The notes beneath the pieces were generated by a model that did no database searches, had not been told where the DNA came from, and saw nothing but the letters and a program-made list of their open reading frames with translations. This document shows positions 1-64,000 of a DNA stretch of 64,000 nt, one piece after another. Source of the stretch: an uncultured Clostridia bacterium (GTDB taxonomy: Bacteria; Bacillota; Clostridia; TANB77; CAG-508); contig CALXAP010000005.1 of NCBI GenBank assembly GCA_944386325.1, positions 32,377 to 96,376 on the forward strand. Reading direction: 5' to 3'. The first letter of the stretch is position 1. The number at the start of each line of letters is the position of its first letter. Made by a program: the position numbers and the translations under genes.

Positions 1-1
1 T

Positions 2-1069
2 AGAGAATCTACAGCATTATGTAGAATTTTAGATAAAACATATGTATGTAATACAAATGTTGCAAGAATAATGAAAGAAAAAATGGGTAGAGAAAATGAC
101 AACATGGAAACTGTATATATTGGGGTAGATTCTGATGAATATAATGAAGATAAAGTAAAACTAGAGGATTATCCAGAAGTTACAAAATATAAAGAAAAGT
201 ATGAAAATAAAAAAATAGTATTATTTTTAGCAAGAATTGCAGAAATAAAAAGACCTATATTAGCTTTAAGAATAATAAAGAAATTATTAGAAAAAAGAGA
301 AGATATTGTTTTATTTGTTGTTGGAGATGGACCTGAATTAGAAGAAATGAAAAAAGAAAGTAATAGATTAAATATTTCAGAAAATATTATTTTCTTTGGA
401 ATGCAAGAAGATACAAAACCATTTTATAAATTAGCAGATGTATTATTAATATGTTCATTTTCAGAAGGACTAACTATTACTACATATGAAGCAATGTCTA
501 TGAAAACACCAGTAGTTTCAGCAAATGTAGGAGGACAAAAAGAATTAGTTTCAAATGAATGTGGTGTTATTGTAAATAATATTCAAGATTCTAAAAAAGA
601 TTTTTACAATAGAGACTATAGTGAAGAAGAAATAAAAAGATATGCAGAAGGAATTTTAAAAATTATAGATAATCCAGATTATAATAAGATAAGAGAAATT
701 TGTAGAGAAAAAATATTAAATGGATTTTCTATAAAAAATATGATAGATAAAATGGATAATGAATTTACTACATTAGTAGCAAATGGAACAAGCATAAATA
801 AAGAAATTCTAAAAAATAAAGAACTATTCAAGCAATATTTAGTTATGTATAACCAAGCAGATGGAAGAGTATATAATTCTCCAGAAGGAGGAGTTGGAAT
901 TGATGAATTAAATAGTTCAATTGATACTCAAATGCTAAAAGCAAGATTATGGAAAAATCCACTATGGAGATTTATGATTAAATTTCTTAAGAAAACAGGA
1001 ATAATGAGTTTTATAAAAAAGAGAAGAATAGATAGAAAAGTTAAAGATATAGTAAGAAAATTTGCTTAG
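2..1069 (+). CDS. Glycosyltransferase family 1 (GT-B), 5'-truncated by the window edge; the reading frame is open back to nt 2.
   Basis: Translation carries the GT1 C-terminal domain pattern (LFLARIAEIKRP...FVVGDGPELEEMK...ADVLLICSFSEGLTITTYEAMSMKTPVV). Confidence 0.6.
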   Translation, partial: RESTALCRILDKTYVCNTNVARIMKEKMGRENDNMETVYIGVDSDEYNEDKVKLEDYPEVTKYKEKYENKKIVLFLARIAEIKRPILALRIIKKLLEKREDIVLFVVGDGPELEEMKKESNRLNISENIIFFGMQEDTKPFYKLADVLLICSFSEGLTITTYEAMSMKTPVVSANVGGQKELVSNECGVIVNNIQDSKKDFYNRDYSEEEIKRYAEGILKIIDNPDYNKIREICREKILNGFSIKNMIDKMDNEFTTLVANGTSINKEILKNKELFKQYLVMYNQADGRVYNSPEGGVGIDELNSSIDTQMLKARLWKNPLWRFMIKFLKKTGIMSFIKKRRIDRKVKDIVRKFA

Positions 1070-1083
1070 GAATAGGAGTTAGT

Positions 1084-2559
1084 ATGAATAAAATTAAAGA
1101 AATATTAAATAATAAGATTTATTGGATATGTGTAATAATAAGTATGTGTTTTTTTGGAATTTTTGCTATACCAGAATATGCAACAGATACATATTCAATT
1201 ATTACTTCTGATTGGACATATGCATTTAATCATTTTATGTCACTTGGAAGATATATAACTGCTATTTTTTGGGCAATACTAATTGGAATATTGCAGTTAG
1301 GATTTAATTCTTCATATTTCATATCGTATGTTATAGGTATTTTATGCTTTTCAATAAGTTTGTATAAAATGTATAAAATAATAAGATATGATATAAACAA
1401 TAAAATTTTGGCGGTTATTACATCTATTTTAATAATCATAAATTTATTCTCATTAGAATTATTTATGTATTTTGAAAAAGGTATATTAGCACTATCAATA
1501 CTTTTAAATATTTTAGCAATTGAAAAACTAATAAAGTATTTTGAGGGTAATAAAAAGAATTTAATATATGTATTTATATTTATGTTATTAGCTAACTGCG
1601 CATATCAAGGTACAGTTGCATTATTTGTATCACTTGGAGTTATATATATATTAAAATATTCAAAAAATATAAAAGAATTTATAAAGAATAATATTATAGT
1701 AGCATTATTATATGCAATACCTGCATTAATAAATGTAATATCTATAAAAGTGCTTTTTGCAACAGAAAGAGTTGGAAGTGAAGCTGGTATAATAAATTCA
1801 ATTATAGATATAATACAAAATTTACCTAATATATTAATATCAACACATGGCATAGTACCAAAATATTTATTTTTCATTTTTATATGTTTAATTATATTGA
1901 TTTACATAATTAAATGTATAAATGAAAAATTAAATGTGAAAATAATTTTATTAGATATTCTAAAATATATTTATGTAGGTTGTGCAATAGTATTTGCAAC
2001 AGTAGCTCCACAAGCTTTGCAAAATGAAGTATATATGGTTCCAAGAGATACATACGCTGCAGCATCAATGGCAGGTATATTTATATTATGTATGAATGTA
2101 TTTAATAAAAATGACAGTTCAAAAATATATAATAATATTATAATAGGAATGTCTATGATATTTATTATTATACAATATATAAATTTTCAAAATATAACAA
2201 TAGATCATTTTAGAATGAATTATATGGATAGTCAAATTGCTATGCAAATAGCAGAAGAGATAACTTCTTATGAAGAGGAGACTGGACAAAAAATAGAGAA
2301 AATAGTATGTTATCAAGATAAAGATCCAGCTTGGCAATATGGAGGTTTGAGAGTAATAGGAGATGCAAATACAAGAGCATTTTATCCTGAATGGAGTAGA
2401 GTAAATATTATAAAAACGAAATTAAATAGATATGATATTGAGTCTAGCCAAAACGAAAATCAAGAATATGTAGAAAAATTTAAACAAGAAAGTTGGAGTT
2501 ATTATAGTAATGAACAACTGATTTTTGATGGTAATGTATTACATTTATGTTGTTTCTAA
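1084..2559 (+). CDS. Polytopic integral membrane protein, possibly a glycan polymerase or GT-C-like protein.
   Basis: 491 aa, very hydrophobic with more than 10 predicted TM segments. It lies directly downstream of the glycosyltransferase and overlaps the next gene. Confidence 0.4.
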   Translation: MNKIKEILNNKIYWICVIISMCFFGIFAIPEYATDTYSIITSDWTYAFNHFMSLGRYITAIFWAILIGILQLGFNSSYFISYVIGILCFSISLYKMYKIIRYDINNKILAVITSILIIINLFSLELFMYFEKGILALSILLNILAIEKLIKYFEGNKKNLIYVFIFMLLANCAYQGTVALFVSLGVIYILKYSKNIKEFIKNNIIVALLYAIPALINVISIKVLFATERVGSEAGIINSIIDIIQNLPNILISTHGIVPKYLFFIFICLIILIYIIKCINEKLNVKIILLDILKYIYVGCAIVFATVAPQALQNEVYMVPRDTYAAASMAGIFILCMNVFNKNDSSKIYNNIIIGMSMIFIIIQYINFQNITIDHFRMNYMDSQIAMQIAEEITSYEEETGQKIEKIVCYQDKDPAWQYGGLRVIGDANTRAFYPEWSRVNIIKTKLNRYDIESSQNENQEYVEKFKQESWSYYSNEQLIFDGNVLHLCCF

Positions 2560-4535
2560 GAGGGGTAGAAATGAATTTAAAAAAAGATGTAAAGTTTTTT
2601 TTAGTATTAATTATAGCAGTTTTGGTAATTACTGCAATTTCACTATATAAATTAAATATATCTGATAATTTATATAATTATGGAAATCAATTTGACGAAA
2701 GTAAAATAAACGAATATGCTACAATAGAAAATATTTCTGAAAATGAAGAAATTAATCAAAAATTTGTAGCTAAAGAAAATAATTTAGAAATAATATATTT
2801 ACAATTTAATCCTTTTAAAGATGAAGCAAATATTGACGGTAATGCTATTATAGGTTTAAAAGATGAAAATGGAAATATTATAAAAGAAGTTAATATAAAA
2901 TATAATGACATAAGAGAAAACAGTAATTATAAATTTAAATTTGATATACAAAAAGATTCTAAAGATAAAGAATATAATTTATATGTCAAATTTATAGACA
3001 AAATGGAGAATAATAATTTCTATTCAATAAGATATGATAATAAAATATCAGATGAAGGTTTAACAATAAACGGAAACACTATAAATGGAAAATTATGTTA
3101 CAAAGATTTATATAAAGATGAAGATAAAACTTTTATATATAATGCTTTTTTGATTGCAATAGTATTGATAGTATTAATATCTTCTGTGATTATATATTAT
3201 TCAAAAAATATAAATGTTGAAAAAGCTTTTTTATATACAGTTCCTGCAATATGCATAATATTTTTAATAGCTATGCCAATATTTAAAAATCATGATGAAA
3301 TATGGCATTGGTATAGAACATATGAGGTTGCTGAAGGTGCTTTAATATCAGGAGTTAATGGAACAACAATGCCAGAGGCTGTATATTCTGTAATGCCATT
3401 AGAAGAATGGGAAGGAATTAAATATAGTACATTAAAAGAAAAAAAACAGATAGTTTTAGATGAGACAAAAGAAGCATTTATAAGTGCAGGAACAGCATCT
3501 GTATATTCACCTATACAATATATTCCTCAAACAATAGGAATATTATTAGGAAAAATATTTACAGATAATATATTAAGTATAGGTTATATGGCAAGAATAT
3601 TTAATATGATAATAGCTATACTGCTAACATTTTTGGCAATAAAAATCATACCATTTGGTAAAAAGATTATACTTTTACTTATGTATATTCCTATAATAAT
3701 AGAAGGATTTACATCACTTTCTCCAGATGCAATGACAATATCAGTATCATTTTTATTTATTGCATATGTATTTAATTTGAAATTTAATCCAGATATTAAA
3801 CAAATAAATATAAAACATAAAGTTATACTTACAATATTATCAATAATAATTGCTTTATGTAAAATAGTATATATTCCATTAGTTGGATTGCTAATGTTAT
3901 TACCAAAAGAAAAATTTAAAAATACTAAACAAAAATGGATTAATATTATATTAATAGGAGGAATTGCATTAGTAATAAATTTAATATGGCTTAAAATTTC
4001 GGCATCATATTTAACTGATTTTAGAGGAGGAGATTCTAAATTTCAGGTATTAAATATATTAATGCATCCAATAAATTATATGCAAATGCTACTATATTCT
4101 CTTGACTTATATGGTAATAATTATATATTATCAATGTTTGGTTCAAATTTAGGTTGGGGAGAATTAGTAAATTTAAATTCAATAATACCATATGCATTAT
4201 TTATATTATTAATAGGAATTACTATTATTGAAAATGATATTAAAGATAAGTTCAATGTATTTGATAAGATAATAATTATATTAATAATATTAGCAATAGG
4301 AGGATTAATATTTACAAGTTTATATGTACAATGGACAACTGTTGGAAGTACAAGTATTCAGGGCGTCCAAGGTAGATATTTATTACCAATTCTACCGCTT
4401 ATTGCAATTCTTGTAGGAAGTTGTATAAAAGTGAAAAATAATTATAAAGAAGAAAATATAATAAAAACAATAGCTATAACAGGAATGATTTTGCAAATAG
4501 GAGTTATATTATCAATAGTAAATGTTCATTTATAA
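2547..4535 (+). CDS. Large polytopic membrane protein, putative GT-C-like glycan transferase.
   Basis: 662 aa. N-terminal TM anchor, a soluble domain of about 180 aa, then about 10 TM helices. Start codon overlaps the upstream gene (ATGA-style), suggesting an operon. Confidence 0.4.
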   Translation: MLFLRGVEMNLKKDVKFFLVLIIAVLVITAISLYKLNISDNLYNYGNQFDESKINEYATIENISENEEINQKFVAKENNLEIIYLQFNPFKDEANIDGNAIIGLKDENGNIIKEVNIKYNDIRENSNYKFKFDIQKDSKDKEYNLYVKFIDKMENNNFYSIRYDNKISDEGLTINGNTINGKLCYKDLYKDEDKTFIYNAFLIAIVLIVLISSVIIYYSKNINVEKAFLYTVPAICIIFLIAMPIFKNHDEIWHWYRTYEVAEGALISGVNGTTMPEAVYSVMPLEEWEGIKYSTLKEKKQIVLDETKEAFISAGTASVYSPIQYIPQTIGILLGKIFTDNILSIGYMARIFNMIIAILLTFLAIKIIPFGKKIILLLMYIPIIIEGFTSLSPDAMTISVSFLFIAYVFNLKFNPDIKQINIKHKVILTILSIIIALCKIVYIPLVGLLMLLPKEKFKNTKQKWINIILIGGIALVINLIWLKISASYLTDFRGGDSKFQVLNILMHPINYMQMLLYSLDLYGNNYILSMFGSNLGWGELVNLNSIIPYALFILLIGITIIENDIKDKFNVFDKIIIILIILAIGGLIFTSLYVQWTTVGSTSIQGVQGRYLLPILPLIAILVGSCIKVKNNYKEENIIKTIAITGMILQIGVILSIVNVHL

Positions 4536-4621
4536 TTTGACAGTTATTAACATAATATGATATAATACACAAAGATTAATTTTTATAATTTATACTTTAT
4601 TTCAACAGGGAGGAATACACT

Positions 4622-4837
4622 ATGAATAATAATGAAAGTATAAAAAGAGAAATTCCCAAAGATTGGTTGGGAAAAAAGGTTATAATAAAAATTCCTGACG
4701 AATATTTCTTTGACCAACCATTTGTAAAAGATGGGAGGTATATTGTTATTAAAACAGAGCTGAAGAAAGAAAAAAATGTTGAAAAGAGTAATTCTTTTGT
4801 AAAAAGGATAATTATTGATTGCCCTAAAAAAGAATAA
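4622..4837 (+). CDS. Small hypothetical protein (71 aa).
   Basis: GGGAGG RBS 9 nt upstream of the ATG and a terminator immediately downstream. The competing minus-strand ORF has no RBS. Confidence 0.3.
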   Translation: MNNNESIKREIPKDWLGKKVIIKIPDEYFFDQPFVKDGRYIVIKTELKKEKNVEKSNSFVKRIIIDCPKKE

Positions 4838-4844
4838 ATAAAAA

Positions 4845-4886
4845 ATCTCAAGTATTGAATTATATTTAATACTTGAGATTTTTTTC
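4845..4886 (+). terminator. Rho-independent terminator.
   Basis: Perfect hairpin ATCTCAAGTATTGAA...TTAATACTTGAGAT followed by a T7 run. Confidence 0.7.
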
Positions 4887-5166
4887 TATATGGAATAATA
4901 AAATTTATTCTTAATTTTGATAATTATTATTAAAAATTCATGAAAGTCAAGTATATATTAAAAAATAAAATAAAGTTGCAAAAAATGACGGATTTTGTCG
5001 GAAAATTTTATTTTGCTTGGTATTACTGGAAAAGAAAGTAATATCATGTTGTAAGAGCTTGACTATTATATAAAAATGCAAATATAATGAACATACATTT
5101 TAAAATATGTATTAATAAATTTTTTAAATAGATTACAGGAAATGCTTGTAGAAAAGGGGGGAAAAT

Positions 5167-5628
5167 ATGGAGAGAAATATTAATATTGTTATAGCAGATG
5201 ATAATCAAAATTTTTTGGATTGCATGGAAAAAATTTTAGAAAATGTTGACGAATTTAAAATATTAGGAAAAGCAAAAGATGGTGAGCAAGCCATAAGCTT
5301 AGTTAAAGAGCTCAAACCAGATGTATTTATAACAGATATAGATATGCCAAAATATAATGGTATAGATGTTATAAAAATAGTAAAGGAGTATTCCGTCAAT
5401 ATTCCCAATATATATGTAGTTTCTGGTGGAATTAATGAGAAAGAGAGAATGGAAGTTGTAAGATTAGGAGTGAGAAAAATATTTAATAAACCAATTGATC
5501 CTAAATTAATAATAGAAGAAATAAAAAATGGGTATGTAAGTCAAGAATATGTTATGATGAGAAATATGTATAAAATAGAAGATAATAATATTGTAACAAG
5601 AATAATGAATAAAATACTAAAAAAATAA
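5167..5628 (+). CDS. Stand-alone response-regulator receiver domain protein (CheY-like).
   Basis: IVIADDN...ITDIDMP...VVSGG...KIFNKP receiver signature. No output domain. 153 aa. Confidence 0.6.
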   Translation: MERNINIVIADDNQNFLDCMEKILENVDEFKILGKAKDGEQAISLVKELKPDVFITDIDMPKYNGIDVIKIVKEYSVNIPNIYVVSGGINEKERMEVVRLGVRKIFNKPIDPKLIIEEIKNGYVSQEYVMMRNMYKIEDNNIVTRIMNKILKK

Positions 5629-5638
5629 AGAATTTAAA

Positions 5639-5899
5639 TTATAAATTAAATTCTTTATCAACACCATTATATAATTCATCAAGTGTAACATTAAGAACTT
5701 TAGAAAAAGCATATACTTCATAATCTTTAATTGTTCTTAATCCATATTCAATTTCATAAATATCAGCGTTATACATAGTTACACCAATAAGAGCTAATTT
5801 CCTACATATTTCAGGTTGTGAAAGACCTCTGGCTAACCTATACTTTTTTAAATTTTTAGACAATATGTTAAGTTTATTATTTAATTTTCTTGCCCCCAT
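5639..5899 (-). CDS. XRE-family helix-turn-helix transcriptional regulator.
   Basis: LKKYRLARGLSQPEICRKLALIGVTMYNADIYEIEYG is a Cro/C1-type HTH. 86 aa. Confidence 0.6.
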   Translation of the reverse strand: MGARKLNNKLNILSKNLKKYRLARGLSQPEICRKLALIGVTMYNADIYEIEYGLRTIKDYEVYAFSKVLNVTLDELYNGVDKEFNL

Positions 5900-6179
5900 A
5901 TTACCACCTAACTTAAAATTATATATGATATTCTATAATAAAATTAACTCCAACTTTACAGGTAGTACTTGCAGTATAAAATTTTTTTGTATAAAAAAAT
6001 ATATAAATGTAGAAAATTTGATATTATAGCTAGAAAAATAAATATTTTAACACATGAATTAGTAACAATATAAAAATTATTAAATATTATATAATATTAT
6101 AACTTATAAAGATACAATTATTATTAAAAGTTATTTGATAAATTTTTATAGAGTTAAATTAGCTCAAATGGAGGTTTTT

Positions 6180-6881
6180 ATGGATTATGAAGTTTTAATG
6201 AATGGGAATGTAAGAATAGGTCAATATGCTCCAGACTTTACAGCTACTTCAACAATGGGAGAAATAAAGTTAGAAGATTATAAGGGAAAATGGTTAGTTT
6301 TATTTTCACACCCAGGAGACTTTACCCCCGTATGTACTACTGAGATAATAGCATTTGCAAAAGTATATACATACTTTAAACAATTAAATACTGAATTATT
6401 GGGATTAAGTGTAGATAGTAATGCTTCGCATTTAGCATGGGTATTTGATATTTATTGTAGAACTGGAATACGAATACCTTTTCCAATAATTGCAGATAGA
6501 AATGGAGCAATAGCAAGAAAATACGGAATGATATCAAATGATGTGAGTAATACAGAAACAGTTAGAAATGTATATATAATAGATGGAAACGGAATTATAA
6601 GAACAATATTAATATATCCTATGAATGTAGGAAGATTTATCCCAGAAATTATTAGAATAGTTCAAGCTTTACAGATGGCAGATTGTGAAACTGCTGCAAC
6701 TCCTGCAAATTGGATAGTAAATCAACCAATTATTCAACAAATACCAAAAACATTTAAAGCATTAGAGGAAAGAAATAATCAAATACAAGAAAATAATAAT
6801 GGAATGAGTTGGTATTTGAGTTTTAAAGAGCCATCAGAAAAATGCAAGAACGATGTAGATAAATGTGAGAAAAATTTATAG
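6180..6881 (+). CDS. Peroxiredoxin, 1-Cys / Prx6-like (AhpC/TSA family).
   Basis: HPGDFTPVCTTE active-site motif with thioredoxin-fold context. Start placed at the ATG after the ATGGAGG Shine-Dalgarno; the ORF-track start at 6135 is upstream, in frame. Confidence 0.75.
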   Translation: MDYEVLMNGNVRIGQYAPDFTATSTMGEIKLEDYKGKWLVLFSHPGDFTPVCTTEIIAFAKVYTYFKQLNTELLGLSVDSNASHLAWVFDIYCRTGIRIPFPIIADRNGAIARKYGMISNDVSNTETVRNVYIIDGNGIIRTILIYPMNVGRFIPEIIRIVQALQMADCETAATPANWIVNQPIIQQIPKTFKALEERNNQIQENNNGMSWYLSFKEPSEKCKNDVDKCEKNL

Positions 6882-7201
6882 AATTTTTATTTATAAGAAA
6901 ATTAATAATGTTTTAAAGATATTTATATGCAATTGAGGAAGAAAAGAAAGAATTATATATTATGCAAACAAAATAAAAAAATGAACTTAGGTATTATTTT
7001 TAAATAGTATCTAAGTTCTTTAATATTATAAATAATACTACATGTTTCTTATGAATAAAATTTTAATGTAAAATTTACAAAAAATAACTAATAAGGAATT
7101 TGAATAATTTCGTAACAATAGAATGTGAATTATTAAATATAATTAAATAAAATAAATTTTTTTGTGTTTACTTTCTGGACATAGTACAAAACTATTGTAT
7201 A

Positions 7202-7285
7202 TGGTCAAGAAAATGTGATACAATAAATATGTATTGGTCAAGAAAATGTGATTATATCTGTAATTATTGGTCAGTAAAATGTGAT
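7202..7285. promoter_or_regulatory. Three direct repeats, TGGTCA(A/G)(G/T)AAAATGTGAT, spaced exactly 33 bp apart. Putative operator or iteron array.
   Basis: Copies at 7202-7219, 7235-7252 and 7268-7285. They end 35 bp before the start of the AAA-ATPase gene. Confidence 0.5.
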
Positions 7286-7319
7286 TTTGGTTATAGATTA
7301 ATAAAAAGGAGCTGATAGT

Positions 7320-8639
7320 ATGTATAGAAAAATTATAACAGAATTAAAGGAATGGAAAAATAAAAAAGATAGGTTGCCACTTATTTTAAAAGGGGCAAGA
7401 CAAGTTGGGAAGACTTGGATTTTGAAAGAATTTGGAAAAGAGTATTTTAATGATGTTTTATATATAAATTTTGAAAATGCGGGAAATATAACAAATTTAT
7501 TTGAAGGTAATATAGAGCCGAATAGGATTATAGAATATTTATCAGCACTTAATCATAAGAAAATTGAACCTGAAAAAACATTAATAATATTTGATGAAAT
7601 TCAAGAGTTGCCAAGAGCACTTACATCTTTAAAATATTTTGCAGAGCAAACGCCAGAATATGCAATATGTTGTGCTGGAAGTTTATTGGGAGTGTTTTTA
7701 CATGACAAAGTTTCATTTCCAGTTGGAAAAGTAGATTTTTTAGAATTACAACCATTAGATTTTGAAGAATTTTTGATTGCAAATGATGAGAATATTTTGA
7801 TTGATTTAATTAAGAAAAATAAATTAGAACAATTACCAGATATAATAACAGAAAAATTAAAAGATTATTTAAAAAAATATTTTGTTATAGGTGGAATGCC
7901 AAGAGCAGTAAAAACATGGATTGAAGAAAAGGATTTTGAACTTGTAGAAAGGGTTCAAAAAGGTATTTTAGAAGCATATGAAAGAGATTTTTCAAAACAT
8001 ACAGATAGCAGTACAGCGACAAAAATACAATATGTTTGGAATAGTATACCATCCCAATTGGCAAAAGAAAATAGAAAATTTATATATGGTGTTGTAAGAG
8101 ATGGTGCAAGGGCAAGAGAGTATGAAAATTCAATTAATTGGTTAAAAGACACAGGCTTAATAAAGGTTATAAACAGAGTAAAATGTGGCAATAAGCAACC
8201 ATTGAAAGCCTATGAGGATTTAAAAGCATTTAAAATATACTTACTCGATGTTGGGTTACTAAGAGTTCTTTGTGAATTACCTTATGAAACTATAATTGAA
8301 AAGGATTCAATATACAATGAATTTAATGGACTACTTACAGAACAGTTTGTACTTCAAGAATTAGGAAATATTAAAAAAGTAAATACAATTTATTATTGGT
8401 CTAATGAATTTAAAAGTGAAATAGATTTTGTATTTGCATATAAGAATTTAATAATACCTGTTGAAGCAAAAGCAGGAATTAATGTTAAAGCTCAAAGTTT
8501 AAAAGTATATATGAAAGAATATAATCCTAAATTTGCTATACGATATTCTTTATTAAATATAAAGTTTGATAATAAGATTTTAAATATTCCATTATATGCT
8601 ATTTGGAATACTGAAAATTATATAAAAGAAATAAATTAA
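7320..8639 (+). CDS. AAA+ ATPase with C-terminal DUF4143-like domain.
   Basis: Walker A GARQVGKTW and Walker B IIFDEIQ. Length and domain order match the widespread 'ATPase AAA_14 + DUF4143' family. Confidence 0.6.
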   Translation: MYRKIITELKEWKNKKDRLPLILKGARQVGKTWILKEFGKEYFNDVLYINFENAGNITNLFEGNIEPNRIIEYLSALNHKKIEPEKTLIIFDEIQELPRALTSLKYFAEQTPEYAICCAGSLLGVFLHDKVSFPVGKVDFLELQPLDFEEFLIANDENILIDLIKKNKLEQLPDIITEKLKDYLKKYFVIGGMPRAVKTWIEEKDFELVERVQKGILEAYERDFSKHTDSSTATKIQYVWNSIPSQLAKENRKFIYGVVRDGARAREYENSINWLKDTGLIKVINRVKCGNKQPLKAYEDLKAFKIYLLDVGLLRVLCELPYETIIEKDSIYNEFNGLLTEQFVLQELGNIKKVNTIYYWSNEFKSEIDFVFAYKNLIIPVEAKAGINVKAQSLKVYMKEYNPKFAIRYSLLNIKFDNKILNIPLYAIWNTENYIKEIN

Positions 8640-8737
8640 ATAATTGGGTTTATAGTTATAAAATTGTAGAATTTATAATGTAAAAATAAAGTGTGTAAGT
8701 TAAAGGTAAACTTACACACTTTATTTTTACACTATCT

Positions 8738-9685
8738 CTAATTATCATTTTGATTATTTCCAAGTATTTTTACTCCACCTGTTGCTTCAACTGTCTTTGT
8801 TGCCATTTCTTTAATTTGAAGGTATGCTTGGTCTAATTTTGAAAGTAATGATTCTTTTTCTAAATTAGATTTTTTTACTTCTTCTTGTAAAGATTCTATT
8901 TTATCATTTTGTCTATCTATTATATTTTGAAAATCTTTTTTCAATAATTCTGTAGAATATGTATGATCTTTTTCAAGTTCTACAGTAGCATCTTTTTTAC
9001 CTTTTGAGTATTCTTTTTCTAATAGAGTAGGAATTTCCTTTACTTTATCTTCTAGTTCTTTTATATGTTGAGCATTAGTTTCAGCTTCTAGCAATAATTC
9101 ATCAGTTTTAGCTTCTTTTTCTGCTAATTCCTTTTCTCTTTGATTTTTTTCATCTTCCCATTTATTATTACTTATTTCTCTTTCTCTTTTTAACTTATAA
9201 TTATATTCTTCATTTTCTCTATCTCTTTCGATTTTCAAATTTTTAGCTTTAGTCTCATATTCTTTTTCTAATTCAAGCATTTTTGTTTTATATTTTTCTT
9301 CTAATTCTTTTATATTATTATTTAACTCTTCTGTTCTAATTTTTTTATTATTTTCTAATTCTGCCATATAGTCTTTTCCTGCATTTACAACAATAGCAAG
9401 ATTATTTAATTCCTTTTCTACATCATATAGATTTTTTAATTTTTCTTCTTCTGCTTTAATTGCTATTTCTAATTTTTTAAATTTATCATTTAATTCTTCT
9501 GAAAAAATATTTTGTTCAACATTTTCTTTTGAAATTTCAATGGCTTTTTCAATTTTCTTTTTTTCTTCCTCTTTTTTTGGTTCATATTTCATTTTAGATA
9601 GATTTTTTTCTCTTTCTAAGGCAGCGTTTAGTGCTTCTAATATTTCAGCTTTAGTGTTTTTTAATGTTATTTCTTCATTTTTCAT
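8738..9685 (-). CDS. Lys/Glu-rich coiled-coil protein, unknown function.
   Basis: 315 aa of near-continuous heptad-like E/K-rich sequence. The frame is long and open despite the AT-rich genome. Confidence 0.4.
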   Translation of the reverse strand: MKNEEITLKNTKAEILEALNAALEREKNLSKMKYEPKKEEEKKKIEKAIEISKENVEQNIFSEELNDKFKKLEIAIKAEEEKLKNLYDVEKELNNLAIVVNAGKDYMAELENNKKIRTEELNNNIKELEEKYKTKMLELEKEYETKAKNLKIERDRENEEYNYKLKREREISNNKWEDEKNQREKELAEKEAKTDELLLEAETNAQHIKELEDKVKEIPTLLEKEYSKGKKDATVELEKDHTYSTELLKKDFQNIIDRQNDKIESLQEEVKKSNLEKESLLSKLDQAYLQIKEMATKTVEATGGVKILGNNQNDN

Positions 9686-9863
9686 ATATGTTGGCTCCTT
9701 TCTTTTTCTATATGGTTATATATATCATGATTTATAAATAAAAACAATATGATATTAGAAATTTCCCTGTGGAATAAGCTTTATTAATTGAATTTGGAAG
9801 AAAAATGTGTTAATATACAATAGATATGTAAATGGACAGTTAGATTAGTACGTAGAAAGGAAT

Positions 9864-10142
9864 GTGATAAATATGAACTTAGAATTTATAGATAAATATA
9901 TAGATAAGAAATTAGAAGAAAACGATGAATATATTGTATTTACTTTTTATGAGTTAAGAGTAAAATCAGATTTATCAAAGGAAGATACTTTCTTATTTTT
10001 ACATCTAGTTACACAAAAACTTTTGAATTTAGGATATTCAATATATATGACAGAAGAAAAATACAATTATAAAGGAGAAGAGAAGATTGTTACAGATAAT
10101 CAATTATTAGTTGCTATAAAAGAAAATAATTATGGAAGGTAA
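9864..10142 (+). CDS. Hypothetical small protein.
   Basis: 92 aa ORF ending 4 nt before the tcdA start. No recognisable motif. Confidence 0.3.
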   Translation: MINMNLEFIDKYIDKKLEENDEYIVFTFYELRVKSDLSKEDTFLFLHLVTQKLLNLGYSIYMTEEKYNYKGEEKIVTDNQLLVAIKENNYGR

Positions 10143-10145
10143 GAT

Positions 10146-10856
10146 ATGAATAGATTTGCAAGAACAGAATTGTTAATAGGAAAAAATGGTTTAGAAAAAT
10201 TAAATAAATCAAATATTGCAATTTTCGGAATAGGTGGAGTAGGTTCCTATGTTGCAGAAGCATTAGCAAGAACTGGAGTAGGAAAAATTATAATTATTGA
10301 TAAAGACGATATAGATATTACAAATATAAATAGGCAAATTCATGCTATGAGTAGTACTGTAGGAAAAAGTAAAGTAGAAGTAATGAAAAGTAGAATGCTA
10401 GATATTAATCCAAATATAAAAGTAGATGCAATAAAAGAAAATTTTCCTAATGAAAATATAAATTTTTTCAGTAATGATATAGATTATATAGTAGATGCAA
10501 TAGATTCAATTAGTGCAAAAATAGAATTAATATTAAAAGCAAATGAATTAAATATACCAATAATATCATCTATGGGAATGGGCAATAAAATAGATCCAAC
10601 ACAAATAGAAGTTTCTGATATATATAAAACAAGTATATGCCCTTTGGCAAAAGTAGTAAGAAGAGAATTGAGAAAGAAAAATATAAAAAAGTTAAAAGTT
10701 GTATATTCAAAAGAAGAGCCAATAAATATAAAGCTAGAAGATGGTAAAAGTAAAACTATAGGAAGTATATCTTTTGTACCATCTGTTGCAGGATTAATAA
10801 TGGCTTCAGAGATAGTAAAAGATATATTAAATAAAGGTGATATAAATGATATCTGA
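10146..10856 (+). CDS. tcdA: tRNA threonylcarbamoyladenosine dehydratase, ThiF/MoeB-family E1-like (TcdA/CsdL).
   Basis: FGIGGVGSYVAEALARTGVGKIIIIDKDDIDITNINRQ is the ThiF Rossmann nucleotide-binding motif. Size is typical of TcdA. Confidence 0.65.
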   Translation: MNRFARTELLIGKNGLEKLNKSNIAIFGIGGVGSYVAEALARTGVGKIIIIDKDDIDITNINRQIHAMSSTVGKSKVEVMKSRMLDINPNIKVDAIKENFPNENINFFSNDIDYIVDAIDSISAKIELILKANELNIPIISSMGMGNKIDPTQIEVSDIYKTSICPLAKVVRRELRKKNIKKLKVVYSKEEPINIKLEDGKSKTIGSISFVPSVAGLIMASEIVKDILNKGDINDI

Positions 10857-11673
10857 TGAATGCTTAAAAATAGAAAAAAGTATAGTAAATACATATAAAA
10901 AAACAATTTGGAGTAAATTTATAAAAGGAGTAAAAGAATTTGAATTAATAAAAGATGGAGATAAAATAGCTGTTTGTATTTCAGGTGGAAAAGATTCAAT
11001 GCTTATGGCAAAGTGCCTACAAGAACTAAAAAAACATAGAAAAATGAACTTTGAATTATTGTTTTTGGTTATGAATCCAGGATATAACGATTATAATATG
11101 GAGAAAATAATAAAAAATGCTGAATTATTAAATATACCAATAACTGTGTTTAAAACAAATATATTTGATGTTGTAGAAAGAGTAGAAGATAATCCATGTT
11201 ATTTATGTGCAAGAATGAGAAGAGGATATTTATATAAAGAAGCCCAAAGATTAGGATGTAATAAAATAGCTTTAGGTCATCATTTTGATGATGTAATTGA
11301 AACTATATTATTAGGTATGTTTTATGGAGCTCAATTTCAAACAATGATGCCAAAATTACATAGTACATATCATGAAGGGATGGAATTAATAAGACCAATG
11401 TATTATGTTAAAGAAAAAGATATATTAAGATGGGTAAAACGAAATAATTTAGATTTTATAAAATGTGCATGTAAGTTTACAAAAAATTGCGATAGTAGTA
11501 ATTCAAAAAGAGTAGAAATAAAAGAATTAATAAATAATTTAAGACAAGTATATGAAAATATTGATATAAATATTTTTAACAGTACAAAAAATGTAAATTT
11601 AAATACTGTGATATCATATAAAAAAGAGGGAAAAACATATAATTTTCTTGATAAATATGATGAAAAAAGCTAA
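10846..11673 (+). CDS. ttcA: tRNA 2-thiocytidine biosynthesis protein TtcA-like (PP-loop ATPase).
   Basis: PP-loop CISGGKDS plus Cys motifs CYLCARMRRG and CKFTKNC. Overlaps tcdA, suggesting an operon. Confidence 0.6.
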   Translation: MISDECLKIEKSIVNTYKKTIWSKFIKGVKEFELIKDGDKIAVCISGGKDSMLMAKCLQELKKHRKMNFELLFLVMNPGYNDYNMEKIIKNAELLNIPITVFKTNIFDVVERVEDNPCYLCARMRRGYLYKEAQRLGCNKIALGHHFDDVIETILLGMFYGAQFQTMMPKLHSTYHEGMELIRPMYYVKEKDILRWVKRNNLDFIKCACKFTKNCDSSNSKRVEIKELINNLRQVYENIDINIFNSTKNVNLNTVISYKKEGKTYNFLDKYDEKS

Positions 11674-11723
11674 AAAACGTGCTATAATATATATATAAAT
11701 ACCAAAAGGTATTTTTTATTTGG

Positions 11724-12521
11724 TTGTTCAATAAGAGAGGAGAATGTCAATTGGCAAATAAAAATGAAGAAATAAGAATTTATATTAGGAAGGAGAAGGC
11801 TTCGAATCCTACCAATATAAAGGCTTTTCTTCGGTTCTCGTTGGTGATAATGACAGCTATCGCTGGGTTATCTTCTCCATTTGTTGCATACTCGGCATAT
11901 CAAAATGATGTACTTGGTATAAAAACACAAGTGGAAAAAGTAGTAGAATTGTCATCATCAAGAGATAATTTGCAAAGCGAGGAGAAAAATTTCGAAGAAA
12001 TTAGTAGTGAAGAACTTCACTACCTGAGAGAGAAGAAAAAACAAATTGCTGAACAGAAAGTAACACCACAAGTTGTTACACAAGTTCAGCAAGTTCCTGA
12101 ACAACCTGTTGTTCAGGAACAAAAATCAGAAAGCTTAAATATGTCTGATCCTTTTACAGGACAGACGCATGCAATTTCTGCTGAAGAATACCATATGGCT
12201 TGTATGGTAGTCGAAGCAGAAGGCGAAAGTACAGGGTACGAGAATAAACTGGAGATTGCAGAAGTAATTCGCAATCGAATGTTTAATCCTCGTTATAAAA
12301 AATCAAATCTGTGGGAGCTCTTTAATGCTCCTGGACAGTTCGAAACCGTCAATTATGATGGAAATGTAGAACGTTCAGGAAAGCGTTTCTATTGGGAGAA
12401 TATCCCACAGGAAACCAAAGAAGCTGTTTCGGCAGCATTCTTTAATGGCTCTGCCGTTCTTCCAGCCAATGCACTTGGTTGGAGAGGAAACGGCAAATAT
12501 AATGAAATTGTCCTTGAGTAA
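11724..12521 (+). CDS. Secreted cell wall hydrolase with a SleB/CwlJ-type (Hydrolase_2) domain.
   Basis: ISAEEYHMACMVVEAEGESTGYENKLEIAEVIRNRM...NAPGQFE matches the SleB catalytic domain. Local GC is visibly higher than the surroundings. The N-terminal start is uncertain; a signal-peptide-like stretch begins at FLRFSLVIMTAIAG. Confidence 0.55.
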   Translation: MFNKRGECQLANKNEEIRIYIRKEKASNPTNIKAFLRFSLVIMTAIAGLSSPFVAYSAYQNDVLGIKTQVEKVVELSSSRDNLQSEEKNFEEISSEELHYLREKKKQIAEQKVTPQVVTQVQQVPEQPVVQEQKSESLNMSDPFTGQTHAISAEEYHMACMVVEAEGESTGYENKLEIAEVIRNRMFNPRYKKSNLWELFNAPGQFETVNYDGNVERSGKRFYWENIPQETKEAVSAAFFNGSAVLPANALGWRGNGKYNEIVLE

Positions 12522-12553
12522 GGGCAAGTTTGAATTAGAAAAGAACAACCATA

Positions 12554-12580
12554 AGCCTAGCAATTGCTGGGCTTTTTTTT
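12554..12580 (+). terminator. Rho-independent terminator.
   Basis: GCCTAGCAATTGCTGGGC hairpin followed by a T9 run. Confidence 0.65.
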
Positions 12581-12712
12581 ACATTATAGAAAATTACATT
12601 TTCTATAATGTAAAAATATGGTATACAGAAAAATCTTGTATATTTCTTGTACATCTTAAATTAATGTGATTAATATAAAAAATAGGGAAGAGATATAGCA
12701 AAGCTAGGTTTG
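12581..12712 (+). ncRNA. Conserved intergenic element, copy A. Candidate structured RNA or regulatory module, homologous to 31006-31138.
   Basis: About 80% identity with copy B over roughly 130 bp. Two hairpins carry compensatory substitutions. The element sits upstream of a + strand gene in both copies. Confidence 0.35.
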
Positions 12713-12783
12713 TTTTAACAAAAAATAAAATAAAATTATAATATTTAAATTTGTGTACATAATAAAATTTATGGAGGTGCAAT

Positions 12784-12957
12784 ATGGATAGAAATCAAAA
12801 AATTCATTGTCATGTTGAAAGTTGTTTATATAATGATATAGACACAAATAGATGTTCATTAGATGAAATAGTAGTACAACCATGTGAAGGATGTTCTACA
12901 GGTGAAGCAGATGAATCTATGTGTGGTAGTTATGAAAGTTATAATGCAGATGAATAA
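12784..12957 (+). CDS. DUF1540-family small cysteine-rich protein (57 aa). Below the ORF-track size cutoff.
   Basis: ATGGAGGTG RBS. The sequence MDRNQKIHCHVESCLYNDIDTNRCSLDEIVVQPCEGCSTGEADESMCGS contains the C-x-V-x-x-C-x-Y-N motif typical of DUF1540. Confidence 0.5.
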   Translation: MDRNQKIHCHVESCLYNDIDTNRCSLDEIVVQPCEGCSTGEADESMCGSYESYNADE

Positions 12958-13015
12958 GAATAGAGCTTAATATTTAAAAATAGAAATAATGATAAATTAT
13001 TTCTATTTTTAAGTA

Positions 13016-13044
13016 TTGACATTATAGTAGATTAGGAATAGAAT
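13016..13044 (+). promoter_or_regulatory. Sigma-A-type promoter, TTGACA-17-TAGAAT.
   Basis: Consensus -35 hexamer, 17 bp spacer and TAGAAT -10, about 30 bp upstream of the fba RBS. Confidence 0.45.
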
Positions 13045-13075
13045 GAAAGTGAATTTTTTAAGGAGGAGATAATAT

Positions 13076-14008
13076 ATGGCATTAGTAACAACAAAAGAAA
13101 TGTTTGAAAAATCAATGAAAGAACATTTTGCAATAGGTGCATTTAATGTAAATAATATGGAGATTATACAAGGTATTGTAAGAGCTGCAGCAAAAGAAAA
13201 TTCTCCAGTTATATTACAAGCATCTGGAAGTGCAATAAAATATGCTGGACATAATTATTTGCTAAAATTAGTACAAGTTGCAGCAGAAGAAAACAGCAAT
13301 ATACCAATAGCATTACATTTAGATCATGGTGCAGATTTTGAAATTTGTAAAGAATGTATAGATGGTGGATTTACATCTGTTATGATAGATGGCTCTAAAT
13401 ATGAATTTGAAGAAAATGTTGCATTAACAAAAAAAGTTGTAGATTATGCTCACTCAAAAGGAGTTGTGGTAGAAGCTGAACTTGGAAAATTAGCAGGTAT
13501 AGAAGATGAAGTACATGTTTCAGAAGATGATGCAATGTTTACAGATCCAAATCAAGCTTATGATTTTGTACAAAGAACAGGATGTGATTCTTTAGCAATA
13601 GCTATAGGTACAAGCCATGGAGCATATAAGTTTAAAGGTGAACCAAAATTAAGATTTGATATATTAGAAAAGGTAAAGGAAAAATTACCTAATACACCTA
13701 TAGTATTACATGGTGCATCTACAGTAATACCAGAATTAGTAAATATGTGCAATGAATTTGGAGGAAATATACCTGGAGCTAAAGGTGTACCTCATGAAAT
13801 GTTAAAAGAAGCAGGACAAAGGGGTGTATCAAAAATAAATGTGGATACAGATTTAAGATTAGCAATGACTGCAAATATAAGAAAAGTATTTAAAGAAAAT
13901 CCATCTGAGTTTGATCCAAGAAAATATTTAGGACCAGCAAGAGATTGCATAGAGGAAGTTGTAAGAAATAAAATAAAAAATGTATTTTGTTCAAGCAATA
14001 AAGCATAG
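13076..14008 (+). CDS. fba: Fructose-bisphosphate aldolase, class II.
   Basis: MALVTTKEMFEKSMKEHFAIGAFNVNNME...LHLDHG...HGASG-type class II FBA signatures. AGGAGG RBS. Confidence 0.85.
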   Translation: MALVTTKEMFEKSMKEHFAIGAFNVNNMEIIQGIVRAAAKENSPVILQASGSAIKYAGHNYLLKLVQVAAEENSNIPIALHLDHGADFEICKECIDGGFTSVMIDGSKYEFEENVALTKKVVDYAHSKGVVVEAELGKLAGIEDEVHVSEDDAMFTDPNQAYDFVQRTGCDSLAIAIGTSHGAYKFKGEPKLRFDILEKVKEKLPNTPIVLHGASTVIPELVNMCNEFGGNIPGAKGVPHEMLKEAGQRGVSKINVDTDLRLAMTANIRKVFKENPSEFDPRKYLGPARDCIEEVVRNKIKNVFCSSNKA

Positions 14009-14040
14009 TATATAATATTAAATAAAAAGGAGAATGGAAA

Positions 14041-14652
14041 ATGAAAAAAGATATTTTAAAGAAAAGTTTAATAGTATTAATGATGTTAGTTTCGGTTTTA
14101 GTATTGTCAGGATGTGGAAATAATAATGAGGAAAATAATAATAACACAAATAACGAAAGTAATAGTACAACTGCAGATGATTTAAGCAGTTTACCAGTAT
14201 ATAATATGGAAACTCTAGAAAATTATACAGAGTATAAAGACGAAGCATCAGGAGCAATTGTAAATTATCCATCAGGTTGGGAAACATTAGATCAAGATGG
14301 TCAAAAATTATTTAGAGATTCAACATTAACAGGTGCATCTTTAAATATTAATAGTGCAGATATACCAGAGGCTATGTCATTTGATGCATTTATAGGAGCA
14401 TCAATAGAAGGTATAAAACAACAAATGACAATAGATGGAGATGTAGCACAAGAATGGATAAATTTAAATGGTAGAAAGGCAGCAAAAATTGATTATGTTG
14501 CAAAACAAACAGATTCAACAAATGTAACAATAGAGCAAATAGTATTTATAGAAAATAATAAAGCATATATTTTAACAATAGCTGTTTTATCAGATAATTA
14601 TGATATAGTAAAAGCTGATATAGAAAATATAGTAAAGAGCTTTAGAATATAG
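14041..14652 (+). CDS. Lipoprotein, unknown function.
   Basis: Signal peptide ending in a lipobox (VLVLSGCGNNN), followed by an Asn-rich linker and a globular domain. Confidence 0.5.
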   Translation: MKKDILKKSLIVLMMLVSVLVLSGCGNNNEENNNNTNNESNSTTADDLSSLPVYNMETLENYTEYKDEASGAIVNYPSGWETLDQDGQKLFRDSTLTGASLNINSADIPEAMSFDAFIGASIEGIKQQMTIDGDVAQEWINLNGRKAAKIDYVAKQTDSTNVTIEQIVFIENNKAYILTIAVLSDNYDIVKADIENIVKSFRI

Positions 14653-14653
14653 T

Positions 14654-14692
14654 AAACAAAGAGATGAATTATTTTCATCTCTTTGTTTTTCT
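14654..14692 (+). terminator. Rho-independent terminator.
   Basis: AAACAAAGAGATG...CATCTCTTTGTTT 13 bp stem followed by a T-rich tract. Confidence 0.65.
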
Positions 14693-14771
14693 CTTTAGTA
14701 TAAATTTTTATTGATAACTTGCAGGTAGCAAGAGTAAGCAATTCATCATTCACATTCATTGTGACTGAAAG

Positions 14772-15215
14772 TCACACACTCAAATGTCTTCTTATGTATA
14801 AATTAGCTTCTTTCTTAGCGATTTCTTTACGTTTATCATATAATTTTTTACCTTTACAAATTCCAAGTTCAACTTTCACAATATTTTTTTTATTAAAATA
14901 TAAGCATATAGGAATAAGAGAAAGCCCTTTTTGTTTTGTATAACCAATTAATTTATAAATCTCTTTTTTGTGTATTAATAATTTTCTTGTTCTCAAAGGG
15001 TCTTTATTAAATATATTACCTTGTTCATATGGACTTATATGTAAATTAATTATATATAATTCATTATCTTTTATAATAGCATAAGAATCTTTTAAGTTAA
15101 CTTTTCCATTTCTTATTGATTTTATTTCTGTTCCTGTAAGTACAATGCCTGTTTCTATAGTATCTTCAATAAAATAATTATGTTTTGCTGTAGGATTTTT
15201 TGCAATAATTCTCAT
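14772..15215 (-). CDS. smpB: SsrA-binding protein SmpB.
   Basis: Full-length match to the SmpB pattern ([31 protein letters not shown]...LLIHKKEI...KGKKLYDKR). Confidence 0.85.
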
Positions 15216-15254
15216 TATATCACCTCTTAAAATATGTAAAGCAAGAAACGAGTA

Positions 15255-15695
15255 TTACTCGTTTCTGCTTTTTGAACCTTTTGTATTCTGCATACCATAA
15301 TACCATACAAGCCCTACAATTGCAACAGTTAAAATAGCAAGTATTAACCATGTAGTCCACATAGTATTATTACGCATTCCTAAAAAGTCTGTTGATGTTC
15401 TTGTTGCAGTGTAAGAAGCTGGATTATCATCATTGTTAGTTCTCATACGATCGTTAGTGTCTGTATCTGTTAAAGCAGCTCCCATTTTATCTCCAGTGTT
15501 TTTCATCGCATCTCCTATGTTATCTCCAGCATTTTTCATCGTATTTCCTACTGTTGCACCAGCATTTTGCATGCTTTGAGTTGTTTTATCCCATGAGTCT
15601 TTAATTTCTTCACCTGCGTTTTCAGCAAAAGCAATATTTGAGAATAAAAATAATGCAAAACATGCAACTAATATTGTAATAATTTTTTTAGTCAT
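15255..15695 (-). CDS. Secreted or membrane-anchored repeat protein (CsbD/YtxH-like gly-x-x-x repeats), unknown function.
   Basis: Signal peptide, internal repeats NAGATVGNTMKNAGDNIGDAMKNTGDKMG, and a C-terminal TM helix. GC is elevated relative to flanks. Confidence 0.4.
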   Translation of the reverse strand: MTKKIITILVACFALFLFSNIAFAENAGEEIKDSWDKTTQSMQNAGATVGNTMKNAGDNIGDAMKNTGDKMGAALTDTDTNDRMRTNNDDNPASYTATRTSTDFLGMRNNTMWTTWLILAILTVAIVGLVWYYGMQNTKGSKSRNE

Positions 15696-15957
15696 TTTAT
15701 CCTCCTTGAATAAAAATTAAAATAGATCAAATAATATTTTAATCATAATAATATTATTGGATTAAAAATATAAAATATTCAAAGAAAAATAGCTAAAATG
15801 TCCAAATTCTAGAATTTTTAAAATATAATTTTTATAAAAAAATAAAAAAAATCAAATATAATAATAAATAAAAGGAATCTATTTGGAAAATTAAATATGT
15901 TAATGTATTTATTGGAATTTTTTAAAATAAGGTTAAAGATTGATATATTATATAGGA

Positions 15958-15995
15958 AGAGGACAAAAAAATTATCACTATTTGAAGTGATAATT
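15958..15995 (-). terminator. Rho-independent terminator for the 16000..16296 gene.
   Basis: AATTATCACT...AGTGATAATT hairpin with a T-run on the minus strand. Confidence 0.55.
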
Positions 15996-15999
15996 TTTT

Positions 16000-16296
16000 C
16001 TAATTTTTTAATCTAATTAAAACGGCTATACCTAATAATACTAATAAAATTCCTATAACAATTAAAAGTATACTTAATATATTATTTAAACCTAAATTTG
16101 ATTCAGCTAGTGAAGAATTACTATTAACAGCAGTTCTTGAAGCACTTGAGCTTGAAGTAGATGATGTTGTATATGTATTTGTGCTTGAATTATTATAATT
16201 ATTACTATTTGTATCCAAATTTGTAGCATATATATTTATTGGAATAATTGATATCAATAATGTTGTAAAAATAAACAATTTTAATTTTTTAAACAT
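16000..16296 (-). CDS. Small Ser/Thr/Asn-rich surface protein with signal peptide and C-terminal TM anchor.
   Basis: 98 aa: N-terminal hydrophobic signal, low-complexity S/T/N region, C-terminal LLIVIGILLVLLGIAVLI anchor. Confidence 0.35.
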   Translation of the reverse strand: MFKKLKLFIFTTLLISIIPINIYATNLDTNSNNYNNSSTNTYTTSSTSSSSASRTAVNSNSSLAESNLGLNNILSILLIVIGILLVLLGIAVLIRLKN

Positions 16297-16417
16297 AAAT
16301 TTTATCCTCCTAGAAATATCATTTGTATTAGTATGATATAATCATACACAAAATATTTATAAAAGTCTATAGATTTTGGAAAAATTTAATGTTATTATTT
16401 CAAATTCAAAAAAATAG

Positions 16418-16446
16418 TTGTAGGGGCGAACATTGTTCGCCCGCAC
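16418..16446. repeat. GC-rich REP-like palindrome GGGCGAACA-T-TGTTCGCCC, family copy 1 of 5.
   Basis: Perfect 9 bp inverted repeat in about 25% GC context. On the minus strand it is followed by a T-run 3' of uvrB. Confidence 0.7.
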
Positions 16447-16510
16447 TACATAGGCATTTCTCAAAAAATTGAACATATAAATTTTTCTCTGTAAAAAATA
16501 TATATAATAA

Positions 16511-18475
16511 TTAATTATTATTATATTCTTCTAATTCTTTAATTTTATCTCTAAGTTCCGCAGCTTTTTCAAATTCCATATTTCTTGCATGTTTAAGCAT
16601 TTCATCAGTTAATTTGTTAATAATACTTTCAATAGATTCATTTTTATCAATATCATATTTAGTTTGTATATCATCTACAATTGTTGCTTTTATTGTATCA
16701 CGAATTGATTTTTTAATTGTTTTTGGTGTAATACCATGCTCAGTATTGTATTGTTGTTGTATTTTTCTTCTTCTATTTGTTTCAGAAATAGCTTTTTCCA
16801 TAGATTCTGTTAATTCATCTGCATACATTATAACTTTTCCTTCAGTATTTCTAGCAGCACGACCTATAGTTTGAATCAAAGAACGCTCTGAACGCAAAAA
16901 TCCTTCTTTATCTGCATCTAATATAGCAACAAGAGATACCTCTGGAATATCAAGACCTTCTCTTAACAAATTAATTCCAACTAAAACATCAAATTTACCA
17001 AGTCTTAAATCTCTTATTATTTCCATTCTTTCTAGAGCTTTTATTTCTGAGTGCATATACCTAACATTTATGTCTAGACCTTTTAAATAATTAGTTAAAT
17101 CCTCAGCCATTTTTTTAGTTAAAGTTGTAACAAGTATTCTTTCATTTTTTTCAACTCTTATTCTAATTTGTTCAATTAAATCATCAATTTGGTTAGTTAC
17201 AGGTTTTACTTCAATTTCAGGGTCAAGAAGACCAGTAGGTCTTATGATTTGTTCAACTATACCATCTTTACCAGACTTTTCTTTTTCATAATCTGCAGGT
17301 GTAGCACTAACAAATATACATTGATTTATTTTATTTTCAAATTCATCAAATTTTAAAGGCCTGTTATCATAAGCAGATGGCAACCTAAATCCATAATCAA
17401 TTAATGATTTTTTACGTGCTCTATCTCCATTATACATAGCTCTTACTTGAGGAATTGTAACATGAGATTCATCTATTAATAAAAGAAAATCTTTTGGGAA
17501 ATAATCCATTAATGTAAATGGAGCACTTCCTGGCTCTCTACCACTGATATGTCTTGAATAATTTTCGATACCTTGGCAAAAACCAGTTTCTTTTAGCATT
17601 TCCATATCAAAATTAGTTCTTTCTTCAATTCTTTGAGCTTCTATTAATTTATCATGTTCTTTGAAATATTTAATTCTTTCCTCTAATTCTTTTTCAATAG
17701 TTTGAATAGCATGTTCTTTTTTATTTTCTGTTGTAACATAATGTGAATTAGGAAAAATAACAATATGATTTCTGATTCCAATAGTTTTACCATTTAATGG
17801 ATTAATTTCAGAGATTTTTTCTATTTCATCTCCCCAAAATTCTATTCTTATAGCACTTTCATTAGTATTTGAAGGATATACTTCTACAATATCTCCTTTT
17901 GCACGAAAATGACCTCTTTTAAAATCTATTTCATTTCGCGTATATTGCATACTAACTAATCTTTTTAAGATTTCATTTCTAGGTTTATTCATACCTGGTC
18001 TAAGAGAAATAACCATATTTTCATAATCAATTGGATCTCCAAGACCATATATACAAGAAACAGATGAAACTATAATTACATCATTTCCTTCAAACAAACT
18101 AGCAGTAGCAGAATGTCTTAATTTATCTATTTCATCATTTACAGAAGAATCTTTTTCTATATAAGTATCTGATGATGCAATATATGCTTCTGGTTGATAA
18201 TAATCATAATATGATACAAAATATTCAACATGATTTTCTGGGAAAAATTCTTTAAATTCTGAATAAAGTTGTCCAGCTAAAGTTTTATTATGTGCAAGTA
18301 CAAGTGTTGGCTTTTGAACATTTTGAATTATATTTGCCATAGTAAATGTTTTTCCAGAACCTGTAACTCCTAAAAGTGTTTGAAATTTTTTGCCTTCTTC
18401 AATACCTTTTGACAAAAAATCTATTGCTTGTGGTTGGTCACCTGTAGGTTTATATTCTGAATGTAATTTAAACAT
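16511..18475 (-). CDS. uvrB: Excinuclease ABC subunit B.
   Basis: GVTGSGKTF Walker A, helicase motifs, and the C-terminal UvrB/UvrC interaction motif ([15 protein letters not shown]). Confidence 0.9.
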
Positions 18476-18827
18476 GATAACCTCCTTAATTATATTTTTA
18501 AAGTAATATATGATAATTTGTTAAATATCAATAAAAATTCAAATTTACATTAAAATAAATTATAACATACATATTCTTTTTTCTCAATAAGTGTAATGGC
18601 TATTTTAGGGAGAGTTGTAACTATTACCTAATATAGAAAAATGTAATGTTTAACAAATAACATAGTTATAAATTGTTAAAAATCTATTAGATATATTTTA
18701 TTAAATTATAGTATTGCAAAAAAACTAAAAAAATTTATTTTTGTCGACAAGTTTCGACAAGAAATGTAAATTTTTTTTGATATAGTACATATGGAAGGGG
18801 AAGAAATAAAAGAAAGGAAGTGAGAAT

Positions 18828-19499
18828 GTGAATTATTATAATTTAAAAATAGTTGCATTATTAAAACAAGATTTAGATAATTTTAGTGCTTATGAAAAAA
18901 TATCTAATTTAATATCTTTATCAATGTTAAAAGACAATAACTTAAAGCAGATACATGAGCAAAATACATATAAAAACTATGTGTTTTGTAATTTATATCC
19001 AATTGAAAAAGATTCAATATATAAAAAGAATAACATTTATACTTTTGATTTAAGAGGTATAGAAATAGAAAAAATATTAAAGTTAAAACAAGTTATGAAT
19101 AATGCAGAAAATGATTATTTAAAAGTAATTCAAATTATTTTTCAAACAAATCAGCAAAGAGAAATTAAGAAATTAATTACTTTAACTCCTACTATTATAA
19201 CTACAGAAAAAGGAGATTATGATATAAAAGATAATTTAGAATTTGTTAAGCAAAGAATACTTGCAAACACGCAAAAAAAATATAAGAATATCTTTAAAGA
19301 TAATGTAAATATTGATTTTATAAAAGATATAAAGAAAACTAATGTTAAACCAATAAAAATACCTTATAAAAATATAAATATACTTGGAAATAAGTTTGAA
19401 TTATTTATAAATGAAGATAAAATGTCACAAGATTTAGCATTTCTTATATTATCAATTGGATGTCTAGAAAAAAATGCAATAGGTTTTCGGATTTTGTAA
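18828..19499 (+). CDS. cas6: CRISPR endoribonuclease Cas6, type I-B.
   Basis: First gene of the cas operon. Size and position are typical of I-B Cas6. GTG start. Confidence 0.6.
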   Translation: MNYYNLKIVALLKQDLDNFSAYEKISNLISLSMLKDNNLKQIHEQNTYKNYVFCNLYPIEKDSIYKKNNIYTFDLRGIEIEKILKLKQVMNNAENDYLKVIQIIFQTNQQREIKKLITLTPTIITTEKGDYDIKDNLEFVKQRILANTQKKYKNIFKDNVNIDFIKDIKKTNVKPIKIPYKNINILGNKFELFINEDKMSQDLAFLILSIGCLEKNAIGFRIL

Positions 19500-19520
19500 A
19501 GCAAGGTAGGAGGTGAGAAA

Positions 19521-22239
<2,719 letters not shown>

Positions 22240-22253
22240 AAAGAGAGAAAAAA

Positions 22254-23024
22254 ATGGAAACTATAAAATTTGAATTAAAATCAAATATGGCTATTATTAA
22301 AAAGCCTGATAGTAATGAAACATATTATACATATAATTTTCCTCATAAAATTATGCTTTTAGGCTTATTAGGTGCTATTATTGGGTTAAATGGATATAAT
22401 TATTATTCTTTTCAAAAATGTATAGGAAACAAAGTAAAAGAAATTCCTGAGTTTTATGAAAAATTAAAAAATTTAAAAATTGCTATTGTTCCAAAGATTG
22501 GTAAGGATAATTTTTCAAGGAAAATTCAGAGTTTTAACAATTCAGTAGGATATGCATCTAAGGAACAAGGGAATAATCTTATTGTAAAAGAGCAGTGGTT
22601 AGAAAAACCAAGATGGATAATATACATATTAGAAAATGATAGTGAAGAATATAGAAAAATAAAAGAATATCTTATAAATAAGAAATGCGAATATATTCCA
22701 TATATAGGAAAAAATGATCACTTTGCGGATATATCAAATGTAAAAGTAGAGAATGTGTCTAATATAAAAGAAAAAATTTCAGTAATAAATAGTATTTTTG
22801 AAGAGAAAATTGCAGAACTAAAAGATAATTTATTTGATGAAATATTAGGATTTGATAATAGGGAAAAAAAGGAATATTTATATAAGGAATTATTGCCAAT
22901 AGAATTAAATGAGAAAATAGGATATAGTAAGTTTTCTAATTTTATGTTTACAAACCAAGAATTAGATGTTAAAGAAAATATAAATATTTATAGAGTTCAG
23001 AATGAAAATATATATTATTTTTAA
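22254..23024 (+). CDS. cas5: Cas5, type I-B.
   Basis: 256 aa protein following cas7. N-terminal beta-hairpin-like sequence typical of Cas5. Confidence 0.6.
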   Translation: METIKFELKSNMAIIKKPDSNETYYTYNFPHKIMLLGLLGAIIGLNGYNYYSFQKCIGNKVKEIPEFYEKLKNLKIAIVPKIGKDNFSRKIQSFNNSVGYASKEQGNNLIVKEQWLEKPRWIIYILENDSEEYRKIKEYLINKKCEYIPYIGKNDHFADISNVKVENVSNIKEKISVINSIFEEKIAELKDNLFDEILGFDNREKKEYLYKELLPIELNEKIGYSKFSNFMFTNQELDVKENINIYRVQNENIYYF

Positions 23025-23056
23025 CATTATGAAGAAAGGAAAGTAATAATATTTAT

Positions 23057-25465
23057 ATGAATAATGAATATATAGAAAAGTTATTAAAAAATTTAAAACA
23101 TAAATATTATGCACATACAAAAGATAATGGAGAATGTGAATTATTAATTTCACATTTAGATTTAACTTATAAATATTATAAAAAAATGGAGAAAGATAAA
23201 GATTTAGATTATATAATCAAGAATATTATTGAAAAAACATTTAATGTTAATGGTGTAATTACAGAAGAAATATATGAATTATTCAAGCAGGCTATTTATT
23301 ATCATGATATAGGAAAAATAAATCCACTATTTCAAAAAAATAAAATGAATAATGATTTAAATATAAAAGTTGATAATGCTGATGATACTCATGCAGCATT
23401 ATCAGCTAGAATATATATAGATTCAATAATAAATGAAATAAAAGTTAATAGCAAAAGAAATCAATATGAAAATATAATTATCTTATATTGTGGCTACTAT
23501 TTTGGATATATTATTTCAAGGCACCATACAAAATTAGAAGCATTAAGCAATTTATTGGATTCTATAAAAGATAAGAAAATACCAGAAATACCAGAACCGT
23601 TGATAAATATATATGAAAAACAATTGAATATGGATAGTTTAAATAAAATATTAGAAAGACTGAAAGTTAATGCTTTAGAAATGTATATATTATGCAAAGT
23701 TCTATATTCATGTATAATATCAGCAGATTTTTATGCTACTTATGATTATATGACAGGAAAAGAAGTAAATTTTAAAATTGATAAGAAAAATGATTTATTT
23801 AAGGAATATGAGGAATCAGAACTTTTTGAAATAATAAAAAAATATGAGAGAAGAGAAATAAAATTAGAAGGAATAAATAAATTAAGAAGTGATATGTTTT
23901 TAGAAGCGGAAAGTACATTAAAGAAAAATTTAGATAAAAATATATTTTATTTAGAAGCTCCCACTGGAGCTGGAAAGACAAATATGGCAATTAATTTAGC
24001 GAAAATATTATATGAAAATATAGAAAATATCAATTCTATACATTATATATTTCCGTTCAATAATATTATAGAACAAACTGATAAAACATTTAGTGAATAT
24101 TTTAGTAAATATGAAGATTATGTAGTTATTAATTCTATTTCTGCAATGGCAATAGATGAAAATGAAAAATTAGATTATGAAATGATTTATATGAGGAATA
24201 TTTTCAATCAATATCCAATTTTAATAACATCTCATATTAATTTATTTAATACTTTTTTTGGAACAGGTAAAGAAAAAAATTATAGTTTGTATAATTATGT
24301 TAATAGTATTGTTATATTAGATGAAATTCAGTCTTACTCCAATAATATTTGGTATGAAATGATAGAGATGTTTGATAAATATGCAAAATTATTAAATATA
24401 AAGTTTATTATAATGTCTGCTACCTTACCAAGACTTGACAAATTACTGAATAAAAATATATCAAGTTTTTGTCAATTAATTTGTAATACTAAAAAATATT
24501 ATGAAAATAAAATTTTTGGAAGAAGAGTTATATTAAATTATGAATTATTAGATAAAAAAATTAATATTGATCTATTAATTGACGAAATATTAAAACATAA
24601 AAATAGAAAAGTTTTAATAGAACTAATAAAAAAAGATAGTGCTGAAAAATTATATGAAAAACTAAAAGATGAGTGTAGAAATACATATATTATGACAGGA
24701 GATGATAATAAGTATTCAAGACAAAAAATAATAGAAAAAGCAAAGCAGTGTAAAGAAATGATTTTAGTAGCAACTCAAACCATTGAAGCAGGAGTTGATA
24801 TAGATATGGATGTAGGATTTAAAGATATATCATTTCTTGATAGTGAAGAACAATTCATTGGTAGGATAAATAGGTCAAATAAAAAAGAGAATTGTTTAGC
24901 ATATTTTTTTAATTTAGATGATGCAAATATTATTTATAAAAAAGATAAAAGATTAGAATATAATTTAAATAAAAATGAAAGTAGAAAATGGCTAGAAAAT
25001 AAAAGATTTGATTTGTTTTATGATAAAATTTTAGAAAGAATAAAAGAAGAAAGTTCAAAATATACTAATGAAAATATTGAAGAGTTTAGAAAATATTGTA
25101 AGATTATTAATTATAAGAAAATCGAAGAAAAAATGCAATTAATAAAAACCAATTCAATAGATATTTTTATTAATTACACAATTAAAATAGATGGACAAGA
25201 AATTAATGGTAAAGATGTTTTTAGAAAATATATAGAAATATACAACAATAAAAATATTTCATATTCAGAAAGAAAAGTAAAGTTATCGCAAATAGCTGAA
25301 AATTTAAATTTATTTGTATACTCTTTACCAATAAACAGTATGCGTCTAATAGAAGGTGAAAAGATATGTGGAATGTTTTATATTGAAGAAGGAACAAAAT
25401 ATATAAAAGATGGAAGATTTAACAGAGGAAAGTATATAGAAGAAGGAGAAGGACTATTTTTATGA
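23057..25465 (+). CDS. cas3: Cas3 HD nuclease plus DEAD/DEAH helicase.
   Basis: HD-domain motifs near the N-terminus (H...HD.GK), Walker A APTGAGKT, and DEAH-like VILDEIQ. Confidence 0.85.
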   Translation: MNNEYIEKLLKNLKHKYYAHTKDNGECELLISHLDLTYKYYKKMEKDKDLDYIIKNIIEKTFNVNGVITEEIYELFKQAIYYHDIGKINPLFQKNKMNNDLNIKVDNADDTHAALSARIYIDSIINEIKVNSKRNQYENIIILYCGYYFGYIISRHHTKLEALSNLLDSIKDKKIPEIPEPLINIYEKQLNMDSLNKILERLKVNALEMYILCKVLYSCIISADFYATYDYMTGKEVNFKIDKKNDLFKEYEESELFEIIKKYERREIKLEGINKLRSDMFLEAESTLKKNLDKNIFYLEAPTGAGKTNMAINLAKILYENIENINSIHYIFPFNNIIEQTDKTFSEYFSKYEDYVVINSISAMAIDENEKLDYEMIYMRNIFNQYPILITSHINLFNTFFGTGKEKNYSLYNYVNSIVILDEIQSYSNNIWYEMIEMFDKYAKLLNIKFIIMSATLPRLDKLLNKNISSFCQLICNTKKYYENKIFGRRVILNYELLDKKINIDLLIDEILKHKNRKVLIELIKKDSAEKLYEKLKDECRNTYIMTGDDNKYSRQKIIEKAKQCKEMILVATQTIEAGVDIDMDVGFKDISFLDSEEQFIGRINRSNKKENCLAYFFNLDDANIIYKKDKRLEYNLNKNESRKWLENKRFDLFYDKILERIKEESSKYTNENIEEFRKYCKIINYKKIEEKMQLIKTNSIDIFINYTIKIDGQEINGKDVFRKYIEIYNNKNISYSERKVKLSQIAENLNLFVYSLPINSMRLIEGEKICGMFYIEEGTKYIKDGRFNRGKYIEEGEGLFL

Positions 25466-25959
25466 AAATAACAGGGACAGTTATAAATTATTATTTCCAT
25501 TGTAAAAGACAGTGTTATCTATTTGCAAATAAAATTAATTTAGAAGATAATTCAGAAGATGTTAGAATTGGTAGAGTATTACATGAAATAAAATCTAAAG
25601 ATGGAAAAAATACAGAAATAAAATATGAAGATATGGTAGTAGATAAAGTAACATCAAAATATGTAGAAGAATATAAAAAAAGTGATTCAGATACAGAAGC
25701 TGCTAAAATGCAGTTATTGTTTTATTTAAAAAACTTAAGAGATAAGGGAATTTATAAAAAAGGAAGATTAATTTACAATGAGAAGAATAATAAAGAAAGT
25801 AAAAAATCAGAGATAGTAGAATTAAATGATAAAGATATAGAGAAATTAAATAATTGTATTAAAGAAATAGAAATATTAATAAATAGAAATACTGTGCCAG
25901 ATGTAGAAAAAGAAAATAAATGTAAAAAATGTGCATATTATGAATACTGTTATATATAA
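25462..25959 (+). CDS. cas4: Cas4 RecB-like nuclease.
   Basis: N-terminal Cys (YFHCKRQCYL) and a C-terminal CKKCAYYEYC 4Fe-4S cluster motif. Overlaps the cas3 stop codon. Confidence 0.8.
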   Translation: MKITGTVINYYFHCKRQCYLFANKINLEDNSEDVRIGRVLHEIKSKDGKNTEIKYEDMVVDKVTSKYVEEYKKSDSDTEAAKMQLLFYLKNLRDKGIYKKGRLIYNEKNNKESKKSEIVELNDKDIEKLNNCIKEIEILINRNTVPDVEKENKCKKCAYYEYCYI

Positions 25960-25982
25960 AATCAAAAGTTTGGGAGAAAAGA

Positions 25983-26984
25983 ATGAAATCAGAAACTAAA
26001 TATATATTTTCAAGAGGAGACTTGTCTAGACAAGATTTTAGCATTAAATATAAAAATGATAAGGGAAATTTTTATTTACCAATAGAGAAGATAAAAGAAT
26101 TATATTGTTTTAATGATATTACAATATCTACAAAATTGTTAGATATATTGTCAACAGCTGGTATTGTAGTACATTTTTTTAATTATTATGAAAATTATGT
26201 AGGAACATTTTACCCAAAAAAGTCATTAATTAGTGGAAGGTTGGTTGTAAAACAATCACTTAAGTTTGAAAATAACAGACTAATAATAGCAAAAGCAATA
26301 GTAAATGGAATTGCTAAAAATATAAGAAATGTTTTATACCATTATTATAGACATGGCATAAAAGAACTAAAAAGTTTTATAGATTTTTGTAATAAAGATG
26401 TAGAAAAATTATTAGATAAAACTAAAGATATAAAACAAATCTTATCAATTGAAGGGAAAATATGGTCAAACTTTTATTCATCTTTTAAATATTTTTTGCC
26501 AGAGGATTTTATAATAAATAAGAGAGTTAAAAGACCACCAGATAATCCAATGAATGCTATGATATCATTTGGAAATACATTATTATATACTAAAACAATT
26601 TCTCAAATATATAATACACATTTAGAACAATCAATTTCTTTTTTACATGAACCGAGCGAAGCAAGGTTTTCTTTAAGTTTAGATTTAAGTGAAGTATTTA
26701 AACCAATTATAGTTTTTAAGACAATATTTGATTTAGTAAATAATAAAAAAATAAAAGTCGAAAAACATTTTGAAGAAAAACTGAATTATTCATTATTAAA
26801 TGAAGAAGGAAAAAAGATTTTTATAGAAGCTTTTGAAAACAGGATTAATCAAACATTTGAACATCCAAAATTAAAAAGAAAAATTACATATAAGCAAGCA
26901 ATAAGATTAGATGGATATAAGCTTATAAAGTATATTATAGAAGATAAAGAATTTATTCCATTTGATTTGGAAAAAAAGGAGTAA
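25983..26984 (+). CDS. cas1: Cas1 integrase.
   Basis: 333 aa. Conserved Cas1 acidic residues and position immediately before cas2. Confidence 0.8.
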   Translation: MKSETKYIFSRGDLSRQDFSIKYKNDKGNFYLPIEKIKELYCFNDITISTKLLDILSTAGIVVHFFNYYENYVGTFYPKKSLISGRLVVKQSLKFENNRLIIAKAIVNGIAKNIRNVLYHYYRHGIKELKSFIDFCNKDVEKLLDKTKDIKQILSIEGKIWSNFYSSFKYFLPEDFIINKRVKRPPDNPMNAMISFGNTLLYTKTISQIYNTHLEQSISFLHEPSEARFSLSLDLSEVFKPIIVFKTIFDLVNNKKIKVEKHFEEKLNYSLLNEEGKKIFIEAFENRINQTFEHPKLKRKITYKQAIRLDGYKLIKYIIEDKEFIPFDLEKKE

Positions 26985-26985
26985 A

Positions 26986-27273
26986 ATGAATAAAAAAATA
27001 AATTATAATTATGTATTTTTGTTTTATGATATAGAAGAAAAAAGAGTAAATAAAGTTTTTAAAAAATGTAAAAAATATTTAAATCATTGGCAAAAATCTG
27101 TATTTAGAGGGGCATTAACAAATTCTCAGATAATGGAATTAGAAAATGAGTTGAAACTAATAATAAATAAAGAGAAAGATTTTATATCTATTATAAAAAT
27201 AATGGATTTTAAAACAATTGGAGAAACTACTTTGGGAAATAATAAGATAAATACAGAAGATATATTTCTATGA
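26986..27273 (+). CDS. cas2: Cas2.
   Basis: MNKKINYNYVFLFYDIEEKRVNKV is the typical Cas2 N-terminal beta-strand. About 95 aa. Confidence 0.8.
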   Translation: MNKKINYNYVFLFYDIEEKRVNKVFKKCKKYLNHWQKSVFRGALTNSQIMELENELKLIINKEKDFISIIKIMDFKTIGETTLGNNKINTEDIFL

Positions 27274-27411
27274 TTTTTTCCAGGTTATTAATTTTTTTGT
27301 TAATATATAAGGTTATAAAAAAAATGATTTATCTGGAAAAAAATAATAAAATAGTTAATATATGAATGAAATTTTATTATATATGAATGTAAAAACATTC
27401 ATTTTTCAATG
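27274..27411 (+). promoter_or_regulatory. CRISPR leader (AT-rich), cas2-proximal.
   Basis: 138 bp AT-rich region between cas2 and the first repeat. Degenerate repeats sit at the opposite end of the array. Confidence 0.6.
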
Positions 27412-30280
27412 GTTAAACTATAACATGAGATGTATTTAAATGAGACAATCACATTCGATTGTCTTTCTTTGTGGTATGTTAAACTATAACATGAGATGTA
27501 TTTAAATAGAGTATCCATGCACATCTGACATTTGTTATAGAAAGTTAAACTATAACATGAGATGTATTTAAATTGAGACCGATGAAAATGATAAGCGCCG
27601 TCTTTATGTTAAACTATAACATGAGATGTATTTAAATGCCATTTTTTTATCAGCTTCTTCTTTAATTTTCTTAGTTAAACTATAACATGAGATGTATTTA
27701 AATATTAAATGCTGAAGGATATGGATTAGGTGGTGCAACGTTAAACTATAACATGAGATGTATTTAAATAATTTTCGGTCATGCTTTTATTTATAATAGC
27801 ATTAAGTTAAACTATAACATGAGATGTATTTAAATTATTTTTCAGCTTTTTTTAAACCCCTACTACAAAAAGTTAAACTATAACATGAGATGTATTTAAA
27901 TCCGCGGAACTTATGTACAAAATACTAGATACTTTGGGTTAAACTATAACATGAGATGTATTTAAATATGCTTATGATACTTTTGAGACAATTAAGACTT
28001 AAAGTTAAACTATAACATGAGATGTATTTAAATATAACAATATTTTTGTTAGTATTTGGAACAGGTAGAGTTAAACTATAACATGAGATGTATTTAAATA
28101 GGTGTTATTTCTCCTCGTTGGGTTGATTTGTTTGAGTTAAACTATAACATGAGATGTATTTAAATCATTCTGTAGATATATATGTAAGATTTATAAGAGA
28201 TAGTTAAACTATAACATGAGATGTATTTAAATCTGCTCTTTTTCCTGATTTAGCTAATATATTTACTTGTTAAACTATAACATGAGATGTATTTAAATCC
28301 ATATTGAGAAGTAAAAGCATCCGAAAAAGAGTTATGTTAAACTATAACATGAGATGTATTTAAATTCTTCAGAAGCCTGAGAAGACAGAAAGTCATTTTG
28401 GTTAAACTATAACATGAGATGTATTTAAATTCGGCCTCATGAAAGGGCTTGAAGATTTGTATAAAAAGTTAAACTATAACATGAGATGTATTTAAATAAA
28501 ACATCCTTATTAACAAAACAAGTAACAATATAAGTTAAACTATAACATGAGATGTATTTAAATAATAATTTTGTAACAACAAAAAATATCGCCTGTATTG
28601 TTAAACTATAACATGAGATGTATTTAAATTACTACGTCAAACTCGTATATTTCAACAAGTAAATCGTTAAACTATAACATGAGATGTATTTAAATTAGTA
28701 GAAGTGATTATAATGATGTTAAAAATTTTGTGTTAAACTATAACATGAGATGTATTTAAATCCTACTATACCCCATAAGTTTGTTGCAGATAGCTCTGTT
28801 AAACTATAACATGAGATGTATTTAAATAAAACATACTCAACTACACGCCATTCATAATCTTTAGTTAAACTATAACATGAGATGTATTTAAATTTTTCAT
28901 GTGTAAGTATAAAAGTAATAATATCATCAAGTTAAACTATAACATGAGATGTATTTAAATGAAGAAGAAATTAGACGCATTAGTTTAAGTCGAACTAAGT
29001 TAAACTATAACATGAGATGTATTTAAATTTACTATAATTATAATTAAATATTATATCAGAATTTGTTAAACTATAACATGAGATGTATTTAAATCCGTAT
29101 TGAGCAGTCCAAACATCTGTAAAACTGTTGTGTTAAACTATAACATGAGATGTATTTAAATTATTTTTCAGCTTTCTTTAAGCCTCTAGAACAAAAATGT
29201 TAAACTATAACATGAGATGTATTTAAATCTATCATTAGCCTGAGAATTAAGAAAATCGTTTTGGTTAAACTATAACATGAGATGTATTTAAATAACATTT
29301 TAGAATTGTAATAACCATATTCATTTTTAGTTAAACTATAACATGAGATGTATTTAAATATATCAAATTTCTTGTAATATGTTTCAGTTTTTTGGGTTAA
29401 ACTATAACATGAGATGTATTTAAATTATAGATTGGCGGAACCTTTCGCAAGAGAGGGTTCCGTTAAACTATAACATGAGATGTATTTAAATAGGTGTTAT
29501 TTCTCCACGTTGGTCTGATTTATTTGAGTTAAACTATAACATGAGATGTATTTAAATAACATTTTAGAATTATAATATCCAAACTCATTTTTAGTTAAAC
29601 TATAACATGAGATGTATTTAAATCAATTCATATCACAGACAGTTTTATAATCGCAAAAGTTAAACTATAACATGAGATGTATTTAAATATATACAACTGG
29701 AGGAGGAGCGGGTTGCTTTGGAAGGTTAAACTATAACATGAGATGTATTTAAATGACTTAATAAATAAAAACCGAAAAGAACCAGTGGTAGGTTAAACTA
29801 TAACATGAGATGTATTTAAATTTAAAACTTGCGTATACGTACGCTTTATCACCAAGGTTAAACTATAACATGAGATGTATTTAAATTCTACATATGATAG
29901 AAGATACATAGATGAAAAAACAGTTAAACTATAACATGAGATGTATTTAAATTGTATATTCATTTAAACTAATCCATTCTTCCATTTTGTTAAACTATAA
30001 CATGAGATGTATTTAAATGAAACTCCATTTTCGCCACCTAAAAATGTATTAAGTTAAACTATAACATGAGATGTATTTAAATTTTACATTCTAGTATGTT
30101 TATATTAATACTTTAGATGTTAAACTATAACATAAGATGTATTTAAATATTAAATGCTATTGCAAGAATACTATATAAAGACAAGTTAAACTATAAGATG
30201 AGATGTATTTAAATTAAGAATTTGATAATTCTACAGGTAAAAAGAAAATTGTTAAACTATAACATGATGTATTAACACTA
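27412..30280 (+). CRISPR. CRISPR array: about 44 copies of the 30 bp repeat GTTAAACTATAACATGAGATGTATTTAAAT with 35-37 bp spacers.
   Basis: Perfect periodicity of about 66 bp. The three leader-distal repeats are degenerate (30123, 30185, 30251), fixing the leader at the cas2 side. Confidence 0.97.
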
Positions 30281-30306
30281 TAAATAATAAAAAAGGAAAA
30301 ATTCAT

Positions 30307-30762
30307 ATGAAAATATTAATAATAGGAACAGTAGGTACAGGAAAAACAACATTAGCTAAAAAATTATCTAAACAGTATAATATAAAATACTATGAAATAG
30401 ACTCAATTGTACATGACGACAATAATAAAATAAAAAGGACAAGTAAGCAACAAGATGAAATAATAGAAAAAATAAATAATAATGTAAATTGGATAATAGA
30501 AGGTGTATTAAGAAAAAATCTATATTATTTATTAGAATTAGCAGATAAAATCATATATTTGGATATAAGTAAAAAAGTAAGAAATAGAAGAATATTAATA
30601 AGATACATAAAACAAAAATTAGGACTAGAACAAGCTAATTATGTTCCTAGTTTAAACATGTTAAAAAATATGTATAAATGGTCAGAAAAGTATGATAAAA
30701 ATAAGCATGAGATTATGCAAACATTAGATAAATATAAAGACAAAATTGAAATAATAAAATAA
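30307..30762 (+). CDS. P-loop NTPase, adenylate-kinase/AAA-like (topology-modulation-protein-like).
   Basis: MKILIIGTVGTGKTTLAKKL Walker A motif. 151 aa. Confidence 0.5.
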   Translation: MKILIIGTVGTGKTTLAKKLSKQYNIKYYEIDSIVHDDNNKIKRTSKQQDEIIEKINNNVNWIIEGVLRKNLYYLLELADKIIYLDISKKVRNRRILIRYIKQKLGLEQANYVPSLNMLKNMYKWSEKYDKNKHEIMQTLDKYKDKIEIIK

Positions 30763-30879
30763 TTAATATATATTAAAAATATAAATTGATTAAAAATAAA
30801 AATAAATATTCATAAATCCAAAACATAAATGCATAAAGAGGACAGAAATAACTAAAATTAAATTAGGAGGAAAATAACA

Positions 30880-30975
30880 TTGTTTTGGATCGGATTAATA
30901 ATAGGATTATTTATAGGTGCAAATATAGCTATAATAATATTTGCATGTATATCAATTAAAAAAAGTAAAATTTGA
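30880..30975 (+). CDS. Putative 31 aa hydrophobic peptide (MFWIGLIIGLFIGANIAIIIFACISIKKSKI), TTG start.
   Basis: GGAGG RBS 9 nt upstream of the TTG. Single TM helix plus a basic tail. Followed by a palindromic terminator (TATACTATTAATTTAGTATA then T6). Confidence 0.3.
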   Translation: MFWIGLIIGLFIGANIAIIIFACISIKKSKI

Positions 30976-31005
30976 ATTTATACTATTAATTTAGTATAAA
31001 TTTTT

Positions 31006-31138
31006 TACTTTATAGAAATTTTCATTCCCTATAAAGTAAAAAATAGATGCACAGAAAAATCTTATATACTTCTTGCTAGACCTTAAATTAATGTAACAAA
31101 AATTAAAAATTAGGAATAAGTCTAGTGAAACTAGATTT
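31006..31138 (+). ncRNA. Conserved intergenic element, copy B (homolog of 12581-12712).
   Basis: Same two covarying hairpins and the conserved core ACAGAAAAATCTT(A/G)TATA(C/T)TTCTTG...CTTAAATTAATGT. Lies about 100 bp upstream of the alarmone synthetase gene. Confidence 0.35.
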
Positions 31139-31234
31139 GATTAAATTTCACAAAAAAGACATATAAAATAAATAATCTGACAATAAATCAAATATATAAT
31201 GCAAGAAAAATTAAAGAAAGAGGTATAAAAATAG

Positions 31235-31846
31235 ATGCAAAATTCATTCTATAAAGATTCAATAGTTTTATTGGAAGGAGTTATAGCAGAAATGCAGGCA
31301 AGACTAGATATAATAAGAAAGTATAAAATAGTACATAATGATAGAGATCCAATAGAATATATTACATCAAGAGTAAAAACAGAAGAGAGTATGAAAGAAA
31401 AACTAAAAAGAAAAAATTTGCAAGTAAATTTAGAAAATGCATTGACCAAAATATATGATGCTGCAGGAATTAGAATTATATGTGCATATATAGATGATGT
31501 TTATTCTGTAGTAAAAATGCTAAAAAAATTTAAAGATTTAAAATTAATAGAAGAAAAGGATTATATTAAAAATCCCAAACCTAATGGATATAGAAGTTAT
31601 CATATAATATTTCAAGTTCCATTAGATATTGCAGGAGAGGTACATCCAGTAAATATTGAAATTCAAATAAGAACAATAGCTATGGATTTTTGGGCAAGTT
31701 TAGAACATCAAATGAAATATAAAAAAGATATAAAAAATCAAGAAATGATAGTAGAAGAATTAAAAAGATGTGCAGATGAAATTGCAACTACAGATATAAA
31801 CATGTTAGCAATAAGAAATATGATAAATGAAGAAAAGGAGAAATAA
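31235..31846 (+). CDS. Small alarmone synthetase (GTP pyrophosphokinase, RelP/RelQ / YjbM-YwaC family).
   Basis: RelA/SpoT synthetase domain motifs (DAAGIRIICAYIDDVY...NGYRSYHIIFQVP...EIQIRTIAMDFWA). No hydrolase or regulatory domains. Confidence 0.7.
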   Translation: MQNSFYKDSIVLLEGVIAEMQARLDIIRKYKIVHNDRDPIEYITSRVKTEESMKEKLKRKNLQVNLENALTKIYDAAGIRIICAYIDDVYSVVKMLKKFKDLKLIEEKDYIKNPKPNGYRSYHIIFQVPLDIAGEVHPVNIEIQIRTIAMDFWASLEHQMKYKKDIKNQEMIVEELKRCADEIATTDINMLAIRNMINEEKEK

Positions 31847-31848
31847 AT

Positions 31849-32520
31849 ATGAAAGAAAAAATAAAAATATTGTTGGCAGATGATGAAAAAGATTTAGCAA
31901 AAGCTGTAGCAACAATTTTAACTTATAGTAATTATAATGTTGATGTTGTAAATAATGGAAAAGAAGCAATAGAAAAAATAAATAATAAAATATATGATTT
32001 AATAATTTTAGATATTATGATGCCAGTGATGGACGGTATACAAGTACTAAAAGAATTAAGAAAAAATAATATAAAAACACCAGTTATTTTATTAACAGCT
32101 AAATCTCAAGTAGATGATAAAGTAGAAGGTTTAGATTCTGGAGCAAATGATTATTTAACAAAACCATTTGATAAAAAGGAATTACTGGCAAGAATAAGAG
32201 CTTTAACAAGAATAAAAGAAGAAAATGAAGAAAAATATGAAGTAGGAAATATTGTGTTTGATAAAGAAACATCAGTATTATCTAGTAAAAAAGCATCTTT
32301 ACATTTAAACAATAAAGAATGTGAAATAATGGAGATTTTAGTTAAAAATCAAGAAAGAAATATTAGTAAAAAAGAACTAAAAAATAGAATATGGGTAAAT
32401 GAAAAAAATGATGATAATATTGTTACAATGTATATATCTTATCTACAAGAAAAATTTTCAGCTTTAGGTGCTAATATGAAAATTAGTTATAAAAATGGTT
32501 ATGTATTGGAGAAATTATAA
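31849..32520 (+). CDS. OmpR-family response regulator.
   Basis: Receiver domain (LLADDE...ILDIMMP...LLTAK) plus a winged-helix DNA-binding C-terminus. Begins 3 nt after the alarmone-synthetase stop. Confidence 0.8.
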   Translation: MKEKIKILLADDEKDLAKAVATILTYSNYNVDVVNNGKEAIEKINNKIYDLIILDIMMPVMDGIQVLKELRKNNIKTPVILLTAKSQVDDKVEGLDSGANDYLTKPFDKKELLARIRALTRIKEENEEKYEVGNIVFDKETSVLSSKKASLHLNNKECEIMEILVKNQERNISKKELKNRIWVNEKNDDNIVTMYISYLQEKFSALGANMKISYKNGYVLEKL

Positions 32521-33731
32521 TGATTAGAAATTTGAAAACAAAGTTCATTTTAATTTCTATGTTATCAATCATATTAGTAACAGGAAGTATATTTGGAGTT
32601 ATTATTTTTGAAAATTATACAAGAACAAATAGGCAAATTGATGGTATGCTAAATTTAATATCAGAAAATGATGGTAGGTTTCCAGAATATAGACCTAGAA
32701 ATGATGAGTTGGCAGAAATTATAACCCAAGAAACGCAATTTACAACTAGATATTTTATTATAAAGATGGATGAGAATGAAGAGATAATTGAGGCAAATAT
32801 GCAACATATAGCAGCAATTAATCAAGAAGAAGCATTACAAATAGTAGATGAAGTTATGGATAAAGAAAAAAATATAGGTTATTATGAAAACTATAAGTAT
32901 GAAATAACTTCAAAAGATTATGGCAAATTAATAGTATTTTTAGATTGTACAATACAATTAAATAATCTCAAATCAATAATTGAGCAGTCTATAATTATAA
33001 TTTTTACAGGATTAGTAATTGTATTCATATTTGTTTCAATATTATCTAAAAAGGCTTTAACACCAATAATAGAAAGTATAGAAAAACAAAAGCAATTTAT
33101 AACAAATGCAGGACATGAATTAAAAACTCCTGTGGCTGTTATAATGGCAAATGCTGATGTAATGGAAATGACATCAAAAGAGAATTTGGAATGGATAAGA
33201 AGTATAAAAAATCAGGCAACAAGATTAGATATTCTAATTAAAAGTTTACTTAGTTTGGCTAATATTGAAGAAAAAGGTGCAAAAATTAATTATGTAGATT
33301 TTTCAATAACTGATGTAGTAAAAGATGAGATACAAGAATTTAAAGCAATGACACAGAATAAAAAAATAATTTTTAATTCAGAAAAAAATATACATATGTA
33401 TGCAGATGTAAACAGTATTAAACAATTAGTAACTATTTTATTAGATAATGCATTAAAGTATACACCAGAAAATGGTGTAATAGAAATAAAAATAGAAAAA
33501 CAAAACAAAAGTACAAAAATACAATTTATAAACACTTGTGAAAATGCAAAAAGCATTAATACCAAAAAGATGTTTGATAGGTTTTATAGAGGTGATAAAT
33601 CAAGAAGTAAATCTAAAGAAGGATATGGAATAGGTTTGTCAATTGCAAAATCTATAGTAGAAGCACATAAAGGAAAAATTTCAGCAGATATAAATAAAGA
33701 AGGAAAGATTTGTTTTACTATAATAATTTAA
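32520..33731 (+). CDS. Sensor histidine kinase.
   Basis: Two TM segments, an H-box (NAGHELKTP), and N/G1/G2 ATPase boxes (LLDNALKYT...GYGIGLSIAK). Overlaps the regulator stop codon. Confidence 0.8.
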   Translation: MIRNLKTKFILISMLSIILVTGSIFGVIIFENYTRTNRQIDGMLNLISENDGRFPEYRPRNDELAEIITQETQFTTRYFIIKMDENEEIIEANMQHIAAINQEEALQIVDEVMDKEKNIGYYENYKYEITSKDYGKLIVFLDCTIQLNNLKSIIEQSIIIIFTGLVIVFIFVSILSKKALTPIIESIEKQKQFITNAGHELKTPVAVIMANADVMEMTSKENLEWIRSIKNQATRLDILIKSLLSLANIEEKGAKINYVDFSITDVVKDEIQEFKAMTQNKKIIFNSEKNIHMYADVNSIKQLVTILLDNALKYTPENGVIEIKIEKQNKSTKIQFINTCENAKSINTKKMFDRFYRGDKSRSKSKEGYGIGLSIAKSIVEAHKGKISADINKEGKICFTIII

Positions 33732-33890
33732 TTAATTAATTTATTTATATTTAACAATGTAAAATAAATAGTTTTTATATAGAAAAACATTCATTTAAAA
33801 AATGATAAAAAATAATTATAATTTAATAGATTACTTGAAAAATGAGTTAATATATAATAAAATAAACATACATAAATATAGACATTTGAG

Positions 33891-35279
33891 GTGAATATGT
33901 TGAAAAATGATGAAATAGATATTCAAAATAAATATATAAGTAAATTAAGACAAATAATTAGTGGAAAAAAATATTATATATTAACAATGGGTTGTAATTT
34001 AAATGAAAATGATTCTGAAAAAATAGCAGGTATGCTTGAAAAAATTGGATATAATAAAGTGGATGAAATGAATAAGGCAGATTTGATTATTTTTAATACC
34101 TGTTGTATAAGAGAAAATGCAGAAGATAAGGTTTTCGGTAAACTTGGAGAAGCCAAAAAAGTAAAAGAGAAAAATAATGCAATAATTGCTTTATGTGGTT
34201 GTATGATGCAACAAAAACATATTATAGAAAAATTAAATAAAAGTTATCCATTTGTGGATATAATATTTGGAACACATACATTACATAAATTACCTGAGGA
34301 TTTATATAAACTTATTGTAGCAAAAAATAAGGTAAGAGATGTAATTGATATAGATGGAGAAATATATGAAGGTATCCCTATAAAAAGAACAAGTAAAAAT
34401 AAGGCATTAGTAACAATAATGTATGGTTGTAATAATTTTTGTACATATTGTATTGTTCCATATGTTAGAGGAAGAGAAAGAAGTAGAAAAGCAGAAAATA
34501 TATTAAGTGAAATTCAAGAACTTGCTAAAAAAGGATATAAAGAAATAACTTTATTAGGACAAAATGTAAATTCATATAAAGGTAATGGATATAAAGAAAT
34601 ATATACTTTTGCAGATTTGCTAAGAGCGGTAAATGATATAGATGGAATTGAAATAATAAATTTTATATCACCACACCCAAAAGATTTTACAGATGATGTA
34701 ATAGATGCAATTAGAGATTGCAAAAAAATAAGTAGGATATTACATTTGCCATTACAATCAGGTAGTTCTAATGTATTAAAATTAATGAATAGAAAATATA
34801 CAAAAGAAGGATATATAAATTTAGCTAAAAAAATAAAACATGAAGTACCTGATGTAGTATTTTCAACAGATATAATAGTTGGTTTTCCAGGTGAAACAGA
34901 AGAAGATTTTAAAGATACATTAGATGTTGTAAAAACTATAAACTTTGAACAAGTGTTTATGTTTATATATTCAAAAAGGGTTGGTACTCCAGCAGAAAAA
35001 ATGGAAAATCAAATAGATGAAAAAGTAAAACATGAAAGATTTGAAAGATTAAAACAATTAGTAGAAAAACAATTAGAAGAAAATAATAAAAAATATATAG
35101 GAACAGAGCAAGAGATATTAATAGAAGGTGTTAGCAAAAATAATAAAAATACATTAACAGGGAGAACAAAAACAAATAAAATAGTAATTTTGGAAGCAGA
35201 TGATAGTTATATTGGAAAAATTATAAATGTAAAAATTGTTTCTGAGCATATGTGGTATTTGAAAGGTGAGATGGTATAA
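33891..35279 (+). CDS. miaB: tRNA-i6A37 methylthiotransferase MiaB (radical SAM MTTase).
   Basis: MTTase N-terminal domain, radical-SAM CNNFCTYC motif, and TRAM domain. Conserved miaB-mutS synteny. Confidence 0.8.
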   Translation: MNMLKNDEIDIQNKYISKLRQIISGKKYYILTMGCNLNENDSEKIAGMLEKIGYNKVDEMNKADLIIFNTCCIRENAEDKVFGKLGEAKKVKEKNNAIIALCGCMMQQKHIIEKLNKSYPFVDIIFGTHTLHKLPEDLYKLIVAKNKVRDVIDIDGEIYEGIPIKRTSKNKALVTIMYGCNNFCTYCIVPYVRGRERSRKAENILSEIQELAKKGYKEITLLGQNVNSYKGNGYKEIYTFADLLRAVNDIDGIEIINFISPHPKDFTDDVIDAIRDCKKISRILHLPLQSGSSNVLKLMNRKYTKEGYINLAKKIKHEVPDVVFSTDIIVGFPGETEEDFKDTLDVVKTINFEQVFMFIYSKRVGTPAEKMENQIDEKVKHERFERLKQLVEKQLEENNKKYIGTEQEILIEGVSKNNKNTLTGRTKTNKIVILEADDSYIGKIINVKIVSEHMWYLKGEMV

Positions 35280-37906
35280 TGTCAATAGATGATGTAGATA
35301 TGAATAAATTAAGTCCAATGATGAAACATTATATAGATATAAGAAAACAATATAAAGATTGTTTAGTATTTTATAGACTAGGAGATTTTTATGAATTATT
35401 TTTTGATGACGCTATAACCGCTTCTCGCGAACTAGAAATTACTCTTACTGGTAGGGATTGTGGATTAGACGAAAGAGCACCAATGTGTGGTGTTCCTTTT
35501 CATGCAGCAGAAAATTATATTTCAAAATTAATTGAAAAAGGATATAAAGTAGCAATATGTGAACAATTAGAAGATCCTGCTAAAGTAAAAGGAATAGTAA
35601 AAAGAGATGTAATAAGAGTAGTAACACCAGGAACTGTTATAGAATCTAATATGTTAAATGAAAAAGAAAATAATTATATAATGTCAATATTTAAAAGAGG
35701 AATATACTTTGGAATTGCAGTATGTGATGTAAGCACAGGAGATTTTTTTGCTTCTGAAATAAAACAAACAAATAATTTTAATACATTATTAGATGAGATT
35801 GCAAGATATAATCCTGCAGAATTAATAGTTAATAATATTTTTTATAATACAGAAGAAGAGATAAAAAAAATTAAAGAAAGATTTAATGTTTATATAACTA
35901 ATTTGCCAGAAAATAATTTTAGAGAAGATTATAAAGAATTAGAAAACAATTATAAAATTTTAGATGATAATGAAACAGAGATTAAAGATTTAAGTAGTAA
36001 AATTTTTGCAGTAGTTGCAACAAATGCATTACTTGATTATTTAAATCAAACTCAAAAAATAAAATTAGAACATATAAATACAATAAAACTATATAATATA
36101 AGTAAATACATGATATTAGATATAAATGCAAGAAGACATCTAGAAATAACAGAGAAAATGAAAGATAGAAATAGAAAAGGCACATTATTATGGGTTTTAG
36201 ACAGAACATCAACATCTATGGGAGGAAGATTACTAAAAAGATGGATTAATAATCCATTATTAAATATAGAAGAAATAAATAATAGGCTAAATTCTGTAAA
36301 AGAACTTAAAGACAATATAATGTTAAGAGATGAATTGCAAGAATGTTTAAAAAAAGTATATGATATTGAAAGATTAATAGGAAAAATATCATTTGGAAAT
36401 GCAAATGGAAGAGATATGATATCATTAAAAAACTCATTAAAACAATTACCAGAGATAAAACAATTACTTTCAAATACAAATTCTGAATATCTAAAAACTT
36501 TATATAAAAATTTAGATACAATAGATGATGTTTGCGAATTAATAGATAAATCAATAATAGAAGAACCACCTATTACTATAAAAGAAGGTGGAATAATAAA
36601 ATTAGGATATAATGAAGAAATAGATAGATATAAAAAAGCATCAACAGAGGGAAAAAATTGGCTTATAAACTTAGAACAAGAAGAAAGAAATAAAACAGGA
36701 ATAAAAAATTTAAAAATAGGATTTAATAAAGTGTTTGGATATTTTATAGAAGTTACAAAATCAAATTTAAATCAAGTTCCAGAAAGATTTATAAGAAAAC
36801 AAACATTAACAAATTGTGAAAGATATATAACAGAAGAATTAAAAAATATGGAAGATGAAATACTTGGAGCACAAGAAAAAATCGTAAATTTAGAATATGA
36901 AGTCTTTTTAGAGATAAGAGATAAAATTGCAAAACAAATAGAAAGAATACAACAAACCGCTTCCATAATAGCAACACTTGATGTATTAATATCATATGCA
37001 ATTGTTGCAGATGACTATAATTATGTAATGCCTATTGTAGATAATGAAGGTGAAATAGATATAAAAGCAGGTAGACATCCTGTAATAGAAAAGATGCTAC
37101 CTAGAAATGAATTTGTAGACAATGATACATATTTAAATCTAGATAAAGATAGATTCTCAATAATTACAGGACCTAATATGGCAGGAAAATCAACATATAT
37201 GAGACAAGTTGCCTTAATAACAATTATGGCTCAAATTGGTAGTTTTGTTCCAGCAAGTTATGCAAAAATCGGAATTGTAGATAAAATATTTACTAGGGTT
37301 GGAGCATCTGACGATTTAGGAATGGGTCAAAGTACATTCATGGTAGAAATGATGGAAGTTGCAGATATATTAAAAAATGCAACAAAAAATAGTTTAGTAA
37401 TACTTGATGAAATAGGTAGAGGAACATCAACATATGATGGATTATCAATTGCATGGTCAGTAGTTGAGTATATGGCCAATAAAGATAATATAGGCTGTAA
37501 AACATTATTTGCAACACATTATCACGAGTTAACACAGTTAGAAGAAAAATTAGATGGTGTAAAAAATTATTCTATTGCAGTAAAAGAAAAAGGAGAAGAC
37601 ATAATTTTCTTAAGAAAAATTATTCCAGAAGGAACAGATGAGAGTTATGGTATACATGTTGCAAAACTAGCAGGTGTACCAAAGCCAGTAATAAAAAGGT
37701 CTAATGAGATTTTAAGAACTTTGGAAAAGAAAGTAAATGTAAATGATAGCTTTGCAAATAATAAAAAATCAGTTGAAGGTCAATTAGATATGTATAATTA
37801 TAAATTAGCAGATATAGCACATGAGATAGATAAAATAAATGTAAATGAATTAACACCAGTTGATGCATTAAATGTAATTGTAAAAATAAAAGAGAAAATG
37901 GGATAA
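35279..37906 (+). CDS. mutS: DNA mismatch repair protein MutS.
   Basis: Mismatch-binding N-terminus (FYELFFDDA), Walker A GPNMAGKST, and a DE..GRGTST ATPase core. Confidence 0.9.
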   Translation: MSIDDVDMNKLSPMMKHYIDIRKQYKDCLVFYRLGDFYELFFDDAITASRELEITLTGRDCGLDERAPMCGVPFHAAENYISKLIEKGYKVAICEQLEDPAKVKGIVKRDVIRVVTPGTVIESNMLNEKENNYIMSIFKRGIYFGIAVCDVSTGDFFASEIKQTNNFNTLLDEIARYNPAELIVNNIFYNTEEEIKKIKERFNVYITNLPENNFREDYKELENNYKILDDNETEIKDLSSKIFAVVATNALLDYLNQTQKIKLEHINTIKLYNISKYMILDINARRHLEITEKMKDRNRKGTLLWVLDRTSTSMGGRLLKRWINNPLLNIEEINNRLNSVKELKDNIMLRDELQECLKKVYDIERLIGKISFGNANGRDMISLKNSLKQLPEIKQLLSNTNSEYLKTLYKNLDTIDDVCELIDKSIIEEPPITIKEGGIIKLGYNEEIDRYKKASTEGKNWLINLEQEERNKTGIKNLKIGFNKVFGYFIEVTKSNLNQVPERFIRKQTLTNCERYITEELKNMEDEILGAQEKIVNLEYEVFLEIRDKIAKQIERIQQTASIIATLDVLISYAIVADDYNYVMPIVDNEGEIDIKAGRHPVIEKMLPRNEFVDNDTYLNLDKDRFSIITGPNMAGKSTYMRQVALITIMAQIGSFVPASYAKIGIVDKIFTRVGASDDLGMGQSTFMVEMMEVADILKNATKNSLVILDEIGRGTSTYDGLSIAWSVVEYMANKDNIGCKTLFATHYHELTQLEEKLDGVKNYSIAVKEKGEDIIFLRKIIPEGTDESYGIHVAKLAGVPKPVIKRSNEILRTLEKKVNVNDSFANNKKSVEGQLDMYNYKLADIAHEIDKINVNELTPVDALNVIVKIKEKMG

Positions 37907-38003
37907 AATAAAGAATAACATAATATATATTATATGAATATAATAAAGTAAAAACTATACTTAATTAATTATAGTTTTTACTTTATTATTATGGGGTAAA
38001 AAA

Positions 38004-38984
38004 ATGAATACTATTGTTCAGAAATATGGAGGAAAATTGGTTGCAGATAAAGAAAAAATGAGTAAAATAGCTCAAATTATTACAAATACTTATGATGAAG
38101 GAAATAAAGTTCTTGTTACTATTTCTGCTATGGGAGATACAACAAATAAATTGGAAGAACAAATATCTAAATTTAGTGTAAATCCAAATAAAAGAGAAGT
38201 TGATGTTGTACTTTCAGTTGGTGAGCAAATATCTATTGGATTATTAAGTATGATTCTCAATGATATGGGATATAAAGCAATAAGTCTTACAGGGTGGCAA
38301 GCTGGAATTCAAACAGATAATAATTATACAAATTCAAACATAATAAATATAAATGCTGAAAAAATACAAGAAAAATTAAATGATGGATATATAGTTATTG
38401 TAGCAGGATTTCAGGGCGTTGATGAAAATATGAATATAACTACTTTAGGTAGAGGTGGATCAGATACAACTGCTATATGTCTTGCTGCTAAACTTGAAGC
38501 GGAATATTGCGAAATATATAAGGATACTAGATGTATATTTACAGCAGATCCAAAATTAGTTAAAAATGCAAAAAAACTAAATTTTATTGGATATAATCAA
38601 ATGATTGAATTATCTAAAATGGGAGCAAAAGTACTCGCAACAAAGGCATTAGAGTATGCAAGGGATAATGAACTTGAGATTGTGGTAAAAGCTGTAGATA
38701 CAAATGAAATTGGAACAAAAATAAGTAATGGAGAATGTTTAACTAATTATCCAATAGTAAGTTGCACTAAAAAAGAAAGTTCAATAAATAAAGATATTGT
38801 AACTTTTTTAAAGAATAGATTATACAGTAAGAAAAATGAACCATATTATGTTATAGAAAGAATAATTGAAGAAGAAAATATAAAGGATTATATAATAAAT
38901 AATAATGATGATATTGTTTCAGTAATAATTGATAAAAAAATATCCTTGGATTTTCTTAGAAAAGTACATGATAGATTAATATAA
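38004..38984 (+). CDS. Amino-acid-kinase-family protein, aspartokinase-like and apparently lacking ACT regulatory domains.
   Basis: N-terminus IVQKYGGKLVADKEKM...LVTISAMGDTTN resembles aspartokinase, but the protein is only 326 aa. Confidence 0.45.
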   Translation: MNTIVQKYGGKLVADKEKMSKIAQIITNTYDEGNKVLVTISAMGDTTNKLEEQISKFSVNPNKREVDVVLSVGEQISIGLLSMILNDMGYKAISLTGWQAGIQTDNNYTNSNIININAEKIQEKLNDGYIVIVAGFQGVDENMNITTLGRGGSDTTAICLAAKLEAEYCEIYKDTRCIFTADPKLVKNAKKLNFIGYNQMIELSKMGAKVLATKALEYARDNELEIVVKAVDTNEIGTKISNGECLTNYPIVSCTKKESSINKDIVTFLKNRLYSKKNEPYYVIERIIEEENIKDYIINNNDDIVSVIIDKKISLDFLRKVHDRLI

Positions 38985-39093
38985 TGAAAATAAGGTAAAT
39001 ATAAATAATTTATGTTTGCCTTATTTTTAGTTCTAAATAAGACAAGATGTGAATATATATAAATTATAATAATTTATTTAATGGGAGGTAAAA

Positions 39094-39390
39094 ATGAATA
39101 TAGATGAGAGAAAAACAATAGCAAATAGTGTTATTCAAAATATAGTTTTAGAAAATAGAAATAAATTAACTATATCTGGTGTTTTAGATGTTTTAAGTTT
39201 TGATGATCAAATTGTAATTCTTGAAACAGATTTAGGTTTATTAAATATAAAAGGGGAAGATATAAGAATAAATAAATTGAGTATAGATACGTCTGATGTA
39301 ATATTAGAAGGAGAAATAGATTCTCTTTCATATTCTCAAAAAGATGAAAATAAAAAAGGCAGTTCAATTCTCGGAAAAATATTTAAATAA
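39094..39390 (+). CDS. yabP: Sporulation protein YabP.
   Basis: Roughly 100 aa YabP family pattern. Followed by yabQ and divIC, as in Bacillus. Confidence 0.65.
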   Translation: MNIDERKTIANSVIQNIVLENRNKLTISGVLDVLSFDDQIVILETDLGLLNIKGEDIRINKLSIDTSDVILEGEIDSLSYSQKDENKKGSSILGKIFK

Positions 39391-39402
39391 TAGGAGTTTA
39401 TA

Positions 39403-39819
39403 ATGAATGCACTTTTTTTAGAACAGATATATATTTTTTTTATATTTATTATATGTGGGGTTATTATTGGAATTATATTTGATATTTTTAGAATACTTAG
39501 AAAAAGTTTTAAAACACCAGATATCATAACTTATATTGAAGACATATTGTTTTGGATTATAACATGTGTGCTATTTGCGTATACGATTTTTACATATAAT
39601 AATGGAGAAATACGTTTGTATATTTTTATTGGCGCATTAGTGGGAATATTAATGTATATATTAACAATAAGCAGATATTTTATAAAATTTTGTGTAAAGA
39701 TTATAGAAATAATAAAAAAAGTTATAAAAAAATTTGTTGTTTATCCATTAAAAATAATACTAAAAATATTGAGAAAGTTAGTTTTTAAACCAATATTTTT
39801 TCGGATATATAAACATTAA
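39403..39819 (+). CDS. yabQ: Spore cortex biosynthesis membrane protein YabQ.
   Basis: 138 aa, multi-TM. Conserved position after yabP. Confidence 0.5.
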   Translation: MNALFLEQIYIFFIFIICGVIIGIIFDIFRILRKSFKTPDIITYIEDILFWIITCVLFAYTIFTYNNGEIRLYIFIGALVGILMYILTISRYFIKFCVKIIEIIKKVIKKFVVYPLKIILKILRKLVFKPIFFRIYKH

Positions 39820-39944
39820 AAAAGCAATAAAAGATATAATTAAAAGATTATATAAAAATAATGTAAAAAAAGGAAAAACAAAGAAGGAATTTACTTGATT
39901 TTGTAGAATATATTATATATAAATATTTTAGTGGAGTAATTTGC

Positions 39945-40226
39945 ATGAAAAAAAGAATAAATATAAAGAAAAATTATAAAAAAATATTTTTTATTGCAAT
40001 ATTTATATATGTTGCATGTATATTTATAAATCAACAAAAAACTTTAAATTCATATAAAGCTAATCAAGAATATTATGCAGCTCAAATAAAACAAGAAACT
40101 GAATATAAAGAAACTTTAATTGCAATGAAAGACAATATAAATTCACCAGAATATATAGAAAAAATAGCCAGAGAAAAGTTAGATATGTATTTGCCAAATG
40201 AAAGAATATATAAGATATATAATTAA
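39945..40226 (+). CDS. divIC: Septum formation initiator, DivIC/FtsB family.
   Basis: N-terminal TM helix followed by a coiled coil. Synteny yabP-yabQ-divIC. Confidence 0.6.
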   Translation: MKKRINIKKNYKKIFFIAIFIYVACIFINQQKTLNSYKANQEYYAAQIKQETEYKETLIAMKDNINSPEYIEKIAREKLDMYLPNERIYKIYN

Positions 40227-40254
40227 CTATACATATATTTGTATAGTTTTTTTA
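40227..40254 (+). terminator. Rho-independent terminator.
   Basis: ACTATACATATATTTGTATAGT hairpin followed by a T7 run. Confidence 0.65.
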
Positions 40255-40413
40255 GTCGTAGAAAATTATAAATCCCCATAAAAAATAAAATTAAATATAA
40301 AGATTTTATGTCATAAGATTTTATTTCAAACAAAATTATTTCATGTGAATATATGAATTATATAATAAATTAAAAATTGATATTTACTTTAGTATATTAA
40401 TTGAAAAGGAGAT

Positions 40414-41700
40414 ATGATGGAATATAATGATTTAACACTTACAGAATTAAAAAAAATAGCAAAAGAAAATAATATTGTAAATATATCAAGATTATCAAAA
40501 AGTGAATTGATAGATATTTTAAAAGAAAAAATAAATAAAAATGATAAACCAGATGATAGTATAAACTCATATAAATTAACAAATGAAGGAGACGAAATAA
40601 TAGAAGGAATTCTAGAAGTATTACCTGATGGATATGGTTTTTTACGTGGAGATAATTATTTACCTAGTCCAAAAGATGTATATGTTTCTCCTGTACAAAT
40701 AAGAAGATTTAAATTAGAAACAGGAGATAAAATTAAAGGAATTTCCAGAACACCAAAAGAAGAAGAGAAATTTCCTGCACTAATATATGTTGGTGAAGTA
40801 AATGATGAACATCCAGAAGCTTCAATGAAAAGACCTTCTTTTGATGAACTAATACCAATTTATCCAAATGAAAGATTAAGATTAGAAACAACATCTAATG
40901 AATATACTATGAGACTAATTGATTTATTATCACCAATTGGTAAAGGACAAAGAGGGATGATTGTTGCACCTCCTAAAGCTGGTAAAACAACAATACTTAA
41001 AAAAATAGCTAATAGTATAACTAATAATAATCCAGAAGTAGAATTAATAGTTTTATTAATAGATGAAAGACCAGAAGAAGTAACAGATATGAGAAGATCT
41101 ATTAAAGGAGATGTAATATATTCTACATTTGATGAATTACCTGAGCATCATGTTAAGGTAGCTGAAATGGTATTAGAAAGAGCAAAAAGGTTAACAGAAC
41201 AAAACAAAGATGTTGTTGTATTATTAGACAGTATAACAAGACTTGCAAGAGCCTATAATTTAGTTATACCTACATCTGGAAGAACTTTATCAGGTGGTTT
41301 AGATCCAAATGCATTACATAAACCTAAAAGATTTTTTGGAGCAGCTAGAAATACAGAAAATGCTGGAAGTTTAACAATATTGGCATCTGCTTTAATAGAA
41401 ACAGGAAGTAAAATGGATGATGTTATTTTTGAAGAATTTAAAGGTACTGGAAATATGGAAGTTCATTTAGATAGAAAATTATCTGAAAAAAGAATTTTCC
41501 CAGCTATAGATATAAATAAATCTGGAACTAGAAGAGAGGATTTATTATTATCAAAAAAAGAATTAGAAACATTGTATATGTTGAGGAAAGCTATGAATAA
41601 TATGTCAACAGCAGATATGACAGAACAATTAATAAGTAAAATAATAGCAACAAAAAATAATGAAGAATTTATAGCTTTGATTGAAAAAAGCTTAAAATAA
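40414..41700 (+). CDS. rho: Transcription termination factor Rho.
   Basis: N-terminal domain ([12 protein letters not shown]), cold-shock-like RNA-binding domain, and Walker [17 protein letters not shown]. Confidence 0.85.
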
Positions 41701-41807
41701 GAATAAGTAGAAAAAGTATTATATATTAAACAAAAGAGGGTCAATGTTGAAAAATAATAAATTCTTTTTCAACCGTTTTGTGCCTATAGAAAGGGATGGT
41801 AGTAATT

Positions 41808-42323
41808 ATGAATAATAAAGTATTATTTAAATTAAATTACGGAATGTATATAGTTAGTTCTAAAGCAGAAGAAAAATTTTCAGGTTGTATTGTAAATACT
41901 GTTACACAGATAACTGCTGAGGAGAAACCTAAACTAATAGTAGCAATAAATAAAGGAAATTACACTAACAGTTTAGTAAAAGAAAGTAAAAAAATAAATA
42001 TATCAATATTATCTAATAAAGCTGATATGTTAGAAATAGGAAAATTTGGTTTTCGCTCAGGAAGAGATTCAAATAAATTAGAAGATATTGAATATAAAAT
42101 TGGAAATAATGGTATACCTATAATAACAGAAAATGTTGTAGGATATATGGAATGTGATGTAATAAATATAATAGATTCTGGAACACATGATTTATTTATA
42201 TTAGAAATGCAAGATGGGGAATTTCTAGATGAAAATTTAACACCAATGACATATGAATATTATCATAATGTAATAAAAGGTAAAACTCCACCAAAAGCAT
42301 CTACATATAGTAAAGAAAAATAG
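41808..42323 (+). CDS. Flavin reductase-like (FMN-binding split barrel) protein.
   Basis: Flavin_Reduct family pattern (YIVSSKAEEKFSGCIVNTV...). An alternative in-frame start exists at 41796. Confidence 0.5.
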   Translation: MNNKVLFKLNYGMYIVSSKAEEKFSGCIVNTVTQITAEEKPKLIVAINKGNYTNSLVKESKKINISILSNKADMLEIGKFGFRSGRDSNKLEDIEYKIGNNGIPIITENVVGYMECDVINIIDSGTHDLFILEMQDGEFLDENLTPMTYEYYHNVIKGKTPPKASTYSKEK

Positions 42324-42363
42324 AAGTTTTGTTAGAGCTAAAACAGCTCAGATGGAGGTTTAA

Positions 42364-42825
42364 ATGGATAATTATATGAGATTAGCAAAAGAACAGGCAG
42401 AATACGGGTTAGCACATCACGAAGGAGGACCATTTGGAGCAGTTATAACTGATAAAGAGGGAAATATAATTTCTGTATCTAATAATCAAGTTTTAAAAAA
42501 TAATGACCCAACAGCTCATGCTGAAATTCAAGCTATAAGAGAAGCTTGTAAGAAATTGAGAACATATGATTTATCAAATTGTATATTATATACTTCTTGT
42601 GAGCCATGTCCTATGTGTTTATCTGCTATAATTTGGGCTAATATTTCAAAAATTTATTATGGATGCGATAAAAAAGATGCAGCAAATATTGGGTTCAGAG
42701 ATGATATGATTTATGAATATTTTAATGATAAAAACGAATCAATATTAAAATCTATTCAAATAGATAGAAATGAATGTATAAAATTATTTGAAAAATACAA
42801 AGAAGACAATGGAACTATATACTAA
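42364..42825 (+). CDS. Nucleoside/nucleotide deaminase (CMP/dCMP-type zinc deaminase; guanine-deaminase or TadA-like).
   Basis: Zinc-binding motifs HAEIQAIREA and CEPCPMC. Confidence 0.7.
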   Translation: MDNYMRLAKEQAEYGLAHHEGGPFGAVITDKEGNIISVSNNQVLKNNDPTAHAEIQAIREACKKLRTYDLSNCILYTSCEPCPMCLSAIIWANISKIYYGCDKKDAANIGFRDDMIYEYFNDKNESILKSIQIDRNECIKLFEKYKEDNGTIY

Positions 42826-42828
42826 GAA

Positions 42829-42862
42829 AAGAAACAGCATTAATCATTGATGCTGTTTCTTA
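42829..42862. terminator. Bidirectional hairpin terminator shared by convergent genes.
   Basis: GAAACAGCAT-9nt-ATGCTGTTTC between the deaminase (+) and the minus-strand membrane gene. Confidence 0.5.
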
Positions 42863-43322
42863 CGCTTGCAAAAGATTTATATCTTGATAAAATAAACCTA
42901 CTTATTGAACCTGCTACTATTAAATTTAAAAACATTGCAGCACAAAAGTTTCTAGGCCAAGTTGAAAAGAAATTATTTAATACATAAGCAATATTTCCAT
43001 TGCTTAATAGTCCACCTATAATTGTCATAATAATAGACATCATTGTTACAATAAAAAATGTATTGAATAATATATGTGCATTTTGGCTATCGTTACGACT
43101 TGTAAATTTAGCTATTAATTTACCATTTATGAAATGAACAATAGTATTTTCAATAATAAAAGCTATTACAAAAATCATAGGAAAAGCTTTTGAAGTAGCT
43201 AGTATAGAATTAAAATTAAATCCATTCATATTAATAGAAATGTTTAGTAAAGCCATTCCATAAGCCATAATAAAGCACATACAAATTCCATATAATAATC
43301 CTTCTTTTTTATTTGTTGGCAT
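42840..43322 (-). CDS. Integral membrane protein, unknown function.
   Basis: 160 aa with four predicted TM helices. RBS AGGAGG upstream on the minus strand. Confidence 0.4.
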   Translation of the reverse strand: MPTNKKEGLLYGICMCFIMAYGMALLNISINMNGFNFNSILATSKAFPMIFVIAFIIENTIVHFINGKLIAKFTSRNDSQNAHILFNTFFIVTMMSIIMTIIGGLLSNGNIAYVLNNFFSTWPRNFCAAMFLNLIVAGSISRFILSRYKSFASVRNSIND

Positions 43323-43489
43323 AAAAATTCCTCCTTTATATATAACTTAAAAAGCGCGTGAGCTTCAACTGGATTTACGCAATTAAAGCTACACGCCGAC
43401 TAAAGAATTATAACATATTAAAAAAATTTATGTAAGTAAAAAATTAAAAAATTTTTATTTGAGAAGTAACTATTTGTTACAATTCACGG

Positions 43490-43760
43490 CATACGATTTT
43501 GATATAATAATATTTCCTAAATTTTTTGGCTCAATACGATATTTAAGAATTTGTAAAATAATTTAATGAGCCTCTTTCATTCAGGCTCAAAATCAAAGAT
43601 TTTGCCCATGAACATTCCTCATTAAATTATATAACAAATTCTATAAACATCTCCAATCGCATTCAAAATTTATTCTATATTATTGTATCAAAATCTATTA
43701 ATTATAATATAGAAAAAATCAAAATAACGTCAGTAGGGGCGAACAGTGTTCGCCCGCACT
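43490..43760 (+). repeat. Roughly 265 bp direct repeat, copy 1, ending in REP-like palindrome copy 2 (43737-43755).
   Basis: About 92% identical to 44537-44795. Contains an internal hairpin GAGCCTCTTTCATTCAGGCTC. Confidence 0.85.
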
Positions 43761-43803
43761 ACAAAGTCATTTCTTAAAAAAAATAAGTATATTAATTAAT
43801 AAA

Positions 43804-44517
43804 TTGGAGAAAGAATATATGAGAAAATATGTAATTATAGATAAAAGAATGAGAGATAAAGAAAAAGAATATTTAAACAAAATCGGATATAATACTTTAG
43901 AAATAAATTATCACCCAGAAGTATATGAAGAGATTTCATCACATGTAGACATTTTTGTTTGTAAAATAAATAATAATATTTTTATAGCACCTAATATAAA
44001 AGAAATAGAATTACAAAATAAAACAATAGGAAAAAGTAAAGTATTAGAAAAGTATCCTTTAGATATAAAATATAATGTTGCAAGTATAGGAAACTATGTT
44101 ATACATAATTTTAAATATACAGATAAAACAATACTAGATTATGCAGAAAATAATGAATTAAAAAAGATTAATGTTAAACAAGGATACACAAAATGTAGTA
44201 TATCTGTAACAAGTAAAAATTCTTGTATAACTTCAGATAAATTAATAGCAAATCAATTATTAAAAAATGGTATTGATGTATTATATGTAAAAGAAAACAA
44301 TATAAACTTGCTGGATAAAGAAGGAAATCTAACACAAATGAGAGGTTTTATAGGAGGAGCTACAGGAATAATAGAGGATAAATTCATTTTATTCGGTGAT
44401 AGTAAGTATTTGGATAATAGAGAAAGAATATTAAAACATATAAATAAATATGGATTAGAATTAGTAGAATTTAAAGGTGAGTTAATACATGATTATGGGG
44501 GAATTGTATTAGTGTAA
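43804..44517 (+). CDS. Hypothetical protein (237 aa) bracketed by the 265 bp direct repeats.
   Basis: ORF with no recognisable catalytic motif. Gly-rich segment FIGGATGII near the C-terminus. Confidence 0.4.
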   Translation: MEKEYMRKYVIIDKRMRDKEKEYLNKIGYNTLEINYHPEVYEEISSHVDIFVCKINNNIFIAPNIKEIELQNKTIGKSKVLEKYPLDIKYNVASIGNYVIHNFKYTDKTILDYAENNELKKINVKQGYTKCSISVTSKNSCITSDKLIANQLLKNGIDVLYVKENNINLLDKEGNLTQMRGFIGGATGIIEDKFILFGDSKYLDNRERILKHINKYGLELVEFKGELIHDYGGIVLV

Positions 44518-44536
44518 ATGTTATAGTTAACGTCTG

Positions 44537-44795
44537 TAAGATTTTAATATAATAATATTTCATAAATTTTTCGGCTCAATACGATGTTTAAGAATTTGTA
44601 AAATAATTTAATGAGCCTCTTTCATTCAGGCTCAAAATCAAAGATTTTGCCCATGAACATTCCTCATTAAATTATATAACAAATTCTAAAAACATCTCCA
44701 ATCGCATTCAAAATTTATTCAACATTATTATATCAAAATCTTAAACCATAATATAAAAAAATCTAATGTAGGGGCGAACATTGTTCGCCCGCACA
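44537..44795 (+). repeat. Roughly 265 bp direct repeat, copy 2, ending in REP-like palindrome copy 3 (44772-44790).
   Basis: See copy 1. It lies immediately 3' of the bracketed gene. Confidence 0.85.
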
Positions 44796-44998
44796 ACATA
44801 GAAATTACTAAAAACTGAATATATAATTATAGTAGTGAATAGTAATAGAAAATGTAAAAAACATGTAAATTTAAGTAAGAAATATTTACAAAAATATCAA
44901 ATTATGATATATAAATACTATGTTATTGTTTTAGGATTATAGTAGGGAGCGGTCAGATACTGAATAATTAAATAATAAAAATAAGAAAGGGTTAATAT

Positions 44999-45184
44999 AT
45001 GGATAAAAAAGATATCATTATATATATACTAATGGTTCTACTAATTTTTACAATTGGAGTTATAGGTTATTTTATAGGAAAAGAAGTAGCTAAAGAAGAA
45101 TATAGAGACATCCCAATATATTCAGAAATTTATACTTTGGATAATGAATCTACATTAAATATGACAAATAATACAATAGAATAA
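44999..45184 (+). CDS. Small membrane protein (61 aa).
   Basis: One TM helix. Preceded by AAGGG RBS-like sequence. Followed by terminator-like AAAAAGAGGTTTTCTATTTTAGAATACCTCTTTTTT. Confidence 0.3.
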   Translation: MDKKDIIIYILMVLLIFTIGVIGYFIGKEVAKEEYRDIPIYSEIYTLDNESTLNMTNNTIE

Positions 45185-45291
45185 GTAAAAAAAGAGGTTT
45201 TCTATTTTAGAATACCTCTTTTTTAAGTAATATCGACAAATTAAAATATATTATGATATAATTCTAAAAAACGATATTAAGGAGGAAGTAT

Positions 45292-46704
45292 ATGGCAAGA
45301 TATAGATGTAAAATTTGTGGATATATATATGATGAAGAAAAAGAAGGAGTGAAATTTAACGATTTACCAGTTGATTGGAAATGTCCTCTATGTAAAGCAC
45401 CTAAAACTTCTTTTGAAAAAATTACAGAAGATAACCAGATAAAAAAAGAAGAGAATATTAAAAAAGAAAAAGTTGATTTAGCAAATTACATGAGAGAATA
45501 TGAAAGAAATTCTGATGATAAAGAAATTTGGATGAAAGATATTCATGAGATGGCAGTTACAGGAAAAAGTATTTCTTCTGCAATGGGAACAAAACTTCCA
45601 ATTGTTTCTTGGAATGATATATTAATTTTAGGTGCTCAATTAAATCCTATGCCATTATTAGACGATGAAAAGGTAAATATTCAAACTGTAATAGGTAAAA
45701 AAGCAAAAAAGCCAATGATAATAGAAAGCCCTGTTTTTGTTACGCACATGTCTTTTGGTGCTTTGTCAAAAGAGGCAAAGATAGCTTTAGCCAAGGGAAC
45801 TAGTATGGTTAAAACTGCTATTGGAAGCGGAGAGGGAGGAATACTTCCAGAGGAAAGAAAAAATGCATATAAATATATATTTGAATATATTCCAAATAAA
45901 TATAGTGTTACAGATGAAAATTTAAAAAATTCTGATGCAATTGAAATAAAAATTGGTCAAGGAACAAAACCAGGAATGGGAGGACATTTACCAGGAGAAA
46001 AGGTAACTGAAGAAATAGCAAAAATAAGAGGAAAATCAGTTGGTGAGAGTATAATGAGTCCATCAAAATTTACTGAAATAAATAACAAAGAAGATTTGAA
46101 AAAATTAGTAGATTATTTAAGGGAAAAATCAGAAGGAAGACCTATAGGAATAAAAATTGCTGCAGGTCATATAGAAAAAGATTTAGAATACATATGTTAT
46201 GCAAAACCGGATTTTATTACAATTGATGGAAGAGGCGGATCAACTGGATCTAGCCCAAAATTTTTAAAAGATGCAACAAGTATTCCAACTATATATGCAT
46301 TACATAGAGCAAGAAAATATCTTGATGAAAATAATATTGACATAGATTTAATAATTACAGGAGGATTGAGAATATCAAGTGATTTTGCAAAAGCGATAGC
46401 TATGGGAGCAGATGCAATAGCAATTGGTACTGCTGCAATGATTGCAATTGCATGTCAGCAATATAGAGTATGTAATACAGGAATGTGTCCAGTAGGAATT
46501 GGCACGCAAAGAGAAGACTTGCGTGGTAGATTAAAAATAGATGCATGTAGTCAGAGATTGGCAAATTATTTAAATGTCGTAAATGGAGAATTAAAAACTT
46601 TTGCTAGAATAACGGGAAAAGATGATATACATAAATTATCTATTGATGATTTAGTAACAACAAATAGGGAAATATCTGAATATACAAATATTTCTCATGT
46701 TTAA
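45292..46704 (+). CDS. Rubredoxin-domain / glutamate-synthase-related (GltS FMN-domain) fusion protein.
   Basis: N-terminal CKICGY...CPLCKAP rubredoxin motif fused to a GltB-like TIM-barrel domain (...[14 protein letters not shown]...). Confidence 0.65.
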
Positions 46705-46830
46705 TATATTTATGAGAGGAAGATAAAAATATATAGTATAAAAGAAATAAAGAAAAGATTACCCTCTGAATTTATTGATGAGTTATATGAAAATTTTTCA
46801 CCATTAACTGTAGATAAAATTCTATTAGGT

Positions 46831-47670
46831 ATGTCAGTAGATAGGAATACTACTTTAAGAGTAAATACATTAAAATACAATATCCAATATTTAATGATAC
46901 AATTAAAAAAGAATAATATAAAATTTGAGAGGGTACAGTGGTATAATAATGCCCTATTATTAAAAAATATATCAGAAAAAGATATACAAAAATTAGAGAT
47001 ATATATAAATGGATATATTTATCTTCAAAGTTTATCTAGTATGATCCCTCCATTAGTGTTATCTCCAAAATCTGGAGATAAAGTATTAGATTTGACTGCA
47101 GCTCCAGGTAGCAAAACAACACAATTAGCAAATTTAATGGATAATAATGGAGAAATTATTGCTAATGAATTAGACAAAATAAGATATGAAAGACTGAAAT
47201 ATAATGTAGAAAAGCAGGGTGCAACAATTGTTAAAATGATAAATTCAAGAGGAGAAAAATTAGGAGAAAAATATCCAGAATATTTTGATAAAGTATTATT
47301 AGATGTGCCATGTAGTGGAGAAGGTAGATTTTTAATAAATAATCCAAAAACATATAGAGATTGGTCAATAAAGAAAGTTAATAATCTAGTAAAATTGCAA
47401 AAAAAATTATTAATAAGTGCATGTAAAGCATTAAAGAAAAACGGGGTTATGGTGTATTCAACATGTACTATTAATAAATATGAAAATGAATTTATATTAG
47501 ATTGGGCAACTAAAAATTTGCCACTAAAAATAGTTGATATTAATTTGATTATAAAAGACTCTATTAAAGGAGATAATGAAAAATTAGACAGGGCAATAGA
47601 TAAGGCTATAAAGATATTACCATCTAAAAGCATGGAAGGATTTTTTGTAGCTAAATTAAAGAAGGTTTAA
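46831..47670 (+). CDS. RsmB/RsmF-like (NOL1/NOP2/Sun) RNA cytosine-C5 methyltransferase.
   Basis: SAM-binding motif LDLTAAPGSKTT and catalytic DVPCSGEGRF / YSTCT Cys motifs. The frame is open upstream to 46705 with no ATG, so the true start is probably earlier and non-canonical. Confidence 0.6.
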   Translation: MSVDRNTTLRVNTLKYNIQYLMIQLKKNNIKFERVQWYNNALLLKNISEKDIQKLEIYINGYIYLQSLSSMIPPLVLSPKSGDKVLDLTAAPGSKTTQLANLMDNNGEIIANELDKIRYERLKYNVEKQGATIVKMINSRGEKLGEKYPEYFDKVLLDVPCSGEGRFLINNPKTYRDWSIKKVNNLVKLQKKLLISACKALKKNGVMVYSTCTINKYENEFILDWATKNLPLKIVDINLIIKDSIKGDNEKLDRAIDKAIKILPSKSMEGFFVAKLKKV

Positions 47671-47699
47671 TATGTTTTATAATGAATAGTTCTTTTTTT

Positions 47700-47728
47700 A
47701 TTTACAAAATTATTGAATGATTATATTT
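47700..47728 (+). promoter_or_regulatory. Sigma-A-like promoter (TTTACA-16-TATATT) for the leader-tyrS transcript.
   Basis: Hexamers with 16 bp spacing located 16 bp upstream of the leader RBS. Confidence 0.35.
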
Positions 47729-47743
47729 AAAGGAGGTGGTTGT

Positions 47744-47812
47744 ATGGATTATTATTATTATTATTATTATTATAAAAATTTAAGAAAAGGAAAGGAGAAA
47801 AAATTAAAATGA
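47744..47812 (+). CDS. Tyr-rich leader peptide uORF, MDYYYYYYYYKNLRKGKEKKLK (8 consecutive TAT codons), translationally coupled to tyrS.
   Basis: AGGAGGTGG RBS 7 nt upstream of the ATG. An (ATT)8 microsatellite read as TAT x8. The UGA stop overlaps the tyrS AUG (ATGA). Confidence 0.5.
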   Translation: MDYYYYYYYYKNLRKGKEKKLK

Positions 47813-48972
47813 ATAATTTAGAATTTATTAAAAAAATCGCAGTTGATATTATTTCAGAAGAAGAACTATCTAAGAAATTAAACGAGAAAAGAAAACTAAT
47901 AATTAAATTAGGAGCAGATCCAAGTAGACCAGATTTACATTTGGGACATACTGTCGTATTAAGAGCTTTAAAACATTTTCAAGAAATGGGTCACGATATA
48001 ATTTTTGTTATAGGAGATTTTACAGGAATGATTGGAGACCCATCAGGAAGGAATAAAACAAGACCTGCTCTAACAAAAGAGCAAACAAGAAAATCAGGTG
48101 AATCATATTTTAAACAAGTAACAAAGATTTTAGATAGAAATAAAACAAAAATTATTTATAATTCAGAGTGGTTATCTAAAATGAATTTTAATGATGTTAT
48201 TGATATTGCTAGTAAATATACAATAGCACAATTATTAGAAAGAGATGACTTCAAGAATAGATACCAAAATAATTTGCCAATAAGTGTACATGAACTATTA
48301 TATCCATTGATACAAGGTTATGATTCGGTACAACTAAAAGCAGATATAGAAATAGGTGGAACAGATCAAACATTTAATCTTCTAGTTGGTAGAGAATTAC
48401 AAAAGGCATATGGTCAAGAAAAACAAGTTGTAATTACATTTCCTCTACTAGTAGGACTTGATGGAAAAGAGAAAATGAGTAAGTCCTTAGACAATTATAT
48501 AGGTATTGATGAATCACCTGAAATAATGTATGAAAAATGTATGAAGATACCAGATAATTGTTTATTAGAATATTTTGTGCTAACAACAGATATCGAAGAA
48601 GAAAAAGCAAAAGATTATATTACAAAAGACATTGTTGAAGCACATAGGATATATGCTAGAGAAATTATAAAAATGTATCATGGTAATGAGTACATATTAG
48701 ATGCGGAAAATAGATATAATGCAATTGCTAATAATTTAATACCAGAAAATATTGAAATAATAAATATAAGTGAAAAATATTCTAAAATAAATGTAGTTGA
48801 TTTATTAACATTGCTTAATTATGCTAATTCAAAAAGTGAAGCAAAAAGAATGATAAATCAAAAGGCAGTAAAAATTAATAATGATGTTATAACAGATATT
48901 AATTATGTTATGGATTTAAAAAATGAAATAGTATTAAAATATGGAAAGAGTAAAATTATAAAGATAAATTAA
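47809..48972 (+). CDS. tyrS: Tyrosyl-tRNA synthetase.
   Basis: HLGH (HIGH-class) and KMSKS motifs, GADPSRPDLHLGH tyrosine-specific N-terminus, and a C-terminal S4-like domain. Confidence 0.85.
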   Translation: MNNLEFIKKIAVDIISEEELSKKLNEKRKLIIKLGADPSRPDLHLGHTVVLRALKHFQEMGHDIIFVIGDFTGMIGDPSGRNKTRPALTKEQTRKSGESYFKQVTKILDRNKTKIIYNSEWLSKMNFNDVIDIASKYTIAQLLERDDFKNRYQNNLPISVHELLYPLIQGYDSVQLKADIEIGGTDQTFNLLVGRELQKAYGQEKQVVITFPLLVGLDGKEKMSKSLDNYIGIDESPEIMYEKCMKIPDNCLLEYFVLTTDIEEEKAKDYITKDIVEAHRIYAREIIKMYHGNEYILDAENRYNAIANNLIPENIEIINISEKYSKINVVDLLTLLNYANSKSEAKRMINQKAVKINNDVITDINYVMDLKNEIVLKYGKSKIIKIN

Positions 48973-49091
48973 AAAATTGAAAAAACTATTGCAATTACTA
49001 AAAAAATAGTATATAATACTAATGCAATTTAAAATAGAAACTTTAAGAGCAGGTGTAAACCTGCTCTTAAAAAGTATAATGGAGGAATATT

Positions 49092-49550
49092 TTGACAAGT
49101 ATAGAAAAAAAGGTAAAAGAATTAATAGAACCAATTATAAATAAGTTGGATTATGAATTATATGATGTTATATATACTAAAGAAGGAAAAGATTATTATT
49201 TGAAAATTTTTATAGATAACGATTGCGGAATCTCATTAGAGGATTGTGAGAAAGTAAATAATGCAATTACAGATATATTAGATGAAAAAGATTATATTAA
49301 ACAACAATATTTTTTAGAGATTTCTTCTGCTGGATTAGAAAGAGTTTTAAGAGAAGATAAACATTTTAAAGATAATATAGGAAAATTAGTAGAATTAAGA
49401 TTATATAAAAATTTGATAGATAATAAAAAAATTATAAATGGTATATTAAAAGATTTTGATGATGATAGTATTACGATAGAAGTAGAAAAAGAAGATATAA
49501 GAATTGAAAGAAAAGAAATATCAAATATAAAAACTATTTATGAATGGTAA
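49092..49550 (+). CDS. rimP: Ribosome maturation factor RimP.
   Basis: RimP family pattern. Conserved position upstream of nusA. TTG start. Confidence 0.75.
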   Translation: MTSIEKKVKELIEPIINKLDYELYDVIYTKEGKDYYLKIFIDNDCGISLEDCEKVNNAITDILDEKDYIKQQYFLEISSAGLERVLREDKHFKDNIGKLVELRLYKNLIDNKKIINGILKDFDDDSITIEVEKEDIRIERKEISNIKTIYEW

Positions 49551-49573
49551 AAAATATGTAAGGAGGATGTATA

Positions 49574-50668
49574 ATGAAACCATCAGAATGTAAAGAGCTT
49601 TTAAAAGCAATGGATGAATTAGAAAAAGAGAAAGGAATAAAAAAAGATTATTTATTAGAATCTTTAGAATCATCTTTAGTAACAGCATATAAGAAAAATT
49701 ATGATTCAGCAGATAATGTAAAAATCGTAATAAATAAAGAAAATGGACAAATAAATGTTTACTCAATAAAAAAAGTTGTAGAAGTTGTAGAAAATCCAAA
49801 TTTAGAAATTTCTATAGAACAAGCACATAAAATAAGTAAAACTTTACAAATAGGTGATGAAGTAAATGTAGAAATTATACCTAAAAATTTCGGTAGAATA
49901 GCAGCACAAACTGCAAAACAAGTTGTTATACAAAAAATCAGAGAGGCAGAAAGAGAAGTTGTGTTCTCTGAATATAATGATAGAAAAGGTGAAATCTTAA
50001 CAGGTATAATACAAAAAGCAGATAGTTCAATTGTTATTATGGATCTAGGAAAAATAGAAGGAATTATGCCTGCAAAAGAACAGGTTAAAACAGAAAAATA
50101 TAGAGTAAATGATAAAATAAAAGTTTATGTTGTAGATGTAACAAAAGGAGCAAAAGGAAATCCTCAAGCAATAGTTTCTAGAAGTCATCCAGATTTTGTG
50201 AGAAAATTATTTGAGTTTGAAATTCCAGAAATATATGAAGGACTAATAGAGATAAAAAATGTATCACGTGATGCTGGAAGTAGAAGTAAAGTTGCGGTAT
50301 ACTCATCAAATCCTAATATAGATCCAGTAGGATCTTGTGTTGGACAAAAAGGTGTTAGAATTCAAAATATAATAACAGAACTAAGAGATGAAAAAATAGA
50401 TGTTATTGAATGGAGTGAAGATCCAGCTACATATATTTCTTCAGCATTATTACCAGCAAAGGTTTTAGCAGTAGATGTAAAGCCAGAAAATAAATCTGCT
50501 CAAGTAATTGTAACAGATGACCAATTATCTTTAGCAATAGGTAAGTCTGGTCAAAATGCAAGATTAGCAGCTAAATTAACAAACTGGAAAATAGATATAA
50601 AAAGTGAATCACAATTTAGAGAATTACTTAATAATACAAATGAAGAACAGAAAGAAGAAATTGAATAA
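49574..50668 (+). CDS. nusA: Transcription termination/antitermination factor NusA.
   Basis: N-terminal domain, S1 domain, and two KH domains (GxxG: VGQKGVRIQNI, IGKSGQNARLA). Confidence 0.9.
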   Translation: MKPSECKELLKAMDELEKEKGIKKDYLLESLESSLVTAYKKNYDSADNVKIVINKENGQINVYSIKKVVEVVENPNLEISIEQAHKISKTLQIGDEVNVEIIPKNFGRIAAQTAKQVVIQKIREAEREVVFSEYNDRKGEILTGIIQKADSSIVIMDLGKIEGIMPAKEQVKTEKYRVNDKIKVYVVDVTKGAKGNPQAIVSRSHPDFVRKLFEFEIPEIYEGLIEIKNVSRDAGSRSKVAVYSSNPNIDPVGSCVGQKGVRIQNIITELRDEKIDVIEWSEDPATYISSALLPAKVLAVDVKPENKSAQVIVTDDQLSLAIGKSGQNARLAAKLTNWKIDIKSESQFRELLNNTNEEQKEEIE

Positions 50669-50682
50669 AAGAGGTGAATATC

Positions 50683-50949
50683 TTGAAAAAACAACCACAA
50701 AGAACTTGTATGGGATGTAATGCAAAAAAAGACAAAAAAGAATTAATAAGAATTGTAAAGAGTAAAGATGGAGATATTCAAATAGATAAAACAGGAAAGC
50801 AAAATGGCAGAGGGGCATATATTTGTAATGATATAAATTGTTTAGAAAAATTAATAAAATCAAAAAGATTAGAAAAAGTTTTTGAAATGACTATTAGTGA
50901 AGAAGTATATAATAATTTAAGAGGTGTAATTATTGACAAAAGAGGATAA
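50683..50949 (+). CDS. rnpM: YlxR/RnpM (DUF448) small RNA-binding protein.
   Basis: RTCMGCNAKKDKKELIR...GRGAYIC motif. Conserved nusA-ylxR-L7Ae-infB order. Start chosen as the TTG after the GAGGTG SD. Confidence 0.65.
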   Translation: MKKQPQRTCMGCNAKKDKKELIRIVKSKDGDIQIDKTGKQNGRGAYICNDINCLEKLIKSKRLEKVFEMTISEEVYNNLRGVIIDKRG

Positions 50950-51256
50950 GATTTATGGTTTAATAGGTTTAGCAGCTAGGGCAAGAAAACTAGCTTATGG
51001 ATATGATTCAGTTGTAGAATTAATTAAAAAAAACAAAGCTAAATTAGTAATTGTTGCAAAAGATGCATCAGAAAAAACTAAAAAAAATATAGAATATATT
51101 AGCAATAAATATAATGTAAAATTTATAACTTTTGGCAATAAAGAGAAATTAAGTCATATAATAGGAAAAGAAAATAAAGTAATTATTGCTTTAAAAGATG
51201 CAAATTTATCAGGGGAAATTTGTAAAAGATTTTATGGGGGTGATGCTATTGAGTAA
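50933..51256 (+). CDS. L7Ae-family ribosomal-protein-like protein (YlxQ).
   Basis: L7Ae fold pattern ([16 protein letters not shown]...LVIVAKDAS). Conserved position before infB. Confidence 0.65.
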
Positions 51257-54050
51257 TATTAAGATTCATGAGATTGCAAAAAAACTTAATATTAATAGTA
51301 AAGATGTATTAAATAAGGCAAAAGACTTAGGGTTTAATATAAAAAGTCATTTAAGTGCTGTTTCAGAAGAAGATGCCGAAAAGATAATCAATAGTCTGAA
51401 AAATAGTAATATAACAAACAAAGAAGTAAAAAAGGATAATAATTCAAAAAAAGAACAAGTAGATAAAGGACATGTCATTATTAGAAGAGAAGTAATAATT
51501 TCAGATGAAGATGATAAGAAAAATGAAAAAGAACAAACAAAAGTAAAAAGTAATAATTTTACACAGGAAAGAAGAAATAAAAATTTTAATATAGTTTATA
51601 GAAATAAAACAACAAGACCACTTACAGCAAGTGAGTTGTTTGGATTAAAAGAAGATAAAAAAGAAGAGGTTAAAGTGAAAGAAGAAACAAAAATAGTAGA
51701 AGAAGTAAAAAAAGAAGAAAAGAAAGAAATAAAAACAAATGAGGATAATATAGTAAGAGAAGAAAATAAGGAAATAAAAAAGAATATGAATATTGAAAAT
51801 AATAAAAAAGATAATTATATTAGAAAAAACAATAATAATTATAATAACAAAAATAATAATTTTAATAAAATGAAAAATAAAAATAATAATAATTTAAATG
51901 GTTATAATAATAGAAGAAATAATAATCAAAATAATCAGTATAATAATAGAAGAAAAGTATTAGATGAAAAAGGAATAGAAAAAAACATAAAAAATATAAT
52001 GTCAGCTGAAAATCAAGAAAAAGATATCGTAAGAGAATATTCAAATAAAGCAATTGATAAACAAAAAAATAATAGAAATGATGATAAAAATAGAAAACCT
52101 CAAAAAAATAAAAAATCAAATAATTACGAATTTAGTAATGATAAATTAAAAAGTTTAAAGCAAGAGAGTAAATTATCAAATATGTTTACAGAAGGTTCAA
52201 TGTTAGATTACTATGATTTAGGAAGTAATAGAGTAAGGAAAAATAAGAAGAAAAATCAAAAAGTTCAACCTTCAGAAGATAGAGTAAAACAAAAAATATT
52301 TAAATTAACAGAAATAACTATTCCAGAAACTATTACTGTTAAAGATTTAGCAGCTGAATTAAAGAAAACTAGTAGTGAAGTAATAAAAAAATTATTATCT
52401 TTTGGAATACTAGCTACTATTAATAATGTACTAGATTTTGATACAGCATATTTGGTTGCAAGTGAGTTTGGAGTAACTGCAAAGAAAAAAGAGGTTATAA
52501 AAGAAGAAGATATTTTATTTGATGAAAGTGAAGATAGAGAAGATGAGTTAATATCAAGACCTCCTGTAATAGTTGTTATGGGGCATGTTGACCATGGCAA
52601 GACTTCATTATTAGATGCAATAAGATCTACAAATGTTATTGAAGGTGAAGCGGGTGGAATAACACAACATATCGGTGCATACAAAGTTGAGATAAATGGA
52701 AGATCTATAACATTTTTAGATACACCAGGACATGAAGCTTTTACAAGTATGAGAGCAAGAGGTGCTCAAATAACTGATATAGCAATTTTGGTTGTTGCTG
52801 CAAATGATGGTGTTATGCCACAAACTGTAGAAGCAATAAATCATGCTAAAGCTGCTGGTATACCTATAGTTGTTGCAATAAATAAAATAGATTTGGAATC
52901 TGCAAATGTAGAAAGAGTAAAACAAGAATTATCAGAGTATGGTTTAATTCCAGAAGAATGGGGTGGAGATACAATATATGTTCCTATATCTGCAAGAAAT
53001 CATCAAAATATAGATACTTTATTAGAAATGGTATTATTACAAGCAGATATGTTAGATTTAAAAGTAAATCCACATAAACAAGCAAAAGGAACGGTTATTG
53101 AAGCAAAACTTGATAAAAGCAAGGGTGTAATAGCATCTGTACTTGTACAAAGAGGAAAATTAGATGTTGGTGATACAATTGTTGTTGGTTCTGTTATAGG
53201 AAGAATAAGAGCAATGACAAATGATAAAGGACAAAGAGTAAAAACAGCTGGACCATCTACACCTGTTGAAATTACAGGTTTATCAGAAGTTCCAACAGTT
53301 GGAGACACTTTCTATGAAGTTAAAGATGAAAAAATGGCTAAACATTTAATAGAAAGAAGAAAACGTCAACAAAGAGAAAGAGAATTAAATAAAACTGCTA
53401 AAGTAACATTAGACGATTTATTTAATCAAATTGAAAAAGGTAATTTAAAACAATTAAATTTAATTGTAAAAGCAGATGTTCAAGGTTCTGTTGAAGCAGT
53501 AAAACAATCACTAGAAAAACTATCTAATGATGAAGTGGTTGTAAAAGTAATTCATTCAAATGTTGGTGGAGTAACAGAAACAGATGTTACACTTGCAAAA
53601 GTTTCTAATGCAATTATTATAGCATTTAATGTTAGACCAAATAAAATTGCAAAAGAAATGGCAGAAAAAGATGGAGTAGAAATAAAAACATATTCTGTTA
53701 TATATAATGCAATTGAAGATGTTGAATTAGCAATGAAAGGTATGAGAGATCCAGAATATAAGGAAGTTATTATTGGCAATGCTGAAATAAGACAAACATT
53801 TAAGGTATCTAATGTTGGAACAATAGCAGGATGCTATATTACTGATGGTAAGATTGCTAGAAATTCTATAGTTAGGGTAATAAGAGATGATGTTGTTATT
53901 TATGAAGGAAAATTAATATCTTTAAAGAGATTTAAAGATGATGTAAAAGAAGTTTCTTCAGGTTATGAGTGCGGAATTCAATTAGAGAATTTTAATGATT
54001 TAAAAGTTGGAGACATCTTAGAAGCACATATTATGGAAGAAATAAAATAG
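51243..54050 (+). CDS. infB: Translation initiation factor IF-2.
   Basis: G domain [12 protein letters not shown]...DTPGHEAF...NKID, plus conserved C-terminal domains. The N-terminal region carries an Asn-rich low-complexity insertion. Start chosen at the ATG after the GGGGGTG SD. Confidence 0.9.
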
Positions 54051-54088
54051 ATTATTTAATTAGAGCAATATGCTCAAAGTGAGGGTTT

Positions 54089-54457
54089 ATGGAAAATGAA
54101 AATAATAGATTAAAAAGGGTAAATGAAGAATTGCGAAAAGAAATTAGTAATATAATAAGTTATGAATTAAGTAATACAAATATTACTGGAATGGTTAGTG
54201 TAACAAAAGTAAAAGTTACTCCAGATTTAAGGTATGCTAGAGTATATGTAAGTATGATTAATTCAAACAAAAAGAAAACTTTAGCAGCATTAAAAAAATC
54301 ATCTGGATATATAAGGACACTTTTGGCTCATAGAATTAATTTGAGAACAACCCCTGAAATTGTTTTTGAGTTTGATGAATCTATTGAGTATGGTTCTAAA
54401 ATAGATAATATTTTAAATGAAATCATGCAAGATATGAAAAATGAAAAAGGAGAGTAG
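54089..54457 (+). CDS. rbfA: Ribosome-binding factor A.
   Basis: RbfA KH-like family pattern. Position after infB. Confidence 0.8.
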   Translation: MENENNRLKRVNEELRKEISNIISYELSNTNITGMVSVTKVKVTPDLRYARVYVSMINSNKKKTLAALKKSSGYIRTLLAHRINLRTTPEIVFEFDESIEYGSKIDNILNEIMQDMKNEKGE

Positions 54458-54458
54458 T

Positions 54459-55412
54459 ATGATTTTAGATGATATAAAAAAAGAAATAGATAAAGCAAAT
54501 AGAATTGCTGTTGTTACTCATGAAAATCCTGATGGTGATGCAATAGGCAGTAGTTTAACTATGTATATGGCGCTTAAAAATATAAACAAAGATGTTGATG
54601 TAATAATTCCTGAATATGCTAAAATGTTTGAATTTTTACCTTGTATTAATGAAACAAAAAAAAGTAGTGATGAACATTATGATTTAGTTATTGCAGTTGA
54701 TTGTGCAACAGAAAAGAGATTAAAAGATAATAACAATTGTTTTAATAATTCAAAAGTTACAATACAAATAGATCATCATGAAGCAAATAAAATGTTTGCA
54801 GATTATAATTATGTAGATCCAGTTTCACCTGCTTGTTGTCAAATATTAATAAAGGTATTAAAATATTGGAACATAGAAATTAATAAAGATATGGGAGTAT
54901 GCCTTCTTGCAGGAATAATTACAGATACAGGAGGATTTAAATATTCAGGAGTAACATCTGAAACTTTTGAAATTGTTGCATGGCTTTTAGATAAAGGAAT
55001 AAATATATCAAGTGTATATAGAAGAGTTTTACAAACAATTTCAAAAACAAAGTTTGAACTTAACAAAATAGCAACTAGTAGAATTACATTTTATGAAAAT
55101 GATAAAATTGCATTTACATATATAACAGTTGAAGATGAGAAAAAGGTTAATGCACAATTAGGAGATTATGAAGGATGTGTAGATATAGGAAGAGATATTG
55201 AAGGTGTTGAAGTTTCAATATTCTTTAGAGAATTAAAAGAAGGTGGATATAAGGTATCTATGCGTTCAAATGATTATGTAAATGTTTCTGATATTTGTTT
55301 AATGTTTGGTGGAGGCGGTCATATGAAAGCTGCTGGTTGTACTATTAGTTCCGGCACAATTGAACAAATAAGGGATAAGCTTATCGCTCAAACAAAAAGA
55401 TATTTAAAATAA
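54459..55412 (+). CDS. nrnA: DHH/DHHA1 phosphoesterase, NrnA-like oligoribonuclease / pAp phosphatase.
   Basis: DHH motifs (THENPDGDA, DHH, and a GGGH motif in DHHA1). Conserved rbfA-nrnA-truB order. Confidence 0.7.
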   Translation: MILDDIKKEIDKANRIAVVTHENPDGDAIGSSLTMYMALKNINKDVDVIIPEYAKMFEFLPCINETKKSSDEHYDLVIAVDCATEKRLKDNNNCFNNSKVTIQIDHHEANKMFADYNYVDPVSPACCQILIKVLKYWNIEINKDMGVCLLAGIITDTGGFKYSGVTSETFEIVAWLLDKGINISSVYRRVLQTISKTKFELNKIATSRITFYENDKIAFTYITVEDEKKVNAQLGDYEGCVDIGRDIEGVEVSIFFRELKEGGYKVSMRSNDYVNVSDICLMFGGGGHMKAAGCTISSGTIEQIRDKLIAQTKRYLK

Positions 55413-55413
55413 A

Positions 55414-55453
55414 GGAAAAATCTAAGTTAGAGATTTTTCCTCTAATTTTTTTA
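55414..55453 (+). terminator. Rho-independent terminator.
   Basis: GGAAAAATCT-AAGTT-AGAGATTTTTCC hairpin followed by a T-run. Confidence 0.6.
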
Positions 55454-55580
55454 TGTAAAAAATTGCTATAAGAAATTAATAGAAAAAATGGGCTATACCC
55501 CATTTGGTGAGTTTTATTTCCGCCCTACCATTAGGCTTTATATTTTTTTATATAAAATAACAAAATTAGCAGCATAAATG

Positions 55581-55606
55581 TAGGGGCGAACATTGTTCGC
55601 CCGCGC
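55581..55606. repeat. REP-like GC-rich palindrome, copy 4 (GGGCGAACA-T-TGTTCGCCC).
   Basis: Identical core to copies 1 and 3. Lies between nrnA and truB. Confidence 0.7.
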
Positions 55607-55644
55607 TCTAGAAGAATTTCTTAAAATATCAAATATTAAGGAGG

Positions 55645-56520
55645 TTGTTTACTATAGATGGATTAATATTAATAAATAAACCAAAAGGGTGGACATCACA
55701 CGATGTTGTAAACAAACTAAGAAATATTTTACATCAAAAGAAAATTGGGCATACTGGAACTTTAGACCCACTTGCAACAGGAGTTTTGCCAGTTTTATTA
55801 GGAAATGCTACAAAATTATCTAAATATTTAATAGAGCATGATAAAACATATATTGCAGTAATAAAATTAGGTACAAAAACTAATACAGGAGATGAAGAAG
55901 GAAAGATAATAGAAAATAAAGCTGTTGATATAAATGTGCTAGAAAATAATTATGTTAAAGATGTGTTAAATTCATTTATAGGAAAACAAAAGCAAAAACC
56001 TCCTTTATATTCTGCAATAAAAATTAACGGAAAAAAATTATATGAATATGCTAGAAATAATGAAAGTGTTGAAATTCCAGAAAGAGATATAGAAGTATAT
56101 GAGGCAGAATTATTAGAGCTAGATAAAGATAAATTAGAAATAAAAGTACAATTAAGTGTTTCAAAAGGTACATATATAAGAAAATTATGCGAAGATATTT
56201 CCGAAAAATTAGGTACAGTTGGGTATATGAAAAAATTAGAAAGAATAAGAGTAGATAAATATTATATAAAAGACTCAGTAGATTTAGAATATATTAAAGA
56301 AAATATAGATAAAATAAATGATTTGTGTATTAGTATTGAAAATATCTTTAGTGGGAATAATAAGATTACATTATCAAAAGACAAGCTAAAACATTTTTTA
56401 AATGGAGTAATGCTTACACAATTATGTGAAGATGGAATATATAGAATTTATTGTGAGAATGCTTTTATTGGTATAGGAGTAGTGAAAAATAAATTATTAA
56501 AAAGAGATGTAGTAGTGTAA
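55645..56520 (+). CDS. truB: tRNA pseudouridine(55) synthase TruB.
   Basis: LILINKPKGWTSHDVV...GHTGTLDPLATGVL catalytic-Asp motif. The annotated TTG start abuts the SD, so the true initiation codon is ambiguous. Confidence 0.8.
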   Translation: MFTIDGLILINKPKGWTSHDVVNKLRNILHQKKIGHTGTLDPLATGVLPVLLGNATKLSKYLIEHDKTYIAVIKLGTKTNTGDEEGKIIENKAVDINVLENNYVKDVLNSFIGKQKQKPPLYSAIKINGKKLYEYARNNESVEIPERDIEVYEAELLELDKDKLEIKVQLSVSKGTYIRKLCEDISEKLGTVGYMKKLERIRVDKYYIKDSVDLEYIKENIDKINDLCISIENIFSGNNKITLSKDKLKHFLNGVMLTQLCEDGIYRIYCENAFIGIGVVKNKLLKRDVVV

Positions 56521-56661
56521 AATAGTGAATAATGAATAGTGAATGGTGAATAATGCAATTATGCCAATATAATACAAAACTATTAATATTAAATGTGGTG
56601 GCAAACACAATGTCATTAAGTTAAGAACATTTATAATATTATAAAATTAATATGTAAGATG

Positions 56662-56750
56662 TAGGGGCGAACAGTGTTCGCCAGCCCTTCGAAGAAATTT
56701 CTCATTATGTAATAATTTACGGCATACGAATTTGATATAATATTATATCA
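56662..56750. repeat. Degenerate REP-like palindrome (copy 5) followed by a partial copy of the 5' box of the 265 bp repeat (ACGGCATACGAATTTGATATAATATTAT).
   Basis: GGGCGAACA-G-TGTTCGCCa, then about 30 bp matching the start of the 43490 and 44537 repeats. Confidence 0.6.
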
Positions 56751-56884
56751 AATTCTTTATCTTGTTTTATAGCTATGAGTAAAATACTTAGTATAATCCG
56801 ATTTTAAAAAATTAATTATAAAAATATACACATATATAATTTTTTTTGATATAATGAAAAAAATAAATTTAAAGAGGTGAACAT

Positions 56885-58735
56885 ATGACAAAAAATAATA
56901 AAGGAATAACAATGATAACATTAATAGTGACAATAATATTAATGTTAATAATAGCAGGAGTAACTATTAATCAATCTGTAAAAAATATAGAGGCAAGAAA
57001 AATCGACTCATTATATGCAGATTTAGAGCTATTAGAAGATAAGGTAAATACATACTACTTAAATAATGGTAGCTTACCAATAAAAGAAGAATTTAAAGGC
57101 TCAGATAATTTTAAATCAGTAAGAAATGTAAATGACAATAATTTATATTATGTAATAGACATATCAAAACTTGAAGGAGTAAGTTTAAGTATGAAACTAG
57201 ACTTCACAGGTGATGATGTATATATAATGAATGAACAAAGTCATACAGTATATTATCCGAAAGGACTTACAATTGATAATGAGACATATTATACACTACC
57301 AAAGCAGTATTCAAAAATTGAAGAAGATAGAAATGATGGTAATTCAGAATCAGGTTTAGCACAAATTAAATTAGACAATATTTCTGTTGTAGTAGATGGT
57401 ACAAGTATTAATAGTGGAGAATTTGTATTTGAATTAAAAGATGAAAATAATGATGTAATAGAAACTTCAACAAATGAGAAGGATGGAAAAATAAATTTTT
57501 TTGAAGATAGATTATTAGAAACAGGGACACACCGATTTACGGTTTCACAAGTATTGGGAAATACTCAATATATGAAATATGATGATAGTGTATATACAAT
57601 TATTATAAAAGTTACAGGTCCTGTTGGACAGGAGAATGTTGATATAAAATATTATAGTAAAGATATGAATGAATTAGATAAAATAGAGTTTTTAAATGAA
57701 TATCAACCACCAATAAAACCTACATTACCAAGTGTTGACGAAGATGGATTAGCAAAAGAAGATACAACAATAACAACAGATGACCCTAATGTGCAAATAG
57801 TAATACCAGAGGGATTTGCACCAGTGATATTACAAACAGATAGAACAGATTCATTACCAGGAGAAAATGGAGCTGTTAAAGCAATAATGCCTGTAGAGGA
57901 TTGGAATAAGATAAGCGCAGAGCAAATAAATAAGGGAATAGTTATAGTAGATCATGCAATAACATATACAGGTAGTGTGCCAGATTTTAATGAATATGTG
58001 TGGGTTCCAATAGCAGATAGTAGTAAGTTTGCAAGGGTTGCGTGGAATGGACCTTATTATGATAGAGGATACCACTCTATAGGACCACATCCATTGTCAA
58101 AAGAACCAACATCATATCAATATTGGGAAGAAACGAGTTCTAAAGAGTATATAGATATGGTAAGCAGTGTAAGTAGTAATAAAGGATTTTATATAGGTAG
58201 GTATGAATCTAGTGAAAAGGATCATGTTGCAGTGCGAGCAGAGAGTAAAAGAGGACAAGAGCCAATGCTAGGTTTATCACAAGGTGCGTCAGTATCAGCA
58301 GCTGAAAATAGAGATTTACATAGTCATTTAATATATGGAATAGAGTGGGATAGTGTATTACAGTGGTTTTTGAATAGTGGAGCAACAATAGGAGCAGAGA
58401 CAGGTGGAACAAAAACTATAACAATAAATGAAATACAAAATGATAGTAGAAGTTGGGGAAATTATAACAGTTCAGTAGGAGGAGCAGCAACTAATTCAGG
58501 TTATAAGCAACCAGGAGGGACAAATGAATACTGGAAGGCAAATAATATATATGATTTAGCAGGGAATGTAAGAGAATGGACTCAAGAAATGTATTCTACA
58601 GGTACTGATTGCGTTATTAGAGGGGGATATTATGATGTCGGCGGACTCAGTGTTCCAGTAGCTAACCGTAACTATAGAGATGTGAGTAGTACAGATGTAT
58701 ATTCTATTGGGTATAGAGTAAGTTTTTATATATAG
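56885..58735 (+). CDS. Membrane-anchored extracellular protein with a C-terminal FGE-sulfatase (SUMF1/DUF323) domain.
   Basis: N-terminal hydrophobic anchor after MTKNNKG (prepilin-like but lacking Glu5). A central beta-rich region. C-terminal ...GNVREWTQEMY...VIRGGYYDVGG... pattern of formylglycine-generating-enzyme-like domains. Confidence 0.55.
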   Translation: MTKNNKGITMITLIVTIILMLIIAGVTINQSVKNIEARKIDSLYADLELLEDKVNTYYLNNGSLPIKEEFKGSDNFKSVRNVNDNNLYYVIDISKLEGVSLSMKLDFTGDDVYIMNEQSHTVYYPKGLTIDNETYYTLPKQYSKIEEDRNDGNSESGLAQIKLDNISVVVDGTSINSGEFVFELKDENNDVIETSTNEKDGKINFFEDRLLETGTHRFTVSQVLGNTQYMKYDDSVYTIIIKVTGPVGQENVDIKYYSKDMNELDKIEFLNEYQPPIKPTLPSVDEDGLAKEDTTITTDDPNVQIVIPEGFAPVILQTDRTDSLPGENGAVKAIMPVEDWNKISAEQINKGIVIVDHAITYTGSVPDFNEYVWVPIADSSKFARVAWNGPYYDRGYHSIGPHPLSKEPTSYQYWEETSSKEYIDMVSSVSSNKGFYIGRYESSEKDHVAVRAESKRGQEPMLGLSQGASVSAAENRDLHSHLIYGIEWDSVLQWFLNSGATIGAETGGTKTITINEIQNDSRSWGNYNSSVGGAATNSGYKQPGGTNEYWKANNIYDLAGNVREWTQEMYSTGTDCVIRGGYYDVGGLSVPVANRNYRDVSSTDVYSIGYRVSFYI

Positions 58736-58802
58736 TGTTGTTCGAGAGTTAAAACAAGCAGATTTGATAAAGTTTATAGATACAATTAAATAACATCCAA
58801 AA

Positions 58803-58843
58803 AAACTAATAATTCTTTTTATAGAATTATTAGTTTTTTTTTG
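58803..58843 (+). terminator. Rho-independent terminator.
   Basis: ACTAATAATTCT-TTTTAT-AGAATTATTAGT hairpin followed by a T9 run. Confidence 0.7.
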
Positions 58844-58903
58844 GAATATTTTTAGTACAAGCTGAATATATATAAATAGAAAAACATATTTTTAAATATA
58901 GAG

Positions 58904-59422
58904 GTGAGAATATTGATTTTAGTAAAAGGATTAATATTTATACTTATATTTATATCTTGTACATATTTAGGAATTTTAATATCAAAAAAATATACAAATA
59001 GAGTAAAAGAACTAAAAGAATTCAAGAATGCATTAGGCATAATTGAAACAAAAATAAAATTTACATATGAACCATTAGGAGAAATTTTTAAAGAAATATC
59101 TTCAAATTTTAGTACAAATATATCAAATATATTTATAAATACATGTGATAACATGAAAAATTATAATATTGGTAAGGCATGGGAGTTAGCAATAGAAGAT
59201 GGAAATACATACATGTTAAAAGAAGATAAAGAAGTCCTTAAGTCTCTTGGAAAATTGCTAGGAAAAACAGATGTAAATGGGCAAATAAGTCAAATAGAAC
59301 AAACATCGGAATTTTTAAATAATCAAATAGAAAAAGCAGAAGTTGAAAGAGTAAAAAATGAAAAATTATATAAAACTTTAGGAATAGTATCAGGAATAGG
59401 ATTAGTTATTTTATTGATATAG
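58904..59422 (+). CDS. spoIIIAB: Stage III sporulation protein AB.
   Basis: About 170 aa with an N-terminal TM helix. First gene of the contiguous spoIIIAB-AH block. The true start may be the TTG at 58913. Confidence 0.6.
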   Translation: MRILILVKGLIFILIFISCTYLGILISKKYTNRVKELKEFKNALGIIETKIKFTYEPLGEIFKEISSNFSTNISNIFINTCDNMKNYNIGKAWELAIEDGNTYMLKEDKEVLKSLGKLLGKTDVNGQISQIEQTSEFLNNQIEKAEVERVKNEKLYKTLGIVSGIGLVILLI

Positions 59423-59431
59423 GGGGATAAT

Positions 59432-59626
59432 ATGGATATAAATTTACTTTTTAAAATTGCTGCAATTGGTATATTGGTTGCAGTATTGCATCAAGTTTTA
59501 GTAAGAGCAGGAAGAGAAGATCAAGCAATGATGACTACACTTGCAGGTTTGGTAATTGTACTAACTATGGTTATAAAAGAAATAAGCAATTTATTTACTA
59601 CAGTAAGAACGATATTTAATTTATAA
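59432..59626 (+). CDS. spoIIIAC: Stage III sporulation protein AC.
   Basis: 64 aa two-TM protein, MDINLLFKIAAIGILVAVLHQVLVRAGREDQA, highly conserved SpoIIIAC. Confidence 0.85.
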   Translation: MDINLLFKIAAIGILVAVLHQVLVRAGREDQAMMTTLAGLVIVLTMVIKEISNLFTTVRTIFNL

Positions 59627-59649
59627 CTTGGAAAAGTAGAGGGGGAACT

Positions 59650-60036
59650 ATGGATATAATAAAAATTATTGGAGTTGGATTAATTGGTTTAATAATAATT
59701 ATTATCATGAAACAGTATAAGCCAGACTTTGTTATATATGTATCACTTATTGTAGGAACAATTATATTGTTTATGATTATGGACAAGTTGAATGGAATAA
59801 TTGATATATTAACAAGTTTATCTAATAAAGCAAGTATTAATAGCGAGTTTTTAGTAATATTATTAAAGATAACTGGTATTGCATTTTTAACAGAATTTGC
59901 AGTAAGTATATGTAATGACTCAGGGGAAACAGCAATAGCAAATAAAATAGACTTAGGAGGAAAAATAATAATAATTGCTATTTCTATACCAATTATATCT
60001 GCACTTTTGGAATTGATTATTAAGATTCTACCTTAA
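59650..60036 (+). CDS. spoIIIAD: Stage III sporulation protein AD.
   Basis: 128 aa multi-TM paralog of AC. Conserved order. Confidence 0.8.
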   Translation: MDIIKIIGVGLIGLIIIIIMKQYKPDFVIYVSLIVGTIILFMIMDKLNGIIDILTSLSNKASINSEFLVILLKITGIAFLTEFAVSICNDSGETAIANKIDLGGKIIIIAISIPIISALLELIIKILP

Positions 60037-60047
60037 AGAGGTGAAAA

Positions 60048-61187
60048 ATGAAGAAATTAATTATTGTTATTTGCTTTATTATTTTTACTCAAAATTATTG
60101 CTATGCTACTCAAGAAGAAATAATTGCATCTCAAAAAGATGATTTAAATATATCGAGTTTTATTGATGAGGCAAAAGAATATACAAAAAATATTTTTCCT
60201 GACATAGATATGGACAATCTATTATCAGATGCTATAAAAGGAGAAATAAATAATGGAAAAATATTTGGAAATATTTTAAATTTATTTGGAAAAGAAATAA
60301 AAAGTACTATTAAAACATTAGCTAGTATATTAATAATAATTGTTATACATAGTGTTTTTAAGAGTGTTAGTGAAAATCTTGGAAACCAAAATATATCTCA
60401 AATTACATATTATGTTCAATATATATTAATTGTTACTTTAATAATGGCTAATTTTACAGATATTGTTACAGTTGTAAGAGAATCAATACAAAATTTAGTG
60501 TCATTTATGTATATGTTAACACCTATTTTAATAACTTTAATGATTACAACAGGAAGTATTGTCTCGGCAAATGTATTGCAACCAGTTTTATTATTTACAA
60601 TATCATTTATTGGAAATTTAATATCGAATTTTATATTACCTATAATATTAATATCTGCTGTATTAGGTATAGTATCGCAAATTTCAAGTAAGTTCCAGAT
60701 AGACAAGTTATCTAGTTTCTTCAATTCTGGAATTGTATGGATATTAGGAATTGTACTAACAATATTTGTGGGGATGTTATCTTTAGAAGGTACTTTAAGT
60801 AGCAGTGTAGATGGATTAACTGCAAAAGCAACTAAGGCTGCTGTTTCAAATTTTATACCAGTAGTAGGAAAAGTACTTGGAGATTCAATTGATACGGTTT
60901 TAGGATGTGCTTCTATTTTGAAAAATGCAGTTGGAATTGTAGGTGTTATTGTATTGATAGGAATATGTGTAGTACCAATTGTTAAACTTGCAATACTTAC
61001 AATTACATATTATCTTGCTTCAGCAATATGTCAACCTATTGCAGATAGCAAAATTATAAAATTATTGGATCAAATGGGAGGAACTTTTAAAATGCTTTTA
61101 GCAATTACTGTTACTGTGGCAATTATGTTTATTATTGGAATAACTATTGTAATAAAAATTTCTAATAGTGGACTTATGTATAGGTGA
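60048..61187 (+). CDS. spoIIIAE: Stage III sporulation protein AE.
   Basis: 379 aa. Signal peptide followed by a polytopic membrane domain typical of SpoIIIAE. Confidence 0.75.
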   Translation: MKKLIIVICFIIFTQNYCYATQEEIIASQKDDLNISSFIDEAKEYTKNIFPDIDMDNLLSDAIKGEINNGKIFGNILNLFGKEIKSTIKTLASILIIIVIHSVFKSVSENLGNQNISQITYYVQYILIVTLIMANFTDIVTVVRESIQNLVSFMYMLTPILITLMITTGSIVSANVLQPVLLFTISFIGNLISNFILPIILISAVLGIVSQISSKFQIDKLSSFFNSGIVWILGIVLTIFVGMLSLEGTLSSSVDGLTAKATKAAVSNFIPVVGKVLGDSIDTVLGCASILKNAVGIVGVIVLIGICVVPIVKLAILTITYYLASAICQPIADSKIIKLLDQMGGTFKMLLAITVTVAIMFIIGITIVIKISNSGLMYR

Positions 61188-61198
61188 AAGGATAAATT

Positions 61199-61792
61199 AT
61201 GGTTAATTGGATAAGCTCATGGGCTAATAGTGTTATCATTGCAGTTATTATTGCTACAATAATCGAAATGATACTACCGAATGGAAATAATAAAAAATAT
61301 ATAAAAACTGTAATAGGAGTGTTTATACTTTTTTCTATAATAGCACCAGTTATTTCTAAAGTGAGTAATAATGATTTTGATTTAAAAAATGTTATAGATA
61401 AATATAATATTGTAAACGATTATGAAAGTAATGAAGTTTCAAGTTTAGATATAGATAAAAGCGTAGAGGATGTATATATTGAAAATTTAACTACAGATAT
61501 AAAAAACAAAATAAAAGAAAAAGGATATAAAGTAATTAATATTGATGTTGATATTGACATGAGTGATAAAAATTACGGACAAATCAAAAAGATAGATATT
61601 TATATAAATAAATCTCTTGAAGATAATAGTATTTCTGAAGTAGAAACTATAAATGAAGTTGAAATAGATATTTCTAGAAGTGAAGATGAAACCAAAAGTA
61701 ATCAGCAACTAGATAATAATGAAATTAATGAATTAAAAAAATATTTATCTGAATATTATGAAGTTGAAATTAAAAATATTAGTATAAATTAA
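61199..61792 (+). CDS. spoIIIAF: Stage III sporulation protein AF.
   Basis: N-terminal two-TM segment plus a soluble domain. Conserved order. Confidence 0.65.
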   Translation: MVNWISSWANSVIIAVIIATIIEMILPNGNNKKYIKTVIGVFILFSIIAPVISKVSNNDFDLKNVIDKYNIVNDYESNEVSSLDIDKSVEDVYIENLTTDIKNKIKEKGYKVINIDVDIDMSDKNYGQIKKIDIYINKSLEDNSISEVETINEVEIDISRSEDETKSNQQLDNNEINELKKYLSEYYEVEIKNISIN

Positions 61793-61804
61793 GGAGGGAG
61801 AAAA

Positions 61805-62425
61805 GTGTTTGGCAATAAATTAAAAGAAATTATCGATAATAAAGACAACAAAGATAATAAAAGAAAAATGGAAAATATGGTTGTGTTGATAATAATATTA
61901 ATTGTAACAATTTTTGTAATAAATATAATATGGAATGGAGATAAAAAGGAGAATACAGAAAATAGTAATTTATATAAACAATTAGCAGGTGGTGAAAATA
62001 ATAATGTACAAGTTAGTTCTATTAGTGAAGATAATGAATATAATTTAGAGAAAAATTTAGAAGATATTTTAAGTAAAATAAATGGGGCGGGAAATGTACA
62101 AGTGCTTTTAACATATTCGGAAAGTAGCCAAGTTATTCCTTTAACAAATGATAATTATACACAAAAACAAACAGAGGAAACTGATACTTCTGGTGGAAAC
62201 AGAAAAATAGATGAAACAAGTAAATCTAGTGAAATTATATATGAAGAAAAAGATGGAGAAAAAACAACAATAACAAAAAAAGTAATTATGCCAAAAGTTG
62301 AGGGTGCATTAATTTTAGCAGATGGTGCAAGCAATGCCACTGTAAAGACTAATATAATACAAGCTGTTGAGGCTTTAACTGGTATTGCTACACATAAAAT
62401 TCAAGTGCTTGAAATGCAAAAATAA
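61805..62425 (+). CDS. spoIIIAG: Stage III sporulation protein AG.
   Basis: N-terminal TM helix. C-terminal ...VEGALILADGASNATVKTNIIQAVEALTGI motif of SpoIIIAG ring-building domain. GTG start. Confidence 0.75.
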   Translation: MFGNKLKEIIDNKDNKDNKRKMENMVVLIIILIVTIFVINIIWNGDKKENTENSNLYKQLAGGENNNVQVSSISEDNEYNLEKNLEDILSKINGAGNVQVLLTYSESSQVIPLTNDNYTQKQTEETDTSGGNRKIDETSKSSEIIYEEKDGEKTTITKKVIMPKVEGALILADGASNATVKTNIIQAVEALTGIATHKIQVLEMQK

Positions 62426-62514
62426 TATAAATTTACTAGAAAAAATGAGTAAATAAAGTACTATGGGTTTAAATAAAAATAGAAAGAGCAATCATTGCTC
62501 AAATGGAGGTTGTT

Positions 62515-63129
62515 ATGAAGGTTTTAAAAAGAAATCAAATTATTATTTTTATATTAGCTTTAATGCTTGTTACAGCTGGTTATTTAAGTACAACTAGTAA
62601 TCAAAATTTATTACAAACAAGTGTTTCTACAAATTATAATAATACCAATGTTGCTAATAATGTCGATGATTCTTCAACTATAGGTGATGCTACTTTTGTT
62701 AATGGAGGGGTTTTAGTCGAAAATGAAGATTTAAATATGATATCAAATAATACTGTAAGTACTAATACTAAAAGTACAGAAGTAGATGATTACTTTTCAA
62801 ACTCTAAATTGCAAAGAGACTCAATGTATTCGCAAAGCTTAGATAGTTATCAGAAAATGTTAGATAGTACAACAATAAGTTCAGAACAAAAAGCTATTGC
62901 TCAAAATGAGATAACAAGGATTAATAATGAGAAAAATGCAATCATGATATCTGAAAATTTAATAAAGACAAAAGGTTTTGAAGATATTATTATTTTTATT
63001 AATGGTGATAGCATTAATGCAGTGATTAAATCTGATAAATTGTCCCAAGAGGAGATTGCTCAGATACAAAATATTTTATCTAGAGAGTTAAAATCAGACA
63101 TATCTAACATACATATAAGTAATAAGTAA
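62515..63129 (+). CDS. spoIIIAH: Stage III sporulation protein AH.
   Basis: N-terminal TM helix. C-terminal YscJ/FliF-like domain ...IIIFINGDSINAVIKSDKLSQEEIAQIQNIL. Start placed after the ATGGAGG SD. Confidence 0.7.
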   Translation: MKVLKRNQIIIFILALMLVTAGYLSTTSNQNLLQTSVSTNYNNTNVANNVDDSSTIGDATFVNGGVLVENEDLNMISNNTVSTNTKSTEVDDYFSNSKLQRDSMYSQSLDSYQKMLDSTTISSEQKAIAQNEITRINNEKNAIMISENLIKTKGFEDIIIFINGDSINAVIKSDKLSQEEIAQIQNILSRELKSDISNIHISNK

Positions 63130-63400
63130 ATAGATAATTAAAAACTGATACATAAAATTAAAGTTTTATTATCAGTTTTTTTAATTGTATATTTATAGAA
63201 TATATTATTTGAGATAGAACAGTGTTTTCACTTTCTACTAGTATATAATATAAAGTAAAATACAAAATTGAATATAGTTTCAGATAAATAAGATATTAAT
63301 AGATATTAAGTATATAAAAAGAAAAAATAATGAATTAAAAATGTTTAAATAAATTAAACATTGTGATAGAATTCTATAAGATATGTGGAGGGATATAACA

Positions 63401-64000
63401 ATGAATATTGGAACTGTTAATGTAATAAAAGTTATAAAAGATGTTTTTACTGATTACAATAAAGATAGTAATATATTAGATATGCAAATAAAACAAATCA
63501 GCTTATTTAAAAAAACGAATATTTTAGATTTAGATTTGAATTCAGATAAAAATATTACAGCTAAGGAATTGTATGAATTTGAAACATATCTTAAAAGTAG
63601 ATTTGGTGTTAGTGATGTTATAACAAATATAAATTATAGTAATAGTATTTCAATAGATAATATTACAGATGAATGGGATCAAATATCATGTTATATTATT
63701 AGAAGATTTCCTACAACAATAGGTATATTAAAAAATAGTAAAATTTCTATTGAAGGAAATAATGCAATTGTTACTTTAGAAGTTAAGGGTTCAGATTTTT
63801 TATATGCTAGGAAAATTGATAAAGATTTAGAGAGATTACTTAAGAATTTATATGGAAAAAGTTTTAAAGTAAAATATGTAGAAGATATAAATGTAGAGAG
63901 TATGGAAAAACAAAAAGAATATGAGAAGAGAATGGAAGAAGAAGCAATAAGGCATATTAAGGCTATGGAATTTATGGCTAAAGAAGAAAAAAAGGAGAAT
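63401..64000 (+). CDS. 3'-truncated ORF running off the window; possibly the N-terminal region of PolC-type DNA polymerase III.
   Basis: Open frame from ATG 63401 to the window end with GGAGGG RBS. Its pattern resembles PolC N-terminal domains, but no catalytic motifs are reached. Confidence 0.3.
   Translation, partial: MNIGTVNVIKVIKDVFTDYNKDSNILDMQIKQISLFKKTNILDLDLNSDKNITAKELYEFETYLKSRFGVSDVITNINYSNSISIDNITDEWDQISCYIIRRFPTTIGILKNSKISIEGNNAIVTLEVKGSDFLYARKIDKDLERLLKNLYGKSFKVKYVEDINVESMEKQKEYEKRMEEEAIRHIKAMEFMAKEEKKEN

What the first reader, a model, noticed from the sequence alone, without database searches (positions are those of the whole stretch)
12581..12712. Conserved ~130 bp intergenic element with covarying hairpins, present twice: a candidate cis-regulatory RNA (copy A)
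What the sequence shows: 12581-12712 and 31006-31138 align at roughly 80% identity, far above the background for intergenic DNA.

Hairpin 1 differs between copies by substitutions that preserve pairing. Copy A is ACATTATAGAAAAT-TAC-ATTTTCTATAATGT. Copy B is TACTTTATAG-(13 nt)-CTATAAAGTA, where an A-to-T change is matched by a T-to-A change in the partner.

A second small hairpin also covaries: TAGC-AAA-GCTA in copy A versus TCTAGT-GAA-ACTAGA in copy B.

Between the hairpins lies a nearly invariant core, ACAGAAAAATCTTRTATAYTTCTTG...CTTAAATTAATGT. Both copies sit just after a terminator and about 70-100 nt upstream of a + strand gene: the DUF1540 gene here and the alarmone synthetase gene for copy B.

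Inference: compensatory base changes point to selection on RNA secondary structure. This could be a riboswitch, an attenuator, an sRNA, or a structured 5' UTR. Alternatively it is a shared promoter/operator module. A sigma-A-like TTGTAC-18-TAATAT lies inside copy A.
Basis: partly seen in the sequence, partly recalled or inferred. Interest (0 to 1): 0.7.

Follow-up and report, generated by a model that had tools for sequence, protein, structure and literature searches.

The report
Duplicated intergenic spacer with conserved hairpin
A ~135-bp stretch of non-coding DNA was recently copied from in front of an alarmone-synthetase operon to in front of a small spore-type gene; only its AT-rich hairpin shows signs of being preserved, and nothing supports the riboswitch or leader-RNA reading.

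Summary
The repeat is real. 12575-12720 and 31001-31146 are about 75-80% identical, and nothing else in the window matches. The cis-regulatory RNA reading does not hold.

- Neither copy matches any Rfam family.
- No other copy turned up in the genome, metagenome, viral, plasmid or phage collections.
- Orthologous loci in the closest relatives lack the element. One relative keeps a clean empty site at the DUF1540 locus.
- Promoter-like regions conserved across species lie downstream of the element in both loci. The element therefore sits between the upstream terminator and the downstream promoter.
- The "invariant core" is no longer than chance allows at this identity.
- Outside hairpin 1, consensus RNA folding and compensatory changes do not exceed column-shuffled controls.

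Hairpin 1 is different. Related hairpins sit at the same place upstream of the alarmone-synthetase operon in two relatives, with four compensatory pair changes.

Best reading: copy B is the parent spacer, made of an older hairpin plus about 95 nt that two relatives lack. Copy A is a copy of it, inserted between a T-run and a T(A/C)ACAAAAAA motif that both loci already had. Any function most likely lies in the palindrome. This is modestly interesting.

The parts
12553..12580 (+). Intrinsic terminator of the upstream cell-wall-hydrolase-like gene (11724-12521). It is a G+C-containing stem followed by T8. The T-run forms the left boundary of copy A.
   Evidence: Terminator scan. The same terminator is present in relatives L053, L030 and L035.
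12581..12715 (+). Copy A of the element. It is an insertion of about 135 nt compared with the empty site in L053 and L054.
   Evidence: L053 reads GGGCTTTTTTTTT-G-TAACAAAAAAATAAAAT, with nothing between the T-run and TAACAAAAAA.
12576..12616 (.). Hairpin 1 / palindrome of copy A: T5-ACATTATAG-AAAAT-TAC-ATTTT-CTATAATGT-A5. It forms 19 perfect pairs.
   Evidence: Inverted repeat I9, folds, covariation.
12617..12715 (+). Remainder of copy A. It contains the 'core' ACAGAAAAATCTT (12625-12637) and CTTAAATTAATGT (12655-12667), the weak promoter-like TTGTAC-18-TAATAT (12647-12676), and hairpin 2 (12696-12706). There is no evidence of constraint on this part.
   Evidence: Run-length test, alifold shuffles, fold z = -0.11, strain polymorphisms.
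12715..12783 (+). Native promoter region and ribosome-binding site of the DUF1540 gene. It includes TTAACA-16-TATAAT (12715-12742). The region from about 12719 on is conserved in L053, L030 and L035. The last T of the insertion supplies the first T of the -35 hexamer.
   Evidence: Promoter scan, 11 of 12 matches; alignments.
12784..12957 (+). DUF1540 gene (57 aa, Cys-rich), downstream of copy A.
   Evidence: Pfam PF07561, E = 1.5e-8.
30880..31006 (+). A 31-aa hydrophobic peptide ORF (30880-30975), followed by its all-A/T terminator hairpin and T6. This forms the left boundary of copy B.
   Evidence: Translation. The ORF and terminator are conserved in L047.
31001..31046 (.). Hairpin 1 / palindrome of copy B: T6-ACTTTATAG-13 nt-CTATAAAGT-A6, followed by TAG. 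It aligns with the hairpin at the same place in L047, and L022 carries a similar hairpin.
   Evidence: Inverted repeat I24, alignment to L047, stem table, L022 and L047 folds.
31047..31142 (+). The roughly 95-nt part of copy B that two relatives (L047, L022) lack. It holds the core, the middle and hairpin 2 (31121-31135). L047 and L022 have a short spacer here instead.
   Evidence: Alignments.
31147..31234 (+). Native control region of the alarmone-synthetase operon. It contains the TTCACA box (31147-31152, then AAAAAGACATA), a conserved TATAAT (31195-31200) and the ribosome-binding site. It is conserved in all seven orthologous loci examined.
   Evidence: Alignment A8, local alignments, promoter scans.
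31235..33731 (+). Operon downstream of copy B: a small alarmone synthetase (RelA_SpoT domain, 203 aa), an OmpR-type response regulator and a histidine kinase.
   Evidence: Pfam. The same three-gene order appears in every relative examined.

Best explanation
The element is a duplicated piece of promoter-upstream spacer DNA. It is not an RNA leader.

Where it sits. Each copy lies between the intrinsic terminator of the gene upstream and the promoter region of the gene downstream. That promoter region is conserved across species.

Which copy came first. Copy B, upstream of the small-alarmone-synthetase / response-regulator / histidine-kinase operon, is the parent.
- Its first ~40 nt is a hairpin-forming A/T-rich palindrome: T-run, ACTTTATAG, 13 nt, CTATAAAGT, A-run.
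- Hairpins sit at the same place in related species. They differ in sequence but keep their pairing.
- The remaining ~95 nt is missing from two relatives.

How copy A arose. The whole B spacer was copied into the spacer in front of the DUF1540 gene, exactly between a T-run and a T(A/C)ACAAAAAA motif. Both loci had these two short motifs before the event. The likely mechanism is therefore short-homology templated copying or ectopic gene conversion between loci 18 kb apart in the same orientation. No transposase is needed.

What is under constraint. Only the palindrome shows any sign of it. The 'core' and hairpin 2 diverge like unconstrained sequence.

How it might act. Any present-day activity most likely lies in the palindrome, acting upstream of the two promoters as a protein-bound dyad or an extruded hairpin. 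The insertion also changed the -35 hexamer of the DUF1540 promoter, from GTAACA with a 17-nt spacer to TTAACA with a 16-nt spacer.

Shown: the repeat, the empty site, the absence from orthologous loci, the downstream conserved promoter regions, the hairpin covariation, and the lack of signal elsewhere.
Inferred: the direction B to A, the short-homology mechanism, and any regulatory role.
For: - Empty site. L053 and L054 (DUF1540 protein 96% identical) run straight from the terminator T-run into GTAACAAAAAAATAAAAT. Copy A is therefore a clean ~135-nt insertion.
- Close relative at the other locus. L047 (synthetase 95% identical) has the same upstream peptide gene and the same terminator. It has a hairpin in place of the copy B hairpin, and only ~20 nt where copy B has ~95 nt. 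L022 agrees with this short form.
- Copy A includes the part of copy B that aligns with L047's hairpin. This argues for copying of a locus segment rather than insertion of an element with its own ends.
- Both junction motifs pre-exist in the unoccupied or short relatives: T9...ACAAAAAAA in L053 and T6...CACAAAAAG in L047.
- The proximal promoter regions are conserved across 5 DUF1540 loci and 7 synthetase loci, and they lie downstream of the element.
- Hairpin 1: 4 of 9 core pairs are compensatory among A, B and L047, and only the loop-proximal pair is unpaired, in L047. On the five-sequence alignment that adds A_L001 and L022, the covariation score is 0.271 against 0.128 in shuffles (0 of 500 reach it), and slid controls give 0.05-0.10.
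- Between A and B the stem, counted with its T and A runs, is 26/28 identical. The rest is 84/117 identical (p = 0.013).
- The rest of the element shows no signal. The alifold z-score is -0.43, and compensatory pairs do not exceed shuffles. Fold z-scores are -0.1 and -1.2. Identical runs are as expected by chance.
- No Rfam family matches. No other copies were found anywhere searched.
- Third-codon identity between this species and the L047-type relative is 69-81%. About 25% A/B divergence therefore fits a duplication after that split.
Against: - Only 64 kb of this genome could be searched, so more copies elsewhere are not excluded. More copies would favour a mobile element.
- No transcript data exist, so the promoter positions are inferred from conservation and consensus matches only.
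- The palindrome's compensatory changes point to base pairing or templated mutation rather than protein-DNA recognition. This weakens the 'operator' version of the function.
- A second lineage also shares a hairpin arm between a DUF1540 locus (L030-33) and a synthetase locus (L022-23): TTGTATA[G/A]GAAAAATCG, 16 of 17 identical. A single accidental duplication does not predict this. It suggests either ongoing gene conversion between the two loci or selection for a shared site.
- The right-hand junction cannot be placed to the nucleotide.
Confidence: 0.55

Rival explanations
1. Selected co-regulation module. The palindrome is a functional upstream site, either a dyad bound by a regulator or a hairpin recognised as a structure. 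It places the alarmone-synthetase operon and the DUF1540 gene under common control. The similarity between the two loci within a genome is then maintained by selection.
For: - The hairpin is kept by compensatory change.
- Between A and B, the stem is more conserved than the rest.
- A second lineage shows near-identical hairpin arms at a DUF1540 locus and a synthetase locus (16 of 17 nt).
- In relatives, the hairpin lies 10-25 nt upstream of the conserved TTCACA box.
Against: - One close relative has the hairpin at the synthetase locus but an empty DUF1540 site. More distant synthetase loci lack it altogether (L049-52, L026).
- Symmetric double substitutions at 4 of 9 positions are not what a sequence-specific DNA-binding protein predicts.
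- Whether L022 and L030 come from one genome is unverified.
- The ~95 nt shared by A and B is not explained by this model.
Confidence: 0.2
2. Non-autonomous mobile element, either MITE-like or a palindrome-associated element of the IS200/IS605 type. It would insert just after the T-run of an intrinsic terminator.
For: - There is a clean empty site in a relative.
- Both copies start immediately after a terminator T-run, in the same orientation.
- There is a hairpin at the left end and a small hairpin near the right end.
- The same slot holds different inserts in other lineages, including hairpin-rich ones (L030, L049).
Against: - I could see no terminal inverted repeats and no target-site duplication when reading the junctions.
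- Only two copies are known, and no related sequence exists in about 600 Gb of genomes, the metagenome set, viral contigs, plasmids or phages.
- The left part of copy B aligns with a resident hairpin at the same locus in L047. The unit copied therefore includes local sequence.
- The two end hairpins are unlike each other.
Confidence: 0.12
3. Structured cis-regulatory RNA. The element would be transcribed as part of the 5' leader of both genes and would act as a riboswitch or attenuator.
For: - Hairpin 1 covaries.
- RNAalifold can draw a long-range helix between the core and the right arm (12631-12648 with 12691-12714). It has two compensatory pairs between A and B, and the strain variants remain compatible as G.U pairs.
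Against: - That helix is no better than column-shuffled alignments. With the four rows z = -1.32, and 10% of shuffles have as many compensatory pairs. With A and B alone, alifold does not predict it.
- Fold energies equal those of shuffled sequence.
- There is no Rfam hit.
- The element is absent from the orthologous leaders of relatives whose proteins are 95-96% identical.
- A terminator lies immediately upstream, and the conserved promoters lie downstream.
- Hairpin 2 is not terminator-like.
- G.U evidence for strand is mixed: A_L001 and L022 favour the + strand, while the inner stem of copy B favours the - strand.
Confidence: 0.08
4. Stand-alone small-RNA gene cassette on the + strand. The palindrome arms would supply -35 and -10 like hexamers (TTTACA-20-TATAAT in copy A). 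The core would form the body of the RNA. Hairpin 2 and its T-rich tail would act as a weak terminator.
For: - The insert boundaries coincide with the putative -35 hexamer and with the T-rich tail.
- The slot in the sister lineage L030 carries a convincing terminator-like hairpin, GAGGATATA...TATATCCTC followed by TTTTCTT.
Against: - The 20-nt spacer is too long.
- Copy B has TTTACT and TATAAA, which lacks the key final T. The related hairpins in relatives have no better hexamers.
- Neither copy has a terminator at hairpin 2.
- The body shows no structural or conservation signal.
- A 10-13 codon ORF (MVYRKILYISCTS in A, MHRKILYTSC in B) has no ribosome-binding site.
Confidence: 0.07

Closest known systems
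Short intergenic palindromic repeats of bacteria (REP/BIME, BOX, RUP, ERIC, Correia-type elements); from general knowledge
   Same: Non-coding, about 100-150 bp, hairpin-forming, lying between genes next to terminators, present or absent between close relatives.
   Different: Only two copies are known. The element is A/T-rich with no G+C-rich REP stem. It has no terminal inverted repeats or target duplication. Its left part aligns with a resident hairpin of one locus. No associated transposase has been identified.
Quasi-palindrome template-switch mutation that creates and maintains hairpins (PMC8794818)
   Same: It explains perfect or compensated inverted repeats in DNA without selection on an RNA. 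The hairpin 1 stems change on both arms together.
   Different: The mechanism was not demonstrated here. It does not explain why the hairpin persists at the same position upstream of the synthetase operon in at least three lineages.
Ectopic gene conversion or short-homology-mediated duplication of promoter-upstream DNA; from general knowledge
   Same: A segment bounded by short motifs that exist at both loci is present at a second site nearby, in the same orientation. A relative keeps the unoccupied site.
   Different: The homologies are very short (a T-run and 8-9 nt). Direct evidence for the mechanism is lacking.
relPRS operon of Streptococcus mutans: a small alarmone synthetase co-transcribed with a two-component system; recalled from memory, not checked in the library
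   Same: The gene order synthetase, response regulator, histidine kinase downstream of copy B is conserved in all relatives examined.
   Different: This concerns the neighbouring genes only. No upstream hairpin element is known to me for relPRS.
Riboswitches and leader RNAs in Rfam
   Same: Intergenic, upstream of a gene, containing a covarying hairpin.
   Different: No family matches. The element is not conserved in orthologous leaders. It probably lies upstream of the promoter. It has no multi-helix structure beyond chance.

Membership tests
Known cis-regulatory RNA (any Rfam family) | Match to a family covariance model at or near the gathering score | tested here: not met
   The whole window at gathering threshold returns only CRISPR repeats. 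Both copies at E<=10 return only chance microRNA/sRNA hits far below threshold.
Cis-regulatory leader RNA (generic) | Conserved in the orthologous 5' regions of related species | tested here: not met
   The element is absent upstream of the synthetase operon in L047, L022, L049-52, L024, L026 and L028. It is absent upstream of DUF1540 in L053, L030, L035 and L034.
Cis-regulatory leader RNA (generic) | Lies inside the transcript, downstream of the promoter | tested here: inconclusive
   The conserved promoter-like regions (12715-12742; 31147-31200) lie downstream of the element, and a terminator lies directly upstream. No transcript data were available.
Cis-regulatory leader RNA (generic) | Multi-helix structure supported by covariation above a null model | tested here: not met
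   Outside hairpin 1, the alifold z-score is -0.43 (A+B) and -1.32 (with strains), and compensatory pairs do not exceed shuffles. Hairpin 1 alone passes.
MITE-type non-autonomous transposon | Terminal inverted repeats and a target-site duplication | tested here: not met
   Reading the junctions against the empty site L053 and against L047 shows neither.
MITE-type non-autonomous transposon | Presence/absence polymorphism with an intact empty site | tested here: met
   L053 and L054 have an empty site at the DUF1540 locus.
MITE-type non-autonomous transposon | Multiple dispersed copies in the genome | tested here: inconclusive
   There are two copies in the 64-kb window and none in the other sequence held or in public collections. 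The rest of this genome could not be read.
IS200/IS605-derived palindrome-associated element | Similar subterminal hairpins at both ends and a cognate Y1 transposase | tested here: inconclusive
   The left hairpin has 15-19 bp. The right hairpin has 4-6 bp and a different sequence. Transposase genes were not searched for.
Intrinsic terminator | Stable hairpin followed directly by a T-run on the transcribed strand | tested here: not met
   On both strands, hairpin 1 is preceded by the T-run and followed by an A-run. Neither hairpin 1 nor hairpin 2 is reported by the terminator scan.
MerR-type promoter (dyad centred in an over-long 19-20 bp spacer) | Conserved -35 and -10 hexamers 19-20 bp apart flanking the dyad | tested here: inconclusive
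   Copy A has TTTACA-20-TATAAT. Copy B has TTTACT-20-TATAAA. L047 and L022 have poorer hexamers with 20-24 bp spacing (read). A/T-rich palindromes generate such hexamers by themselves. No MerR-family gene was sought.
Type I toxin-antitoxin antisense RNA | Small hydrophobic toxin ORF with an overlapping or convergent antisense RNA gene | tested here: not met
   A 31-aa hydrophobic ORF precedes copy B only. Copy A has none. L047 keeps the ORF without the ~95-nt part. The comparison system is in PMC5961336.

The most novel reading that the evidence does not exclude
The A/T-rich hairpin would be a control element conserved in structure rather than in sequence. It would tie the small-alarmone-synthetase / two-component operon to the Cys-rich DUF1540 gene. 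The basis is that two separate lineages each carry near-identical hairpins at both loci: A and B here, and L030 and L022 in relatives. The hairpin would be recognised as an extruded DNA hairpin or an RNA hairpin by a factor still to be identified, and it would have been recruited to the second gene by copying spacer DNA.
Probability: 0.15. Interest if true: 0.55.

Novelty: new member of a known kind. Interest (0 to 1): 0.25.

Why it matters
- It removes a false lead. Two similar intergenic stretches with apparent compensatory changes looked like a new riboswitch. Comparison with close relatives shows a recent spacer duplication in which only one hairpin is preserved.
- It is a clear small example of promoter-upstream DNA being copied between loci, with an intact empty site and a recognisable parent locus. 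This is one way in which genes can acquire new upstream sites.
- The recurring hairpin upstream of a relPRS-like alarmone operon may be worth testing experimentally in a cultured relative, as may its appearance at the DUF1540 gene in two lineages.

Tried and rejected
- Rfam. I searched the whole window at gathering threshold, both copies at E<=10, and nine related loci. Nothing relevant matched.
- Core pattern CAGAAAAATCTTNTATANTTNTTG. Scans of the genome, metagenome and viral collections gave 8, 11 and 0 hits. All hits were chance matches, most of them inside coding sequence such as mutS.
- blastn of copy A against plasmids and phages found nothing.
- An nhmmer profile of A+B, and a covariance model of hairpin 1, were run over the window and the related loci. 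Neither found a further copy. The only extra covariance-model hit was an unrelated, probably terminator, hairpin in L034.
- Long-range helix between the core and the right arm. It looked attractive: two compensatory pairs, and strain variants all compatible as G.U. It did not beat column-shuffled alignments.
- Within-species diversity as a test of constraint. This was uninformative, because diversity varies about tenfold between neighbouring genes and the loci were retrieved by exact DUF1540 identity.
- Mini-ORF (13 and 10 codons). It has no ribosome-binding site and carries non-synonymous strain variants, so I rejected it.
- Response-regulator direct repeats in the core (TCTT-N7-TCTT, or TACAAGA-N4-TACAAGA on the minus strand). 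The second repeat is polymorphic, poorly kept in copy B, and unlike the conserved TTCACA...GACATA box of the operon.
- Matches to sigma-54, sigma-H, ECF and known palindromic boxes (CodY, PerR/Fur, BlaI). Inspection from memory found no convincing match.
- Link to the nearby CRISPR array or its leader. No similarity was found.
- Literature on DUF1540 and on synthetase/two-component operons in Clostridia. Nothing bore on the element.

Full report
**Observation.** The window is A/T-rich and Clostridia-like. Identical proteins occur only on gut-type metagenome contigs, so the source is an uncultured species.

- The repeat finder gives 12575-12649 against 31001-31075 at 81% identity without gaps.
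- MAFFT and local alignment carry the similarity on to about 12720 and 31146. Identity is 75% over 140 columns.
- The core pattern occurs exactly twice in 64 kb, against 0.01 expected.
- An nhmmer profile of the two copies finds nothing else in the window.

Hairpin 1 is a perfect inverted repeat in both copies. Copy A has 19-nt arms with a 3-nt loop. Copy B has 16-nt arms separated by 13 nt. Both copies begin directly after a terminator T-run. They end 68 nt (copy A) and 92 nt (copy B) before the start codons of the DUF1540 gene and of a small alarmone synthetase. That synthetase heads a three-gene operon with an OmpR-type response regulator and a histidine kinase.

**No known RNA family and no homologues.** Rfam gives only CRISPR repeats for the window, and only far-sub-threshold chance hits for either copy. 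The core pattern was scanned against one genome per species (about 600 Gb), the metagenome collection and viral contigs. This returned 8, 11 and 0 hits. All were chance matches, most of them inside coding sequence. blastn against plasmids and phages found nothing.

**Comparison with relatives is decisive.** I fetched orthologous loci through the two flanking proteins.

*Synthetase operon.* The three-gene order is kept in every relative. The roughly 90 nt before the start codon is alignable in all of them, including a TTCACA-AAAAAGACATA box and an ATATATAAT motif. The element is absent from all of them.

The closest relative is L047, with a synthetase 95% identical. It has the same upstream 31-aa peptide gene and the same terminator. 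It then reads T6-GTTTAATAGGGTAATTTTTATTACATATTAAAC-AAAATAG, followed by about 20 nt and then the TTCACA box. So L047 has a hairpin where copy B has hairpin 1, but it lacks the ~95 nt that holds the 'core' and hairpin 2. L022 (89% identical) also has a hairpin just upstream of the TTCACA box, with the same short form.

*DUF1540 gene.*
- L053 and L054 (96% identical) run straight from the same terminator, GGGCT9, into GTAACAAAAAAATAAAATAAAATTATAAT. This is a clean empty site.
- L030-33 (93%) carry a different ~190-nt filler in the same slot.
- L035 (86%) carries yet another filler, and L034 (75%) has almost none.

In all of these, the proximal region is conserved. In the window this region includes TTAACA-16-TATAAT at 12715-12742, an 11 of 12 match to the sigma-70 consensus.

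The element therefore occupies a variable slot between the upstream terminator and the downstream gene's own promoter region. It is not part of the conserved leader.

**Origin.** Copy A contains both the hairpin that aligns with L047's hairpin at the B locus and the ~95 nt that L047 and L022 lack. Its hairpin is closer to copy B's than L047's is. The simplest history is that the whole B spacer was copied to locus A.

The copy is bounded on the left by a T-run and on the right by T(A/C)ACAAAAAA. Both motifs are present in the unoccupied or short relatives: T9...ACAAAAAAA in L053 and T6...CACAAAAAG in L047. I saw no terminal inverted repeats and no target duplication. I therefore favour short-homology templated copying or ectopic gene conversion between two loci 18 kb apart in the same orientation, rather than transposition.

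Third-codon identity to the L047-type species is 69-81%. The ~25% divergence between A and B is therefore compatible with a duplication after that split.

The insertion also changed the -35 hexamer of the DUF1540 promoter. It is GTAACA with a 17-nt spacer in L053, and TTAACA with a 16-nt spacer here (read).

**What is constrained.** Hairpin 1 is. Placed in register, the nine core stem pairs of A, B and L047 show double-sided changes at four positions: A-T/G-C, C-G/T-A, A-T/T-A and T-A/A-T. There are no single-sided breaks, apart from the loop-proximal pair in L047.

On a five-sequence alignment:
- 88% of cells pair.
- The covariation score is 0.271 against 0.128 +/- 0.042 in shuffles (0 of 500 reach it).
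- Sliding the partners by 1-3 columns gives only 0.05-0.10.

Between A and B, the stem with its T and A runs is 26/28 identical. The rest is 84/117 identical (p = 0.013).

Everything else looks unconstrained.
- The two 13-nt identical runs that make up the 'invariant core' are what random scatter of the differences gives (P = 0.57 and 0.13).
- The 99-nt part after the hairpin folds no better than shuffled sequence (z = -0.11 and -1.23).
- RNAalifold on A+B without the hairpin gives z = -0.43 against column shuffles, and no excess of compensatory pairs.

A long-range helix between the core and the right arm looked promising at first. It had two compensatory pairs, and the strain variants kept pairing as G.U. 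It fails the same control: z = -1.32, and 10% of shuffles do as well.

Hairpin 2 is 4 bp in copy A. It is reduced to two G.U pairs in strains L001 and L006, and it is not terminator-like. The in-element TTGTAC-18-TAATAT is a 7 of 12 match by my count, is not kept in copy B, and is polymorphic.

**What the hairpin might be.** It is not a terminator, because on either strand the T-run precedes it and an A-run follows it.

G.U evidence for a transcribed strand is contradictory. A_L001 and L022 favour the + strand. The inner stem of copy B pairs better on the - strand.

Symmetric double substitutions argue for base pairing, in DNA or RNA, or for templated quasi-palindrome mutation (PMC8794818). 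They argue against a sequence-specific protein site.

The arms carry -35 and -10 like hexamers 20 bp apart in copy A (TTTACA...TATAAT). These decay in copy B and in the related hairpins of L047 and L022, and any A/T palindrome would produce such hexamers.

A covariance model of the hairpin finds no further copy in the window or in 17 related loci. It is therefore not a dispersed family.

One observation goes beyond a single accident. The filler at the DUF1540 slot of L030-33 begins TTGTATAGGAAAAATCG, which is 16 of 17 identical to the hairpin arm upstream of the synthetase operon in L022-23. If those loci belong to one genome, which I could not verify, then a second lineage also shares a hairpin between these same two loci. 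That would point to continuing gene conversion between them, or to selection for a common upstream site.

**Verdict.** The interpretation as a cis-regulatory RNA is not supported, apart from the real covariation of hairpin 1.

The best-supported description is a duplication, so far seen only in this species, of promoter-upstream spacer DNA that carries an older, structure-conserved palindrome. Any function is likely to reside in that palindrome and remains inferred.

It is a new instance of a familiar kind of thing, a small intergenic hairpin-bearing repeat or duplication. It is of modest interest.

Noticed in passing
window 27378-30214: A large CRISPR array of about 43 repeats of GTTAAACTATAACATGAGATGTATTTAAAT (Rfam CRISPR-DR3). 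The two repeats at the right end are degenerate. Cas1 and Cas2 lie to the left, as seen in L012. Some spacers are near-duplicates of each other (families D3 and D4).
   Followed up: partly
window 30880-30975: A 31-aa strongly hydrophobic ORF with a Lys-rich tail (LFWIGLIIGLFIGANIAIIIFACISIKKSKI) behind an AGGAGG ribosome-binding site. It lies about 670 nt from the CRISPR array and is conserved in L047. It has no Pfam match. It resembles type I toxins, which in C. difficile sit next to CRISPR arrays (PMC5961336).
   Followed up: partly
window 16401, 43714, 44749, 55561, 56642: Five copies of a G+C-rich nested hairpin, TGTAGGGGCGAACATTGTTCGCCCGCACTACA, in intergenic DNA. This is a REP-like repeat family. 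The centre, CGAACATTGTTCG, also resembles a LexA-type box.
   Followed up: no
window 6138-6182, 42322-42366, 62473-62517: Three unrelated genes (a peroxiredoxin-like gene, a deaminase-like gene and one of unknown function) share a small hairpin, AGAGCnnnnnnnGCTC, placed directly before AAATGGAGG and the ATG. This may be a common translation-initiation-region structure.
   Followed up: partly
window 43492-43696 and 44537-44741: A 205-nt direct repeat, 96% identical, with copies 1045 nt apart.
   Followed up: no
L030 2745-2940 (DUF1540 locus of a relative): The slot that holds copy A here holds a different ~190-nt insert in this lineage. It consists of a ~100-nt long hairpin (-31.7 kcal/mol), then a 12-bp hairpin, then a terminator-like hairpin, GAGGATATA...TATATCCTC, followed by TTTTCTT. 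It could be a small-RNA gene. It has no Rfam match.
   Followed up: partly
L049 2257-2390 (synthetase locus of a relative): A ~125-nt near-perfect long palindrome (TGTCTCATTGGGGACG...CGTCCTCAATGAGACA) is present upstream of the synthetase operon in L049. It is absent from L050-52, which carry the same protein. This looks like a MITE-like insertion polymorphism in the same slot.
   Followed up: no
window 31147-31200 and orthologous loci: A conserved TTCACA-AAAAA-GACATA box lies about 45 nt upstream of a conserved TATAAT that has no recognisable -35 hexamer. It is present in all seven synthetase / response-regulator / histidine-kinase operons examined. It is a plausible autoregulatory site for the operon's OmpR-type regulator.
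   Followed up: partly
window 12737-12765 and orthologous loci: The DUF1540 proximal region conserves TATAAT and, further downstream, GTACATAATA. The latter resembles sporulation-sigma -10 motifs. This would fit DUF1540 being a small Cys-rich protein associated with spores.
   Followed up: no

Follow-up and report, generated by a model that had tools for sequence, protein, structure and literature searches.

What are the short, G+C-rich palindromes that lie scattered through the intergenic DNA of a strongly A+T-rich Clostridia genome, and what would have put them there? The DNA analysed here, which we call the window, is a stretch of 64,000 nt from one contig of an uncultured organism, a spore-former encountered in many samples, which has PolC and a SpoIIIA operon. 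A sequence-only reading of the window had listed five 19-bp palindromes, described them as REP-like, and offered a terminator or RNA-stabilising role for at least one of them. A pattern search for GGGCGAACA-N-TGTTCGCCC recovered five copies in the 64-kb window at the same sites, four exact and one with a single mismatch: searched with GGGCGAACANTGTTCGCCC, the copies at 16424-16442, 43737-43755, 44772-44790 and 55584-55602 have no mismatches, and the one at 56665-56683 is the single copy with one mismatch. None of 100 dinucleotide-preserving shuffles gave a match to GGGCGAACANTGTTCGCCC, so that chance alone would yield no copy. No partly decayed copies were found in the window at up to eight mismatches without gaps; because the two extra hits (7-8 mismatches) were at the level of the shuffles, the window holds five intact or near-intact copies and no ungapped intermediates. 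The G+C content of the element had been put at about 75% against a background of about 25%; the background estimate held (24.6% for the window), whereas the 19-mer itself is 63-68% G+C (12-13 of 19). The G+C-rich perfect hairpins of the window are these five copies and one unrelated hairpin at 49047. The copies, called REPs from here on, are as follows.

16420..16466, + strand: REP copy 1, GTAG + GGGCGAACATTGTTCGCCC + flank GCACTACATAGGCATTTCTCAAAA, an exact match, with minus-strand reading frames on both sides, uvrB (16511-18475) and a 98-aa ORF (16000-16296).
43733..43779, + strand: REP copy 2, GTAG + GGGCGAACAGTGTTCGCCC + GCACTACAAAGTCATTTCTTAAAA, 63 nt before the ATG of a DUF6873 gene.
44768..44814, + strand: REP copy 3, GTAG + GGGCGAACATTGTTCGCCC + GCACAACATAGAAATTACTAAAAA, downstream of the DUF6873 gene.
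55580..55626, + strand: REP copy 4, GTAG + GGGCGAACATTGTTCGCCC + GCGCTCTAGAAGAATTTCTTAAAA, between an nrnA-like DHH gene and truB.
56661..56707, + strand: REP copy 5, with one mismatch (CGCCA), GTAG + GGGCGAACAGTGTTCGCCA + GCCCTTCGAAGAAATTTCTCATTA, downstream of truB.

All five copies are intergenic, as had been claimed, each falling between called genes of the gene table although ~90% of the DNA is coding. Copy 1 is downstream of uvrB, copies 2 and 3 bracket the DUF6873 gene, and copies 4 and 5 bracket truB, the gene row around copy 4 being nusA-infB-rbfA-nrnA-truB; the gaps between consecutive copies are 27313, 1035, 10812 and 1081 nt. The shared sequence context reported for the copies is also real (GTAG-palindrome-GC(A/G)C...ATTTCT(C/T)AAAA), and alignment of the copies gave the longer common unit GTAG-GGGCGAACA(T/G)TGTTCGCCC-GC(A/G)C..(A/T)AG..ATT(T/A)CT(C/T)AAAA. 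The ~24 nt that follow the stem form a loosely conserved tail, GCNCT(A/T)C.AAG..ATTTCT, in the window's A+T-rich lineage, and among the exact copies of the window stem and loop vary only at the loop base (T or G). GTAG stands directly 5′ of the stem in five of five window copies, and the polarity is uniform, with GTAG on the + strand each time. Neither the 5′ GTAG tag nor the common orientation had been remarked on in the sequence-only reading.

The window copies have a stem of 8-9 bp and a loop of 1-3 nt, with predicted single-stranded DNA folds of -7.4 to -11 kcal/mol (z = -2.8 to -4.9). Copy 1 gave the value of -11 kcal/mol (z = -4.9), and in its fold GTAG pairs with a downstream CTAC. Such GTAG-CTAC pairing, in which the CTAC is three bases beyond the stem, is predicted for two window copies and resembles the ‘double-foot’ form that PMC6006769 describes for one RAYT subclass. 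More generally, GT[AG]G at the foot of a short G+C-rich hairpin is the defining mark of RAYT-recognised REPs (PMC3733652, PMC6006769, PMC8266576). No inverted partner was found downstream of any of the five window copies or of any of four sister-locus copies, so that all are singlets rather than REPIN or BIME doublets, and a possible remnant of an inverted partner (CCGCCCTAC) lies ~50 nt upstream of one window copy.

Three of the five REPs also have a second repeat beside them, a B element of ~220-235 nt with terminal inverted repeats, which is associated with the REPs and has a putative relation to the REP unit.

43486..43706, + strand: first copy of the B element, ending ~27 nt before REP copy 2 (family D6, inverted repeat I13).
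44531..44745, + strand: the B element again, with 96% identity to the copy at 43486..43706 and ending ~23 nt before REP copy 3.
56720..56749, + strand: palindrome GAATTTGATATAATATTATATCAAATTC, made of the B-element terminal inverted repeats abutted, perfect, 37 nt after REP copy 5 (family D19).

Where the window has the abutted palindrome, the sister-species locus L138 has a full B element. Between the window and a sister species with near-saturated synonymous sites, the interior of the B element is ~99% identical, and a 20-mer from the interior, TCAAAATCAAAGATTTTGCC, occurs beside or between REPs in three G+C-richer Clostridia. The associations of B element and REP hint at BIME-like mosaics.

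A scan of public genomes with the bare 19-mer, one genome per species, matched at least 117 stretches. Among the matches listed, the hosts are mostly Clostridia (Oscillospiraceae, Ruminococcus, Gemmiger, Fonticella, Geosporobacter, Anaerosolibacter and Epulonipiscium), with Bulleidia, a Coriobacteriaceae bin, Veillonellaceae, Chitinispirillales, two cyanobacteria and a Hydromonas bin as other hosts, and the identical 19-mer is spread over many families and several phyla in genomes from 27% to 64% G+C. GTAG 5′ or CTAC 3′ was present on 114 of the 140 exact cores among the matches listed (81%), and both on only 2. When the pattern was generalised to GTAG-tagged GTAGGGGCG-NN-CA-N-TG-NN-CGCCC, the NN pairs were complementary in 142 of 143 copies in the listed matches; 26 of the complementary copies were non-AA/TT, and the stem variants seen in that set were AA/TT, CA/TG, AC/GT, AT/AT, AG/CT, GC/GC and TT/AA. 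Of 117 tagged copies among the matches listed, 46 (39%) had a second copy in inverted orientation no more than 160 nt away, mostly at 35-70 nt, forming REPIN-like doublets of the kind present in L018, L026, L028 and L097. GTAG is on the G-rich strand in all five window copies; among the matches listed, the public loci showed no bias of the GTAG strand relative to replication (48 of 112 copies; 27 of 52 per locus), and the five of five in the window is thus no evidence of a family-wide rule. A metagenome scan with a flank specific to the window gave no matches, and one with a TTCGAAG flank gave two contigs of another organism, of 29% G+C, with one singlet REP each.

A motif search over all ORFs of the fetched public loci found REPtrons that carry the same REP. 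Fonticella tunisiensis (L049) and Geosporobacter ferrireducens (L108) have REPs around a ~160-aa gene and two in-frame copies inside it, and in five genomes overall (L049, L108, L134, L140 and L141) this REP lies inside and/or beside a gene of 157-164 aa. The REPtron of L134 has one in-gene arm and three exact window-type REPs just 3′, that of L140 has an in-gene arm and one exact REP 19 nt past the stop codon, and that of L141 has both in-gene arms. The ~160-aa protein matches Pfam Y1_Tnp and scores against the NCBIfam model NF047646, ‘REP-associated tyrosine transposase’, with E = 9e-20 and 71 bits, which is below the curated 80. A profile of 26 homologues compared with the PDB matched a single chain, E. 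coli TnpA-REP 4ER8 (E = 6.5e-10). At E ≤ 1e-10 there are at least 2,631 homologue clusters at 90% identity, of which the named ones are mostly from Clostridia, and some homologues bear the source name ‘REP element-mobilizing transposase RayT’.

The in-gene arms can be recognised in the protein alignment as short peptides that vary, for instance VGANSVRP or CRGEHCSP ahead of the HUH motif and GRT(M/L)FAPT behind it, which are translations of the REP and of its reverse complement. The peptide signatures VGANSVRP, CRGEHCSP and GRTMFAPT were found across the 201 homologues examined, and both arms have the same stem variant in 78 of ~85 proteins in which both could be classified. In-frame REP copies inside the transposase gene are given in PMC6006769 as a unique feature of TnpA-REP subclass 2.4, and this subclass, or group 4, is described there and in PMC5581495 as common in Cyanobacteria and scattered over many phyla. 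Because the Clostridial RAYT genes contain such copies, we assign them provisionally, by architecture rather than by tree, to subclass 2.4, equivalent to RAYT group 4.

The search for a cognate RAYT that the sequence-only reading had proposed thus had a divided outcome: RAYTs with the same REP exist in five other genomes, and no RAYT homologue was found in the 64-kb window, ~18 kb of added flank or ~50 kb of sister-species DNA, using a motif regex, tblastn with two RAYTs, and tblastn with P0096 over the added loci. The window belongs to a 126-kb metagenome scaffold (ENA ERZ28615194), and the added flank of the same lineage, ~9 kb on either side, contained no further REP or RAYT. Four A+T-rich RAYT candidates, so classed by amino-acid composition (P0082, P0096, P0282 and P0296), are on contigs of 34-44% G+C from other samples or organisms.

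Copy 1 is kept in five strain contigs, with a change of the loop T to A in L122. In the strains L123 and L126, an extra REP lies in a 1.6-kb strain-specific insert and has ~45 nt of 3′ flank in common with copy 1, from which it follows that more than the hairpin was duplicated at least once. The 3′ tail of the window copies recurs after REPs in the A+T-rich bins and contigs L028, L097, L135, L142 and L143, as does the 3′ flank of copy 5, GCNCTTCGAAGAAA. Since the same tail is the start of the doublet spacer in L028 and L097, the window singlets look like half-doublets or like units copied with part of the spacer.

The REPs around truB allow the age of single copies to be considered. Orthologous regions (L135, L136 and L138) were obtained via TruB homologues of 87%, 84% and 83% amino-acid identity, and the REP between nrnA and truB (copy 4) occupies the same site in the window and in all three of them. 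Its stem is identical to that of the window at 18 of 18, 18 of 18 and 17 of 18 positions, respectively; the lone change, C to T in L138, keeps a G-T (G-U) pair, and the loop position has T, G or C. In L136 and L138, identity to the window at the 4-fold sites of truB is no more than 55-57%, which is near saturation, and the retention of the stem despite this divergence indicates that copy 4 predates the L136 and L138 splits and was maintained. However, the flanks in the nrnA-truB spacer are also conserved (~80-87% identity), so that with 18 nt a stronger constraint on the stem than on the adjoining sequence cannot be shown. At the site downstream of truB, the 147-nt spacer of L136 lacks a REP, L138 has a REP with four mismatches, and L135 has a perfect REP at a different offset; a degenerate copy is present in L136 at 12495. 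Comparison of these sites therefore indicates that the REP family has long residence at some sites and undergoes loss, decay or re-insertion at others. Such mixed residence and turnover is ordinary for REPs.

Given the GTAG tag, the compensatory stem variation, the inverted doublets elsewhere and the REPtrons in five other genomes, we conclude that the five palindromes are, with good probability, a family of GTAG-tagged REPs, substrates of the RAYT (TnpA-REP) type, and that the current copies would stem from a putative RAYT elsewhere in the genome. The earlier REP-like reading is borne out by this same evidence. The palindromes are accordingly an already known kind of element, a GTAG-type REP with a RAYT as described. 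That mobilisation is ongoing in the window's lineage is a claim we make with less confidence than the REP identification.

In the mechanism we propose, the REP unit, when on single-stranded DNA, would form the hairpin, and the hairpin would be the substrate of a REP-associated tyrosine (HUH/Y1) transposase. TnpA-REP has been described (PMC8266576, PMC3479197) as binding the folded strand and contacting GTAG, and as cutting at CT or CA dinucleotides beside the hairpin via a covalent tyrosine intermediate, with the ability to rejoin strands. Cutting and rejoining by the RAYT would multiply or move the REP in trans, and the conserved GCACTACA tail may contain the 3′ cleavage dinucleotide. A putative RAYT elsewhere in this organism's genome would have made the window copies and would maintain them. 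In this lineage the REPs occur singly, always with the GTAG on the + strand, and not as the inverted doublets called REPINs; the window copies are probably long-lived residents, one of them older than the split from the sister species. Any effects on neighbouring transcripts would be secondary.

A rival explanation is that selection keeps all the copies, or at any rate copy 4 in the nrnA-truB spacer, as exapted host elements: an RNA hairpin in a polycistronic transcript would shield the upstream mRNA from 3′ exonucleases, mark a processing site or modulate truB translation, and the REP origin would be only history. The preservation of the copy 4 stem in four lineages while the 4-fold sites of truB fell to near saturation is what this explanation would predict, as is a window of 24.6% G+C with intact or near-intact copies only; four of the five copies would carry GUAG 5′ of the hairpin under read-through from the upstream gene, and E. 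coli REPs have been reported to stabilise mRNA and to affect termination and translation (cited in PMC6006769). Copy 4, on the upstream side of truB, has been conserved clearly more than neutrality would lead one to expect, which fits selection at the host level at least as well as selfish persistence. Nevertheless, the whole nrnA-truB spacer is conserved and the stem is not clearly more constrained, and conservation is no general property, given that L136 lacks the copy downstream of truB and that of L138 is decaying. The ATTTCTT tail was predicted to pair only weakly with the ribosome-binding site of truB (ensemble frequency 0.02, z = -2.0), and we rejected an anti-Shine-Dalgarno role of this tail at truB for that reason. 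We regard exaptation as possible but doubtful. A family that is dead, in which the copies are eroding relics of a REP/RAYT system whose transposase was lost from the lineage, would explain why no RAYT was found in ~82 kb of the lineage and ~50 kb of the sister species, why the window copies are all singlets, and why sister-species copies have decayed (four mismatches in L138; degenerate in L136 at 12495); REPtron loss is also reported for many E. coli strains (PMC3733652). Four of the five window copies are perfect at 24.6% G+C, however, with no partly decayed copy in the window, and both the extra copy of L123 and L126 with its 45-nt common flank and the perfect copy at a new offset in L135 suggest fairly recent copying. 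The DNA inspected is moreover a small fraction of the genome, and on balance we consider extinction of the family unlikely. We hold more tentatively still that REP and RAYT form a self-seeding pair, domesticated in places, in which the in-gene REPIN would travel with the transposase gene, and singlets of the window's lineage, notably the nrnA-truB one in the nusA-infB operon, would be retained by selection on the host for a structural role in RNA or DNA and not as selfish DNA. Within the reading frame of the transposase gene its own REP is present as a co-varying inverted doublet whose arms bracket the HUH motif, and on such an account gene transfer would therefore bring a ready-made REPIN; if true, this could account for the identical 23-mer in genomes of 24% to 64% G+C in Clostridia and beyond.

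Explanations that dispense with a REP system fare worse against the same evidence. The hairpins are G+C-rich and stable, and copy 1, 65 nt past the uvrB stop, is followed on that strand by a run of 7 T (extended RNA fold, -22.6 kcal/mol), so intrinsic and possibly bidirectional terminators might be expected. The T-run reported earlier for this copy does exist, but it begins 9 nt past the stem and is thus no canonical terminator tail. A scan for a G+C-rich hairpin with a T-rich tract within 0-2 nt called none of the five copies on either strand, which speaks against the terminator role suggested from the sequence alone; A-rich sequence follows the copies on the + strand, a terminator-like hairpin belonging to nrnA lies ahead of copy 4 at 55413-55441, and RAYT genes carry the REP sequence within their reading frame, a place where a terminator would be damaging. 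A terminator function is thus very improbable. Still harder to credit, and in our view close to negligible, is an operator of a dimeric transcription factor, LexA-like or other, that defines a regulon. The perfect 19-bp dyad with CGAAC...GTTCG half-sites and the position of four copies 45-230 nt upstream of + strand genes would suit such an operator, but the neighbours are functionally unrelated (a DUF6873 protein, a 61-aa ORF, truB, a pilin-like protein and the downstream side of uvrB), and the asymmetric GTAG, compensatory stems, inverted doublets and RAYT linkage across more than 100 genomes are traits of a hairpin element and not of a duplex operator. As to LexA itself, it had been remarked that the core falls one base short of the Cheo box, and this is correct: the core is CGAAC-N3-GTTCG rather than N4, and for this reason the copies are not LexA boxes; the window contains no Cheo box at up to one mismatch, and the element near uvrB is 3′ of the gene. 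CRISPR repeats were also rejected, as the spacing is irregular and the real array of the window (27412-30148) has a different repeat. So was a known RNA family, as Rfam at gathering score found only CRISPR repeats; a permissive Rfam scan of 43300-45300 returned only chance-level matches.

The identification as GTAG-tagged REPs can be set against the systems already described. The family is like the GTAG-tagged REPs surveyed in 2013 (Di Nocera et al., PMC3733652) in its 5′ GTAG, its extragenic position with several copies in the 64-kb window, its compensatory sub-families and, in other genomes, its RAYT linkage. Also in common are a G+C-rich stem (6-13 bp) with a loop of 2-3 nt and the occurrence as singletons, head-to-head or tail-to-tail dimers and tandem clusters (PMC3733652); in the window, every copy is a singlet and the orientation is always the same. 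The host differs, being an uncultured, spore-forming member of the Clostridia with 24.6% G+C; the main text of that survey mentions neither ‘Firmicutes’ nor ‘Clostridi...’. In Pseudomonas, doublets are thought to be the mobile unit, again unlike the singlets of the window, and classical REPs are described as species-specific, unlike an identical 19-mer found in many families and several phyla.

There is also a likeness to the REPtrons of subclass 2.4 (Quentin et al. 2018, PMC6006769; Bertels et al. 2017, PMC5581495), which have a RAYT of ~160 aa without a C-terminal extension, in-frame in-gene REPs, a ‘double-foot’ GTAG...CTAC and a distribution over scattered phyla that include Cyanobacteria. 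In the Clostridial RAYT genes the in-gene arms bracket the HUH motif as a co-varying inverted pair, a feature that we did not find stated for subclass 2.4 in the available parts of PMC6006769 and PMC5581495; in the latter, Clostridia are mentioned only for group 1. The REP/BIME system of E. coli with its TnpA-REP (4ER8) has the same enzyme fold family and a recognition unit of GTAG plus hairpin, but the stem of the E. coli REP is longer and bulged, its organisation is in BIME mosaics, and enzyme identity is low, as the profile match given above indicates. The ends of IS200/IS605 elements and of PATEs, their derivatives that lack a transposase, likewise have subterminal hairpins with a guide tetranucleotide on the 5′ side, which a Y1 HUH enzyme recognises in single-stranded DNA; unlike these, the REPs are a single hairpin of ~25-50 nt, with no left and right ends around cargo and no tnpA or tnpB. 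The Cheo box of Firmicutes LexA shares the pentamer half-sites and differs in its spacer of 4, where the REP has 3; the REP also continues past the half-sites as a G+C-rich stem, and at uvrB it is found 3′ of the gene and not at the promoter. The less familiar features are thus the host group, the breadth of the identical 19-mer and the co-varying in-gene arms, and they leave the category unchanged.

Work on REPs and RAYTs has been almost entirely in Proteobacteria, and here one defined REP is common in gut and environmental Clostridia and has stayed intact in a genome whose G+C content is as low as 24.6%. In the annotation of such genomes, the REPs explain isolated G+C-rich islands and the spurious small ORFs that they create, which encode peptides like VGANSVRPY. 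Experiments have cultured hosts at their disposal in Fonticella tunisiensis, Geosporobacter ferrireducens and Anaerosolibacter carboniphilus, and the family offers a series of occupied, empty and decayed orthologous sites together with a transposase gene that contains its own substrate.

Beside the REPs (the GTAG-tagged, G+C-rich hairpin repeats) lies a second repeat of ~235 nt, here called the B element, which carries the terminal inverted repeats TTGATATAATAATAT and ATATTATTATATCAA and has no match in Rfam. Two copies, 96% identical to each other, bracket a DUF6873 gene, and a REP begins just downstream of each. At a third site only the terminal repeats are present, abutted to form a perfect palindrome, and a full B element stands at the matching site of a sister species (L138).

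Window 43486-43706: B element, first copy
Window 44531-44745: B element, second copy
Window 56720-56749: terminal repeats only
L138 10880-11100: B element of the sister species

Because the interior of the element is ~99% identical in a sister species, versus only ~55% identity at 4-fold sites there, the B element is either recently mobile or very strongly constrained. A 20-mer from this interior, TCAAAATCAAAGATTTTGCC, adjoins or separates REPs in three G+C-richer Clostridia (L020, position 116; L083, 7335; L090, 230).

The spacer between nrnA and truB, which holds a REP, contains a ~93-nt segment (window 55452-55545; 9807-9900 in the sister-lineage region L135) that is missing in the sister species L136 and L138. 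Inside it are the string CCGCCCTAC, possibly left over from an inverted REP arm, and a terminator-like hairpin (55486-55505). The window and L135 differ by a single base across the spacer, whereas their TruB proteins differ by 13%, a disparity that suggests a recombination boundary. Some strains also carry, 3′ of the peroxiredoxin gene, a 1.6-kb insert (L123 15803-17420, also in L126) comprising a REP and genes for NERD and ASCH domains; it is absent from the window's contig, the equivalent window position being about 6885. The inserted REP and the window copy at 16420 have ~45 nt of 3′ flank in common.

Other repeats were observed in the window. The motif AGAG(C/T)-N6-(A/T)GCTCA(A/G)ATGGAGGTT, a small hairpin joined to a ribosome-binding site, occurs three times, with none expected by chance, each time directly 5′ of a start codon (a peroxiredoxin gene, a 153-aa ORF and a SpoIIIAH-like gene). 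A 75-nt repeat, 81% identical between its copies, has a long palindrome rich in A+T at its start (TTTTTTACATTATAGAAAAT...ATTTTCTATAATGTAAAAA) and is probably a terminator plus flank that the two sites share. The CRISPR array contains 42 or more 30-nt repeats, and several of its spacers are alike (families D3 and D4).

6150-6176, 42334-42360 and 62485-62511, + strand: hairpin-ribosome-binding site motif
12575-12649 and 31001-31075: 75-nt repeat
18828-27273: type I-B-like cas operon (Cas7, Cas3, Cas4, Cas1 and Cas2 by Pfam)
27412-30270: CRISPR array following the cas operon (Rfam CRISPR-DR3)

RAYT reading frames, which encode the REP-associated transposase, hold their own REP as an inverted pair, with arms on either side of the HUH motif. 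Among 201 homologues examined, the stem variant was the same in both arms in 78 of the ~85 that could be classified; some genes no longer carry the first arm.

L049 2379-2401 and 2548-2572: in-frame arms (Fonticella tunisiensis)
L108 6871-6893 and 7049-7071: in-frame arms (Geosporobacter ferrireducens)
L134 1844-1866: in-frame arm
L140 1395-1417: in-frame arm
L141 10115-10137 and 10289-10311: in-frame arms

REPs are also clustered elsewhere. In an Oscillospiraceae bin they form head-to-tail arrays with a period of 62-65 nt (L027 2804-3144 and 212-292), and because the intervening segments are nearly identical, these are a tandem REP cluster rather than a CRISPR array. Downstream (3′) of the Fonticella RAYT (L049 2850-3800) a unit of ~340 nt is repeated, each unit holding a double-foot REP (GTAG...CTAC) within a tiny ORF (MKRIYVGANTVRPYGGMGY). 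These units are an example of REPs giving rise to spurious small proteins.

Follow-up and report, generated by a model that had tools for sequence, protein, structure and literature searches.

Two hairpin repeats flanking a DUF6873 gene as probable members of a dispersed palindromic repeat family in uncultured gut Clostridia

REP/REPIN-like and foldback repeats have been described chiefly in Proteobacteria and in a few Firmicutes. Enterobacterial and pseudomonad REPs carry a GTAG foot beside their stem. REPs and REPINs are mobilised by RAYT, a Y1 HUH protein whose single-copy gene is flanked by REPs, and their replicative unit is an inverted doublet that folds into a hairpin. The elements Correia/NEMIS, ERIC/IRU, RUP, BOX and bcr1 of B. 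cereus are intergenic, non-coding and AT-rich, measure 100–500 bp and have inverted-repeat ends. Folded single-strand DNA sites are also known from integrons (attC), from the ends of IS200/IS605 and from the sso/dso origins of rolling-circle plasmids. Correia/NEMIS, ERIC/IRU, RUP, BOX and bcr1 have been treated as bacterial MITEs with long hairpin potential (PMC10969869, PMC2229807, PMC3184786), and MITEs as such have been defined by a length of 50–800 bp, no coding capacity, TIRs of at least 10–15 bp and TSDs of 2–10 bp (PMC11602168). In REPINs, compensatory changes across the hairpin are common (Bertels & Rainey 2011, PMC3116915).

Here, we describe two direct repeats, A and B, which bracket a DUF6873 gene in the genome of an uncultured Clostridia bacterium; the window is the whole 64,000-nt stretch of DNA that was analysed. 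The host lineage is one of uncultured gut Clostridia that form spores and are very AT-rich (24% GC). Our comparison suggests that A and B probably belong, independently of each other, to a family of non-coding foldback intergenic repeats that is dispersed at low copy number, that their bracketing of a gene is incidental and that they would be propagated by an enzyme acting in trans. We class this family as REPIN/MITE-like palindromic repeats.

Anatomy of the two repeat units

The direct repeats reported around a single gene in the preliminary description were recovered as two units of ~320 nt each (A 43476–43790, B 44520–44845), which are 92% identical over the 335 columns of a MAFFT alignment. 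Their limits differ from those first proposed: the 5′ start lies ~15–20 nt earlier and the 3′ ends fall beyond the GC palindrome. A repeat search of the window returned a 205-nt core with 96% identity (43492–43696 vs 44537–44741) and a second block with 77% identity (43715–43779 vs 44750–44814), a similarity that exceeds chance by far.

Each unit consists of two modules, a 205-nt imperfect hairpin and a separate GC-rich REP-like palindrome (Table 1). An internal hairpin and an AT-rich body had been distinguished earlier as separate parts, but the whole 205 nt form a single imperfect hairpin with GAGCCTCTTTCATTCAGGCTC at its tip. The fold has an RNA MFE of −74 kcal/mol (z −10; DNA z −7.5), and the repeat search found arms of 31–34 nt in A and B that are 84–88% complementary. 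Full-length relatives have the termini GTTACAATTCAC...GTGAATTGTAAC, the GTTACAATTCACGGCATAC box being partnered by a 3′ terminal GCTGTGAATTGTAAC, and at the loci L013, L014 and L022 the 5′ and 3′ ends are reverse complements of each other. The REP module has left the 3′ terminal arm of A and B displaced or degenerate; the remnant of this arm in copy B is probably GTGAATAGTAAT, as read against L014. The 5′ box of copy B begins 2 nt past the DUF6873 stop codon. Neither unit contains an ORF of at least 40 aa, and a candidate minus-strand leader peptide or small ORF of 10 codons (MGKIFDFEPE behind GAGG) was rejected because its frame and stop codon vary among variants.

The GC palindrome GGGGCGAACAnTGTTCGCCC occurs five times in the 64-kb window (16423, 43736, 44771, 55583 and 56664), always on the plus strand, with none expected in shuffles, and in all five modules GTAG stands directly 5′ of a stem of 8–9 bp. 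The window thus holds a multi-copy, GC-rich palindrome with a tetranucleotide foot, as in REPs. It had been regarded as the 3′ part of the repeat unit. In the window species it is indeed joined to the hairpin in both A and B, but it is an independent module, which is solitary at 16423 and 55583 and precedes a stub copy at 56664. All five modules are singlets, with no inverted doublet; in the chicken-MAG and ‘Eubacteriales’ subfamilies, the hairpin has a GC-rich motif on either side, the two being inverted relative to each other. The stub itself, noted before as a third partial copy behind the fifth palindrome, is real (56719–56755). Its palindrome corresponds to the outer 14 nt of both arms, fused after deletion of the centre, and the orthologous locus in L013 has a full-length element.

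Table 1. Repeat modules and enclosed gene (window positions).
Feature	Position	Strand	Sequence or remark	Basis
REP-like module 1	16420–16470	+	solitary	
Copy A, 5′ terminal box	43476–43494	+	GTTACAATTCACGGCATAC	A/B alignment
Copy A, long imperfect hairpin	43495–43695	+		inverted-repeat search, folds, family covariation
Copy A, outer arms	43495–43525 and 43665–43695	+		
Copy A, 7×7 internal loop	43531–43537 facing 43652–43658	+	TCAATAC facing TCCAATC	
Copy A, inner arms	43546–43570 and 43618–43642	+		
Copy A, asymmetric tip (‘core’)	43568–43622	+	GAGCCTCTTTCATTCAGGCTC, variable hairpin AAAATCAAAGATTTT, then GCCCATGAACATTCCTCAT	
REP-like module 2	43733–43783	+	GTAG foot, stem GGGCGAAC/GTTCGCCC, tail CTACAAAGTCATTTCTTAAAAAA	
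DUF6873 gene, resident	43819–44517	+	232 aa	Pfam, homologues, repeat-free synteny in L046
Copy B, 5′ terminal box	44520–44539	+	GTTATAGTTAACGTCTGTAA	A/B alignment
Copy B, long imperfect hairpin	44540–44740	+	core at 44613–44667	inverted-repeat search
REP-like module 3	44768–44816	+		
Copy B, 3′ terminal arm, probable remnant	44834–44845	+	GTGAATAGTAAT	sequence reading vs GTGAATTGTAAC in L014
REP-like module 4	55580–55630	+	solitary, upstream of truB	
REP-like module 5	56661–56710	+	one mismatch, upstream of stub	
Stub copy	56719–56787	+	5′ box ACGGCATACGA, perfect palindrome GAATTTGATATAAT/ATTATATCAAATTC, 3′ extension	

Dispersal of the hairpin, pairing of its arms and the conserved tip

The hairpin family is multi-copy and interspecific. 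A unit unique to this locus would have refuted the preliminary description, but this is not the case: the exact 21-mer of the tip occurs at 24 loci, distributed over ~12 species-level MAGs from uncultured gut Clostridia. Chicken_20_mag_165 alone has at least nine, and several lie no more than 60 nt from a contig end. In the window's own species, too, short contigs end exactly within the repeats. An independent 19-mer from the other half of the tip yielded nine further full copies in metagenomes; the metagenome scan added one extra species only, together with three chance matches within coding sequence. Family units are ~230–470 nt long, adjoin housekeeping genes such as rpsL, murG, eno, fmt and metG and tend to cluster, with other loci also showing copies within 1–5 kb. 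If ~10 copies landed randomly, two in adjacent spacers would have a chance of only ~5%, which counts against the explanation that we favour. No match was found in viral contigs by an exact-pattern scan with both core halves, or in plasmids and phages by blastn in distant mode. At the gathering threshold, Rfam 15 matched only CRISPR repeats in the window and nothing in seven other family loci, and a full-text literature search with the core and REP sequences and with DUF6873 returned no papers.

The arms of the hairpin diverge among copies and yet remain paired. Across 55 pairs in 21 copies from five subfamilies, 95.7% of the cells are paired, compared to 40–47% when the partners are slid. Double changes affect 35 pairs and account for 217 cells, against 6 with one-sided changes, and arm changes go almost exclusively from one Watson-Crick pair to another. 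Mismatches over 26 copies comprise 142 G:T and 153 A:C and thus favour neither strand. The 217 to 6 cells, together with the near equality of G:T and A:C, indicate that pairing is maintained at the level of DNA rather than RNA.

These observations bear on the alternative that the elements encode a structured RNA in multiple copies, whether a part of mRNAs that acts in cis or an sRNA, and that the palindromic DNA is merely its gene. Such an RNA could be processed by RNase III or act as a stabiliser, or its CCUCU and UCCUC loops could mimic the anti-Shine-Dalgarno sequence. In line with this, unpaired nucleotides of the tip are kept across ~12 species, the flanking stems covary and the tip hairpin ranges from 15 to ~190 nt among copies, like the variable stems of functional RNAs. 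Moreover, where the neighbouring genes are co-directional, the tip points with them at 9 of 10 distinct loci, and the window copies all lie on the gene-sense, leading strand. However, stems in which double changes prevail to this extent and G:U is no commoner than A:C are atypical of selected RNA helices, of the ~22 distinct copies, eight are placed between convergent gene ends and four between divergent genes, and close relatives flip, half-delete or lose copies while the neighbours stay unchanged. At E ≤ 10 for the locus, the best Rfam match, TwoAYGGAY, reaches 24.9 bits against a gathering threshold of 43 and skips the core. The bias in orientation may be explained more simply by the antisense tip GAGGAAUGUUCAUG, which reads as a Shine-Dalgarno sequence plus start codon and would be harmful within an mRNA. 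Altogether, we regard a structured RNA as unlikely. The copies between convergent genes and the stems without an RNA-type wobble signature also speak against the earlier proposal of a leader module reused as the 5′ UTR of successive genes. A sigma-70-like scan for internal promoters gave 25 promoter-like sites where 18 ± 5 were expected, hence no enrichment, and no intrinsic terminator was predicted. A candidate minus-strand promoter (TGGAGA-18-TATAAT) was discarded, as other subfamilies do not conserve it. The sense orientation at 9 of 10 loci is also not what a purely neutral palindrome would predict.

The most conserved portion of the family is its centre, not its ends, which is unlike classical MITEs and REPINs and sits uneasily with a REPIN/MITE-like family. 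The asymmetric tip is near-identical in all copies found (24 genome and 9 metagenome loci), an invariance that arises partly by construction since tip sequences themselves were the search words. The apex comprises a 5×5 loop CCTCT/CATYC, a stem TTCAT/ATGAA, a 3×1 loop, a stem GGC/GCC and a TC bulge. It ends in a hairpin whose length is free and which houses further, nested palindromic modules; at L017, L030 and L025 a second such module lies within the apex. It is conceivable, if rather doubtful, that the function of the element centres on the apex, as a candidate recognition or cleavage site for a hairpin-specific enzyme or as a small functional RNA, and that the arms only present it. If so, this kind of repeat would be under selection on its centre instead of its ends, and a strand-specific activity linked to replication or transcription would account for the 9:1 sense orientation.

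The enclosed gene and the instability of the repeats

The ORF between the repeats is a real gene. Its likely start is the ATG at 43819 behind a GGAG site, which gives a protein of 232 aa and not 237 aa as described before. It matches the DUF6873 Pfam family over its full length (E 4.6e-59) and has ~2050 homologues in Clostridia. In a 76%-identical relative, L046, the synteny DUF2798 / DUF6873 / rubredoxin-GltS is preserved, the two spacers measure 223 and 64 nt, and both A and B are absent; more distant homologues occur in other contexts, without these repeats. Since the gene keeps the same synteny without repeats in L046, it is resident and older than the repeats at this site, rather than their cargo.

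Furthermore, A and B resemble another copy more than each other. Their identities to this copy, at the locus L014, are 98.0% and 97.6%, respectively, compared to 95.6% between the two, which argues that A and B are independent. The idea of a MITE-like composite, in which DUF6873 was cargo that the direct repeats had mobilised or duplicated, rested on the 96%-identical repeats around exactly one gene, and L021 shows a similar bracket (full copy + REP, murG + 109-aa ORF, half copy + REP). Nevertheless, the repeat-free synteny of L046, the wide distribution of DUF6873 without these flanks elsewhere, the separate affinities of A and B and the lack of a transposase largely refute it. The gene does not travel with the repeats: in L045 and L058, from two samples, ~190 nt of A are missing at the same junction and the gene is still in place beside the truncated copy. 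We therefore consider a mobilised cassette extremely improbable.

Alternatively, A and B could have been copied in situ by a local segmental duplication or a gene-conversion tract without any mobility. They are adjacent, share orientation and hairpin-plus-REP architecture, and the contrast between 96% identity in the hairpin and 77% in the linker and REP flanks is the pattern that gene conversion would give. The unit is, however, also found at unrelated loci and in other species, and the greater similarity of both copies to L014 forms a star-like pattern, which makes a purely local origin quite improbable.

Polymorphism among relatives, which had been expected of a mobile or unstable repeat, was observed: copies are gained, lost, partially or centrally deleted and flipped. 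In addition to the empty sites in L046 and the truncated A copies, L021 has a half copy deleted between two AGATTTTG repeats, L013 also carries a scrambled remnant, and a 470-nt element in L025 has as its window counterpart only a hairpin with 22-bp arms. Between L028 and L044, which represent one locus, the inner ~330 nt are inverted while the flanks are collinear (95% identity, 5.4 kb aligned), and a second flip can be deduced from the paralogues L040 and L041. Being dispersed in many genomes, polymorphic among relatives and non-coding, the unit fits its first description as a MITE- or REP-like repeat. Within the window species itself, A and B are both fixed in ~23 metagenomic contigs, which all keep the A-gene-B form without polymorphism; such fixation runs counter to the explanation by a mobile family.

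The flips raise the possibility of a programmed recombination substrate, through which DUF6873 would undergo on/off deletion or amplification, or which would switch its neighbours in the manner of an inverton. With their 205 nt, the direct repeats offer sufficient length for RecA-dependent deletion and, at 96% identity and 1045 bp apart, make the excision or amplification suggested previously physically possible; there is no evidence that it occurs, and a form with one repeat and no gene, proposed earlier as a check, was not encountered among 15 + 23 contigs. The single form and orientation of the bracket in many samples, the flipped copy without an invertase nearby and the lack of a convincing internal promoter all speak against a programmed switch, and ordinary recombination between arms of at least 75 nt already predicts flips. 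This reading is thus very improbable, and we see no evidence for mobility or phase variation of DUF6873.

Pfam searches of ~52 window genes (30 ORFs and 22 annotated genes of L001) revealed no transposase or recombinase, in agreement with the preliminary description, and no transposase, recombinase or invertase was found within 8 kb around the flipped copy. A tblastn search for Y1 (IS200/IS605-type) transposases over 475 kb, a weak test with approximate queries, returned only ClpB by chance, and a cognate autonomous IS with the same ends was found neither in the window nor in the 475 kb examined. Among 25 copies, one has a non-palindromic flanking duplication (L014, AGAAAATC); all remaining matches lay within the palindrome itself. 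Even the L014 duplication may be element sequence, as AGAAAATG also follows the 3′ end of B. Both the lack of a mobilising enzyme in the sequence searched and the rarity of target-site duplications count against the explanation that we favour.

We nonetheless consider it likely that A and B belong to a family of dispersed foldback repeats. The elements would propagate as non-autonomous DNA through an enzyme encoded elsewhere and acting in trans. The putative enzyme or a host factor would recognise the conserved asymmetric tip and not the ends, and the arms would serve only to extrude or present this tip in hairpin or cruciform shape. Their complementarity may be maintained in part by recombination or gene conversion from one arm to the other. 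The bracketing of a single gene would then be incidental, although the pair may occasionally delete DUF6873 by homologous recombination, a deletion not seen in our contigs. For annotation, the units account for the breaks that contigs show around DUF6873 and around other genes in this lineage's MAGs, and they should be masked as repeats instead of being treated as regulatory leaders or a gene cassette.

Comparison with known systems

Several systems share traits with the Clostridia family. TwoAYGGAY RNA (RF01731), its best Rfam match, is also a long hairpin from gut Clostridiales; the match is on the minus strand and covers only a generic AT-rich stem, leaving the core and the AYGGAY loops unmatched. 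Invertons are invertible DNA segments with inverted repeats at their borders, and one family member similarly occupies its locus in either orientation, as two metagenomes show (L028 and L044). However, the family has contiguous long arms instead of short sites, no nearby invertase and no demonstrated promoter, and A and B are monomorphic, with a single orientation throughout the window species. In their possible mode of action, the elements resemble attC, the IS200/IS605 ends and sso/dso origins, which likewise combine conserved unpaired bases in an otherwise sequence-free stem with orientation dependence, and in which stems covary since pairing alone matters. In contrast to these, no intI, Rep or TnpA gene was found here and the window contains no integrase. 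Moreover, the termini are GTTAC...GTAAC, the reverse order of RYYYAAC...GTTRRRY, and do not represent R''/R' boxes, and the elements are chromosomal and dispersed rather than arrayed.

With the bacterial MITEs, the family shares size, AT-richness, lack of coding capacity, terminal inverted repeats and intergenic location, as well as dispersal in several copies, sites that are filled in some relatives and empty in others, and breaks in short-read contigs. Its modular build is comparable to the A, B and C modules of BOX. It differs in having no consistent target-site duplication (1 of 25 copies) and no cognate IS found, in being palindromic over its full length with a strictly conserved asymmetric apex, and in nesting a second palindromic module in that apex.

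The likeness to REPs and REPINs (PMC3116915) lies in the following: the family is extragenic, non-coding and multi-copy, the window module is a short GC-rich palindrome whose GTAG foot adjoins the stem, two inverted GC-rich motifs make the whole unit of the chicken-MAG subfamily fold as a long hairpin, and compensatory changes across the hairpin are common. The differences are that REPINs conserve their ends, the REP 16-mers, around a free spacer of ~70 bp, whereas here the centre is conserved and the ends are subfamily-specific; that the unit is 3–6 times longer; that the five window modules are same-orientation singlets and not doublets; that a RAYT was not found in the 475 kb examined with approximate queries; and that the hosts are Clostridia instead of Proteobacteria. 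Overall, the repeats add a foldback/REP-like example from very AT-rich uncultured gut Clostridia to an already familiar kind of repeat, with a conserved centre between free ends and module-in-module nesting with flips as its unusual traits.

A long hairpin on either side of a DUF6873 gene

Our analysis confirmed the direct repeat of about 265 bp that the preliminary description had placed around a single gene. The two copies, A and B, share 205 nt with 96% identity and, in a repeat search of the window, a second block with 77% identity. Aligned with MAFFT over 335 columns, they are 92% identical, and their homology opens with the box GTTACAATTCACGGCATAC and peters out at the 3′ side. An internal hairpin and an AT-rich body had been described as distinct parts of each unit; both belong to one imperfect hairpin of 205 nt, with outer arms of 31-34 nt (84-88% complementary) and inner arms of 25-29 nt (90-92% complementary). 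Folded as RNA, this hairpin has an MFE of -74 kcal/mol (z = -10), and the DNA fold gives z = -7.5. Above its outer stem, copy A has an internal loop of 7x7 nt (TCAATAC against TCCAATC), then the stems AGAATTTGT/ACAAATTCT and TTTAATGAG/CTCATTAAA, and finally an asymmetric apex. This apex starts with a 5x5 loop (CCTCT/CATTC), a stem (TTCAT/ATGAA) and a 3x1 loop; further in, a bulge (TC) follows the GGC/GCC stem, and a small hairpin, AAAATC-AAA-GATTTT, forms the end.

The open reading frame between the repeats is indeed a gene, of which the product has 232 rather than 237 aa when read from the most likely start, ATG 43819, with a GGAG site upstream. The protein matches Pfam DUF6873 from end to end (E 4.6e-59). 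Its AlphaFold model is very confident (pLDDT 95.6) and predicts a pentein fold, a five-fold beta-beta-alpha-beta propeller. The best PDB matches of the model, which point to two candidate roles, are eIF6/Tif6 and the enzymes DDAH, amidinotransferase and agmatine deiminase (Foldseek E ~4e-5, TM ~0.5). With ~225 aa, eIF6/Tif6 is similar in size to the DUF6873 protein; eIF6 is not known from bacteria.

Each repeat had also been said to end in a REP-like palindrome. In both A and B the hairpin is indeed followed on its 3′ side by a GC palindrome, GGGGCGAACAnTGTTCGCCC, but this is a separate REP module of about 50 nt, made up of a GTAG foot, a stem of 8-9 bp and, as its tail, CTACAnAGnnATTTCTnAAAA. 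The window contains the palindrome five times, compared with none in 100 shuffles. In other species, the outermost arms of the elements are GC-rich GGGGACGG-type motifs, an inverted pair flanking the hairpin, which fill the position held by the GTAG-GGGCGAAC module in the window's species. This second REP-like motif family (for example TTGCCAAAAAGCCCCGTCCCCTTTGGCAA, core GGGGACGG) was seen at L010, L034, L035 and L039, in a chicken MAG and metagenome copies. A and B are the only long hairpins in the 64 kb window, and the partial third copy (the stub) is likewise present. The GC content of the window is 22-28%. Because its GC skew (~+0.3) is strongly positive along nearly the whole length, the plus strand is probably the leading strand; on it lie the hairpins of A and B, the stub and each of the five REP modules.

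Positions of features in the window and at compared loci
Feature	Position	Strand	Description
Short hairpin	12969-13017		22-bp arms, near-perfect, between convergent genes, one a fructose-bisphosphate aldolase gene
REP module	16423	+	Solitary
CRISPR-Cas locus	18828-30148		Type I-B-like
Cas7	21313-22239	+	
Cas3	23057-25465	+	
Cas1	25983-26984	+	
CRISPR array	27412-30148	-	42 repeats (Rfam CRISPR-DR3)
DUF2798 gene	42840-43322	-	
DUF2798 leader	43335-43400	-	Short leader upstream of gene
Promoter-like site of leader	43436-43407		
Copy A, homology with B	43476 to near 43790	+	
Copy A, 205 nt	43492-43696	+	
Copy A, second block	43715-43779	+	
DUF6873 gene	43819-44517		
Copy B, homology with A	44520 to near 44845	+	
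Copy B, 205 nt	44537-44741	+	
Copy B, second block	44750-44814	+	
Segment before rubredoxin-GltS gene	44999-45231		61-aa ORF, then 24-bp-arm hairpin (45181-45231)
REP module	55583	+	Solitary
REP module	56664	+	5′ of stub
Stub	56719-56755	+	Partial third copy
Flipped locus	L028:4650-5200; L044:4218-4768		metG / polysaccharide deacetylase gene
Close pair, related species	L021:3984-4242; L021:6160-6394		Full hairpin + REP, murG, 109-aa ORF, half hairpin + REP
Nested modules	L017:332-558; L030:3010-3236; L042; L025:2505-2728		Second palindromic module, inverted, inside apex hairpin

A dispersed family with complementary arms

The repeat is not unique to this locus. An exact-word scan with the 21-mer GAGCCTCTTTCATTCAGGCTC, using one genome per GTDB species, returned 24 loci in about 12 MAGs of gut origin (chicken and rabbit among others), whose labels read uncultured Clostridia, Eubacteriales or Bacillota. 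A single chicken MAG accounts for nine of these loci, several are no more than 60 nt from the end of a contig, and in the window's own species short contigs terminate within the repeats. GCCCATGAACATYCCTCAT, which forms the second half of the apex, is present at all 24 as well, though selection used GAGCCTCTTTCATTCAGGCTC only; scanning metagenome contigs with the 19-mer GCCCATGAACATYCCTCAT yielded nine additional full copies and three chance matches within genes. No Rfam family reached its gathering score for the element, viral contigs, phages and plasmids gave no match, and a literature search for its sequences returned no paper containing them.

Outside the apex, the arms are wholly different between subfamilies and complementarity is kept (for example ATTTAATGAG/CTCATTAAAT, TTCTGGATGAG/CTCATCCAGAA, AAAAAAATGAG/CTCATTTTTT and GGCTTTC.../...GAAAGCC). 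The length of the terminal hairpin varies between 15 nt and about 190 nt. In some members it encloses a second, inverted palindromic module; these nested modules share the 7x7 loop motif CGGCTCAATACG...CTCCAATCACATTC and have the variant tip TGAGCCTC-TCGCTGCAAGAATTCGCG-CTTCCTCA.

An alignment of 21 distinct copies, which represent five subfamilies, gave a consensus structure of 55 pairs, 35 of which changed on both sides. Paired cells amounted to 95.7%, compared with 40-47% when the 3′ partners were slid by 1-3 columns, and the covariation score was 0.48, whereas the slid controls did not exceed 0.13. Double-change cells numbered 217 and one-sided, wobble-type cells 6; the mismatches over 26 copies included G:T (142) and A:C (153) at similar frequency. 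Selected RNA helices normally have many G-U intermediates, and on a single strand only. Since wobble cells are few and G:T about equals A:C here, unlike in selected RNA helices, DNA-level pairing is favoured, and the alignment fits arm pairing that is maintained in the DNA. Selection acting on both strands for a hairpin or cruciform could keep it so, as could recombination or conversion between the arms. The earlier proposal of a module reused as a leader does not stand.

Comparison of sequences indicates that arm-to-arm recombination happens in the family, because one locus recovered from two metagenomes (L028 and L044) has its inner ~330 nt in opposite orientations, bounded by GC-rich inverted repeats of at least 75 nt. 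The flanks are collinear (the contigs are 95% identical over 5.4 kb of alignment), and no recombinase was found within 8 kb of the flipped element. Moreover, in two paralogous copies of the chicken MAG, L040 and L041, the asymmetric outer bulges have traded places with respect to the apex.

Gain, loss and pairing of copies

DUF6873 has about 2050 homologues. At the related locus L046, whose DUF6873 protein shares 76% identity with that of the window, the gene order is the same (flavin reductase, deaminase, DUF2798 on the minus strand, DUF6873, rubredoxin-GltS), with spacers of 223 nt and, between DUF6873 and GltS, 64 nt; hairpin, REP module and 61-aa ORF are absent there. This order without repeats indicates that DUF6873 predates the repeats at this site. 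Furthermore, identity between A and B is 95.6%, but each is closer to L014, a copy at another locus (98.0% for A and 97.6% for B). This pattern is star-like, as for independent copies of a master and not for local duplication. Both results contradict a composite that mobilised the gene, while the MITE-like reading as such stands.

By our estimate, two copies would fall into neighbouring spacers by chance in ~5% of cases if a genome holds ~10 copies. Close pairs recur at other loci (2.2 kb around murG at L021, where the copies have a 60-nt 5′ flank in common; 1.4 kb at L013; 4.6 kb at L031/L036), so local clustering seems characteristic of the family rather than peculiar to DUF6873. That the pair serves as a recombination substrate is possible but unsupported: in ~23 contigs of the window's species, from many samples, A and B are fixed as A-gene-B in a single orientation, and none has a single repeat without the gene.

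Relatives are polymorphic at this site. Besides L046 without repeats, two independent samples (L045 and L058, 95% protein identity) have a partial A from which ~190 nt are missing, with a junction common to both; what is left is the 5′ box, a degenerate REP and, of the 3′ arm, 18 nt. In the stub, the outermost 14 nt of one arm are joined to those of the other; it is a central deletion, because the orthologous L013 locus has a full element. A scrambled remnant also occurs at L013, and the half copy at L021 has a deletion between two AGATTTTG repeats. L025 has a 470-nt family member where the window has the short hairpin at 12969-13017, which could be a terminator or an element residue.

Two neighbouring features were observed as well. 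The whole segment before the rubredoxin-GltS gene, with the ORF for a predicted small membrane protein, is missing in L046. The DUF2798 leader is nearly identical in L046, the remainder of the spacer having diverged; it has a terminator-like hairpin (GCGUGUAGCUU...AAGCUCACGCGC) and then U5, directly ahead of the ribosome-binding site. It matched no Rfam family and may be an attenuator or small riboswitch.

Orientation and relation to known repeats

Between co-directional genes, the apex is in sense to the genes at nine of ten distinct loci, the exception being the flipped L028, and a neutral palindrome leaves this feature unexplained. Possibly the antisense form is counter-selected, as it would put GAGGAAUGUUCAUG, a Shine-Dalgarno sequence with start codon, inside mRNAs; alternatively, the bias could reflect a strand-specific activity at the apex.

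The element is a palindromic repeat that is non-coding, multi-copy, interspecific and unstable; its pairing is maintained at the level of DNA, and its asymmetric apex is conserved. We suggest that it may propagate in trans by an enzyme encoded elsewhere, for which the apex would be the recognised part and the arms would present it. The family would be of more than modest interest only if this apex turned out to be a recognition site, or an RNA, of a new type.

The closest known kinds are REP/REPIN elements and hairpin-forming bacterial MITEs such as Correia, ERIC, RUP, BOX and bcr1. Unlike in classical MITEs, target-site duplication is inconsistent (1 of 25 copies), and no cognate IS was found in the window or in the 475 kb of sequence examined. 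Unlike in both classical MITEs and classical REPINs, the conserved part is the centre and not the ends. For REP/REPIN elements, hairpin-forming doublets with compensatory changes have also been reported (PMC3116915). In contrast to classical REPINs, the REP modules of the window are singlets, and no RAYT was found in the same 475 kb, a weak test with approximate query sequences. The family is one of palindromic intergenic repeats with some variant features, which can be likened to REPINs and MITEs and failed strict membership in each.

Follow-up and report, generated by a model that had tools for sequence, protein, structure and literature searches.

tyrS, the gene for tyrosyl-tRNA synthetase, is a textbook T-box gene, and the locus described here raises the question of how it is controlled when a short open reading frame carrying eight consecutive tyrosine codons runs directly into the tyrS start codon, and no T-box precedes it. 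We addressed this question by analyzing a 64,000-nucleotide stretch of DNA (the window) together with the corresponding loci of relatives. Comparison of these sequences suggests that the short reading frame is probably a ribosome-based tyrosine sensor, and the only leader control that remains for the gene in this strain.

The reading frame in question (the uORF) is a 69-nt frame on the forward strand, at 47744–47812, of 22 codons plus stop, with the translation MDYYYYYYYYKNLRKGKEKKLK*. It starts with an ATG at 47744 followed by GAT (47747–47749), continues with a perfect triplet repeat of eight TAT (Tyr) codons (47750–47773), which is the proposed stall site, and then reads AAA AAT TTA AGA AAA GGA AAG GAG AAA AAA TTA AAA TGA. 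Its Shine-Dalgarno (SD) sequence, AAAGGAGGTG (47729–47738, + strand), has a GGAGG core that ends 7 nt before the ATG; the site AGGAGGTGG (47731–47739) named in the original prediction falls within or overlaps it. The uORF stop and the tyrS start overlap as ATGA (47809–47812, + strand), with the TGA at 47810–47812 lying on the tyrS ATG at 47809–47811. tyrS itself (47809–48972, + strand) encodes a protein of 387 aa with the Pfam domains PF00579 (tRNA-synt_1b), PF22421 (SYY_C-terminal), and PF01479 (S4), as assigned on the identical protein P0001. The tyrS SD, GGAAAGGAG (47789–47797, + strand), lies inside the uORF, 15 nt past the last Tyr codon, a detail absent from the original prediction. Upstream, on the same strand, is an RsmB/F-family methyltransferase gene (46831–47670; PF01189 Methyltr_RsmB-F on the identical gene in L161–L166), whose stop at 47670 is 138 nt from the tyrS ATG. 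The SD-ATG-GAT-(TAT)x8 frame, its peptide, the ATGA overlap, and the 138-nt gap, all described previously, are exact in the sequence; in the ORF listing, the MDYYYYYYYYKNLRKGKEKKLK frame also forms part of a longer ORF starting at ATG 47717.

The initiation signal of this frame is exceptionally strong. The uORF SD matches the anti-SD complement over 10 nt and gives the longest SD match in the window, exceeding the 9-nt maximum among the 44 window ORFs of at least 150 aa, and it is the only 10-nt match among the SD-led short ORFs of the window; for comparison, the SD of tyrS is an 8-nt match, and AAAGGAGGTG occurs once in the 64 kb. The Tyr repeat, in turn, exceeds chance. The (ATT)8.7 array to which it belongs is the sole perfect period-3 array in the 64 kb, and six consecutive TAT triplets occur in 0 of 100 dinucleotide-preserving shuffles; the GC content of the window is 24.6%. 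A background of 16,648 short ORFs, drawn from the same loci, contains none with a Tyr run of at least five and 0.39% with one of at least three. tRNA genes, including any for tRNA-Tyr, are absent from the 64-kb window.

The uORF had originally been proposed to serve instead of a T-box. The absence of the riboswitch stands: Rfam gives no T-box (RF00230) in the whole window at the gathering score, nor any in 47400–48000 at E ≤ 10, and none in the related loci L162, L164, L169, and L175. The substitution implied by "instead" does not stand. In L170, L172, L174, L178, L181, and L183, Rfam places a T-box (58–62 bits, E about 1e-10) upstream of the uORF, its specifier in these sister loci is UAC (Tyr), and the uORF of the sister species sits between this Tyr-specific T-box and tyrS. 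The T-box terminator of L170, L172, and L174 reads GAACTATTC...GAATAGTTC-T6, and alignment with these loci identifies a relic of it in the window at 47684–47699 (+ strand), comprising the 3′ arm GAATAGTTC (47684–47692) and the U tract (47693–47699). Homology to the three T-box-bearing loci starts at ATGAATAGTT; the 5′ arm of the terminator and everything upstream of it are absent from the window, such that no complete terminator hairpin is present, and the 3′ end of the methyltransferase gene now adjoins this remnant of the tyrS leader. The T-box-bearing alleles have other upstream genes, either NUDIX/AdoHcyase or cysS. In the ancestral arrangement, the uORF follows a Tyr T-box with a UAC specifier, and the window allele lost its T-box through a rearrangement with a breakpoint inside the terminator. 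This loss is very recent in the window lineage: L174, with a tyrS 99.7% identical to that of the window, retains the T-box.

To place the uORF itself, we compared 34 further loci fetched for this clade, which together with the window give a set of 35 with tyrS identities of 87–100%. The same ATG and the same frame through the Tyr codons are found in 34/34 of these loci, with 3, 4, 5, or 8 Tyr codons, and the SD AAAGGAGGTG is identical in 32/34; the ATGA overlap is kept in 29/34, counting L193 and L194, in which the SD core is mutated to AAAGAAAGTG and the overlap retained. The encoded tracts include Y8, DDDYYY, DDYHYYYY, and DDYHYYYN, in orthologous peptides such as MDDDYYYKNL.., MDDYHYYYYKNL.., and MDDYHYYYNKNL.., and the sister species mix TAT and TAC. 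The comparison of relatives that had been proposed as a check on the uORF thus came out in its favor, with the SD-ATG-Tyr frame kept at 3–8 Tyr codons of mixed TAT/TAC usage and the overlap mostly kept. The original prediction also held that loss of the uORF in orthologous loci would speak against it, and in this respect the outcome is divided: a 5-nt deletion fuses the uORF in frame to tyrS in L174, L178, and L179 and, with the two SD-mutated loci, this makes five disrupted versions, all of them T-box-bearing, while the frame through the Tyr codons persists throughout. Because such mutated and fused versions exist, a separate uORF is dispensable, at least where a T-box is present.

At the nucleotide level, the window and L170 are invariant from the SD to the ATG (18/18) and over the 38 nt that follow the tract, up to the tyrS ATG (38/38), with the adjacent spacer 81% identical and tyrS third codon positions 22% diverged; the tyrS ribosome binding site (RBS) itself accounts for part of the constraint on these 38 nt. 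Neither of the two substitutions past the tract that separate L170 from L172 (GGA>GGG and AAA>AAG) changes the amino acid encoded in the uORF frame. We did not take the 100% identical leader of L169 as a sign of purifying selection, since L169 is a recombination mosaic, in which the leader and first 600 nt of tyrS are 99.7–100% identical to the window and the flanks 87–88%. The Tyr tract is polymorphic: 7 further loci of the window's species have 8 Tyr, and 11 loci whose tyrS is 94–99.8% identical have 3. The (TAT)8 repeat, being a perfect microsatellite, expanded recently by slippage. A phase-variable simple-sequence contingency locus was considered and rejected: with a 3-nt repeat unit, alleles of 8 and of 3 Tyr alike maintain both frame and overlap, and a change in Tyr number switches no frame. 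As a general property, triplet slippage preserves frame without any selection.

Unrelated Tyr-rich leader ORFs lie upstream of tyrS in several other lineages, and Tyr codons are the one feature common to about ten unrelated tyrS leader families. Some of these leaders follow a T-box (MxSDYYYYYFD.. in L060/L063 and MEDGYYY.. in L035), others occur without one (..MYYYNYYYLN.. in L059, ..AYYYSY.. in L123, ..SYYYGN.. in L104/L057, ..YSYSYS.. in L127/L076, and a further leader in L122), and the leaders of L058, L106, L065, and L037 contain ..FYYN, SYYN, SYNY, and FYLN, respectively. In the L065/L147 lineage, the T-box has also been lost and the Tyr uORF kept. We modeled attenuation in the T-box-less relatives through explicit energies of the 2:3 and 3:4 duplexes, obtaining −14.6 to −25.9 kcal/mol for the 2:3 antiterminators versus −16.4 to −25.7 kcal/mol for the 3:4 terminators; by this modeling, the distant relatives L059, L123, L104, L057, and L127 have the full architecture of a classical attenuator. 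The class E relatives L058, L106, and L065 instead carry an anti-SD just 3′ of the Tyr codons, and when a ribosome footprint is masked on these codons, the modeled accessibility of the tyrS SD rises from 0.17 to 0.80, from 0.06 to 0.46, and from 0.01 to 0.82, respectively, because of which stalling should, according to the model, switch tyrS on in these three leaders. Given that the uORF and the ATGA overlap are conserved with mixed TAT and TAC codons, and that unrelated Tyr-rich leaders stand at tyrS elsewhere, the conservation of the uORF argues for Tyr-codon sensing and against a chance microsatellite.

The same data bear on the possibility that the window uORF is an evolutionary relic whose role, if it ever had one, was tied to the T-box, and in which (TAT)8 is the product of neutral slippage in a 24.6% GC genome. 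In favor of this, the repeat is perfect, uninterrupted, and polymorphic within one species (8 versus 3 Tyr), SD-mutated and fused variants occur, the T-box loss is very recent, and the recombination mosaics blur any signal of constraint. However, SD, uORF, and ATGA are intact in 19/19 T-box-less loci (which are not independent samples), and the disrupted versions are T-box-bearing in 5/5 cases; furthermore, a second lineage (L065/L147) lost its T-box and retained a Tyr uORF, the SD of a supposed leftover is the strongest in the window, and Tyr-rich leaders have recurred independently at tyrS. We therefore consider a relic unlikely.

How a functional uORF could act on tyrS is constrained by the RNA. 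The original prediction drew a parallel to attenuation of the his, phe, and trp type, and one feature of an attenuator is indeed present, namely a short, SD-led leader ORF with clustered codons for the regulatory amino acid (10-nt SD, eight TAT). The parallel fails at the terminator: there is no + strand terminator-like site in 47300–49300, and folding of the window leader gives no mutually exclusive antiterminator controlled by ribosome position. Classical transcription attenuation is rejected for the window, as no terminator lies between the uORF and tyrS and the uORF stop overlaps the tyrS AUG; with neither a terminator nor an antiterminator, and with this overlap, control in the window would have to be translational or exerted on mRNA stability. 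The layout suits both forms of translational control, with a candidate stall site 15 nt upstream of the tyrS SD, ahead of the regulated cistron, as in translational attenuation, and with the downstream SD inside the upstream ORF and the ATGA at 47809–47812, as in coupled cistrons.

A sequestered tyrS RBS that is freed by a stall in the Tyr tract is not borne out by modeling. For an RNA beginning at the uORF SD, the model leaves the tyrS SD open (P unpaired 0.92–0.98 in the window clade, 0.92 in the window), and if the terminator tail (47684–47699) is included, it is predicted to be paired (P unpaired 0.05); masking a footprint on the first or the last Tyr codon then raises this value only from 0.05 to 0.09–0.10. 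Unmasking of the RBS of the ermC or poly-Cys type, modeled in these two transcript contexts, is thus unsupported for the window clade. The whole window leader folds worse than its shuffles (z = +2.1). A promoter scan was uninformative (18 sites versus 17.3 expected); it gave a single + strand site in the leader, whose −10 element falls within the Tyr repeat.

The pairing between tail and SD matters because, if real, it would favor positive coupling, and stalling would then be predicted to lower tyrS translation. Here, the uORF would act as a positive translational coupler that delivers ribosomes to tyrS, by opening the tail:SD pairing and by termination-reinitiation at the ATGA, with Tyr codons that either sense nothing or cause TyrRS to fall when Tyr-tRNA is very scarce. 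The stop/start overlap with the tyrS SD inside the uORF is classical coupled-gene anatomy, inclusion of the tail gives a predicted paired tyrS SD for the window, L164, L169, L170, and L172 (P unpaired 0.05–0.28), which only a ribosome translating through would open, and the fusions in L174, L178, and L179 show that ribosomes started at the uORF SD are directly usable for TyrRS. The duplex itself, however, is weak and only marginally better than that of shuffled tails (−8.2 kcal/mol in the window, p about 0.05; −8 to −10 kcal/mol across loci, p 0.014–0.054), its modeled pairing is absent in L174, and tyrS has a good SD of its own, with its 8-nt match. Throttling TyrRS as charged tRNA-Tyr falls would be anti-homeostatic, such that a coupler should avoid cognate codons, yet Tyr codons are enriched here and shared among the unrelated tyrS leader families described above. 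A pure coupler appears unlikely to us.

The reading that we prefer is that the 69-nt frame is a genuine tyrS leader ORF, which reports the supply of charged tRNA-Tyr through ribosome speed, with stalling leading to more TyrRS, and that its effect in the window is most likely a gating of the tyrS RBS by passing and terminating ribosomes. With an ample supply of Tyr-tRNA-Tyr, ribosomes that enter at the strong SD would cross the tyrS SD and terminate on the tyrS AUG, and the tyrS start site would be mostly occupied or served by uORF ribosomes. When Tyr-tRNA-Tyr is scarce, the lead ribosome would stall in the Tyr tract, leaving about 10–25 nt between its front edge and the tyrS SD. Ribosomes would then no longer pass over the tyrS RBS, and free 30S subunits could use it; the stalled ribosome may also shield the 5′ region of the mRNA from 5′-exonucleolytic decay, and the outcome would be that more TyrRS is made. 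We consider it fairly likely, on the comparative evidence, that the uORF is a functional Tyr sensor acting on tyrS and, granted such a function, quite likely that a stall raises TyrRS. We derive this direction from the homeostatic argument and from how the leaders of the relatives are built; the window's own anatomy does not imply it. The complete reading, whose probability is the product of these two, stands somewhat short of an even chance.

Shielding from decay could also be imagined as the whole function, in which case a very strong SD, with or without a parked ribosome, would protect tyrS mRNA from 5′-to-3′ decay without gating the RBS. STAB-SD elements and ribosomes stalled on erm leaders are precedents for this in Bacillus, a 10-nt match to the anti-SD is longer than is usual at initiation sites, and in the T-box-less allele the element would lie at the 5′ end of the message for tyrS or close to it; nevertheless, stabilization would require no ORF, no Tyr codons, and no ATGA overlap, yet all are conserved, which makes this explanation very improbable. 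That the uORF encodes a functional micropeptide, or that the relevant frame is the TTG-started poly-Leu frame (47740–47775, MYGLLLLLLLL), deserves almost no credence: although both frames are open in the window, the uORF peptide is of low complexity and varies in length and composition within one species (Y8 versus DDDYYY), and the poly-Leu frame, whose TTG lies 3 nt after the GGAGG core, was rejected since it is closed after 3 codons (TTG TAT GGA TGA) in every relative with GAT GAT or GAT GAC past the ATG.

Extending the sensor reading to the clade, we tentatively suggest that tyrS of uncultured, AT-rich gut Clostridia could carry two sensors in series, a T-box that senses uncharged tRNA-Tyr in transcription and a cognate-codon uORF that senses charged tRNA-Tyr at the ribosome, and that in the window lineage the riboswitch has been deleted and the uORF, its tract having grown to eight Tyr codons, may by itself regulate an essential synthetase, via the stop/start overlap and without an RNA switch. 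If this is true, the locus would show a uORF taking the place of a riboswitch in nature, and translational attenuation in a form that needs no RNA structure. New would then be a cognate-codon leader ORF in tandem with a T-box in many uncultured gut Firmicutes, alleles in one recombining population in which the riboswitch is lost and the uORF alone is kept, and further lineages with a classical Tyr attenuator in place of any T-box. Such a natural series would help to understand how two sensors of one tRNA, the one RNA-based and the other ribosome-based, share the task and whether either can substitute for the other, and whether a uORF can regulate by ribosome traffic over an overlapping start without an RNA switch. 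The Y3, Y8, fused, SD-mutated, T-box-bearing, and T-box-less alleles constitute a ready-made set of mutants for reporter assays.

Known systems close to this one include the leader-peptide attenuators of the trp, his, phe, and thr type, among them that of the E. coli synthetase operon pheST, with its pheM leader. The locus shares with them a small ORF with efficient initiation, rich in codons for the amino acid that the downstream gene handles, with ribosome speed as the proposed signal, and differs from them in that the window has no terminator or antiterminator and that the leader ORF overlaps the tyrS start. The original prediction regarded the mechanism as undescribed for tyrS, and this holds insofar as we found no description of a tyrS Tyr leader peptide or uORF in the literature searched; the principle, in contrast, is not new, since peptide-leader control of an aminoacyl-tRNA synthetase is known from E. 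coli pheST/pheM, and what is new is its use at tyrS and the present architecture.

In translational attenuation of the ermC and cat type, a ribosome stalled on a leader ORF raises initiation at the next cistron, and the signal is an antibiotic. The same effect of a stalled leader ribosome is proposed here, and L058, L106, and L065 have the matching anti-SD anatomy, whereas the signal would be tRNA charging rather than an antibiotic, and the window clade has no anti-SD hairpin. As in gene pairs coupled by termination-reinitiation through an ATGA overlap, stop and start share bases here, and the SD of the second frame is contained in the first; unlike in such pairs, the upstream partner is no protein gene, but a 22-codon frame dominated by one codon.

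In mycobacteria, a ribosome stalled on a leaderless polycysteine short ORF keeps an RNA duplex from hiding the RBS of the downstream gene (Canestrari et al., bioRxiv 10.1101/834739). The window resembles these in having a homopolymeric tract of cognate codons in a tiny upstream ORF, no terminator, and stalling when the amino acid runs short as the (here proposed) sensor; it differs in that its ORF is SD-led rather than leaderless, overlaps the start of its target, and precedes a synthetase gene rather than biosynthetic genes, and in that modeling places no duplex within reach of the stalled ribosome. Finally, the Tyr-specific T-box (RF00230) of Firmicute tyrS, for which B. subtilis tyrS is the example (Henkin et al. 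1992, as listed in PMC1262725), concerns the same gene and the same variable, the charging of tRNA-Tyr, and is physically linked to the uORF in the sister species. Of this riboswitch the window retains the 3′ arm of the terminator only, and whereas the riboswitch detects uncharged tRNA on RNA that is still being made, the signal for the uORF would be charged tRNA, detected at the ribosome.

The leader upstream of tyrS has the anatomy set out in the original prediction: a Shine–Dalgarno (SD) sequence, AAAGGAGGTG (47729–47738), lies 5 nt before an ATG at 47744, which is followed by GAT, eight TAT codons (47750–47773) and 12 further codons, and the TGA that closes this upstream ORF (uORF; stop at 47810–47812) overlaps the tyrS ATG at 47809 as ATGA, with 138 nt between the upstream RsmB/F-type methyltransferase gene and tyrS. 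The tyrS SD, GGAAAGGAG (47789–47797), lies within the uORF, with the last Tyr codon 15 nt upstream. The uORF SD matches the anti-SD over 10 nt and that of tyrS over 8 nt, the longest such match among the 44 window ORFs of at least 150 aa being 9 nt. The Tyr-codon repeat far exceeds chance expectation: no other perfect period-3 array exists within 64 kb, a sixfold TAT repeat was seen in 0/100 shuffles of the window (24.6% GC), and runs of at least three Tyr occur in 0.39%, and of at least five in none, of 16,648 background short ORFs. The predicted lack of a T-box (the riboswitch of Rfam family RF00230) also held, with no Rfam match anywhere in the window, nor at E ≤ 10 around the tyrS locus. 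We note that the tyrS frame is open upstream to 47776 (47776–47808), and that the uORF crosses an AAAAAA run (47798–47803) just ahead of the overlap, where a −1 shift would give an N-extended TyrRS resembling natural fusion alleles.

Elsewhere, the window carries a CRISPR array (27412–30148, minus strand; 42 copies of a 30-nt repeat, unit about 66 nt, Rfam CRISPR-DR3, RF01316), a 470-aa ORF (45292–46704) whose opening CxxC...CPxC motif resembles, by eye, a rubredoxin domain joined to a larger enzyme domain, and, downstream of nusA, a long A/AAT-rich low-complexity stretch of many overlapping imperfect tandem repeats (51678–52120) in a coding region that we presume from the rimP–nusA gene order to be infB.

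Comparison of related tyrS upstream regions, made on 34 further clade loci whose contigs were fetched through TyrRS homologues of 86–100% identity in the protein collection, showed that the uORF frame is kept and that some alleles carry a T-box upstream of it. The window's own allele, MDYYYYYYYYKNLRKGKEKKLK, recurs at 7 loci (tyrS DNA 99.4–100% identical to the window) and MDDDYYYKNLRKGKEKKLK at 11 (one with G>E; 94–99.8%), all without a T-box, and alleles MDDYHYYYYKNL.. or MDDYHYYYNKNL.., with mixed TAT, CAT and TAC codons, occur at 10 loci with a T-box (87–89%). Three further T-box-bearing loci (L174, L178 and L179) have the same ORF fused in frame to tyrS by a 5-nt deletion (GGAAAGGAG>GGAG), present on two tyrS backgrounds (99.7% identical to the window in L174, and 88.9%); the fusion ORFs span 701–1921 in L174 and 701–1963 in the other two, and TyrRS is called there as 406 or 420 aa with the N-terminal extension MDDYHYYYYKNLRKGEKIK. 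In L193 and L194, of a T-box-bearing lineage with TyrRS about 89% identical, the ORF is intact and the SD core is mutated to AAAGAAAGTG (AAAGGAGGTGG>AAAGAAAGTGG, at about 375–385). The T-box scores 58–62 bits (E about 1e-10) in L170, L172, L174, L178, L181 and L183, and the L170 specifier aligns as GAA-A-UAC-A, that is, Tyr; the same Rfam search of L162, L164, L169 and L175 gave no T-box match. Judged from these sequences, the uORF accompanied the T-box ancestrally and did not arise de novo as its replacement.

The alignments show that the T-box was lost recently, within a recombining population. Homology between T-box-bearing and T-box-less alleles begins exactly at ATGAATAGTT (alignment A2); the terminator of the former reads GAACTATTC...GAATAGTTC-T6, of which no more than the 3′ arm and the U tract (47684–47699) is left in the window, directly abutting the methyltransferase gene's end. 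The T-box alleles differ in synteny, with NUDIX/AdoHcyase or cysS upstream. L174, with tyrS 99.7% identical to that of the window, still has a T-box and combines the window's tyrS with the T-box leader of the sister species. In L169, identity to the window falls from 99.7–100% across the leader and initial 600 nt of tyrS to 87–88% on either side (the upstream gene and the remainder of tyrS). Such mosaic identity over window positions 47671–48972 implies exchange by homologous recombination, its breakpoints falling within tyrS and close to it, and we therefore discounted the L169 leader identity as evidence of constraint. The comparison with L170 gives a usable signal, in part simply that of the tyrS RBS: the SD-to-ATG segment (18/18) and the post-tract segment (38/38) are identical, identity drops to 81% in the neighbouring spacer, and third codon positions of tyrS have diverged by 22%. 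The deletion junction (47678–47683) reads TTTTATAATGAATAG, and a perfect TATAAT hexamer spanning the breakpoint could have given tyrS a new −10 element; its −35 region is poor, and the site is absent from the list of the consensus scan.

Among a further 160 tyrS loci (TyrRS 49–78% identity, genome and metagenome collections), five leader types were distinguished. In class A the T-box directly precedes tyrS. In class B (49 loci, 28 distinct sequences), the Tyr T-box terminator and tyrS are separated by a highly conserved element (L006, about 2395–2480; also L002, L001, about 45 other loci, and L186, with TyrRS at 73%, among the fetched loci); it comprises AGGAGGTGAT, then ATGACCCA..(hairpin)..GGGTTCTTCTAC, read as an ORF MTQxFxMKxIIxGFFY.. 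ending at the tyrS SD. This element has no Rfam match, its stem shows TGG:CCA, TCG:CGA and TCA:TGA exchanges plus some mismatched combinations, and its variability by codon position (0.09/0.10/0.16) indicates that constraint acts on the RNA, either together with the peptide or in its place. In class C, the T-box precedes an ORF that overlaps the tyrS start, either MxSDYYYYYFD.. (L060 and L063; T-box 96–97 bits) or MEDGYYY.. (L035; T-box 87 bits). In class E, a T-box is followed by MPxK..R[LQ][FS]Y[YNL]N.. (L058, L106 and L037; 72–83 bits); L065 and L147 have this ORF without the T-box, by sequence a second independent loss with the uORF kept. Just 3′ of the class E Tyr codons is an anti-SD (ACUCU or GCUCUU), at uORF nt +43 to +49 in L058, L106 and L065. 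In the models it sequesters the tyrS SD, whose accessibility rises when a ribosome footprint covers the Tyr codons (0.17 to 0.80, 0.06 to 0.46 and 0.01 to 0.82), such that unmasking of the RBS by a stalled ribosome works for this class on paper.

Class D leaders, with no T-box at E ≤ 0.01, encode Tyr-rich peptides followed by a terminator: ..MYYYNYYYLNRLGLLLS (L059, about 2343–2490), ..GAYYYSY.. (L123), ..AYYYESVSYYY.. (L122, two successive short ORFs, both with Tyr clusters), ..SYYYGNRLW.. (L104 and L057) and ..YSYSYS.. (L127 and L076). In five of them, the segment after the Tyr codons is predicted to pair with the terminator 5′ arm at a strength close to that of the terminator (2:3 duplexes −14.6 to −25.9 kcal/mol; 3:4, −16.4 to −25.7), which in these models is the classical attenuator layout, and the class D leaders look as though, in other Clostridia, classical Tyr attenuators have taken the place of the T-box. 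Clustered Tyr codons are thus the one feature common to about ten otherwise unrelated tyrS leaders, and this recurrence is our main argument for reading the window tract as a sensor rather than as debris. Taking the clade and the other lineages together, a Tyr-sensing leader ORF, as originally predicted, is well supported by sequence comparison; what needs correcting is the idea of a leader devised in place of a T-box.

In the window allele, every ribosome finishing the uORF would cross the tyrS SD and terminate on the tyrS AUG, and a tract-stalled ribosome would halt short of the SD. On this geometry we propose control by ribosome traffic over the tyrS RBS: fast Tyr decoding would keep uORF ribosomes occupying or serving the RBS, and a stall would leave it open to free 30S subunits, perhaps with protection of the mRNA 5′ region as well. 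That stalling would switch tyrS on is inferred from homeostasis, since a purely positive coupler would select against cognate codons, and from the anatomy of classes D and E, which is of the type in which stalling has this effect.

A serious rival of opposite direction is positive coupling, in which uORF translation would act by opening a duplex between the terminator tail and the tyrS SD and by reinitiation, although the homeostasis argument speaks against it. With the tail included, the tyrS SD is predicted to pair with UUCUUUUUUU (−8.2 to −9.6 kcal/mol; p 0.014–0.054 versus shuffled tails). The uORF may instead be a neutral relic, as its tract is a perfect microsatellite, polymorphic within one species (8 versus 3 Tyr), and SD-mutated and fused alleles exist; yet these disrupted alleles are T-box-bearing in 5/5 cases and T-box-less loci are intact in 19/19, only a hint given non-independent loci. 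Unmasking by a stalled ribosome is not supported for this clade by folding models in either transcript context: the tyrS SD is open in any case (0.92–0.98) in RNA that begins at the uORF SD, and with the tail a ribosome on the Tyr tract scarcely alters the pairing in the window (0.05 to 0.10). Overall, the leader has less structure than its shuffles (z = +2.1). The lack of a terminator after the uORF excludes transcription attenuation.

As proposed, the uORF would work like leader-peptide attenuation, for which E. coli pheST/pheM provides the precedent at a synthetase operon. The window leader is no T-box, it has neither the terminator nor the antiterminator that define a classical attenuator, and in the models it offers no duplex within a stalled ribosome's reach, as RBS unmasking would need; uORF and tyrS have the anatomy of a translationally coupled pair. 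A full-text literature search, with most subscription journals outside its coverage, turned up no account of tyrS being preceded by a Tyr leader peptide or uORF, nor of a T-box combined with a cognate-codon uORF; the tandem of T-box and uORF, the natural riboswitch-loss alleles and the Tyr attenuators at tyrS appear undescribed and are directly testable. Mechanistically, the window uORF would stand nearest to the polycysteine short ORFs of mycobacteria, whose action is translational (bioRxiv 10.1101/834739).
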